Virus record (IMG/VR): IMGVR_UViG_3300033141_000684
Direction: 5' to 3' (one strand)
Length of the DNA stretch: 20,000 bases
Source: an uncultured virus (IMG/VR IMGVR_UViG_3300033141_000684)
Taxonomy: Duplodnaviria > Heunggongvirae > Uroviricota > Caudoviricetes
The stretch's first letter is position 1. Every line of letters starts with the position of its first letter. Shown in pieces: positions 1 through 20,000 of this stretch. The notes under the pieces were generated by a model that ran no database searches, had not been told where the DNA came from, and saw only the letters and a program-made list of their open reading frames with translations. The position numbers were made by a program, and so were the translations under genes.

Positions 1-273
1 ACCGTTACCAACGCCGCCGGCTTCGCTGGCTACAAGAAGGGTGACGTCATAAAGGTCGACACCGATCGGCAATACTTCGTCGGGGCCGACGGCGGCACCG
101 GCTGGGCCTGGCTGCAGACGAGCGGGCTCTACAAGATCACAAGCGCAACACCGACGACGCTCGACGTCGTCGAGTACCGCAACGACCGTCAAGTCTTGTT
201 GTGGATGAGGGCTGTCTTGCTCGCCAAGTTTGGCACGCTGGCGAACCTGGCGCTGCTGCTCGCGTGGCTTTGA
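1..273 (+). CDS. 3' end of a partial ORF, possibly a virion/tail-associated protein
   Basis: Frame 1 is open from base 1 to TGA at 271-273 (TVTNAAGFAGYKKGDVIKVDTDRQYFVGADGGTGWAW...LLLAWL). It is Gly/Thr/aromatic-rich and converges on the leftward operon. Function is a guess. Confidence 0.55.
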   Translation, partial: TVTNAAGFAGYKKGDVIKVDTDRQYFVGADGGTGWAWLQTSGLYKITSATPTTLDVVEYRNDRQVLLWMRAVLLAKFGTLANLALLLAWL

Positions 274-330
274 AGGCTGCACGAGCGGCCCTTGAGTCGG
301 GCGATTGTACCGGGCGGCGCTTGCGTCGCT

Positions 331-525
331 CTACGGGCCTCTCAGGGCGTCTGACGAGGTGTCGGTCTTGTCAGTCTTGTTGATCATTCTCTGACGGCCT
401 TCGATCTGGCCCATAATCCGCTTCAGCGCCGAGCCGACCTCGATCTTGCCGTGGTCGTTTTCGGTCGCTCGCAGGGCCCCCCTGATCAGCCGGCGCAGAT
501 CATTCGACGATATCTCAATCTTCAC
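331..525 (-). CDS. hypothetical phage protein (64 aa)
   Basis: Last ORF of the coupled leftward operon; 4-nt GTGA overlap with the 522..851 ORF. Confidence 0.6.
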   Translation of the reverse strand: MKIEISSNDLRRLIRGALRATENDHGKIEVGSALKRIMGQIEGRQRMINKTDKTDTSSDALRGP

Positions 526-851
526 GAAGCGCGCCGCGCTATCTCTGCAAGCAGCTCTTCAGTCGTGGCTGAGCCGATCGCTGCCGCTTTGGCGTCGGCC
601 GGCTTCATGAGACCCCGCTCGCGCATGTCGATCACGTCTTGCTTGAGCTGGTTGCGCTGAGCGACGACCTGATCGTGACGCTCTTGCCAGGTCACCTCGG
701 CCTGCTCTCGCTCTTCAAGCTCTCGATGACACTTGCGCAGCTCGTTGTGGCCATTGAGCAGGGCGGTCACCGCAGCGGCCAGACCTTGCGGATATTCGCC
801 GTCCATCTCTTGACCGCAAAGGCTGCAATTAGTTGTTACTCTGCAGGGCAT
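522..851 (-). CDS. hypothetical protein with N-terminal CxxC and coiled coil
   Basis: CSLC motif, then a helical/coiled-coil stretch; purine-rich RBS upstream; operon context. Confidence 0.7.
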   Translation of the reverse strand: MPCRVTTNCSLCGQEMDGEYPQGLAAAVTALLNGHNELRKCHRELEEREQAEVTWQERHDQVVAQRNQLKQDVIDMRERGLMKPADAKAAAIGSATTEELLAEIARRAS

Positions 852-862
852 AATCTCTCACC

Positions 863-1162
863 TTATGATTTTGTGATCTTCAGATAGAGCGCCGGGTTGT
901 CGACCTGAAAAGGCGACAAGTAGGCGTTCATGTTTGTCTCGTTGATGTCGATCGCCGGCAGCGTGTTGACCGGGTTATTGAGTAGAGCGATCACCTGGGC
1001 ACCGAGGTCGCGCAGAAACTCGTCAGACGGCCGCACGCAGGCGTAGCCGTTGAGGTGAATCTTCCCATGCGCTAGGGCGTGCATCACCGCATATTGAAGC
1101 TGGGCTTGCGTGACGGGGCGACGCAGGTCGAAGTCGTAGTCGGTCTCTATGTCTATAGTCAA
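863..1162 (-). CDS. hypothetical phage protein (99 aa)
   Basis: 4-nt overlap with the 1159..1353 ORF; operon context. Confidence 0.6.
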   Translation of the reverse strand: MTIDIETDYDFDLRRPVTQAQLQYAVMHALAHGKIHLNGYACVRPSDEFLRDLGAQVIALLNNPVNTLPAIDINETNMNAYLSPFQVDNPALYLKITKS

Positions 1163-1353
1163 AATGGTATATCCCTGATGAACATCTCGCAGCCGGTCGC
1201 GAGCACGCTGGTCGGTATCGGCTGGTCGTTCGCCGCCTGGCAGACCGGGCCGCTGTCGTCGCCGGCCAGATGCTCGCAGTTAAAGCAAGCCGGCGTGCTG
1301 AGCTGGGCGTCGATCGCGTCTCTGATTTTTATGAGCAGTTCGCGGTCAGTCAT
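1159..1353 (-). CDS. small Cys-rich protein ending in an SSB-like DIPF tail
   Basis: CFNCEH...C...C pattern and C-terminal RDIPF; overlaps both neighbours. Confidence 0.75.
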   Translation of the reverse strand: MTDRELLIKIRDAIDAQLSTPACFNCEHLAGDDSGPVCQAANDQPIPTSVLATGCEMFIRDIPF

Positions 1354-1639
1354 CGGCGTGCTCGTCGTGGTATTTAATGACGTGCTTGCGCACCGCTTCG
1401 ATCATCTCTTCGCTCACTGGCAGCTCGCGCAGGGCGTGCATCACCGTTGTATGGTGTCGGTTCACGAAGTAACCGATCGACGGCAGCGAAAGCTCTTGAT
1501 CACGCAAGAGCCTCATGGCAAGCCAGCGGGGCGTGACCAGCATCGTCGACCGTGACTTGCCGAGCACTTGCTTCTCAGGCACTCGAAAATAATCGCATAC
1601 GCCTGCAATGATCAGGCTCGGGTCTTGTGGTCTCATCAT
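1346..1639 (-). CDS. stand-alone DnaA C-terminal (domain IV) helix-turn-helix protein
   Basis: IIAGVCDYFRV...VLGKSRS...PRWLAMRLLRD...SLPSIGYFVNRHHTTVMHA follows the Bac_DnaA_C signature (R.R....PRQ.AMYL.R....SL..IG..F.RDHTTV.HA). Confidence 0.85.
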   Translation of the reverse strand: MMRPQDPSLIIAGVCDYFRVPEKQVLGKSRSTMLVTPRWLAMRLLRDQELSLPSIGYFVNRHHTTVMHALRELPVSEEMIEAVRKHVIKYHDEHADD

Positions 1640-3303
1640 TAGAACGGTATCTCGTCTTCGCCGATGCTATCCCAGTCAGGCAGGATAGGCTCGGGCGGTT
1701 TTACAGGTTCGAACGCGAAGTCGTACTTCACGATCCGATCATACTTGCCCTCTTTCCTGACCATGATGCGGCCGGGCTTTTTGAGGTACTCCCGGCCGAG
1801 CAAGACGTGCTCAGTCGTGGATTCTGCCGACGTCGCCGGGTCGATGCCTCGATCGGTCAGCCAGCGGGTCGCCTTCGTCTTCGCATAGCCTTCATGATCA
1901 GGGCAGACCCATTCGTCGAAGAACTGCAGGCCGCAGCGGTAGGTCACCTTGACCGAGTCAGGCTTGCCGAGCTTCTCGTGCCGGCGGTAGGTCACCTCGT
2001 TCACCTCGAACCATTCAGGCTGAGCCAGTGTCGAGATGATCGCTTGCGTGCTTGCCGTCTCTTCGTGCTTGGGCGGCCAGACATACTGACAATGTGGGCA
2101 GATGCGCGCATTGACTGCAACGATCGCATGGCAGTCTGGGCACTCTTTCGTCGGGGCCGTGCCGGCGAGTTCGACCTCGCCTGCAACGCCGCCGAGCTTG
2201 TCGATAATGTTGATCGTGTCGACCGGGCCGTGCCGGTTCACATTGCCGGCGAAGTCGAGCACGAGGCAGTCTTGCTTGCCGTTCTCTGGGTTGAGCCGCA
2301 TGCCTCGGCCGCACATCTGAATATAGAGCGCCGCCGACTGAGTCGGTCTCAAGAAAGCGATCAGGTCGCAGATCGGCGCATCGAAGCCGGTCGTCAAGAT
2401 GTCGCAGTTCGTGAGGCACTTGATCCTGCCGGCCTTGAACTCTGAGATGATATGCTCGCGCTCATCTTTGGGCGTCTCGCCGTGAAGGCATTCAGAGACG
2501 ACGCCGTGCCGCGAGCGCATGAAGTCAGCGACGTCTTGCGCGTACTCGACGCCAGGGCAGAACACGAGCCAGGCGTTGCGGTCTTGGCCGTACTCGACGA
2601 TCTCGGCGCAGGCTGCCACCTTCACGCGGGTCGCCTCGTCGACCATGTCGGACGTCTTGAAGTCGCCGCGCACCGTCTTCATGCCGTCGGTATTCATTCT
2701 CTCGACGCCGGCCTTCGAGATCAGGGGCACGAGATGGCCTTCGTCGATCAGCCTGGTGATCGGCAGGTTGTAGGCGATGTCAGTGAAGAGCGCGTCGTCG
2801 CCAGTATGCAAAAAGCCAGAGTCGAGCCTGAACGGCGTCGCGCTGAAGCCGATGACCTTGACCTTGTCGTTGATGGTCATCATGTCATCGAGAAAGCGCC
2901 GATACATCGTGTCGTTCTTGGCGGGCACGAGATGCGCTTCGTCGATCGTGATCAGGTCGAACCGGCCGAGCTGGTCGGCCTTGTTGTGCACCGATTGAAT
3001 GCCGGCGAAGATCATCGGGTTGAATCGGTCGCGGCGCTTCATGCCGGCGCTGTTGATGCCGATGTCAATCTGCGGGCTGAGCCGCGACATAGTCACCGAG
3101 TTCTGCTCTATCAGCTCTTTGACGTGCGTTAGTGACAGTATGCGCTGGCCCGGCCAGCCGAGAATGACGTCGCTGCAAAAGCTCGCGTGAATGACAGACT
3201 TGCCGCCGCCGGTCGGGACAACAGCCAGCGGGTGACCGTTGTGCGAAGAGAAGTAATTGAAGAGCGCGTTCTTGCACTCTGATTGATAACCTCGAAGCTG
3301 CAC
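1639..3303 (-). CDS. SF2 DEAH helicase, RadD/YejH-like, with zinc finger
   Basis: Q motif LRGYQ, Walker A PTGGGKS, DEAH, SAT, motif V LTTGFDAP, motif VI QMCGRGMR, CPDC..CPHC zinc ribbon, DEIPF end. Start placed at GTG 3303 (TAGTG overlap with the upstream stop, GAGGG RBS) instead of 3348. Confidence 0.93.
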   Translation of the reverse strand: MQLRGYQSECKNALFNYFSSHNGHPLAVVPTGGGKSVIHASFCSDVILGWPGQRILSLTHVKELIEQNSVTMSRLSPQIDIGINSAGMKRRDRFNPMIFAGIQSVHNKADQLGRFDLITIDEAHLVPAKNDTMYRRFLDDMMTINDKVKVIGFSATPFRLDSGFLHTGDDALFTDIAYNLPITRLIDEGHLVPLISKAGVERMNTDGMKTVRGDFKTSDMVDEATRVKVAACAEIVEYGQDRNAWLVFCPGVEYAQDVADFMRSRHGVVSECLHGETPKDEREHIISEFKAGRIKCLTNCDILTTGFDAPICDLIAFLRPTQSAALYIQMCGRGMRLNPENGKQDCLVLDFAGNVNRHGPVDTINIIDKLGGVAGEVELAGTAPTKECPDCHAIVAVNARICPHCQYVWPPKHEETASTQAIISTLAQPEWFEVNEVTYRRHEKLGKPDSVKVTYRCGLQFFDEWVCPDHEGYAKTKATRWLTDRGIDPATSAESTTEHVLLGREYLKKPGRIMVRKEGKYDRIVKYDFAFEPVKPPEPILPDWDSIGEDEIPF

Positions 3304-3623
3304 TAGGTCATCGCCCTCAACTGGTTGGTGAGTTTCGTTCTGAGGCACTTCGCTGCAGACGTGGCTGCGGCGAGCTGCGACTCTAAACTCTCAAGGTAGC
3401 CGTGCCGCTGTAACAACATTTCAGCCGCGAGAACGTGCTCGACCTTGATGGCGTGCGGATTCTCAAGCCGGTATCTGATCGCCTGGGTTGAGATTCCGAG
3501 GGCGCGAGCGACCTCGATGAATCTGGCGTTGTTGGCTCTCGGGTGCGTCTTCGGCAAAGTGTCGGCCAAGCTCTCGACGAGCGTCGCGTACCGATTGCTC
3601 AAAGCAATCTGGCTATTTTCCAT
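3303..3623 (-). CDS. putative HTH DNA-binding protein
   Basis: FIEVARALGISTQAIRYRLENP is HTH-like; coupled to both neighbours. Confidence 0.7.
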   Translation of the reverse strand: MENSQIALSNRYATLVESLADTLPKTHPRANNARFIEVARALGISTQAIRYRLENPHAIKVEHVLAAEMLLQRHGYLESLESQLAAATSAAKCLRTKLTNQLRAMT

Positions 3624-3855
3624 GTCTAACGATCCTGAGATGCTTGCGGCCGGCCCCGAAGTCTAGCACTCCATAGCCGTCTGGTATAGCTTGAACGCAG
3701 CCGCCTTTCTCAAGAAAGGCTTGAACGTCTGCCGCGATCTTGTCTCTGACTCGCTGCTTGTTCTCGACCGGGTCTTCTGCCGCGTCTTGCGCGTGCTTGA
3801 TCGGGCCGCTTGTCGTTGTCATGGGCGCGAGCCCTTTGCCGAATCTACTGCTCAT
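3613..3855 (-). CDS. SutA RNA-polymerase-binding-domain-like protein
   Basis: KQRVRDKIAADVQAFLEKGGCVQAIP resembles the SutA RNAP-binding core (K..ER..L...MEEFL..GG.VQ.I). Confidence 0.65.
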   Translation of the reverse strand: MSSRFGKGLAPMTTTSGPIKHAQDAAEDPVENKQRVRDKIAADVQAFLEKGGCVQAIPDGYGVLDFGAGRKHLRIVRHGK

Positions 3856-4916
3856 TCTGTTACCTCGTGGGTCTCGATTAGTGTGCCGTTGAACTCTTGC
3901 TTCAGCGTGTCGACGACCTCGTCGCCGATCATGTTCTTCGCGTCTGCCTTGTATATCTCGACCGAGCTGTATCCGGTCGGGCCGTTCTTAAATACCTTGC
4001 CGGTGATCTTGTTCGTGTAGACGACGTCGTCGTCGATCGCGTCGATCGGCTCTGCCCACGTCTCAAGCATCTGGGGCAAGTAGGCGTGCGAGGCGCAGCC
4101 GTTCATCTGCTGATTCTTGTCGAGCTGCAGGTTGTACTTCTCGCAGAGCCAGGTCGCCTCACCGTCGGGCGCTGCAGTCGCATGCACGCATGACCTGCAG
4201 GTCGGGACGGGTGCGGCTTTAGAATGGCAGGTCGCGCTATGGTCGCAGAAGTTACACTGCCACCATGCCGGGTCGTCAGAGATGCGCGCCGGCGGTTCGA
4301 CTGACTCGATGATCGTGCGCGCTCGCTCCATGATCTGCACGAACTCTTTCTTGTTGAATTTGACGCGCTCAATGTAGAGGTCGTCGTCATTCTTGTTGAC
4401 GGCCATATAGAGCGCCCGGTCGATTGAGCTGAGGCCCATATAAACCTGCATCTGCGCATAGTGCTCGGGCTTCGACTGCTCGACGCCATCCTTCACGAGT
4501 GACTTGAAGCTCTTATCGTTGTGCGTCTTCATCTCGATAATGTGCGGGCTCTTCGGGGCTTCGGGCACGCCTTCGGTCGCGATGCCGTCACCGCTGCCGC
4601 CGAAGTGACCGCCGTGCGCTGACCATTGCCATTGTTCGCTGGTGCGCGGGTCGATCTCAACGACCTCGACGCCGATGCGCTTCAACTCTTCAACGAAGAC
4701 CGCCTCTTCTCGCTGGCCTCGATTGAACAGGCGCAGCACGCGACCGGGAAAGTTCGCGACCGTCGACCATCTGAACGAATACCAGATTGAGCGCGTGCAC
4801 GGCCGGCCGATGATCGACGCGCCGAGGTGCTCTCTGAATCCGTTGCCGGCCCGGTCTTCCCAGCTCTTGAAGATCAGGTTGCGCGTGTTGTGCGTTGGCT
4901 CGGGCATTACCGCCAT
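3852..4916 (-). CDS. Cas4-like PD-(D/E)xK phage exonuclease with Fe-S cluster cysteines
   Basis: LGASIIGRPC.R, GSGDG...IIEMKT, HYAQMQVYM, CNFCDHSATC, plus an extra CRSC...C...C cluster; Sak4/SSB/helicase neighbourhood. Confidence 0.9.
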   Translation of the reverse strand: MAVMPEPTHNTRNLIFKSWEDRAGNGFREHLGASIIGRPCTRSIWYSFRWSTVANFPGRVLRLFNRGQREEAVFVEELKRIGVEVVEIDPRTSEQWQWSAHGGHFGGSGDGIATEGVPEAPKSPHIIEMKTHNDKSFKSLVKDGVEQSKPEHYAQMQVYMGLSSIDRALYMAVNKNDDDLYIERVKFNKKEFVQIMERARTIIESVEPPARISDDPAWWQCNFCDHSATCHSKAAPVPTCRSCVHATAAPDGEATWLCEKYNLQLDKNQQMNGCASHAYLPQMLETWAEPIDAIDDDVVYTNKITGKVFKNGPTGYSSVEIYKADAKNMIGDEVVDTLKQEFNGTLIETHEVTE

Positions 4917-4947
4917 TCGTTTAACCTCATAAATTCAAACACGTCGC

Positions 4948-5553
4948 TCATGCCGCTCTTCTGCCGAGTATGTTGTGCTCCGGGTCGAAGACGTCGATCA
5001 ATAGGTATTCTAACTGCGTGAGCTGCCTGTCAGCGAGGCTCGCGCCGTCGACATACAAGACCCCATCGAAGCATTTGTCTTTAATGTGTTGCCCTGATCT
5101 CTGTAATGCGCTCACTCGGCTTTGACCAATATAGACGACAGTCTCTTCGAGCATGAGCAGGTATATGCCCCTGCCGATGACGGGCGAGCGCGAGAATCTT
5201 ATCTCTGAGATCGGCCCGCCTATATCGTAAGGAAAAAACTGATCGCCGTATAACTCGCAGTCTGCTGCGATTGAGACCATTCTGATCTCGGCCTTGATCT
5301 GGTCGGCAACGATCTTTCTCTCGCAATCTTCAGAGCAAGCGAAACGGGCGCTCGACGACGGCGGGCCGTCGTCGTCACTCTCATACTCTCGCAAGTCGCA
5401 GGGCGACCACGTCACGAGCGAAAGCTCGGGCGGATATGGCGCATATAATCTTGACGGGAAAGTTCGCCAACATCCACAACAATGGAGGTCATCGCGAGGG
5501 CCGAACTTTTTCGCGGCGCGACTACCTTGAAGAACTGCTGGAAGTTTTGCCAT
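4948..5553 (-). CDS. GIY-YIG endonuclease with N-terminal Cys-rich (Zn-finger-like) domain
   Basis: RGIYLLMLEETVVYIGQS...QRSGQH...LEYLLIDVFDPEHN has the GIY, YIG, R, H, E and N residues; N-terminal CCGC...FACSEDC. ATG at 5553 overlaps the upstream stop (TGATG). Confidence 0.8.
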   Translation of the reverse strand: MAKLPAVLQGSRAAKKFGPRDDLHCCGCWRTFPSRLYAPYPPELSLVTWSPCDLREYESDDDGPPSSSARFACSEDCERKIVADQIKAEIRMVSIAADCELYGDQFFPYDIGGPISEIRFSRSPVIGRGIYLLMLEETVVYIGQSRVSALQRSGQHIKDKCFDGVLYVDGASLADRQLTQLEYLLIDVFDPEHNILGRRAA

Positions 5554-6530
5554 CACCAAGCCCTCCAAAGATCTCGCAGCAACCGCTTCTGCACGTAACG
5601 GTTCGCTCTGTTGTGAATGTGGCCGACGCTCATATACAAGTGAGCCTCAGCTTTCGGAATCTGGGCCGCCGGCAAAACGATCAGACCCTTCGCTTCTGCG
5701 CGCTCGGTCTCGATCACCTTGCGGGCGTCGCGGGCGTCGCGGTACTTGTTAGCCTTGCGGGTGAGCGCGTCACCGATGACATACATGAGCGAGCGCCTGA
5801 GTGGTGAGTAACCTTGCTCGATGCCTCGCTGCCCGGTCATGCGTCGCTGGCGTTCGCCGTTGATCACCGCCAAACCGAACCGTTTCCAGAGCTTCGACTC
5901 GTTCGAGTAATTGTCGAGCGGGCCTGACTCGCCGATGATCATAGCAAGGCCGAGCGGGCCGAAGCCGTTTATCGGCTCGGCAAACTCTTCCCAGACGGGC
6001 AGCTCTTTGACGACCTTCTTGAGTATGCGCTCGCGTCGCTTTTTCTCAGCCGTGAGCGGCTCACGCGCTTCGAGCATGGGGCCGATGTTCGCCGCAGCGA
6101 TAACACCGAGCGGGTGCTCTTCGTTCTTGACGACGGCAGTGTAGAGCGCCTGGCCTTCTTTCGTACCGCCAGCAAGTCGCCGGCAGATGGACTTCGCCTG
6201 TAGCGTGATTCGCTGCTCTGCGCCCATCATGTCAGAGCGTGCGCGATGGTGCTCCCGCAGCTCTGCGCATAAGATTGCCCGGCCTAATCTGGTATGGTCG
6301 TCTCCGACGGCGCTATAGGGGGCCGGGCTTGAACCTGCAGCGGAACTAGAAGTTTGGTCGGTTTCGACAATGTAGAATTGACCGCTGCGTGACTGGACGC
6401 CTCCCGGCTGGGCGAGCTTTGATTGGCCCTTCTTAGGCACTACTCGGTCGGCCGGGCCGGGGGCGTTAATAGGGTGAGCGGCAACGCTGAGTTTGGCCGC
6501 CTTTGCGGCAATGGTTTTCTGACCGCTCAT
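5553..6530 (-). CDS. TasA-like IS110/Nop-domain RNA-binding protein lacking a nuclease domain
   Basis: Coiled coil (LREHHRARSDMMGAEQRITLQ) then IS116/IS110/IS902-type C-terminal motifs (PINGFGPLGLAMIIGESG..NYSNESKLWKRFGL, GYSPLRRSLMY, HNRANRYVQKRLLRDLWRAW). No DEDD/RuvC domain and no catalytic SG loop after GL. The first ~85 codons coincide with the guide array. Confidence 0.85.
   Translation of the reverse strand: MSGQKTIAAKAAKLSVAAHPINAPGPADRVVPKKGQSKLAQPGGVQSRSGQFYIVETDQTSSSAAGSSPAPYSAVGDDHTRLGRAILCAELREHHRARSDMMGAEQRITLQAKSICRRLAGGTKEGQALYTAVVKNEEHPLGVIAAANIGPMLEAREPLTAEKKRRERILKKVVKELPVWEEFAEPINGFGPLGLAMIIGESGPLDNYSNESKLWKRFGLAVINGERQRRMTGQRGIEQGYSPLRRSLMYVIGDALTRKANKYRDARDARKVIETERAEAKGLIVLPAAQIPKAEAHLYMSVGHIHNRANRYVQKRLLRDLWRAW
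6277..6529 (-). ncRNA. TIGR-like stem-loop guide RNA array, 4 units
   Basis: Minus-strand units share stem-(CCA-like)-N9-(TG-like)-hairpin-CCA-N9/10-(TG-like)-stem. U1 6475-6529: TGAGCGG TCA GAAAACCAT TG CCGC AAAG GCGG CCA AACTCAGCGT TG CCGCTCA. U2 6398-6465: CGCCCCCGGCCCGG CCG ACCGAGTAG TG CCT AAGA AGG G CCA ATCAAAGCT CG CCCAGCCGGGAGGCG. U3 6337-6388: GCAGCGG TCA ATTCTACAT TG TCG AAAC CGA CCA AACTTCTAG TT CCGCTGC. U4 6277-6328: GCCCGGC CCC CTATAGCGC CG TCG GAGA CGA CCA TACCAGATT AG GCCGGGC. Confidence 0.85.
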
Positions 6531-7045
6531 AATCCGAACCTCGTCGCGAGGTTGCTCAACTGTTGCTCACCGAACACTTCGGCGACCGTGCGGTTACCGA
6601 CCCGGTAGAGCAGGTTCGCGTAGAACGCGCCGAGATTGCTCTCGTTGCGGGCTCGATCTTTGTGGTGATCGGCTGCGCGAGAGAGTAAGTCGCGGTTGGC
6701 ATCACCGAGGCGTGAGCCGTTGAAGAGCTTCATGTCGAGCATGCTGCGACGGCCGGCTGCGACGAGCGCCGGGTCTGGTTGCCGGGGCTCGATCTTGACG
6801 ACCTTAGTCGAAGGCGTCGGCTCTTTGGTGACGACGTCGGTCGCTGGCTTATCTAGCTGCTTGATCAGCTCCCAGATAGCGAGGTCTAACTTCGGGCGCA
6901 AGAGCGTCTTAAAGAGAACACTGTCGGCCATCACTCGCCGCTCGATCGCTTCGGCGGCTTCGGTTCTGGTCGCTGACTCTTCGATGATTTTAATCGCCAT
7001 CGAGCGCAGGCGTGTCAGAGCGAGCGGGTCTTTCTCAGTTTGCAT
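6527..7045 (-). CDS. hypothetical protein coupled to the Tas-like gene (candidate accessory factor)
   Basis: 172 aa; its TGA overlaps the Tas ATG (ATGA); helical N-domain, Pro/Thr linker, C-domain MLDMKLFNGSRLGDANRDLL...TVAEVFGEQQL. Confidence 0.75.
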   Translation of the reverse strand: MQTEKDPLALTRLRSMAIKIIEESATRTEAAEAIERRVMADSVLFKTLLRPKLDLAIWELIKQLDKPATDVVTKEPTPSTKVVKIEPRQPDPALVAAGRRSMLDMKLFNGSRLGDANRDLLSRAADHHKDRARNESNLGAFYANLLYRVGNRTVAEVFGEQQLSNLATRFGL

Positions 7046-7304
7046 CGCGAACCTCTCTGCGTTCTTCTGCGACGCCTGCGTAATAGTAGCCGGCTTGCTG
7101 GGCGGCGTGGTTGCGCTTGTTGCGCTCAGCGCGTCGGTTGCGCTTGCGGTTCGCCTTTATCTGCATCTCGATCACCGTGTCGGGGCTCGGCTTGGGCGGC
7201 ATTATTGTGCGACCGCTTGGCTCGCCGACTGCGCGTTCGAGCGCGTCAGAGATCGCCTTGAAAAAACCGGCCTGGTGTTGCCGTGCAACTTGTTTCTGTT
7301 TCAT
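7035..7304 (-). CDS. basic hypothetical protein (89 aa)
   Basis: AAGGCAGGA RBS upstream; Arg/Lys-rich NRKRNRRAERNKRN; overlaps the next ORF. Confidence 0.65.
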   Translation of the reverse strand: MKQKQVARQHQAGFFKAISDALERAVGEPSGRTIMPPKPSPDTVIEMQIKANRKRNRRAERNKRNHAAQQAGYYYAGVAEERREVRDAN

Positions 7305-7336
7305 GTTCCTGCCTTTTCGACTGTTTGTTGAAGGTT

Positions 7337-7395
7337 GAAGGGCCGACCGTGGAGGGGTCAGCCGGCCCTTCGGGGCTCAGCTCAAGGGGAGAGCT
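7337..7395 (-). other. two hairpins with C-rich loops downstream of the SSB gene
   Basis: AGCTC-TCCCCTT-GAGCT (7379-7395) and GAAGGGCCGGCTG-ACCCCTCCA-CGGTCGGCCCTTC (7337-7371; 13 bp with G-U pairs that form only on the minus strand). No U-tract follows. Confidence 0.55.
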
Positions 7396-7396
7396 T

Positions 7397-7936
7397 TTAC
7401 TGAGCCCATGCCGGCCTGTCGCCTGCAGCGGGCGCTACTGGCGGGGCCGTATTGGCTACACCCTGAGCGGGTGCGACTGGGGCGGGCGCGGCCTGTTGTC
7501 CGACGGGTGTCGGGGCTGCGCCGCCCATAGCTGGGGCTAGAGCCGACGCCTTGAACTTCTTGATGATGTTCTTGTCGTCGTACTGGCCGGTCTTGTCGAC
7601 CTCGATGCCGACCGCACCGATGAACGGCTTGTCGTGCAACTGCGTGCTATCGCTGACCTGCATCACGCCGACAGCTCGGCAAAGGCCAGACAGCTCGCGC
7701 TGACCGATCTCTTCTGCGGTCGGGTTCTGGTTTGCGATGTTGATGCGGCCGAAAATCTTGCGGCCGGCATACTGACCCTCAAGCACCTCGGCCTCGTATT
7801 CGAGATAGTGTCCGGTGCCGGCCTTGGTCGGCTTGATGTCGGTCGAGCGAATGCAGAGCAAATAGTCGCCTTTCGGGAAGGTATCGTATGAGCTGCTCGG
7901 GTCTACTTGGGAAGCGTCAAAATTCATTTGAGCCAT
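7397..7936 (-). CDS. DUF669-family phage single-stranded DNA-binding protein
   Basis: MNFDASQVDP..YDTFPKGDY...K.TKAGTGHYL...VLEGQYAGRKIF..INI.NQNPTAEEIGQRELSGLCRAVG; Pro/Ala tail ending PAW; follows the Sak4-like gene. Confidence 0.88.
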   Translation of the reverse strand: MAQMNFDASQVDPSSSYDTFPKGDYLLCIRSTDIKPTKAGTGHYLEYEAEVLEGQYAGRKIFGRINIANQNPTAEEIGQRELSGLCRAVGVMQVSDSTQLHDKPFIGAVGIEVDKTGQYDDKNIIKKFKASALAPAMGGAAPTPVGQQAAPAPVAPAQGVANTAPPVAPAAGDRPAWAQ

Positions 7937-7966
7937 TGTTTTTTCACCTATAGGTTGTTGTCAAAA

Positions 7967-8077
7967 AATGCGTTGCCGTGTTTGTTAGGCCAGACGACGC
8001 TGAGCTGCCTGGCTGCATTGATCCTCGACGGCTTGAGGCTGAGCGGGTTGGCATGACCCTGCCGAGGTCGCCCGCTC
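7967..8077 (-). promoter_or_regulatory. candidate structured 5' leader RNA of the SSB gene
   Basis: The 149-nt intergenic gap has GAGCGGG/CCCGCTC, CCTC/GAGG, AATGC/GCATT and GCCAGGC/GTCTGGC stems, and loop GCCGT is complementary to a downstream ACGGC. Confidence 0.5.
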
Positions 8078-8085
8078 TTTGCTCA

Positions 8086-8904
8086 TTACCCGGCAGCCGC
8101 CACCTGATCACCCTCGTCGGGCGCTGCAGGTTCAGGCTGGGGTTGTGCCGCTGAGGTCTTGCGCGTCAGCGCGAGCGCCTCTTCGAAGGCCTGCCAGTTC
8201 AACGGCAGCTCTTCGGGCAGAGAGTATCGGTTCTTCGCAACAAAGGCCGGCTTCTCGACGGTATACATGACACGCTCGCCGGTCGTAATGCCTCGGGCGC
8301 GTGACTTGTTGAAGCCCTGGTCTTCTTTCAAGACGTGCATCTTGTGATTAGCGAAGAGGATGACATCGACAAGCTCTTGCACCATGCCGTTAGCCCGCTT
8401 GTGCAACTTGATGTCGTAGCGGTCGAAGGCTTCGTGCTCTGGCGATTCGAACTTGAGAATCTGCGCGTGCGCCGTCAGGATCACCGCCATATTCTTGTGA
8501 TTGCGAAGCGCGTCGAGCAACCAGATAATCTGACGCCAATAGACGTCGGCCTCAACATAGCCCTTGCCGTAGCCGGGGCTCTCGATAGAGTCCCAGCCGT
8601 GGGCCTCGCAGGTCTTTTGCCAGACGAGCGGCTCAAGGTGATCGAGCGAGTCGATGACGACGGTCTTATAGTCGTGGTCACCCTCGCCGAGCGCGTTAAG
8701 CGCAGAGATGACGTCGTCGTAGCTCTGAGCTATGCCGAAAGTGTCGATCTCAAGTGAGCCTTCACCGTCTTCGGTTTGAATGAAGATAGGCTTCGGCGCG
8801 TTCGCTGCGAACGTCGTCTTGCCCATGCCGTGCGTCGAATAAATCAACGTGCGCGGCGGTTTGGTGTCGCTAGTGCGACGAATTGAATCGAGGGCGAATG
8901 CCAT
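8086..8904 (-). CDS. Sak4-like AAA_24 ATPase (phage single-strand annealing protein)
   Basis: PPRTLIYSTHGMGKTTFAANAPKPIFIQTEDG (Walker A), YKTVVIDSLDHLE (Walker B), GYGKGY, AKNRYSLP. Confidence 0.9.
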   Translation of the reverse strand: MAFALDSIRRTSDTKPPRTLIYSTHGMGKTTFAANAPKPIFIQTEDGEGSLEIDTFGIAQSYDDVISALNALGEGDHDYKTVVIDSLDHLEPLVWQKTCEAHGWDSIESPGYGKGYVEADVYWRQIIWLLDALRNHKNMAVILTAHAQILKFESPEHEAFDRYDIKLHKRANGMVQELVDVILFANHKMHVLKEDQGFNKSRARGITTGERVMYTVEKPAFVAKNRYSLPEELPLNWQAFEEALALTRKTSAAQPQPEPAAPDEGDQVAAAG

Positions 8905-8940
8905 CTTGTTTTTACTCCCCAGCGTCTATATGCGCTGTTG

Positions 8941-9234
8941 TTATGAAAAGAGACTGTAACCTATGACGCCGAAGCATGCAACTGTTACGGCACTAGAAAA
9001 ACAAATAAAAAAGAAATAAGCCCGCTCTTTTTTATTCATCGGGTACGGGTCTCGATCAAAATCGATCAGACCGAGCGGGTCGTCGTCAGATAATGCCTCG
9101 CGACGCTGGCGCTCGAACTGAGCCTTTACGCGGTCACCGATTCGCATGTCATCGTCAACGACAACACCGAGTAGCTCGTCGTCGGTCATGTTCGCGAGGT
9201 CTTCGTCTGTCGGGACTAATACTGGCCGACTCAT
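8941..9234 (-). CDS. hypothetical protein with C-terminal transmembrane helix
   Basis: Acidic N-terminus, hydrophobic AYFFFICFSSAVTVACFGVIGYSLF end; ATGA overlap with the upstream ORF. Confidence 0.65.
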   Translation of the reverse strand: MSRPVLVPTDEDLANMTDDELLGVVVDDDMRIGDRVKAQFERQRREALSDDDPLGLIDFDRDPYPMNKKERAYFFFICFSSAVTVACFGVIGYSLFS

Positions 9235-9707
9235 GATTCGATGCTCTTAATGCTGACGCTCGGCTTCGCGGCGTAGCGTTCGATGCCGGCCTCGGTCACG
9301 AGCTTCGTATAAAGGTCGAGGTTGTTGTTCTTGATCGCGTCGAGCTTCTTAACGTCGATCGAGTAGGTCACCTTGATCGGCATGTCATCCTGGGCGATGC
9401 CGGCAGCACTTAGCACTTCCCAGAGCTGGGCGCGGCCTTCGTCATTGTCGCCGACGAACCTAGCCTTCTGCTCGTCTTTCACCGTCACCGAGTAGCGTGC
9501 GCCTTTAGTGGTTTTCGATCCGCTGGCTTGCGGGTGCCGCTGCAGATGGCTGAGCGAGAGCAGAAGCTCTTCGGCCTTAATGCGTTCAGCTTTCGCGCCG
9601 CTCTCGGCGCGCTTCTTGTCTTCGAGATCGTGCGCCAGGTAGTCGAGGATATTGCCGTCGGGCTCGTTATTCCCGTCGGGCATATTGTTAAGGGCGGGTT
9701 GTGTCAT
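9231..9707 (-). CDS. phage protein of the type often found upstream of Sak4/SSB modules
   Basis: N-terminal coiled coil, GSKT..G.RYSVTV, C-terminal AKPSVSIK; GGAG RBS. Confidence 0.75.
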   Translation of the reverse strand: MTQPALNNMPDGNNEPDGNILDYLAHDLEDKKRAESGAKAERIKAEELLLSLSHLQRHPQASGSKTTKGARYSVTVKDEQKARFVGDNDEGRAQLWEVLSAAGIAQDDMPIKVTYSIDVKKLDAIKNNNLDLYTKLVTEAGIERYAAKPSVSIKSIES

Positions 9708-9722
9708 CGTGTTGCTCTCCGT

Positions 9723-10019
9723 TTAGTGTGGCGGTTCGCCGGTGGTGTCTGGGCCGGGCTGGCCCTTTGACGCTTTCTTGATTCGTTCCTGCAAGGCTTG
9801 GTCTGTTATCCGCTCGGCATCATAGACCATTGCGTAAAGGTTGCGCAGCACAATCTTCGCCGACCTGATGCCGAACCTGCCAATGTACCGTTTGAAGGTC
9901 TGAGCGACGACAATCGCGTACACCGTGCGTCCTAGCTCCCGGTCATTGCCGATGGCCCGCTCGAAGTTGTTCAGTACCTCGTTGACGTGCCGAACGAATT
10001 GCTGGTTGTCGTCGCTCAT
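9723..10019 (-). CDS. hypothetical phage protein (98 aa)
   Basis: Closely spaced ORF in the leftward operon. Confidence 0.65.
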   Translation of the reverse strand: MSDDNQQFVRHVNEVLNNFERAIGNDRELGRTVYAIVVAQTFKRYIGRFGIRSAKIVLRNLYAMVYDAERITDQALQERIKKASKGQPGPDTTGEPPH

Positions 10020-10022
10020 AAA

Positions 10023-10178
10023 CTAGGCAGCCGCCGGCAGTTCGTCGTCTGGGTCGATCGGCAGCACGTCGATCACGATCTCTTCGATCACAAGCGACTC
10101 TAGCTCTTCGACGGTCAGCTCGACGATGCCGCACTGCTGCGGCGTCTGTTGAACATGCTGTACCGTGTAACCTTTCAT
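10023..10178 (-). CDS. small acidic protein (51 aa), first gene of the leftward operon
   Basis: Not in the ORF track: MKGYTVQHVQQTPQQCGIVELTVEELESLVIEEIVIDVLPIDPDDELPAAA; ends 3 nt before the next ATG and lies just downstream of the leftward promoter. Confidence 0.6.
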   Translation of the reverse strand: MKGYTVQHVQQTPQQCGIVELTVEELESLVIEEIVIDVLPIDPDDELPAAA

Positions 10179-10201
10179 CTCGTCGTAGTTTACCTGATCA
10201 G

Positions 10202-10229
10202 CCTATACCGTGTCAGCATGAGATTGCAA
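10202..10229 (-). promoter_or_regulatory. putative leftward sigma70 promoter
   Basis: TTGCAA-16 nt-TATAGG (or 18 nt-TAGGCT) on the minus strand. Confidence 0.5.
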
Positions 10230-10276
10230 GGTTTTTGTGTGGGTTGTGCGATTTTCGTCACAATCCCACTACGCCC

Positions 10277-10305
10277 TTGACCTCGGCATGCCGTCGCAGT
10301 ATATT
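10277..10305 (+). promoter_or_regulatory. putative rightward sigma70 promoter
   Basis: TTGACC-17 nt-TATATT upstream of the Cro-like gene. Confidence 0.7.
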
Positions 10306-10353
10306 CGGCCGTTCCGGTCAATACTACCGGCAAACCATTCGAAAAGGCAAATA

Positions 10354-10599
10354 ATGAGCAAGACAACACAAGCGGCAGAAGTCACGGCCGCGACTCTGAC
10401 ACTGGGCGACTACATCGAGGGGCGAGACCTGACACAAGACGCGGTCGCGAAAAGGTTAGGCGTGACTCAAGCGGCCGTCAGCCGATGGCTGTCTACACCG
10501 AGCCGGCGCATTCGTGTCGAGCTGTACAAAGACGGCAACATCGACATCGTCGAGAACAAGGTGATCGCAACATCGCGAAAAAGACGCGCACGCAAGTAG
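10354..10599 (+). CDS. Cro/XRE-like HTH transcriptional regulator
   Basis: LGDYIEGRDLTQDAVAKRLGVTQAAVSRWL; ATG 10354 with AAGG RBS is preferred over 10237. Confidence 0.88.
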   Translation: MSKTTQAAEVTAATLTLGDYIEGRDLTQDAVAKRLGVTQAAVSRWLSTPSRRIRVELYKDGNIDIVENKVIATSRKRRARK

Positions 10600-10608
10600 G
10601 GCGCTGCC

Positions 10609-12588
10609 ATGACAGAACAGACACTCGACCCGAGCGAGTGCGCGCACGACCTCTTCGAAGAAGGGTTGCATGTTTTCCCGATCAAGGCAAAAGGCAAGCG
10701 GCCGCTCGTACCCTGGCAGACATACCAGACCCGACCGCCCTCTGATGAAGAGTTCGAGGGCTGGGTTAAACGCTGGCCGGGTTGTAACTGGGGGATCGCG
10801 ACGGGCGTGCAGTTCGTCGTCGTCGATGCCGATACCGCTGAGGGCGTCGCCTTCATGGAATCGGGCACCGTCACGCGAACACCGCGAAAGGTCACAACAA
10901 GCAAAGGGGCGCATTATTACTACGCGTTGACCCCAGAATTCACCATTCGAAACGGGACGGGCGACCATCTCGACGTGAGAGGTCAGGGCGGTTATGTCGT
11001 CGCTGAGGGCTCGGTTCACGAGACCGGCTTCGTCTATACCCGAGAGAACCCGTTGCCGGGCGTGCCCGATGGCATGCTTGACCTGCCCTACCTGACCCGC
11101 GACGACGTCACGGCGATCAATGCGTTCAATACCCGCACCGCCAAGCTAGAACGGCCGCCTGCCTATACAGTCGCCGGCGGGCTGAACTTCGACGCTAGTC
11201 TCGTCGACCCCGACGAAGAGCCTCAAGAGCGCAAGCCGATCTTAGAGCTGCCAGTCACCGAGGGCGGTCGCAACGATCACCTGAAGAGCCTGGTCGGCAA
11301 GTGGGCGAATGAGTCGATACCTCGCGGCGAGATCATGCAGCGGGCCTTCGACTGGAACGCCAAGAATCACCCCCCGATGTCGACCGATGAGGTCATGAAG
11401 ACCGTCATGTCGGTGATCAACACCATCGAGAACAACGGCCAGATCGTGCCGGTCACCAGCGAGGGGGCGGGGCGAACGACCGCCAAACTCGAAGAGGTGC
11501 CGATCTATGACGCCTTCGCGCTCATGGATGACCCGCGCAAGCTGCCGCCTTACCTGATCAACGGCCTCTTCAGGCAGGGCGACAACGTCGTGCTCGCCGG
11601 GCCGCCGAAGTCGATGAAGAGCTTCTTGCAAGCCGAGCTGATCTACTCGATCGCCTGGGGCGAAGACTTTCTCACCGACTTCGAGGTCGAGAGCGAGGGC
11701 AAGCCGGTCGTCTGGATTCAGGCCGAGATGCCCTGGTACGAGACGCAGCGGCGCTTGCTGGCGCACCCTTTGGCGGTCGAGCGCAAGAACAGCGGCCTAC
11801 CCTCGAACCTTCACATCACCGACCGCCTGAAGACGCTGGCGTTCGATGAGCACGGCGTCGAGTATCTGATCGACGAGCTGCTCAAACGGCTTGACGGCGA
11901 GATACCGGCGGTTCTGGCGGTCGACTCGCTCGCCTCGGTCTTCGCAGAAGACAACGAGAACGACAACGCCGACATGCAGTTCTTTCTGCGCAACCGGCTC
12001 GGGCGCTTTCGTGAGGTCTTCGGCGACGATCTGACCATTGTCTTGCTGCACCATAGCAACAAGGGCAAGGTCGCAGACCTGCGAAAAGACCCATTCAATA
12101 GCCTGCGCGGGGCGTCTGCTCTGCGGGGCTGGTACTCGGCCGGTATGGTCATGTTCAAAGAGAACCCGGTCGATCAGCACGCTGAGATTCACTTCGAGAT
12201 GCGGGGCGAGATGCCCATCGAGCAGATCAACGTCGAGCTGCAGAATGGTCAACTTCGCCGCTTTGAGAAGCCTGACGTCGACAGCGACGCGATGGTTATG
12301 TCAAGTTACGAGCAGGAATTCTTGAACGCCGTGAAGGTGTTCGAGAAGGATGGCCGGCCATTGACGACGGCCAAAACTGGCGGCGGTCCATTCGCGCCGA
12401 GAGAGATCACGCTCTTCAAGAAGGTCAAAAAGGGCACCGCGTTCAACAAACGGCTGCGGGTTTATGAAGAGGCAATGCACAACTTAATTGACCAAGGTAA
12501 GCTCGAAGTAGTCGACATGTCATCGAAGCGGGGCGGCCTTAGCCGGCAGCTCTTTATCGCTGATAGTAATAAGAACGAAGAGGCTTAG
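10609..12588 (+). CDS. Prim-Pol primase-polymerase fused to PriCT and AAA_25 (RepA-like) helicase
   Basis: GLHVFP..KGKRP, NWGIATG..FVVVDAD, T.SKGAHYYY, DVRGQGGYVV (Prim-Pol); EGGRND...PPMS.DEV (PriCT); LAGPPKSMKS, LAVDSL, LLHHSNK, RGASAL (AAA_25). Confidence 0.92.
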   Translation: MTEQTLDPSECAHDLFEEGLHVFPIKAKGKRPLVPWQTYQTRPPSDEEFEGWVKRWPGCNWGIATGVQFVVVDADTAEGVAFMESGTVTRTPRKVTTSKGAHYYYALTPEFTIRNGTGDHLDVRGQGGYVVAEGSVHETGFVYTRENPLPGVPDGMLDLPYLTRDDVTAINAFNTRTAKLERPPAYTVAGGLNFDASLVDPDEEPQERKPILELPVTEGGRNDHLKSLVGKWANESIPRGEIMQRAFDWNAKNHPPMSTDEVMKTVMSVINTIENNGQIVPVTSEGAGRTTAKLEEVPIYDAFALMDDPRKLPPYLINGLFRQGDNVVLAGPPKSMKSFLQAELIYSIAWGEDFLTDFEVESEGKPVVWIQAEMPWYETQRRLLAHPLAVERKNSGLPSNLHITDRLKTLAFDEHGVEYLIDELLKRLDGEIPAVLAVDSLASVFAEDNENDNADMQFFLRNRLGRFREVFGDDLTIVLLHHSNKGKVADLRKDPFNSLRGASALRGWYSAGMVMFKENPVDQHAEIHFEMRGEMPIEQINVELQNGQLRRFEKPDVDSDAMVMSSYEQEFLNAVKVFEKDGRPLTTAKTGGGPFAPREITLFKKVKKGTAFNKRLRVYEEAMHNLIDQGKLEVVDMSSKRGGLSRQLFIADSNKNEEA

Positions 12589-12600
12589 ATCAGAATGGCA

Positions 12601-12800
12601 TTGCAAAGTTATGTCAGAGTTCGGTCGGAGTTGTCGGAAAGATTTGCTAAGTCATTGATTTTAAAGGTGTGCAAAGTTCAAAGTAGTTGTCGGAAAGAAT
12701 TTTTAAGTGCTTGATTTTAAAGAACAAAGTTTTCAGAGTTTTTCTATATATAAATATATAAATATATTTGGGTGTCAGTACACCCCAAAATATATATTTA
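12601..12800. other. putative replication origin (direct repeats, IHF sites, AT-rich palindrome)
   Basis: 38-bp direct repeat at 12629-12666 and 12685-12722 (33/38 identical); repeated CARAGTT heptamers; two WATCAANNNNTTR matches on the minus strand (12648-12660, 12704-12716); TA-rich imperfect inverted repeat ~12759-12800; directly after the primase-helicase. Confidence 0.7.
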
Positions 12801-13039
12801 CGTTTTTTTCAGCCGCGCTTCTCACCGCATGCTCGACGACGGCCTCAGATGCTCCCTGCGCCTCTTTGGCCTGCCTGAAAGCTGAGGCAAGGGCTGAGTG
12901 CTTTGTAACCGAGAGGGCGGCTTGCCTTGAGTCTGGCTATGCGTATCGGCGCGAGAACAACGTCGATGTTTTTATGGCTGATTGGCGTCAGGGCTGCTCA
13001 AGTTTGGCGGGTGAGCGATGCGCCCGAATGGCCCGATGA
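12707..13039 (+). CDS. possible Cys-rich lipoprotein (start uncertain)
   Basis: KYIFTFFSAALLTAC looks like a lipoprotein signal with an LTAC lipobox, but no canonical start codon lies next to it; its stop overlaps the next ATG. Confidence 0.45.
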   Translation: MLDFKEQSFQSFSIYKYINIFGCQYTPKYIFTFFSAALLTACSTTASDAPCASLACLKAEARAECFVTERAACLESGYAYRRENNVDVFMADWRQGCSSLAGERCARMAR

Positions 13040-13248
13040 ATGGGTCTTTTCGGGAATGTTTTGCGCGCTATCGTGTACGAAATGGAAACATTGCGCGCAT
13101 GCGCGAGGAAACGATCGAGATGAACAAGAACCTTGTCAATGATTTACGGGCTCTGGCCGACCGGCTTGAGCGCGAAAAACGGGCCAGCACGACGCCGGCC
13201 GATCGCATTTACTTGATCGAGCTGCATCGGCGGCTGAGACGCAAGTGA
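13036..13248 (+). CDS. hypothetical protein
   Basis: ATGA overlap at 13036-13039; alternative start at 13120 after GAGGA. Confidence 0.5.
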   Translation: MNGSFRECFARYRVRNGNIARMREETIEMNKNLVNDLRALADRLEREKRASTTPADRIYLIELHRRLRRK

Positions 13249-13334
13249 AGTTCGACGCCTGGGTCGCCATGTACGGCCGGCCGCTGGCCTGGATAATGGT
13301 AATAATCTTTACAATTGGAGCGTTTTTGATATGA
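13245..13334 (+). CDS. 29-aa single-pass membrane peptide
   Basis: Not in the ORF track: MKFDAWVAMYGRPLAWIMVIIFTIGAFLI; 4-nt overlaps at both ends (GTGA, ATGA). Confidence 0.6.
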   Translation: MKFDAWVAMYGRPLAWIMVIIFTIGAFLI

Positions 13335-13723
13335 ACAAAAAACTTTACTTCACGAACCCCGAGTTCCGATACGACGAGATCAACGTCACCGTGCGGCTCG
13401 GCGACAAGTGGGCCGGCATGGGTCTTTTCGGGGAGGGGCTCTGCCCTGGTGAGTTCGTCGAGCTGGTCGAGACGGGCACCGAGGCGAGCTATGGCACCGC
13501 CGTCTGGGCGGGCTGTCTACTGGCGACCGTCGGCGAGCTGGCGATCGCTGAAGACCTGCTCAAGCTGGAACACGATGAGAGCTGCCAGAGCTTCGAGGGG
13601 CTGGTCGCTGAGCTGTGCCAGGTCTACGAGCTAGACGTGCTCGATACCGACGATCTTGTGACGGTTTGCTTTTTCATTCCGACGGGTTATACTCCCGGCG
13701 AAACAGAAAACAAGGCAGCCTGA
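13331..13723 (+). CDS. ASCH/PUA-like domain protein
   Basis: KKLYF...NVTVRLGDKW...PGEFVEL...SFEGLVAELCQVY...DDLVTVCFF follows the ASCH layout (T.R motif; C-terminal L...Y....VT.I.F). Confidence 0.65.
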   Translation: MNKKLYFTNPEFRYDEINVTVRLGDKWAGMGLFGEGLCPGEFVELVETGTEASYGTAVWAGCLLATVGELAIAEDLLKLEHDESCQSFEGLVAELCQVYELDVLDTDDLVTVCFFIPTGYTPGETENKAA

Positions 13724-13725
13724 CT

Positions 13726-14010
13726 ATGACCTATGAAGCGACGGTTCATCCGTCAATCAGCCAGATCGAGAATGAGTCGATGAAAAGCCGAGTGCGCAAG
13801 CGCAACTTCGTTGAGTCGCATCTGAAGATGCGACAGTGCTCGACCCCTGGCTGCACAAGCTGGCATAAGGCGAAATATGACAAGTGCTATCAGTGCAACG
13901 TGCCAGTGCGAGAGGCGCACTTCGCCAAACAGAAGTCCGACGCAGACGAGGTGCTTCAAGCGATGATCAACGTCGCTCGGCGTAAGGCTGAGATGAAAGG
14001 CCGGCGATGA
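13726..14010 (+). CDS. hypothetical protein with putative zinc finger
   Basis: CSTPGC...CYQC; ATG 13726 just after the upstream stop. Confidence 0.65.
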   Translation: MTYEATVHPSISQIENESMKSRVRKRNFVESHLKMRQCSTPGCTSWHKAKYDKCYQCNVPVREAHFAKQKSDADEVLQAMINVARRKAEMKGRR

Positions 14011-14291
14011 GCATGACATTCACCGACAAAGAGATCGACGCACTGCGAAAGGTCTATAGCCAATGGGTCGACGAGGTCTTCATGAAAAGCCAATGGGTCG
14101 ACGAGGTCTTCATGAAAGACTCCACCGGCTCGGCCGAAACGCACTCACTGCGCACGATCGCCTCGACGGCGATCACCAAGATCGCAGCAAGTCGTGAGCC
14201 GCTTGTCGAGCCAGACCCGAAAGAAGAGATCACGGTCACGATCACCTTCATAGGCGAAAAGCCGGAGGTGAAGACATGGTCAAGATCATAA
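14007..14291 (+). CDS. hypothetical protein with internal 10-aa duplication
   Basis: ATGA overlap with the upstream ORF; SQWVDEVFMK occurs twice. Confidence 0.65.
   Translation: MSMTFTDKEIDALRKVYSQWVDEVFMKSQWVDEVFMKDSTGSAETHSLRTIASTAITKIAASREPLVEPDPKEEITVTITFIGEKPEVKTWSRS
14058..14117 (+). repeat. perfect 30-bp tandem duplication
   Basis: AGCCAATGGGTCGACGAGGTCTTCATGAAA at 14058-14087 and 14088-14117. Confidence 0.97.
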
Positions 14292-14602
14292 GCCTGACCG
14301 CCCTGGCGATTGCGCTACTGTTCTCTGTCGCTTTTCAGAGCGGCTACAGTTCCGGCCGGGCTGATGGTTTGTCTGAGGCGCAAAAGAACCTCAAGCCGTA
14401 CTGGCAAGTCTGCCCTGAGCCGAACCCGACAAAGTACCTGGCCTCGAATTTGATCAAAGGCGACGAGCACGGCCTGAACAAATTCATCTCGACGCACGAG
14501 TATCGAAAACTTACCCTGAACCTGAAGAGAGAAAACGCAACATGTCAGAACGCACTCTACCGATCGAGGTCATTCAGCTCGGCGACTCAATCCGCCGAAT
14601 GA
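14276..14602 (+). CDS. membrane-anchored or exported hypothetical protein
   Basis: N-terminal hydrophobic segment IISLTALAIALLFSVAF; GGAGG RBS. Confidence 0.65.
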   Translation: MVKIISLTALAIALLFSVAFQSGYSSGRADGLSEAQKNLKPYWQVCPEPNPTKYLASNLIKGDEHGLNKFISTHEYRKLTLNLKRENATCQNALYRSRSFSSATQSAE

Positions 14603-14760
14603 TTAACGACTTCGAAGACCAGAACCCCGGCGTCACGATCGGGCAGATGACGCTCGAACACGAAGACCATCGCAACGCCGTTGACGACTACGACACGAAG
14701 CGCTGCGCCAGAGTCTTGTGTCACGCTGCCGTCGTGGCACTACCCTGCACGCCACAATGA
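14542..14760 (+). CDS. hypothetical protein (72 aa)
   Basis: Plausible composition; stop overlaps the next ATG (ATGA). Confidence 0.55.
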   Translation: MSERTLPIEVIQLGDSIRRMINDFEDQNPGVTIGQMTLEHEDHRNAVDDYDTKRCARVLCHAAVVALPCTPQ

Positions 14761-15062
14761 GCGCGCTCTTGATCGCTATCGCCTGCTTTTGCGTGGGCTT
14801 CGTGATCGGCTTCGGCCCGATCTTGTACTTCGTTTTCATCCGAGAGAAGCGCCCGCCGATGGACGAGTCGAATCGGATTAATCATCTGCGCCTGGTCTGG
14901 TTTGCTATTCGGCAGCCTGAAGAGTTCGTTGCGCTGTACTATGTGGCGAGCAAACAATTCTACGAAGGCGACAACGGCGAGATGGTCTCACGCTATGGCT
15001 ACGATCTGGCCTTCCCCTGGCTGACGCGAGACGAGGGCGAGAACGTCGAGGGGGCGATATGA
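14757..15062 (+). CDS. hypothetical membrane protein
   Basis: N-terminal TM helix ALLIAIACFCVGFVIGFGPILYFVFI; ATGA overlaps on both sides. Confidence 0.65.
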   Translation: MSALLIAIACFCVGFVIGFGPILYFVFIREKRPPMDESNRINHLRLVWFAIRQPEEFVALYYVASKQFYEGDNGEMVSRYGYDLAFPWLTRDEGENVEGAI

Positions 15063-15214
15063 GTCAACCATTCCGACCCCAGCTTCGACCAATCACCGCT
15101 TTTGTGAATTTGGTCAACGAAGAAGTCAAGCGAGAGGCTATGCTGAAGGCCCAACAACAAAAAGCGAAAAATGAACAGAAGACGAACCGACGGCCCGACG
15201 ACGAGCCGGCTTAA
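15059..15214 (+). CDS. small hypothetical protein (51 aa)
   Basis: Not in the ORF track: MSQPFRPQLRPITAFVNLVNEEVKREAMLKAQQQKAKNEQKTNRRPDDEPA; GAGGGG RBS and ATGA overlap. Confidence 0.55.
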   Translation: MSQPFRPQLRPITAFVNLVNEEVKREAMLKAQQQKAKNEQKTNRRPDDEPA

Positions 15215-15770
15215 AGAATACCTGCTAGGCGCGCTCTTGTTTCTGGCCTGCCTGGGCTGGGACACTGAAGCGCACGCCTTCGAGATATGCTGGCAGGCAT
15301 CGACCGAGAACGTCGACGGCTCCCCTGTCACCGGCATCTCGCACTTCGACGCTTACCTCAGAGCCGAGGGCGAGACGACCTGGCCGACCGATCCGTTCAT
15401 GCAGATCGACCAACAAGCAGACGGTTGCGAAGAGATCGTCGCATCGCCAGGCACCTACGAGGTCGCCTTGACGCAGACCGACCCCGAAGGCGACGAGAGC
15501 GGCTTCTCGAACATCGTGCGCAAAGTGCAGCCCGGCGAGAGCCTGCCGCCGGTTATCATCGGTAATCAGCTCACGGCGTACACTGTAGTCAAGCAGCCTG
15601 ACCGGTTCGTGCTTCTGCCGATCGGCGTCGTGCCTGCCGGCACGTCATGCGATCCGAACAACTCTGTCAACGGGCACGGCGCAGTACCAACCGAGGCCGT
15701 CATCTGGACATGCGAAGATGAGGCGACTTGCGCCCGCCCGGTTGTGGTTGTGGCTTTATGCGATGGCTGA
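15171..15770 (+). CDS. exported fibronectin type III-like protein
   Basis: Signal peptide (basic N-terminus, YLLGALLFLACLG, AHA cleavage site); WQASTENVDGSPV...PGTYEVALT..D.EG.ESGFSN FN3 pattern; Cys-containing C-terminal domain. Confidence 0.75.
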   Translation: MNRRRTDGPTTSRLKEYLLGALLFLACLGWDTEAHAFEICWQASTENVDGSPVTGISHFDAYLRAEGETTWPTDPFMQIDQQADGCEEIVASPGTYEVALTQTDPEGDESGFSNIVRKVQPGESLPPVIIGNQLTAYTVVKQPDRFVLLPIGVVPAGTSCDPNNSVNGHGAVPTEAVIWTCEDEATCARPVVVVALCDG

Positions 15771-15871
15771 TAGAATTCTTTGCTTGCATATACCACCGGC
15801 TTATAAGACTATTCTGCCGGCGACCTAACGCACCCGATTCGGTGCATCATGTAACTGCGAGGCTTGACACT

Positions 15872-16186
15872 ATGGCGAACGTCACCCTGAGCTGGCAACT
15901 CCCAACAACTCGACAGCAAGGCGGTCCGCTGCTTGAGTCGGAGATTTCAACGGTACGGGTCGAGATGTCTGCAGATGGCGGCGTGAATTACGGCACCTTG
16001 CAAGACATACGGCCGACCGATCCACAAACCGTCACCGCACCCGATCTTGAATTCGGCACCTGGCACTTCCGCATTGCCGTCTACGATCAGAACAATCAAC
16101 GGGGCGAGTATCACGTCGAAAGTGTAGACGTCGCTGACGACACGCCGCCGGCTGCTGTGACCAACGTCACCATCACGATCGACTGA
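15872..16186 (+). CDS. single fibronectin type III-like domain protein
   Basis: VTLSWQLPTTR..G.PL...DLEFGTWHFRIAVYD.N...G; GAGG RBS before ATG 15872; alternative start at 15758. Confidence 0.72.
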   Translation: MANVTLSWQLPTTRQQGGPLLESEISTVRVEMSADGGVNYGTLQDIRPTDPQTVTAPDLEFGTWHFRIAVYDQNNQRGEYHVESVDVADDTPPAAVTNVTITID

Positions 16187-16213
16187 TAACAATAACGCGA
16201 CACTGGGGAATCT

Positions 16214-16501
16214 ATGCTGCACCTCTTCGTTTTTCAGGCGGGCAACCGTACCGTCGGGGTCGAGGCTTACCATCGAGAGCAAGCCGAAGAGCTGGCCGGT
16301 ATGACCGATCTAATTTACTGCGCCTCGTTGCGCATTAACGGAGGCGAGTCGAAGGTCGTGTTCAGGGCTTACGCCAACGAGCGCACGAACGCCTACCCGT
16401 TCGAGGTGGACAGCGAAGGGCCAGACTTCTGCGCCTGCAGAAAGATGGGCCAGCCGAGGCAGGGCTGCAAGTCATACGGCCGAGGCGCATGCCGTGACTG
16501 A
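16214..16501 (+). CDS. hypothetical protein with Cys-rich C-terminus
   Basis: GGGG RBS; FCAC...GC...AC; overlaps the RusA-like gene start. Confidence 0.6.
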   Translation: MLHLFVFQAGNRTVGVEAYHREQAEELAGMTDLIYCASLRINGGESKVVFRAYANERTNAYPFEVDSEGPDFCACRKMGQPRQGCKSYGRGACRD

Positions 16502-16946
16502 GGCTGCACCCTGGCAAACACCGCCAGCTCAGAAGACGCGCCTCAACGATGTCGTCACCACGACGACCGAAATCGGCAACAAGATCAGGCACGAGATTCT
16601 GATCGACCCGGTCGCCAAGCCGAGGCAGACGCAGCGCGACAAGTGGAACCCGAGCAAGGCGGTCATTAAATATCGCGCCTATGCAGACAAGCTAAGGTCG
16701 ACCGGCCTGACTATTCCCGAAGCCGGCTATCACATTACCTTCATTCTGCCCATGCCGAAGAGCTGGGCGAAGAGCAAACGGGCTGCAAAGGATGGCGGCC
16801 CCCACCAACAAAGACCCGATAAGGACAATCTTGAGAAAGCAGTGCTCGACGCACTCTTCAAAGAAGACAGCCATGTCTGGGACGGCCGCGCAACTAAAAT
16901 CTGGGGCGAGGTCGGCAAGATAATAATCGAGTACGAGGTGCTGTAA
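16494..16946 (+). CDS. rusA: RusA-like Holliday junction resolvase
   Basis: PVAKPRQT, FILPMPKSW.K.KR, HQQRPDKDNLEKAVLDALF.EDSHVWD....KIWG (RusA D.DN..K...D motif). Confidence 0.88.
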   Translation: MTEAAPWQTPPAQKTRLNDVVTTTTEIGNKIRHEILIDPVAKPRQTQRDKWNPSKAVIKYRAYADKLRSTGLTIPEAGYHITFILPMPKSWAKSKRAAKDGGPHQQRPDKDNLEKAVLDALFKEDSHVWDGRATKIWGEVGKIIIEYEVL

Positions 16947-18571
16947 TGGCCGCAAACAAACCGTATGACGTCGAAGAGTTCATCGCCGTCTGGAACGATT
17001 TAACAAACTACCCTGAGCGCAGCGATGTCGCTGTTCATTTTGACGTCAGCCTGACGACCATCAAAAGGCGCGCCACCAAGATCAGGAAAGAGCTACCGAC
17101 CGCGCTGATCAATCGGCACAACGTCGTACAGAAGGCGGCCGTGCCGGCCAACAGCGGCAAGTTCGCGCCGCAAGTCGCGACAGAGATTCACGTCATCACC
17201 TGCGCACAGAACAACACCAACGCGCACCCGGCCTTCAAGACGCTTCAGCGCTATTGCAAAGACCGCAACGCCGAGCTGCATGTCGTCCCGCTCGCTTACA
17301 AGACGGCGACCCCTAGCACCGATCACAAGACCGACGCCCGCTGGTGGGATTCGGAATTTATGCCCTACCTCATGCAGCCGGGGCAGTCGCTTGAGATCGC
17401 GAACGGTCACGGCGTTATCATCGCAAACCAGATTCAGATGACCGCCGCGAACCCGGTGCAAGGATACGAGAGCATCGGCGGCGACAAGTGGGTCTTTCTG
17501 GGGCACCCTCAAGTGCAAATGCGCGTCACGCCGACCGCAGCCGGCAAGATTCCGAAGCTCGTCTACACGTCGGGCGCTATGACCGAGAAGAACTACCGCG
17601 AGGGCACCGCCGGGGCGAAGGGCGACTTTCATCACTCGATCTCGGCGACCGTCGTCGAGGTATGCGGCAATCAGATGCACGTCAGGCAGATCGGCGCTGA
17701 CTCGAAGAACGTCATATTCGACATCTGGGGCCAGTGGCAGTCGAGCAAGAGTCTGCCGCTAGATGGCGTTGCCGGCCTGGTGACTGGCGACGAGCACGAG
17801 TTCTTCTACTCGCCGACCGTGAAGGCGGCCACCTACGGCCCGAGCGGAATGGTGCAAACCCTGAAGGCGGCCAGCATCGTGCGACATGATGTTCTTGACT
17901 TCTGGAGTCGCAACCATCACCACGAAGGCGACCCGATCATCAACTTCGTCAAGCATCACTCGGGCACGAACAGCGTCGAGCGCGAGCTTGACCAGTGCGT
18001 CGCTCACCTTGACGAGACGAGCCCATTCGACAAGCCCTGGTTCGAAGAGAATATCATCGTCGCGAGCAATCACCCCGAGGCGCTCATGAAGTGGCTGCGC
18101 CGGGCTGACGTCAAGAACGACCCCGAGAACGCGCTGATCTATCATAGGCTCTGGACCGAACTTTATCAGGCTGCTCGCCTGGCCGACGCCGGCGCTGAGA
18201 CGCTCGACCCGTTCGAGTGGTATGTCAAAGAGATGAGCGAGAACGGTCACCGCTTTGTCGGCCGAGATGAAGAGCTAATGATCGCCGGCATCGACTGCGG
18301 CCAGCATGGCGACGTCGGGGCGAATGGCGCACGCGGCTCTGCGAAGGGCTTCGCGAAAGGCGCGAACAAGATGATCATCGGACACTCGCATACTCCCGCC
18401 ATCGAGAAGGGCGTCTATCAGGTCGGGCACGGCACCGACGGCATGAACTACGCACGCGGTCACTCTGGCTGGATGCAAACGAATGCGGTAATCTATCCGA
18501 ACGGCAAGCGCAGCTTGCTGCACGTTTTGCCTGGCATCGGCTGGGCTTCTGAAAACATGAGGGCACCGTGA
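16946..18571 (+). CDS. T5 A1-like protein: N-terminal HTH plus calcineurin-like metallophosphoesterase
   Basis: RSDVAVHFDVSLTTIKRR (HTH); ITCAQNNT, GHPQVQM, PKLVYTSGA.T..NY...AG.KG.FHH (recalled A1-family motifs); GDEH, HDVLD, SNH, HGD, GHSH metal-binding motifs. Confidence 0.78.
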   Translation: MAANKPYDVEEFIAVWNDLTNYPERSDVAVHFDVSLTTIKRRATKIRKELPTALINRHNVVQKAAVPANSGKFAPQVATEIHVITCAQNNTNAHPAFKTLQRYCKDRNAELHVVPLAYKTATPSTDHKTDARWWDSEFMPYLMQPGQSLEIANGHGVIIANQIQMTAANPVQGYESIGGDKWVFLGHPQVQMRVTPTAAGKIPKLVYTSGAMTEKNYREGTAGAKGDFHHSISATVVEVCGNQMHVRQIGADSKNVIFDIWGQWQSSKSLPLDGVAGLVTGDEHEFFYSPTVKAATYGPSGMVQTLKAASIVRHDVLDFWSRNHHHEGDPIINFVKHHSGTNSVERELDQCVAHLDETSPFDKPWFEENIIVASNHPEALMKWLRRADVKNDPENALIYHRLWTELYQAARLADAGAETLDPFEWYVKEMSENGHRFVGRDEELMIAGIDCGQHGDVGANGARGSAKGFAKGANKMIIGHSHTPAIEKGVYQVGHGTDGMNYARGHSGWMQTNAVIYPNGKRSLLHVLPGIGWASENMRAP

Positions 18572-18572
18572 C

Positions 18573-18956
18573 ATGGCAATCGACGACTTACCGACCGTTG
18601 ATAACCTGCCCAACGCTGACGAGCTAGGCTTCGATCTCGTTCGCGTGAGCGCAGCGACAACGATCTCATTCACCGCAACCAGCACCATCGCAGACAGCGC
18701 CAACGGCCTCGGCCGGCTACTGGTCGGCGAGAAGCTGGTCATCTCTGGGGCTGGGGCTGGCGCGAACGCCGGGCTCGCTGTCACCGTTGCGACAGTAGCG
18801 GCTGGCAGCATTACGGTCGAAGAGACGACCATCACGGGCCAAGCTGCAGGCGGCGCTGTCACACTGACACGCCAGTCTGAAAGCATGCCCGGCCTCGGGC
18901 ATCAACCGGCCTACGAGGGGCTAAACAGCGGCTCACCGCAGGACATTCGACGATGA
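18573..18956 (+). CDS. Ala/Thr/Gly-rich beta-strand protein, possibly virion-associated
   Basis: TISFTATSTIADSANGL...VGEKLVISGA..AN.G..VTVATVAAGSITV resembles small beta-barrel modules of phage structural proteins. Confidence 0.55.
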   Translation: MAIDDLPTVDNLPNADELGFDLVRVSAATTISFTATSTIADSANGLGRLLVGEKLVISGAGAGANAGLAVTVATVAAGSITVEETTITGQAAGGAVTLTRQSESMPGLGHQPAYEGLNSGSPQDIRR

Positions 18957-19183
18957 ATTACGCCGAGCTGCGAGACCCTGACGGTAAGGCGTACAAGTGC
19001 ACGATCTGCAACGTCGTCGCCGTGCTTGACGAGACGGTCGTCGAGAGCGTCGAGATCAAGAGCTTCGAGCGGCCGAACGGCGAGACCGTTGAACGTGAAA
19101 TCGAGCACCGCAAGCATACCCTGCAGTGCCCGAATGATGTTTGCGAGAAGACCTATGAGGTCTTCGACACGAGAACCCGTTAG
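18953..19183 (+). CDS. zinc-ribbon-like hypothetical protein
   Basis: CTIC...CPNDVC; ATGA overlap with the upstream ORF. Confidence 0.65.
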   Translation: MNYAELRDPDGKAYKCTICNVVAVLDETVVESVEIKSFERPNGETVEREIEHRKHTLQCPNDVCEKTYEVFDTRTR

Positions 19184-19560
19184 GGGTTGATCAACTCTTG
19201 CTCAGCTTCCCATTCGAGGGCCTCAAGATCGTCGTAAGCGACTGAGCCGTAGGCTGCCTGAGTGGGTTGCCAGTGAGTCAGCTCGATCACGCCTTTCGCT
19301 TTGACGGCATCGGCCAGTTTTTGCGCTTTCACGACTGCTTGATCGTCGTGCTGTCTGGCGCAGAATGGGCCGAAGCGATCGTCGTCATGCCAGACCAGCT
19401 CGTCGGCCAGAAAGCCTACCTCATGCACCCAACGAGAACCGTCTGCCGCCTCGGCTACGACTTCCCAGCGAATACCCTCGATGTCTCGACCCTCTTCGTC
19501 TCGACCGATGATTACGCCGAACTCTCGAACGAATGCGGCTACTATTGCGATAATTTCCAT
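19180..19560 (-). CDS. hypothetical phage protein (126 aa)
   Basis: AAGGCAGGA RBS and its own near-consensus promoter; converges on 18953..19183. Confidence 0.75.
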   Translation of the reverse strand: MEIIAIVAAFVREFGVIIGRDEEGRDIEGIRWEVVAEAADGSRWVHEVGFLADELVWHDDDRFGPFCARQHDDQAVVKAQKLADAVKAKGVIELTHWQPTQAAYGSVAYDDLEALEWEAEQELINP

Positions 19561-19590
19561 GATTTTCCTGCCTTGTTTGAGTGAAGCTAT

Positions 19591-19619
19591 ATAATAGCGT
19601 CAATGCCTTATTGTGTCAA
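19591..19619 (-). promoter_or_regulatory. near-consensus sigma70 promoter
   Basis: TTGACA-17 nt-TATTAT on the minus strand, ~30 nt upstream of ATG 19560. Confidence 0.8.
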
Positions 19620-19644
19620 TGACTTTTTTCGTGATCTCGATCAC

Positions 19645-19675
19645 AAAGCTGAGCCTCACTTGAGGCTCGCTTTTG
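19645..19675. terminator. putative intrinsic terminator hairpin, possibly bidirectional
   Basis: AAAGCT-GAGCCTCA-CT-TGAGGCTC-GCTTTT; short T-runs on both strands. Confidence 0.55.
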
Positions 19676-20000
19676 CTTCGTTCATTTTCTCGACCAGAGC
19701 CTCGACCTTCGCTGCGTCTTCGCCGAAGCGCGGTACTGGTGCAGGAAGTAGGGCACGTCGTTGTTGTAGCATGCGCTGCGGTGCTCGTCGCGCAGCTTGC
19801 TGAACTCGCGGTTCAGACCTTCGACGATGCGCTTGACGCTGGCCTTCGTGGGCTTGGCTGCCTTCTCAGCCTTCTCAGCGGCAGCCTGCTCTTCGAGGCG
19901 CTTGACTTCGAACAGCTCTTGACCGTGGCGGTTTGAGATCAGGCCGGCCAGATCGCGAGCGTGAGCGAAGAGGTGACGAGCTTCAGAGTGCAGGCCGAGC
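19656..20000 (-). CDS. 3' part of a hypothetical protein, apparently frameshifted near 19730
   Basis: Minus frame is open from the window edge (LGLHSEARHLF...NNDVPYFLHQYR) to TGA 19682-19684; a more protein-like tail (FGEDAAKVEALVEKMNEAKASLK, TGA 19656-19658) lies in another frame. Confidence 0.55.

Follow-up and report, generated by a model that had tools for sequence, protein, structure and literature searches.

Does the Tas protein of this phage, which has no nuclease of its own, act together with the GIY-YIG nuclease encoded by the next gene? The window (the whole 20,000-nucleotide stretch that was analysed) carries both genes on the minus strand. The initial annotation proposed that the Tas ribonucleoprotein recruits the nuclease in trans, or alternatively that the nuclease is a free-standing homing endonuclease that mobilises the cassette. 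The genes that bear on the question are:

3852..4916, minus strand, Cas4-domain (PD-(D/E)XK) exonuclease (phrog_1990, 3e-99), 31 nt after ORF201
4948..5553, minus strand, ORF201, from ATG 5553-5551 to TGA 4950-4948, 201 aa
4960..5196, minus strand, GIY-YIG domain of ORF201, residues ~120-198, from homologues, alignment, profile, AF2 and Foldseek
5553..6530, minus strand, TasA-type Tas, 325 aa, from PDB 9MTY, NCBIfam, AF2 and Foldseek
6527..7045, minus strand, p172, 172 aa, no assigned family, its stop overlapping the Tas start (ATGA)
16494-16946, RusA resolvase of the same phage

The Tas protein is composed of a disordered N-terminal region (residues 1-77), and a coiled coil followed by a C-terminal RNA-binding domain (residues 78-325). 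The latter part is nearly all helical, with only two 3-residue strands in the AF2 model (mean pLDDT 85). The sequence matches TasR of PDB 9MTY with an E-value of 3.8e-10 and scores 93.6 bits against NCBIfam NF052498 (TIGR_Tas_endo), which is under the cut-off of 100. Foldseek matches of the model are TasR, TasH, and then IS621. A nuclease domain is absent, and the model leaves no room for RuvC or HNH, which bears out the earlier description of a nuclease-less Tas. The protein stops at W325 and has no tail; the stop codon replaces an arginine kept in 90 of 105 homologues.

The C-terminal 80 residues of ORF201 are, as judged from relatives, profiles and the predicted fold, a GIY-YIG nuclease domain with a complete set of catalytic residues, and the domain is presumably active. 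The GIY motif is formed by G129-I130-Y131 and the YIG motif by V140-Y141-I142-G143, with the tyrosines about 10 residues apart. An exhaustive phmmer search of 1.84 billion representatives yielded only weak relatives, 32 in number (E-values from 7e-7 to 9e-4); each matches the GIY-YIG part alone, and no similarity stronger than this domain-level one was found. Residues Y131, Y141, G143, R152, H156, and E182 are invariant in the 32-row alignment, N194 is present in at least 90% of the rows, and a subfamily DKxFD motif is common to ORF201 and the 32 aligned relatives. We take the catalytic roles of Arg, His/Tyr, Glu, and Asn to be those generally known for the GIY-YIG family. The AF2 model has pLDDT above 90 over residues 120-195, where strands 129-135, 138-145, and 164-169 and helices 149-158 and 175-189 (pLDDT >90) build a β-β-α-β-α core. 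Its best Foldseek matches are the UvrC GIY-YIG domain, R.Eco29kI, and T4 EndoII, with a probability of 1.00 and a TM (target) of 0.59-0.68 for UvrC.

ORF201 itself has no Pfam match at E ≤ 0.1, does not reach the gathering cut-off, has no PHROGs match, and scores under the thresholds of all libraries used. Its membership of the GIY-YIG family rests on its relatives, 25 of which (out of 32) match Pfam GIY-YIG models at E ≤ 0.01, and on the match of the subfamily profile to the UvrC GIY-YIG domain (1e-7), not on its own Pfam score. The PHROGs of the relatives are annotated as endonuclease (phrog_1111 in 13/32, phrog_16880 in 10/32). Defence-system libraries gave marginal PADLOC PDC-S14 matches to the nuclease domain only (E 0.002), and a protein atlas search gave sub-threshold leads only. 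ORF201 is similar to small phage GIY-YIG endonucleases (phrog_1111, phrog_16880; PF01541/PF20815) in its catalytic domain and DKxFD motif, and differs from them in falling under the library thresholds and in its first ~115 residues, which have no relative anywhere. The identity and C-terminal placement of the domain given in the initial annotation hold. The domain order, described there as atypical, carries little weight, since the domain position varies within the subfamily: it is N-terminal in some relatives and lies behind an N-terminal region in others, two of which contain an HTH.

Other copies of ORF201 are 99-100% identical and confined to contigs of the same phage, and no relative was found in 50,697 phage records. 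Among the copies (99.3-100% identity), codons 1-160 are without change, and the three differences are non-synonymous, with no synonymous ones, and fall at non-conserved positions of the DKxFDx motif. The gene is more AT-rich than its neighbours, as had been noticed: its GC content is 0.541 versus 0.57-0.61 in most neighbours, and its GC3 is 0.614 versus 0.70-0.81.

The N-terminal part of ORF201 and its surroundings contain the following elements:

5562..5566, minus strand, GGAGG Shine-Dalgarno-like site, 8 nt before ATG 5553, in Tas codons W322-R323 (TGG AGG)
5416..5553, minus strand, ORF201 codons 1-46, with C24/C25/C27, of Tas-frame (+1) composition
5412..5415, minus strand, GTGA, in which GTG 5415-5413 (codon 47) overlaps the second in-frame stop of the Tas frame, TGA 5414-5412
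5352..5375, minus strand, 9-bp G+C hairpin in ORF201 codons 60-67

The cysteines of ORF201, C24-x2-C27 and C73-x3-C77, had been interpreted as a zinc-finger domain. The cysteines are present, but no homologue covers residues 1-54, the AF2 pLDDT is below 50 over residues 1-58, and codons 1-46 do not resemble coding sequence in this frame. The zinc finger is doubtful and is not to be relied on. In the ORF201 frame, the 30-codon windows of codons 1-46 score -0.24, -0.23, and -0.21, all lower than the minimum of -0.19 over 352 reference windows from real genes. In the Tas frame, the same stretch scores +0.35, higher than any of 692 off-frame windows (at most 0.12); the GC3 over ORF201 codons 1-23 is 0.43 versus 0.78. 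At codon 47, the GC3 of the ORF201 frame jumps from 0.39 to 0.83, and the codon scores become positive at about this point and strongly positive at around codon 80. Codons 1-46, going by this composition, are probably a former C-terminal tail of Tas. The 46-codon continuation in the Tas frame has no detectable homology to other Tas tails, which are hypervariable.

It is possible that GTG 5415 is the ancestral or true start of ORF201, giving a protein of 155 aa. The true N-terminus is uncertain and may lie at ATG 5553, GTG 5415, or later; the program-called ORF opens upstream at TTG 5568. None of the 37 homologues with an arginine at the position of Tas R323 encodes it by AGG. The GGAGG site built with this codon hints at selection for expression directly after Tas, and a functional tie with Tas in this phage alone is therefore possible. 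The hairpin at 5352-5375 is not followed by a U-run and was not called by the terminator scan, and a reading as a terminator was rejected on these grounds.

The linkage of Tas and ORF201 was surveyed in 111 Tas loci, 80 viral and 31 from genomes, which were not de-duplicated. Using tblastn, ORF201 is found in two loci only, L001 and L002, both of them 100% copies of the window phage, and a subfamily HMM run over all stop-to-stop ORFs of at least 50 aa in the 111 loci identifies the same two. Both methods are negative for the other 109 loci. The anticipated repeated linkage of TasA with a GIY-YIG nuclease was thus not found, and close Tas homologues lack the gene. Pfam detects no GIY-YIG domain among 74 ORFs directly downstream of Tas. 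These ORFs are heterogeneous, with tail, terminase, integrase, ERF, YqaJ, and Ros/MucR proteins among them, and the largest gene family downstream of Tas occurs in five loci only.

The nearest syntenic phage (L003) is 57% identical to the window phage in Tas, 77% in Sak4, 65% in the Cas4 exonuclease, and 67% in the helicase. Its slot between Tas and the exonuclease is filled by a homologue of window gene 522-851 in place of ORF201; presence and absence at the same slot rest on this one comparison. The A1 profile of the GIY-YIG subfamily detects nothing in 37.6 kb of the L003 phage, with a positive control at 2e-32. This profile was used instead of Pfam PF01541, which is uninformative on L003 and misses ORF201 in control G001 too. 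In 22 distant relatives, the subfamily HMM has no match better than E 0.27. The loci around the single GIY-YIG relatives P0128, P0133, and P0123 comprise 1, 0, and 0 viral loci, which are too few to use.

It is the upstream p172, not ORF201, that is conserved as a partner across this Tas clade. The p172 family is present in 74 of the 111 Tas loci, in 73 of them upstream of Tas and on its strand; a second family, also upstream, contributes another 17 loci, and either family is found in 91/111. The p172 family belongs to no Pfam family, has no PDB match by profile, and gives a ParB match in 0 of 44 members. Faure et al. 2025 (PMC12045711) describe operons in which TasA, lacking a nuclease, is accompanied by tasParB. 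The locus presented here resembles those operons in its nuclease-less TasA and conserved operon partner, and differs from them, as they are described there, in that the partner is p172, without a ParB signature, and the arrays are of the stem-loop and not the dual-repeat kind.

The Tas stop codon (TGA 5555-5553) and the ORF201 start codon (ATG 5553-5551) have one base in common, so that the previously noted TGATG at 5551-5555 is confirmed on the minus strand. Start/stop overlaps occur at 10 of the 16 junctions between successive minus-strand ORFs, a count that uses the most upstream starts and may be inflated, and the TGATG at the Tas/ORF201 junction is therefore not special. The Cas4 exonuclease belongs by synteny to a conserved Sak4-SSB-exonuclease-helicase core, in which the SSB is a DUF669 protein. 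The spacing between SSB and exonuclease is mostly ~100-600 bp in 22 more distant relatives and 2.48 kb in the window.

Guide RNAs of the Tas clade are sharply defined stem-loop tigRNA units, often embedded in tas coding sequence; 243 were detected in the 111 loci versus 6 in shuffles. The window contains no canonical tigRNA: the best match to covariance model R1 reaches 15.2 bits (E 0.27), compared with 20-44 bits for real units. This match is the hairpin at 5352-5375, which is outer-stem-like, has no guide core, and is not significant (fold z -2.8). A second element is located within Tas:

6334..6391, minus strand, candidate degenerate tigRNA unit within the codons of the Tas 5' disordered region

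The candidate consists of a 7-bp outer stem, two 9-nt spacers, and a central 3-bp mini-hairpin. It scores only 7.7 bits (z -3.1) and departs from the clade units at two positions that are invariant in 128 units. No tandem array of the dual-repeat TIGR kind lies near Tas in the window. The TasA system of this phage looks eroded, with its tail lost and a canonical guide absent.

Could the TasA ribonucleoprotein find a DNA target and recruit ORF201 in trans, the two forming a two-part RNA-guided nuclease? TasA and ORF201 are neighbours on one strand, their stop and start codons overlap, the Tas 3' end provides a good Shine-Dalgarno site through an unusual AGG codon, and the catalytic residues of ORF201 are intact. 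In the Tas nucleases known so far, the HNH or RuvC domain is part of the same protein (PMC12045711), so a nuclease partner is conceivable. Nevertheless, we regard recruitment in trans as highly improbable, given that ORF201 is absent from 109 other Tas loci and GIY-YIG from the 74 downstream ORFs, that L003 has another gene in the slot, that the conserved partner is the p172 family, and that overlaps are usual in this operon. Moreover, the window offers a single degenerate unit and no canonical tigRNA, and the obvious docking candidate, residues 1-46 of ORF201, is unlike evolved coding sequence. TasA proteins were also shown to be RNA-guided transcriptional repressors that work without a nuclease (bioRxiv 10.64898/2026.09.09.750476). 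We attach a very low probability to the more specific scenario of a young two-part RNA-guided nuclease, in which a tail-less TasA would have captured the GIY-YIG gene, with codons 1-46 overprinted on the Tas tail and expression driven by the Shine-Dalgarno site.

ORF201 is located amid the module of Sak4, SSB, Cas4 exonuclease, and helicase, and UvrC N-terminal domains are its nearest solved structures, in profile as well as in fold comparison, as would be expected of a structure-specific or repair nuclease (UvrC/Slx1-like) that serves recombination and replication and is not selfish. We consider such a role unlikely: the module works without ORF201 in L003 and in the 22 distant relatives, the phage already encodes the RusA resolvase, and UvrC is merely the best-populated GIY-YIG structure. 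It is also conceivable that ORF201 is decaying, or that no 201-aa form is made from it, but only a shorter protein starting at GTG 5415 or ATG 5283, or nothing at all. The codon statistics of codons 1-46 in favour of the Tas frame, the low pLDDT of residues 1-58, and the exclusively non-synonymous changes among near-identical copies are in line with this, but all conserved residues of the domain are kept, the variants lie at non-conserved motif positions, codon scores turn positive from about codon 47, and a good Shine-Dalgarno site precedes ATG 5553. Decay or a short form therefore appears distinctly improbable.

We consider it likely that ORF201 is a lineage-specific, free-standing phage GIY-YIG endonuclease that was acquired fairly recently and does not depend on TasA. 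It would be one member of a subfamily of small endonucleases of phages. Its place would be the last, variable slot of a cassette of two genes, p172 and TasA, which would itself be inserted in the conserved recombination module (Sak4, DUF669 SSB, Cas4 exonuclease, helicase). ORF201 would share a transcript with TasA, and its translation may be coupled to that of TasA, just as most of the operon's genes are coupled to the gene before them. The enzyme most likely cleaves DNA alone, similar to selfish or competition phage nucleases (homing-like, marker exclusion); we infer its activity, its target, and its independence of action. Several points speak against the free-standing reading: the position of ORF201 in the TasA operon directly after TasA, the GGAGG site built with the unusual AGG codon, a domain order unlike that of I-TevI and Seg proteins, and the confinement of close copies to this phage.

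Free-standing GIY-YIG homing endonucleases of phages include I-TevI and the T4 Seg proteins, which have an N-terminal GIY-YIG domain followed by a C-terminal DNA-binding domain. ORF201 resembles them in its location between conserved genes, its absence from the L003 slot, and a G+C content lower than that of its surroundings. It differs from them in its reversed domain order, the lack of a recognisable DNA-binding module, and the absence of any sign of spread to other genomes. The lack of a close copy in a second, unrelated genome speaks against a homing endonuclease that is actively spreading. Of the alternative offered by the initial annotation, the free-standing endonuclease is nearer the evidence, and the mobilising role lacks support, given about 90 loci in which the p172-Tas cassette is present and such a nuclease is not. 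TasR (RuvC) and TasH (HNH) are similar to this locus in that one locus encodes both a Tas Nop-domain protein and a nuclease; their nuclease is, according to PMC12045711, fused N-terminally and conserved across the clade, whereas ORF201 lies downstream as a gene of its own, belongs to another nuclease superfamily, and occurs in one lineage only.

If the coupling of TasA with a GIY-YIG nuclease were true, it would add a third nuclease class, of trans-acting design, to TIGR-Tas systems, and a young two-part nuclease would be a third independent nuclease recruitment by the Tas scaffold, caught before fusion. On the evidence, the coupling is not conserved, and ORF201 looks like an ordinary accessory phage endonuclease. 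The p172 family is a conserved, unannotated upstream partner of the TasA clade. This partner, the guide RNA of the clade, and the seemingly eroded copy in this phage are relevant to the construction of TasA systems and to their decay.

The 201-codon open reading frame ORF201 (4948-5553, minus strand; residues numbered from the ATG at 5553-5551) is predicted, from its sequence and modeled fold, to be a real GIY-YIG endonuclease gene that is isolated in sequence space. No model of Pfam, PHROG or NCBIfam matches ORF201 itself, and among 5.8 billion proteins a word-based search recovers only ORF201. When 1.84 billion representatives are searched exhaustively with phmmer, 32 further proteins emerge (E 7e-7 to 9e-4), all of which align to residues ~55-199 only, mostly 117-198; 25 of the 32 match Pfam GIY-YIG models at E ≤ 0.01. 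Residues Y131, Y141, G143, R152, H156 and E182 are invariant in the joint alignment and N194 is nearly so; together they form what we take to be the full catalytic set of the GIY-YIG superfamily. The profile of the family alignment matches the UvrC GIY-YIG domain at 1e-7. In the AF2 model, residues 120-195 have pLDDT >90, and the known structures that match the model best are the UvrC GIY-YIG domain, R.Eco29kI and T4 EndoII. Because the relatives, catalytic residues, UvrC profile match and structural comparison agree, the GIY-YIG call of the initial annotation is sound. The gene is also AT-richer than its neighbors, as had been noticed (GC3 0.614 versus 0.70-0.81). Near-identical copies of ORF201 (L113, L117) differ only by three non-synonymous changes (window 5063-5073, minus strand), giving C161D and G164A at both variable positions of a DKxFDx motif. 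Near-identical copies of the flanking exonuclease gene carry synonymous changes only.

ORF201 is part of one long minus-strand operon of replication and recombination genes, extending from about 10,000 down to 500, with the following features:

8086-8904, minus strand, Sak4-like AAA_24 protein
7397-7936, minus strand, DUF669 single-strand-binding protein
7035-7304, minus strand, small ORF
6527-7045, minus strand, small ORF p172
5553-6530, minus strand, Tas protein, 325 aa
4948-5553, minus strand, ORF201
3852-4916, minus strand, Cas4-domain exonuclease
1639-3348, minus strand, helicase

On its plus strand the window encodes a primase/helicase as well as a RusA resolvase. The intergenic stretch that separates the primase gene from the plus-strand genes following it (12589-12770) is AT-rich (GC 0.45); it contains two 38-nt direct repeats spaced by 56 nt and a TA-rich run, and may be an origin or a promoter region. 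A 30-nt sequence is perfectly duplicated in tandem (two copies, 14058-14117) within a plus-strand ORF region. Near-identical contigs of this phage occur in IMG/VR and in one metagenome collection. The described overlap of the Tas stop and the ORF201 start is present, the TGA (5555-5553) and the ATG (5553-5551) having one base in common. Such a TGATG junction is the local norm, since 10 of the 16 junctions between successive operon genes overlap by ORF coordinates, a count that is perhaps somewhat high because it derives from mechanical ORFs with the most upstream start.

The neighboring protein was correctly recognized as a nuclease-less Tas. It matches TaTasR (9MTY) at E 3.8e-10 and scores 93.6 bits against the NCBIfam model 'TIGR-Tas system RNA-guided endonuclease', just below the cut-off of 100, and its AF2 model superposes on TasR and TasH, and next on IS621. 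Residues 1-77 are disordered and the remainder is almost wholly helical in the AF2 model, which assigns the protein to the nuclease-less TasA type. TasA represses transcription by binding alone, as reported by Xu et al. 2026 (bioRxiv 10.64898/2026.09.09.750476), and Guan et al. 2026 (bioRxiv 10.64898/2026.08.11.744272) report the structure of a TasA complex. The stop of p172, a 172-aa protein, overlaps the Tas start. The p172 family is present in 74 of 111 Tas loci, upstream of Tas on the same strand in 73, and a second upstream family (median 231 aa) occurs in another 17; several of the 20 loci with neither have Tas at a contig edge. Neither a Pfam family nor a PDB entry matches p172, and 0 of 44 members of its family match ParB. 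The protein appears to be the conserved partner of this TasA clade.

The nuclease is not linked to Tas in a comparable way. The survey covered 111 Tas loci that were not de-duplicated (80 viral and 31 genomic), with Tas 30-57% identical plus two 100% self copies. Both tblastn with ORF201 and a GIY-YIG subfamily HMM run on all stop-to-stop ORFs of at least 50 aa detected the gene in these two self copies only. An ORF directly downstream of Tas is available in 105 loci; after removal of the 2 self copies, 17 ORFs of <60 aa and 12 evident duplicates, a Pfam scan of the remaining 74 found no GIY-YIG domain. These ORFs are diverse (tail, terminase, integrase, ERF, YqaJ, NinB, Ros/MucR), and when all ORFs up to 2.5 kb from Tas are clustered against one another, no downstream family exceeds 5 loci. 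The closest syntenic phage, L003 (Tas 57%, Sak4 77%, exonuclease 65% and helicase 67% identical), keeps the order p172-Tas-X-exonuclease, where X is a homolog of window gene 522-851. The GIY-YIG profile finds no match in 37.6 kb of this phage and scores its control at 2e-32; the Pfam GIY-YIG model, which also misses the control, is unsuited to this comparison. Among cultured phages, only Rhizobium phage RHph_X2_25 was found to encode a relative of this Tas; in that phage the p172-Tas pair adjoins the repressor gene and is followed by no nuclease. The survey and these two phages thus show that close Tas homologs lack the gene, which is one of the two observations that the initial annotation had named as refuting its proposal.

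The slot behind Tas is variable. In the window, gene 522-851 (minus strand) encodes a 109-aa protein with an N-terminal Cys cluster far downstream of Tas; its 60% identical homolog in L003 (5780-6145) lies directly after Tas, so small genes shuffle between operon slots. In 22 more distant phages sharing the core, the gap between the single-strand-binding protein and exonuclease genes is mostly only about 100-600 bp. Given this short gap and the different X in L003, p172-Tas-X is an insert into the core, with X as its variable end.

The N-terminal part of ORF201 differs from the nuclease domain. Residues 1-54 are covered by none of the relatives among the 1.84 billion representatives, and residues 1-58 have AF2 pLDDT under 50. 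We compared in-frame with off-frame codon frequencies as a log-odds score trained on 15 confident window genes; both the script and its training set are our own and the overlapping windows span only a short region, so the values are to be read with caution. In its first three 30-codon windows ORF201 scores -0.24, -0.23 and -0.21, and the lowest of 352 real-gene windows, leave-one-out, scores -0.19. The same DNA in the Tas frame past the TGA scores +0.35, against a maximum of 0.12 in 692 off-frame windows. Codons 1-23 have a GC3 of 0.43 when read in the ORF201 frame and of 0.78 when read in the Tas frame. The Tas frame stays open for 46 more codons of coding-like composition (window 5412-5555, minus strand), and the coding signal switches to the ORF201 frame exactly at the second Tas-frame TGA (5414-5412), which overlaps a GTG of the ORF201 frame (5415-5413); ORF201-frame GC3 is 0.83 for codons 47-70. 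The window Tas alone stops right after W325: all 107 other aligned rows run on, by 2 to >68 residues, and 90 of the 105 homologs whose alignment reaches 325 have Arg next, where the window has TGA.

The Tas tail (5412-5555) therefore looks recently truncated. We hypothesize that Tas formerly had a tail of 47 residues, whose end met the nuclease gene in a GTGA junction, that a stop codon now removes this tail, and that ORF201 codons 1-46, and with them the CxxC half of the putative zinc finger, would be the old tail read out of frame. This is the simplest account of the ORF201 N-terminus, with good evidence, if not proof. The proposed zinc finger is doubtful, as its CxxC half falls in codons that score as Tas frame, have no relatives and are modeled at low pLDDT. 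Present-day expression of the long form is quite possible, since a GGAGG lies 8 nt before ATG 5553, a spacing typical of this phage's genes, and depends on an AGG codon for Tas R323, used by none of the 37 homologs with Arg there. The candidate starts of ORF201 are 5553, 5415 and an ATG at 5283.

Recruitment of ORF201 in trans, as initially suggested, needs a Tas RNP. Stem-loop tigRNA units number 243 in the 111 Tas loci versus 6 in one shuffle of each locus, and 234 of the 243 share the strand of Tas. The units are concentrated in the 1 kb upstream of tas, in its variable 5' portion and in the 500 nt downstream; they are often embedded in the coding sequence at its 5' or 3' end, and some encode the Tas tail itself. 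This fits the statement by Xu et al. 2026 (bioRxiv 10.64898/2026.09.09.750476) that stem-loop arrays can lie within tas. Each unit consists of an outer stem, CCA, 9 nt, T/C-G, a central part (a 4-nt loop or an 8-12-nt mini-hairpin), CCA, 9 nt, T/C-G, and the closing outer stem. Eight box positions are invariant in 128 aligned units, and the outer stem covaries, with 87.5% of cells paired versus 51% in shuffles, although only the outer five pairs are independent, the inner five being demanded by the scan. From the excess over shuffles, invariant boxes and covarying stem, this Tas clade is identified at the sequence level as a stem-loop TIGR clade.

The window contains no strict unit, and its two relaxed units (1.97 expected) are both away from Tas. 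Covariance model R1 of tigRNA units scores 15.2 bits at best (E 0.27), compared with 20-44 bits in real units elsewhere. This best match is a hairpin with a perfectly paired 9-bp G+C stem and a 4-nt loop (5352-5375, minus strand; ORF201 codons 60-67) in an acidic/Pro/Ser stretch of ORF201, and was discounted as a stem without the core and with a non-significant score. The only tigRNA-like unit is a candidate at 6334-6391 (minus strand), in Tas codons ~47-66 of the disordered region. Its outer stem is 7 bp long, its two spacers measure 9 nt each, and at its center is a 3-bp mini-hairpin capped by a 4-nt loop, as in the clade's units with a 10-nt center; the fold z-score is -3.1. Two boxes, the first C and the last D, each deviate at a position invariant in the 128 units. 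In the corresponding position L003 carries three better units (L148, 11482-11671). With one deviant candidate and no canonical unit, this phage's Tas system may be eroding, which further weakens the idea of a nuclease-recruiting RNP.

We predict that ORF201 is probably a free-standing, self-sufficient phage endonuclease. A part in recombination or repair, to which many of its operon neighbors are devoted, is distinctly less likely. The proposal that ORF201 is a Tas-dependent effector started from the junction of the two genes; it is very improbable, given that close Tas homologs lack the nuclease and that the system itself may be decaying. The term 'GIY' is absent from the accessible text, supplements aside, of Faure et al. 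(PMC12045711) and Xu et al. 2026 (bioRxiv 10.64898/2026.09.09.750476), and a literature search returned no paper combining 'GIY-YIG' and 'TIGR-Tas'. It is similarly hard to credit that ORF201, with its catalytic residues in place, is a non-expressed remnant. GIY-YIG endonucleases are a known kind of enzyme, to which ORF201, a predicted free-standing endonuclease, adds a new member, and it follows tasA by an accident of this lineage, in a slot whose content varies, and not as part of a system architecture.

Follow-up and report, generated by a model that had tools for sequence, protein, structure and literature searches.

A phage tasA gene whose 5' end probably doubles as an in-frame array of stem-loop guide units

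On the minus strand of the stretch of phage DNA analyzed here (20,000 nucleotides [nt] from an uncultured member of the Caudoviricetes, IMG/VR record IMGVR_UViG_3300033141_000684, referred to below as the window), a series of stem-loops resembling guide units coincides with the beginning of a large open reading frame (ORF). The arrangement raises the question of whether the gene is translated through the guide array that its own product would use, or whether the array is a leader in front of a shorter gene. The features that bear on this question are listed in Table 1.

Table 1. Positions of the tasA gene, its neighbors, and the predicted RNA elements at its 5' end, in window coordinates
Feature	Position	Strand	Basis or remark
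Upstream 172-aa ORF	6527..7045	(-)	Stop overlaps tasA start
Hairpin, perfect 7-bp stem, 3-nt loop	6537..6553	(-)	Sequence; MFE and centroid folds
Likely start codon ATG	6528..6530	(-)	ATGA overlap with upstream TGA 6527-6529; TG in U1 stem
tasA ORF	5553..6530	(-)	325 codons from ATG 6530; stop-free from 6530 to 5553
Unit 1 (U1)	6475..6529	(-)	Strict pattern scan, model R2, fold
Unit 2 (U2), degenerate	6403..6461	(-)	Inverted repeats I2 and I4, fold
Unit 3 (U3)	6337..6388	(-)	Strict pattern scan, model R2, fold
Unit 4 (U4), partly degenerate	6277..6328	(-)	Inverted repeat I7, model R2, fold
Next in-frame ATG (M101)	6228..6230	(-)	Middle of predicted helix 78-120
Downstream 201-aa ORF	4948..5553	(-)	ATG 5551-5553 overlaps tasA stop 5553-5555

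The ORF encodes a member of the Tas family of the TasA subtype. A profile built from 29 homologues and compared with the PDB matched TaTasR (9MTY, chain entry 9mty_A) with an E value of 1.2e-17 over profile positions 133-303. Foldseek with the TasA model recovered 9mty (E=5e-7) and TasH 9w03 (E=6e-5), with a probability of 1.00 for 9mty and the TasH entries; TasR and TasH structures ranked highest, the TasH entries had E values of about 1e-4, and IS621 8wt9 had an E value of 5e-3. The sole Pfam match was a weak one to PF02371. Pfam detected neither a RuvC nor an HNH nuclease domain in TasA, and the AF2 model (mean pLDDT, 83.9) gave no extra folded domain. The structured part of the protein spans residues 78-325 and is predicted to consist of a coiled-coil helix pair, modeled as long helices at 78-120 and 142-174 with pLDDT values above 95, and a Nop-type RNA-binding domain, whereas residues 1-77 are predicted to be disordered (pLDDT of approximately 40). 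In Tas proteins, coiled-coil helices mediate dimerization. In the alignment, homologues are conserved from approximately residue 86 onward, with E93 nearly invariant and R98 invariant. The gene is located within the replication module of the phage, and neither of its two flanking ORFs matched any Pfam or PHROGs family, even at E<=10.

The first ~85 codons of tasA, which map onto the disordered segment, are occupied by four predicted two-tier stem-loops. U1 and U3 fit the order stem, NCA, N9, UG, hairpin, CCA, N9-10, U(G/U), stem. U1 has a 7-bp outer stem (TGAGCGG at 6529-6523 paired with CCGCTCA at 6481-6475) enclosing UCA at the box C position, a 9-nt spacer A, UG, an inner hairpin, CCA, a 10-nt spacer B, and UG before the closing strand. 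U3 likewise has a 7-bp outer stem, UCA, a 9-nt spacer A, UG, and an inner hairpin, continuing with CCA, a 9-nt spacer B, and UU. Box C is therefore UCA rather than CCA in both of these units. In U4, an outer stem of 8 bp encloses an inner hairpin, and its 3' half codes for the first turns of helix 78-120. U2 retains the two-tier hairpin shape with its box motifs out of register. When the region from 6270 to 6556 was folded on the minus strand, the four two-tier stem-loops and the upstream hairpin appeared in both the MFE and the centroid structures, and none of 200 shuffled sequences was equally stable (z=-3.72).

Model R2, a covariance model built from other loci only, with the units of the window left out, gave its best score in the window to U3 (27.5 bits, E=3e-4) and its second best to U1 (22.3 bits, E=4e-3). 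U4 was third and marginal (15.6 bits, E=0.14), and U2 scored at noise level (9.2 bits, E=3.6). In 86 related loci, a strict motif based on U1 and U3 had 26 occurrences on the tas strand, compared with 5 on the opposite strand and 2.6 in shuffled sequences. Model R1 produced 288 matches at E<=1 among 100 loci, every one of them on the tas strand; the training units for the models were chosen by a pattern that had itself been derived from the units in the window. By these comparisons, the units appear to be tigRNA-like stem-loops, with U1 and U3 well matched, U4 marginal, and U2 unsupported by the model. The four guide units proposed in a first-pass annotation of this DNA are thus upheld in their folding and for U1 and U3 by the model as well, but not to the same degree for U4 and not by the model for U2. 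A tandem-repeat finder missed the array, as expected, because the units have only short motifs in common, and a search of positions 5000-7500 against Rfam at E<=1 returned just a subthreshold 6C match at 7333-7409. Inspection of the window sequence by eye revealed no CUU at the stem base of U1 to U4. The best composite spacer A/spacer B target within the window still had 4 mismatches of 18, and in the nearest record (G001; 21.6 kb) the one match was the known unit 1. The locus probably represents a stem-loop TIGR-TasA system of a phage, with a short array of two canonical and two degenerate units.

Where translation begins determines how much of this array is read. The ATG at 6530-6528 overlaps the TGA of the upstream ORF at 6529-6527 as ATGA, with its TG in the 5' stem of U1 and with a GAGG (6542-6539) positioned 8 nt 5' of it, inside the hairpin at 6537-6553; all of this agrees with the first-pass annotation. 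The hairpin over the GAGG falls within the 3' end of the upstream ORF and is real but ordinary, the window containing 18 perfect 7-bp hairpins compared with 9.55 in shuffled sequences. The next in-frame ATG, encoding M101, already lies inside the coiled-coil helix, as had also been pointed out. M101 is the first residue of the only identical database protein (225 amino acids), which derives from a contig of 1,257 nt that possibly falls short of the upstream ATG. The statement that no in-frame start lies between unit 4 and the helix holds for canonical codons, there being none between codons 31 and 101. A GTG at 6440-6438 (V31) inside unit 2 had been overlooked; apart from it, no canonical in-frame start is found between M1 and M101, and this GTG and the ATG at codon 1 are the only ones 5' of the E93 codon. 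Translation most likely begins at ATG 6530, since conserved residues of the helix, including the invariant R98, precede M101 and since the ATGA overlap recurs in the nearest relative (L003). Homologues of the upstream ORF precede tas in four related loci (L003, L100, L081, and L050), and each of the five loci in which this gene is present has an in-frame ATG far upstream that overlaps the stop of the gene, as ATGA in three (including L003 and L081), by 8 nt in L100, and by 11 nt in L050. L003 also has a TTG six codons before the anchor codon (E93 in the window) that could start a short form. Counts of Shine-Dalgarno-like motifs before the far-upstream ATG codons, made with a loose pattern and no control, are suggestive only. 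A promoter scan was uninformative, because 2 sigma-70-like sites were found in all compared with 1.2 in shuffled sequences; none was directly upstream of the array, and one was at 7964-7935 on the minus strand.

The ORF is open from 6530 to 5553, and the array accordingly contains no in-frame stop codon, as noted at the outset. When the array was shuffled 20,000 times, 7.9% of the sequences remained stop-free in the tas frame, so that the window by itself provides weak evidence for embedding. Two loci (L001 and L002) match the window letter for letter across the gene and its flanks and carry no comparative information. Contigs from four DNA runs had four single-letter differences between 5400 and 7100, with none in 6277-6530 and no insertions or deletions, and this variation cannot test frame-keeping. 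Among 86 related loci, the tas frame was open for a median of 98 codons upstream of the anchor, compared with 31.5 and 16 in the other two frames (Wilcoxon test on open-codon lengths, p=2e-9 and 4e-13, respectively). The frame-0 open stretch contained 107 of the 166 upstream units, compared with 39 and 15 for the control frames, and all units within 450 nt upstream (<=450 nt) were inside the open stretch in 38 of 50 loci, compared with 13 and 7. In these sequence comparisons, the tas frame is kept open through related arrays far more often than the control frames, which was the outcome anticipated if homologous arrays keep frame. The claim that the array is in frame within the coding sequence of its own effector is supported by the family assignment, the units, the start codon logic, the ATGA overlap, and the control frames.

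The position of the array relative to the conserved core also recurs in part of the family. In 18 loci, the distance from the end of the last unit to the anchor codon is 20, 23, 26, or 29 nt, and U4, at 23 nt from the E93 codon, falls within this range; the nearest canonical start is upstream of the last unit in 13 of the 18. A clade of 18 loci (SH-aLRT of 95 in a quick tree) includes zero members with a short N-terminus. In a pair of loci sharing 92% identity, all of the 9-nt spacers differ and there is no insertion or deletion, which fits the idea that new spacers must preserve the frame. Spacers of 9 nt occur in arrays outside ORFs as well, and the spacer length is therefore not an adaptation to coding. 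The further expectation that units are gained or lost in multiples of 3 agrees only partly with the data: some of the spacings between units of in-frame arrays are not divisible by 3, and box C was found in two of the three phases, a phase statistic for in-ORF units that is circular to some extent, since a unit in a stop-prone phase can never count as in-ORF. In 38 of the 86 loci, a start codon lies no more than 15 codons from the anchor (<=15), and the arrays there are often outside the ORF. Embedding is not needed for function, because about half of the family lacks an embedded array.

These short relatives are among the reasons to consider that the array is an untranslated leader whose frame is open by chance, with TasA starting at M101 or at a noncanonical codon by the helix, such as the ATC at codon 86 or the CTG at codon 91. 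The database entry is the 225-amino-acid form, 7.9% of shuffles keep an open frame, and the GC content by codon position is flat in the array part (0.635/0.576/0.60, compared with 0.63/0.43/0.75 in the rest of tasA), all of which would suit a leader. However, a start at M101 would cut helix 78-120 in its middle and would leave out the conserved E93 and R98, and canonical starts are absent between codons 31 and 101. ATGA is retained in L003, and comparable overlaps occur in all five loci with the upstream gene. Leaders would not be expected to show the excess, seen across the family, of tas frames that stay open through arrays, and this explanation is considered unlikely. A start at GTG 6440 would instead leave U1 and half of U2 as leader, with only units 3 and 4 translated. 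This codon is the canonical start closest to the conserved core, but no Shine-Dalgarno-like motif was seen by eye at the usual distance before it, whereas ATG 6530 has both the GAGG at 8 nt and a conserved stop-start overlap; initiation at the GTG is accordingly thought quite improbable.

It might also be supposed that the hairpins are not guides at all but G+C-rich structure in low-complexity N-terminal coding sequence, or the remains of a decayed array that yields no tigRNAs. The degeneracy of U2 and U4, the UCA in place of CCA at box C of U1 and U3, and the blank target search of the window are in keeping with that idea. It has very little probability given that U1 and U3 are recognized by a model trained exclusively on other loci, that 288 of 288 matches in relatives are on the tas strand beside tas, and that the fold is far more stable than those of shuffled sequences.

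The preferred reading is therefore that the array occupies the first ~85 codons of tasA and that the transcript is probably both read through it and used as a guide precursor. Translation would start at ATG 6530, coupled to the upstream gene via the ATGA overlap, and ribosomes would pass the four hairpin units to make a disordered N-terminal tail with a sequence set by the RNA (the CA of box C/C', for example, would be read as Gln or His) before continuing into the coiled-coil and Nop core. The same tasA transcript would also likely be the precursor of the guides; the tail is presumably made and the units presumably cut out as tigRNAs. TasA binding or unit processing could, in addition, lower TasA synthesis, since the AUG lies within unit 1 and would be severed from the core by cleavage; this is the weakest step, and it is rather doubtful. 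A tentative joint reading, considered less likely than not, is that the 5' end of the tasA mRNA acts as a two-fate switch combined with in-ORF spacer turnover by 9-nt cassettes. Each transcript would be either read by ribosomes, with its AUG in the U1 stem, or bound by TasA and cut into guides, an arrangement by which TasA would determine both its own abundance and the ratio of protein to guides. The last unit would, in one clade, have remained fused in phase to the first helix codon among proteins that share only ~40% identity, with changed spacers, and 9-nt (three-codon) cassettes would be replaced within a translated ORF.

An in-frame stem-loop array within tas is not new, as a recent preprint already describes stem-loop arrays inside tas coding sequences with the frame kept (Xu et al., bioRxiv 10.64898/2026.09.09.750476, September 2026). 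That work also reports small-RNA reads from intragenic BlTasA units, suggests a link between tigRNA maturation and Tas translation, and identifies a conserved CUU at the stem base as a processing mark in other clades. As in the arrays shown there, a secondary hairpin separates the two spacers of each unit. Unlike BlTasA, the case for which those authors have experimental evidence and in which the intragenic unit is in the wedge loop, the units here are in the N-terminal tail of a TasA encoded in a phage replication module, and the start codon is in the U1 stem and overlaps the upstream stop. The system on a Peromyscus leucopus gut contig, as described by Faure et al. 2025 (PMC12045711), similarly has a TasA without a nuclease domain and tandem stem-loop units, in each of which a variable palindromic stem encloses two spacers with their box C (CCA) and box D (UG) motifs. 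Its array comprises 13 units in three subarrays outside the gene, whereas the window has two canonical and two degenerate units, all inside the ORF. TaTasR and SpTasH (PDB 9MTY and 9W03), from dual-repeat systems, share the coiled-coil and Nop-domain fold predicted here, the dual ~9-nt spacers, and the CCA and UG anchors. They differ from the present system, which has no nuclease domain and variable stems, in their RuvC or HNH domains and in their units, whose length is fixed at 36 nt and which carry edge and loop repeats. The guide RNA of IS110/IS621 elements is encoded beside the 5' end of its protein gene. These bridge RNA recombinases have a related RNA-binding domain, as indicated by the weak PF02371 match and the 8wt9 hit (E=5e-3), but the window protein lacks their DEDD/RuvC recombinase domain and has an array of small units in the coding frame in place of a single bridge RNA. 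The relationship of Tas and IS110 is discussed by Faure et al. 2025 (PMC12045711).

The locus adds a clean phage example in which the start codon is inside a unit. The comparison adds the control-frame test and the conserved in-phase junction, either of which, like the clade and the fixed last-unit position, may already be covered in parts of the Xu et al. preprint beyond those cited here. Provided that the tail is indeed translated and the units processed, a single short stretch of RNA would be under selection both for guide structure and spacers and for an open frame, which would limit the spacers that can exist. The supply of guides and the synthesis of the effector would then be in competition over one transcript, providing a simple, testable model of protein/guide balance in a minimal RNA-guided system for which no adaptation or processing genes are known. 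Genes with an embedded array are truncated or given a wrong start by gene callers, as illustrated by the database form of 225 amino acids compared with the 325 found here.

The first approximately 85 codons of tasA, the TIGR-Tas effector gene encoding the 325-residue protein P0001, consist of four tigRNA-like hairpins (units U1 to U4). The start codon lies in the stem of U1, and a small hairpin encloses the ribosome-binding GAGG. This observation, made in the first-pass annotation, was confirmed: the ATG at 6530, its overlap with the upstream stop codon, the GAGG 8 nt before it, and the stem details are all correct in the sequence. That annotation overlooked an in-frame GTG at 6440-6438 inside U2. 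On the minus strand of this phage-genome window, a replication and recombination module surrounds tasA.

Features of the tasA module and its array, with scores from R2, the covariance model built without the window's own units
Feature	Coordinates	Strand	R2 score (bits)	R2 E value	Remark
Sak4-like annealing protein	8086-8904	-			
DUF669/SSB-like protein	7397-7936	-			
Two small unknown ORFs	between the DUF669 gene and tasA	-			
tasA	5553-6530	-			325 residues (P0001)
U1	6475-6529	-	22.3	4e-3	second in window
U2	6403-6461	-	9.2	3.6	indistinguishable from noise
U3	6337-6388	-	27.5	3e-4	top R2 score in the 20-kb window
U4	6277-6328	-	15.6	0.14	third in window
Unknown ORF, 201 aa	4948-5553	-			start ATG overlaps the tasA stop
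Cas4-domain exonuclease	3852-4916	-			
Helicase	1639-3348	-			

The only Pfam match of P0001 was a weak one to the IS110-type family PF02371 (E=0.033). A profile of 29 homologues matched 9mty_A over the C-terminal domain (E=1.2e-17); the text of Xu et al. (bioRxiv 10.64898/2026.09.09.750476) identifies 9MTY as the structure of TaTasR from Faure et al. 2025. The AlphaFold2 model (mean pLDDT 83.9, pTM 0.73) has a pLDDT of ~40 over residues 1-77 and, after a long helix (78-120), a helical domain that is well predicted. In a Foldseek search of the PDB, TasR ranked first (9mty, E=5e-7), followed by TasH entries (E~1e-4), with the IS621 recombinase lower (E=5e-3) and Nop5 and Prp31 far below. P0001 is without a nuclease domain and is thus of the TasA type. 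An exhaustive search placed 2,710 cluster representatives in the family at E<=0.001, with predicted lengths of 225 to 675 residues and the conserved part at the C-terminal end in all of them.

The minus strand at 6277-6529 holds four hairpins with long loops. U1 and U3 share a common plan that runs, in order, through a 7-bp outer stem, UCA, 9 variable nt, UG, a small inner hairpin, CCA, 9 to 10 variable nt, U(G/U), and the outer stem again. This plan matches that of the stem-loop tigRNAs, in which box C (CCA) and box D (UG) border two spacers of 8 to 12 nt and a variable palindrome closes the unit (Faure et al., PMC12045711), with a hairpin between the two spacers in some clades (Xu et al., bioRxiv 10.64898/2026.09.09.750476). 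When 86 non-redundant related loci were scanned with a strict form of this pattern, the tas strand gave 26 occurrences, against 5 for the opposite strand and 2.6 per shuffled replicate. The units that it matched aligned almost gap-free. A covariance model of the strict-pattern units (R1), run on 100 related loci, matched 288 times at E<=1, each time on the tas strand; because it contained the window's own units, R2 was built without them, and for both models the pattern that selected the training units came from U1 and U3. The predicted fold of 6270-6556 comprises the GAGG hairpin and four two-tier stem-loops in the minimum free energy (MFE) and centroid structures alike; its z-score is -3.72, and not one of 200 dinucleotide shuffles is as stable. 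The array is therefore genuine, with two canonical and two degenerate units, and no further units were found elsewhere in the 20-kb window. The 7-bp hairpin to which the first-pass annotation had assigned the GAGG is real, but it is given little weight because the window has many perfect 7-bp hairpins (18 versus 9.55 in shuffles). When the folded stretch took in 40 upstream nt, the MFE structure paired 6556-6585, in the upstream ORF, with 6475-6492, the 3' half of U1, replacing the U1 stem; the start codon may thus lie in an alternative structure.

Taken by itself, the window does not make a convincing case for in-frame embedding. The array part is devoid of the codon-position GC signature seen in the rest of tasA (0.635/0.576/0.60 versus 0.63/0.43/0.75), shuffling the array leaves the tas frame stop-free in 7.9% of cases, and the sole identical protein in a large collection is a 225-aa form, on a 1,257-nt contig, that begins at M101, the next in-frame ATG (6230). 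A start at M101 would lie in the middle of the modeled helix 78-120, and homologues share conserved sequence from roughly residue 86 onward, including a nearly invariant E93 and an invariant R98. The start of short homologues is 6 to 14 codons ahead of the E93 position; in tasA the only in-frame ATG, GTG, or TTG codons upstream of E93 are the GTG at codon 31 and the ATG at codon 1. The upstream 172-aa gene has homologues adjoining tas in four other loci, and in all five loci its stop is overlapped by a far-upstream in-frame tas ATG; the window, L003, and L081 share an ATGA overlap, and the overlap measures 8 nt for L100 and 11 nt for L050. L003, whose upstream protein is only 39% and whose TasA is 57% identical, nevertheless keeps the same junction as the window, and its first hairpin begins directly after the ATGA. 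The conserved residues before M101, the lack of a near canonical start, the conserved junction, and the frame signal of the family argue for a start upstream of the array. Relatives of the 172-aa protein (6527-7045, minus strand), at 30 to 39% identity, lie upstream of tas in L003 (1911-2300), L100, L081, and L050; in this TasA group the protein may be a conserved partner within the operon.

The frame signal was measured in 86 non-redundant loci, anchored on the codon aligned to E93, by comparing the tas frame with two control frames, +1 and +2, loci of one clade not being independent in these statistics. The median number of open codons upstream of the anchor was 98 in the tas frame versus 31.5 and 16 in the controls (n=86; Wilcoxon p=2e-9 and 4e-13), and 107 of 166 upstream units fell within the open stretch, compared with 39 and 15. 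In 38 of 50 loci all units <=450 nt upstream lay in the open stretch (13 and 7 in the controls). The nearest canonical start was <=15 codons from the anchor in 38 loci, 16 to 30 codons in 11, and >30 codons in 35, and two loci had none before the contig edge; in close-start loci the array is often outside the ORF and has stops in frame (e.g., L033, L056, and L028), so that embedding is optional. In a quick tree the trait was clade structured, with a clade of 18 (SH-aLRT 95) without short forms and a clade of 12 (support 100) with 11 short forms.

In 18 loci the distance from the 3' end of the last unit to the anchor codon is 20, 23, 26, or 29 nt, in one phase throughout, and that unit encodes Gly-(Gln/His) ... 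(Gln/His) ... ahead of the conserved helix; the nearest canonical start is upstream of the last unit in 13 of them, and U4 occupies exactly this position. Box C phases were 2/67/38 for in-ORF units and even outside ORFs (22/15/22 upstream, 11/10/15 downstream). This test is to some extent circular, since phase 0 by its nature tends to contain stops (stop-free in 140 of 285 units, versus 228 and 247 in the other phases). Per unit, stop-free counts differed little between the tas frame (124/143) and frame +1 (114/143), so much of the frame signal comes from linkers and contiguity. The related loci also contained 36 model matches that follow the anchor codon and precede the first in-frame tas stop (for example, L028 3297-3661, L058 3174-3349, L068 3138-3284, and L107 3337-3551), in several cases past the end of the homologous core; the tas frame seems in several loci to continue through a downstream array as a 3' in-frame extension.

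Two related loci, L047 and L054, with core genes 92% identical and 124 open codons each, align without gaps over ~330 nt upstream of the anchor; their stems and box motifs are almost identical and all of their 9-nt spacer blocks differ, indicating that spacers are replaceable in place with length and frame unchanged. The 9-nt length is a property of the guides and no coding adaptation, since it recurs in arrays outside ORFs. R1 failed to detect the units of this pair and thus misses some unit variants.

The core claim of the first-pass annotation, that the array lies in frame within the ORF of its own effector, is well supported, if indirectly. Ribosomes probably start at 6530, in coupling with the upstream gene, and would translate the array into a disordered tail. 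By analogy with relatives and the literature, the same transcript would also be cut into guides that TasA binds. That this binding or cutting would lower TasA synthesis, as had been proposed, is a tentative extension that we consider rather doubtful.

TIGR-Tas and the stem-loop array type were defined by Faure et al. 2025 (PMC12045711). In-frame embedding is already in print as a preprint: the text of Xu et al. (bioRxiv 10.64898/2026.09.09.750476, 11 September 2026) describes stem-loop arrays within tas coding sequences that preserve the reading frame, intragenic units that correspond to disordered regions, and small-RNA reads from units within the BlTasA coding sequence, and suggests that tigRNA maturation and Tas translation are connected; the interest of the present locus is therefore moderate. 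The first-pass annotation had arrived at this idea using only the sequence. A full-text literature search found no paper on intragenic arrays beyond those cited. Relative to the text of Xu et al., figures and supplements aside, possible additions are the comparison with control frames, the last-unit junction kept in phase, the stop-start overlap conserved between loci, and the exchange of spacers without gaps.

Among the neighboring genes, the 201-aa ORF could be assigned to neither a Pfam nor a PHROG family at thresholds as loose as E<=10, and its homologues were confined to window-identical records; inspection by eye showed a GIY...YIG-like stretch around residue 140. A sub-threshold match to the Rfam 6C RNA (7333-7409, minus strand; 31 bits versus a gathering score of 47, E=0.15) falls in the space that separates the DUF669 gene from an 89-aa ORF. 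Near the locus, the gene strand has a single sigma-70-like promoter match (7935-7964, minus strand; 10 of 12 positions), which lies just upstream of the DUF669 gene, so that tasA and its array would belong to a longer operon transcript.

Follow-up and report, generated by a model that had tools for sequence, protein, structure and literature searches.

The minus-strand hairpin at 6277-6328 of the stretch of uncultivated phage DNA analyzed here (20,000 nucleotides, hereafter the window) is best explained as the fourth tigRNA of a stem-loop TIGR array, which lies within the 5' end of the gene for its own nuclease-free, Nop-domain effector, TasA, and which has a tRNA-Pro gene as the best single candidate for its target; we put the probability of this overall reading at roughly 80%. 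The identity of that target, which would be a host or rival-phage tRNA-Pro gene, was judged from sequence and is offered at somewhat less than an even chance, as a testable, unproven candidate for unit 4. If it holds true, a natural target would have been named for a TIGR system for the first time, and the joining of two guide halves into a segment of a tRNA-Pro gene makes a concrete site available to standard binding or repression assays. Passages of both Faure et al. 2025 (PMC12045711) and Xu et al. 2026 (bioRxiv 10.64898/2026.09.09.750476) describe the targets of TIGR spacers in nature as not yet determined, and we found no report of a tRNA target of TIGR guides in the full-text literature, including the main text of Faure et al. 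2025, Xu et al. 2026, and Guan et al. 2026, whose supplementary tables may hold target lists. The word 'tRNA' appears twice in Faure et al. 2025, one of these instances being part of the references, and in neither of the other two papers. In other respects, the locus is an unremarkable representative of a system described in 2025-2026, and the evidence for its target is a single 17/18 match.

The guide array and its TasA effector gene

According to passages of Faure et al. 2025 (PMC12045711), the effectors of TIGR-Tas systems are Nop-domain proteins, namely TasA (without a nuclease), TasR, and TasH, and each unit of a TIGR array holds a spacer A and a spacer B, each situated between a 'CCA' box C and a 'UG' box D; a second array type has variable palindromic stems in place of the edge repeats. 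Further, the passages of Xu et al. 2026 (bioRxiv 10.64898/2026.09.09.750476) concerned with stem-loop arrays indicate that these may sit in the 5' end of the tas reading frame, leaving the frame unbroken, and that TasA represses transcription in reporter assays; the same paper counts 17,756 stem-loop and 65,635 dual-repeat tigRNAs. Since the array, its boxes, its intragenic 5' position, and TasA as a repressor fit this published description, we assign the locus to a known system, stem-loop TIGR-TasA.

The tasA ORF (5553-6530, minus strand) encodes 325 aa from an ATG at 6530. Residues ∼86-325 (5553-6275) form its conserved core, the guide array codes for the ∼85 residues at the N-terminus, and all four guide units reside within the 5' third of the ORF. 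Among 26 aligned sequences, conservation sets in near residue 88, and the regions toward the N-terminus are unalignable. A protein search returned 188 homologues at an E-value of 0.001 or better, most of them covering ∼74% of the query and some carrying PF02371; in PHROGs, phrog_4285 (a 'transposase' family) matches residues 163-325 (E = 3.4e-19), and no Pfam domain was found in the ORF at an E-value of 0.01 or better. The core matches PDB 9MTY (phmmer, E = 1.3e-10), which is the TasR model of Faure et al. (PMC12045711). This sequence match identifies a Tas-type Nop-domain effector together with the fold of the AlphaFold2 model, whose ten best Foldseek PDB matches are all TIGR-TasR or TasH (E = 1e-6 to 4e-4, probability 1.0), followed by the IS621 recombinase (E = 7e-3) and, lower down, by Prp31/Nop proteins. 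The model has a mean pLDDT of 84, with 244 residues above 90, whereas residues 1-71 fall below 50 and are predicted to be disordered; no structured domain lies ahead of residue 78. The missing Pfam domains, a core of only ∼240 aa, and the predicted disorder of residues 1-71 identify the protein as a nuclease-free TasA, and not as a TasR or TasH.

The neighbors of tasA are phage replication and recombination genes, encoding a helicase, a Cas4-type exonuclease, a DUF669 single-strand-binding-like protein, a Sak4-like ATPase, a primase-polymerase, RusA, and an A1-like DNA transfer protein. The DNA runs containing the phage are labelled as sediment and hydrothermal-vent metagenomes, and the stretch was found in no RNA run; contigs from four of these runs show no sequence differences, with unit 4 covered by only one run. 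As for translation, the tasA frame upstream of the core is open for a median of 217 nt in the 66 related loci whose match reaches the core start, as compared with 96 and 33 nt for the other two frames, and it is the longest of the three upstream frames in 51 of the 66. For tasA of the window, the canonical start codon closest to the core is 165 nt upstream of it, which places units 3 and 4 inside the translated frame, unless a non-canonical start is used.

Folding of the 381-nt array stretch (6560-6180, minus strand) revealed four like stem-loop units in tandem, all on the gene-sense strand and sharing one architecture, and the stretch that holds them is unusual in its folding (z = -3.03; 1 of 100 shuffles folds equally well). 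Unit 1 (6475-6529, minus strand) has the stem TGAGCGGT/GCCGCTCA, spacer A GAAAACCAT, the inner hairpin GCCGC-AAAG-GCGGC, and spacer B AACTCAGCG(T), with 4/4 boxes by our grammar parser. Unit 2 (∼6400-6466, minus strand, borders approximate) has an irregular outer stem, a spacer A of approximately ACCGAGTAG (6448-6440), the inner hairpin GCCT-AAGAA-GGGC, and spacer B ATCAAAGCT (6423-6415); it is visible in the fold of the array stretch and is not called by the parser, which calls units 1, 3, and 4 of the window. Unit 3 (6337-6388, minus strand) comprises the stem GCAGCGG/CCGCTGC, spacer A ATTCTACAT, the inner hairpin GTCG-AAAC-CGAC, and spacer B AACTTCTAG, with 2/4 canonical boxes.

Unit 4 (6277-6328, minus strand) reads, over the 52 letters from 6328 to 6277, GCCCGGCC CC CTATAGCGC C GTCG GAGA CGAC CA TACCAGATT A GGCCGGGC. 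It is built of (i) a perfect 8-bp outer stem, with arms at 6328-6321 and 6284-6277, (ii) two internal-loop strands of 12 nt each, and (iii) a 4-bp inner hairpin at 6308-6297, with the boxes CCC, CG, CCA, and AG. Spacer A, CTATAGCGC, occupies 6310-6318 and spacer B, TACCAGATT, occupies 6286-6294 (both minus strand), and the reverse complement of the latter, AATCTGGTA, resembles a tRNA D-loop. When up to three mismatches are allowed, the arm pattern of unit 4 has three matches in the window, as compared with 0.18 expected, and the exact pattern occurs only at unit 4. The window contains no Rfam match at an E-value of 1 or better and no tRNA gene by ARAGORN, only the joined spacers of unit 4 being tRNA-like. 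An H/ACA-like reading was dropped in light of Faure et al. 2025 (PMC12045711).

We also scored the same grammar (C-CA, 9 nt, UG, loop, C-CA, 9 nt, UG) in 101 distinct loci encoding relatives of TasA. The parser looks for a stem with a final C, followed by two letters, 9 nt, and a letter plus G; then for a loop element with a final C, followed by the same series; and last for the closing stem. With the array strand assigned from the box motifs, units having at least three of four canonical boxes numbered 244 on the sense strand and 3 on the antisense strand upstream of the gene, and 69 and 4, respectively, downstream of it. The family total amounts to 347 units in 86 loci, with 341 distinct spacer pairs. 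Stem positions in 80 units were 100% paired by construction, because these units were picked for their stems, and only the variety of pair types among them is informative. A 6-nt loop element is present in 294 of the 347 family units, where unit 4 has an inner 4-bp hairpin instead; in the closest relative (locus L005, TasA 57% identical), the upstream region does not align unit by unit. Tandem units with two 8-12-nt spacers, box C and box D, and a palindromic stem, the features of a stem-loop TIGR array, were found for the array and for the family, and for unit 4 alone in part. An earlier note on this DNA had proposed a two-spacer guide unit at this position, which is supported.

Target geometry and the tRNA-Pro-like site of unit 4

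In the passages of Faure et al. 2025 (PMC12045711) on targeting, the two spacers base-pair with opposite strands of an 18-bp site, between which a gap of 1-2 bp is permitted, and TasR cleavage follows a 'C-5 rule', leaving 8-nt 3' overhangs. Of both symmetric arrangements of the two spacers, spacer A followed by the reverse complement of spacer B is the sole one that gives 3' overhangs, and these are 8 nt long with the C-5 rule. We therefore infer that the target strand reads A and then the reverse complement of B, an order that is derived from the published overhangs and is consistent with covariation in the family: among 320 family pairs, complementary letters stand at A9 and B9 in 147 (25% expected), as compared with 80 for A1 and B1. 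These counts agree with an arrangement in which the 3' ends of the two spacers would meet at the junction. The geometry proposed in the earlier note agrees with both lines of evidence. Its further claim, that unit 4 supports this geometry independently, fails, because the argument is circular; unit 4 itself (C and T) is without A9/B9 complementarity.

Joined in this order, the spacers of unit 4 give the 18-mer CTATAGCGCAATCTGGTA. The tRNA likeness that had been pointed out for this composite is confirmed by real tRNA-Pro genes that share 17 of its 18 letters, and the search that had been set as its test, for exact or one-mismatch matches among tRNAs, yielded tRNA-Pro genes within one mismatch. 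The 17-mer TATAGCGCAATCTGGTA, which is the 18-mer minus its first C, occurs exactly in 56 metagenome loci. In 20 of these, ARAGORN calls a tRNA-Pro over the match (19 UGG, 1 GGG), with the 17-mer at tRNA letters 6-22; a 21st is a cut copy of one tRNA-Pro locus, and the remaining 35 are unrelated contexts. In the matching metagenome tRNAs, the preceding letter is G (A in one) where the guide has C, leaving spacer position A1 as the single mismatch in a 17/18 fit. The matching tRNA-Pro genes sit in tight tRNA clusters, and for the tRNA cluster of one locus (L122) the isolated phages include no close relative, the best match being ∼82% identical. The G+C content of the metagenome tRNA-Pro loci with the exact 17-mer is 45-52%, as compared with 58% for the phage, and organisms with such tRNAs are therefore unlikely hosts.

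The complete 18-mer was found in five of the 35 unrelated metagenome loci, none of them a tRNA, which is about the number expected by chance, and viral contigs contained no exact match to it with a gap of 0-2 nt allowed. No tRNA matching at 18/18 was found in the viral contigs, the metagenome loci, 401 sampled Pseudomonadota genomes, or 121 genomes of one order. Within two mismatches, the 401 Pseudomonadota genomes contain 48 places, in 43 genomes, and 24 of the 48 fall into four recurrent forms. All eight recurrent places checked with ARAGORN proved to be tRNA-Pro (seven GGG, one UGG), whereas none of the seven non-recurrent places checked was a tRNA; scattered single matches were also obtained with a reversed-pattern control in the same 401 genomes. 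The best genome form, CTATAGCGCAGTCTGGTA, has one mismatch, at spacer position B8, and corresponds to a chromosomal tRNA-Pro(GGG) in 2 of the 401 genomes. It is present in 7 of the 121 genomes of one order, where the reversed-pattern control gave none, and the 3-kb loci around it have a G+C content of 51-63% (window, 58%). Those tRNA-Pro genome forms that carry C at the first letter have G at D-loop position 15. Taken over all searches, tRNA-Pro genes are the only natural sequences found to fit the unit 4 site in a meaningful place (letters 5-22, 17/18).

Near matches to the unit 1 composite were scattered over 47 places in 151 genomes; none of their forms occurred more than two times, and no conserved site emerged. 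Among possible self-targets, the best window matches of the four composites reached 13-14/18, the same as in shuffled windows, and the longest spacer words elsewhere in the window were 8-10 nt. The nearest virus record (G001, a 21.6-kb fragment) contained no site within three mismatches. In the related loci, near matches were no more frequent in the true geometry than in three wrong ones after exclusion of the matches from the search with unit 4 itself. The claim in the earlier note that a tRNA-Pro-like gene is the target holds in part, namely in that tRNA-Pro genes match at 17/18, but it is weakened by the missing 18/18 match, by the lack of a conserved counterpart of the unit 1 site, by the two boxes of unit 4 that depart from the published sets, and by the 341 other spacer pairs of related arrays, none of which is D-arm-like.

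These observations bear on the strongest alternative, according to which unit 4 is a working TasA guide with a coincidental likeness to tRNA-Pro, its true 18-bp site lying in the unseen DNA of a host, a plasmid, or a rival phage; we assign this alternative close to an even chance. A strict D-arm pattern (T8, R9, G10, Y11, A14, R15, G18 G19, and A21) was fitted by 94 of 200,000 re-paired and by 199 of 200,000 letter-shuffled family composites. This corresponds to a chance of ∼0.05-0.1% per guide and of ∼0.2-0.4% for the window's four guides, which argues against coincidence, as does the extension of the fit into non-conserved letters typical of tRNA-Pro (the GCGC D-stem). Over the family, however, the same pattern was found in none of the 341 other pairs in the true geometry, and in 0, 0, and 1 of them in three wrong geometries, so that one D-arm fit among ∼345 family guides is near chance (0.15-0.3 expected). 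Moreover, given the large diversity of tRNAs, a match to some real tRNA within one mismatch is, by a rough estimate, not rare once the D-arm pattern is present. For a T-loop pattern there was likewise no clear enrichment: the true geometry gave 8 matches, the wrong ones 4-7, and shuffles 2.7 ± 1.8. Coincidence is also favored by the lack of an exact tRNA match in the collections searched, by the other units of the same array, which contain nothing tRNA-like, and by the many false target matches that short spacers yield according to a passage of Xu et al. 2026 (bioRxiv 10.64898/2026.09.09.750476), whereas the positions of both mismatches (A1 and B8), outside the TasR seed as deduced from published passages, speak for a genuine site.

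Alternative readings and a possible mechanism

It is unlikely that unit 4 is decayed or non-loaded, or that it is a mere hairpin which the sequence coding for the N-terminal extension of TasA tolerates, with no target at all. In favor of this reading, only 1 of the 4 boxes of unit 4 is canonical by the parser, and 2 of the 4, namely CCC (first box C) and AG (last box D), are outside the motif sets given for the published finder (CCA, CGA, CTA, or CAA as box C; TG or CG as box D; bioRxiv 10.64898/2026.09.09.750476). The 347 family units, all chosen for having three or more canonical boxes, include 10 with CCC as the first box C, 5 with AG as the last box D, and none that combines the variant boxes in the way of unit 4. 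Because these two boxes are off the published sets and rare in the family, loading of unit 4 by TasA is not assured. Unit 4 is also in frame within the ORF, downstream of the nearest canonical start, and its hairpin, taken by itself, folds with an unremarkable energy (z = -1.72; 14 of 200 shuffles do equally well). Decay is nevertheless difficult to reconcile with a perfect outer stem and loop strands of exactly 12 + 12 nt, with an inner hairpin that is identical to one in a canonical unit of a related locus (L009), and with the finding that each variant box of unit 4 occurs singly in otherwise canonical family units. Further, the encoded residues 1-71 are predicted to be disordered, so that the protein does not explain the structure.

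The earlier note had also considered the tRNA itself as the target. An action of the guide on the tRNA-Pro molecule, in the manner of box C/D RNAs, and not on its gene, now appears very improbable. While D-loop letters 14-22 of the matching tRNAs could pair with spacer B along its full length, and Tas proteins are relatives of box C/D Nop5 (PMC12045711), spacer A is identical, not complementary, to tRNA letters 5-13 and, having the same sense as the tRNA, cannot pair with it. In addition, TasR had no activity on RNA substrates in the passages of the same paper that report this assay, and no methylase partner was found at the locus or among the window ORFs scanned. An IS110-type bridge RNA and recombinase, with a tRNA gene as insertion site, is extremely improbable, since the resemblance of the C-terminal part of TasA to the IS110 'transposase' domain and of the internal-loop guides to bridge RNA loops is outweighed by (i) the absence of a DEDD/RuvC domain, there being no Pfam domain, a core of only ∼240 aa, and no structured domain before residue 78, (ii) the better fold scores of TasR and TasH than of IS621 (E = 1e-6 versus 7e-3), (iii) the presence of four equivalent units instead of one target loop and one donor loop, and (iv) the location of the gene within a phage replication module.

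For the preferred reading, in which unit 4 is a tigRNA with a tRNA-Pro gene as its candidate target, we propose a tentative mechanism by analogy with the published TIGR-Tas systems. With odds somewhat below even, the phage TasA guide would be aimed at letters 5-22 of the tRNA-Pro gene; TasA bound there would silence this gene of a host or rival phage or else, as an RNA-guided helper of integration, put a bend in the DNA next to a tRNA attachment site. The array would be transcribed with or within tasA, its units would be cut out of the transcript, and a TasA dimer would bind one released unit. One DNA strand would then pair with spacer A and, over the adjoining 9 bp, the opposite strand with spacer B, so that the recognized 18-bp duplex would read CTATAGCGC|AATCTGGTA. 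The TasA-guide complex may unwind and sharply bend this site, blocking transcription or other traffic without cutting; on a tRNA-Pro gene, the site would comprise letters 5-22, which belong to the transcribed part near the 5' end. An integration role for TIGR is raised in the Discussion of Faure et al. (PMC12045711). No integrase was found in the window.

Comparison with known systems

The IS110/IS621 bridge RNA recombinases resemble this locus in that their RNA-binding domain is related and their guides occupy both strands of internal loops (PMC12045711), but the locus contains neither a DEDD domain nor a donor loop. Archaeal box C/D sRNPs guide tRNA and rRNA methylation, with tRNAs among their targets, and their sRNAs carry RUGAUGA/CUGA boxes that form kink-turns. 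They resemble the system described here in having a Nop-domain scaffold and a two-guide RNA; however, their guides pair with RNA and they recruit fibrillarin, whereas here one spacer is of the wrong sense for the tRNA and no methylase was found among the window ORFs scanned. The dual-repeat TIGR-TasR of a Thermoproteota archaeon (PDB 9MTY) is closer, with a common Nop fold, a coiled-coil dimer architecture, and two spacers that read opposite strands of an 18-bp site. TasR differs by its RuvC nuclease, its conserved edge and loop repeats, and its 36-nt RNAs, while the present effector has no nuclease and stems replace the edge repeats of the array.

The stem-loop TIGR-TasA systems, represented in passages of the two papers by TasA from a Peromyscus leucopus gut contig and by Bifidobacterium longum TasA with intragenic tigRNAs (PMC12045711, bioRxiv 10.64898/2026.09.09.750476), have in common with this locus (i) a solo Nop-domain protein in a phage setting, (ii) tandem hairpins with variable palindromic stems and two ∼9-nt spacers between CCA-type and UG-type boxes, and (iii) gene-sense units, some of which lie within the 5' end of the tas frame. 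The locus described here, known from sequence alone, differs from them in having only four units, in edge-side boxes that are off-consensus (TCA, CCC, TT, and AG), and in offering a nameable candidate for a natural target.

Spacer ends and the makeup of the guide units

Across the 86 related loci encoding TasA relatives (L005-L118), the final letter of spacer A is the complement of the final letter of spacer B in 147 of 320 guide units, against an expectation of 25%; the first letters of the two spacers show no relation in the same set of pairs (80/320). This complementarity of the last letters fits targets with a central base pair that is common to, or abutted by, both spacers. Unit 4 of the window (6277-6328, minus strand) is an exception to it.

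Within the window's array, units 1 (6475-6529, minus strand) and 3 (6337-6388, minus strand) have flanks in common, namely (i) GCGGTCA at the start, (ii) CAT ending spacer A, and (iii) AACT opening spacer B. Because TTCTA is present in both spacers of unit 3, the site predicted for this unit takes the form of an inverted repeat, TTCTA-4 nt-TAGAA; operators, too, are often inverted repeats.

tRNA genes beside related TIGR arrays

The related locus L032 belongs to a viral contig of 129 kb; there, a tRNA-Arg(UCU) gene (L032:4284-4360) lies between units of a TIGR array, with a guide unit directly upstream of it (L032:4220-4269; whole region, L032:4220-4360). This unit and the anticodon arm of the adjoining tRNA have an exact 11-mer in common, CAGCCTTCTAA, which is made up of the box C letters and spacer A of the unit; spacer B matches the tRNA letters that follow at only 7 of 9 positions, and only with a 2-nt overlap.

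The region L112:2345-3485, on a 4.6-kb MAG contig, includes tasA, two guide units, and a tRNA-Pro(GGG) gene. Past the end of tasA, the tRNA gene follows at a distance of ∼480 nt, its 3' end toward tasA and the two units in between, a layout resembling the end of a prophage at a tRNA-Pro gene. The L112 guides do not match this neighboring tRNA-Pro(GGG), reaching at best 10-11 of 18 positions.

Other features of the window

An A+T-rich gap following the primase-polymerase gene contains two direct repeats of 38 nt each (12629-12722; 87% alike, 56 nt apart), which may mark a regulatory or origin region, and an exact 30-bp tandem duplication (14058-14117) resides in a run of small ORFs. No integrase was found in the window. 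An ORF on the plus strand (10237-10599) that resembles helix-turn-helix repressors stands opposite a divergent leftward gene block, from which a ∼220-nt gap separates it; the layout of this region (9723-10599) is that of a phage lysis-lysogeny switch.

The tasA frame across the guide units

Upstream of the TasA core (conserved residues ∼86-325 of the window's TasA) in 66 related loci, the tasA frame runs uninterrupted across the closest guide units much more frequently than the two alternative frames do. It is the longest of the three in 51 of the 66 loci, and of 160 upstream units, 95 fall within its open stretch, in agreement with the intragenic tigRNAs that Xu et al. describe in their preprint (2026, bioRxiv 10.64898/2026.09.09.750476).
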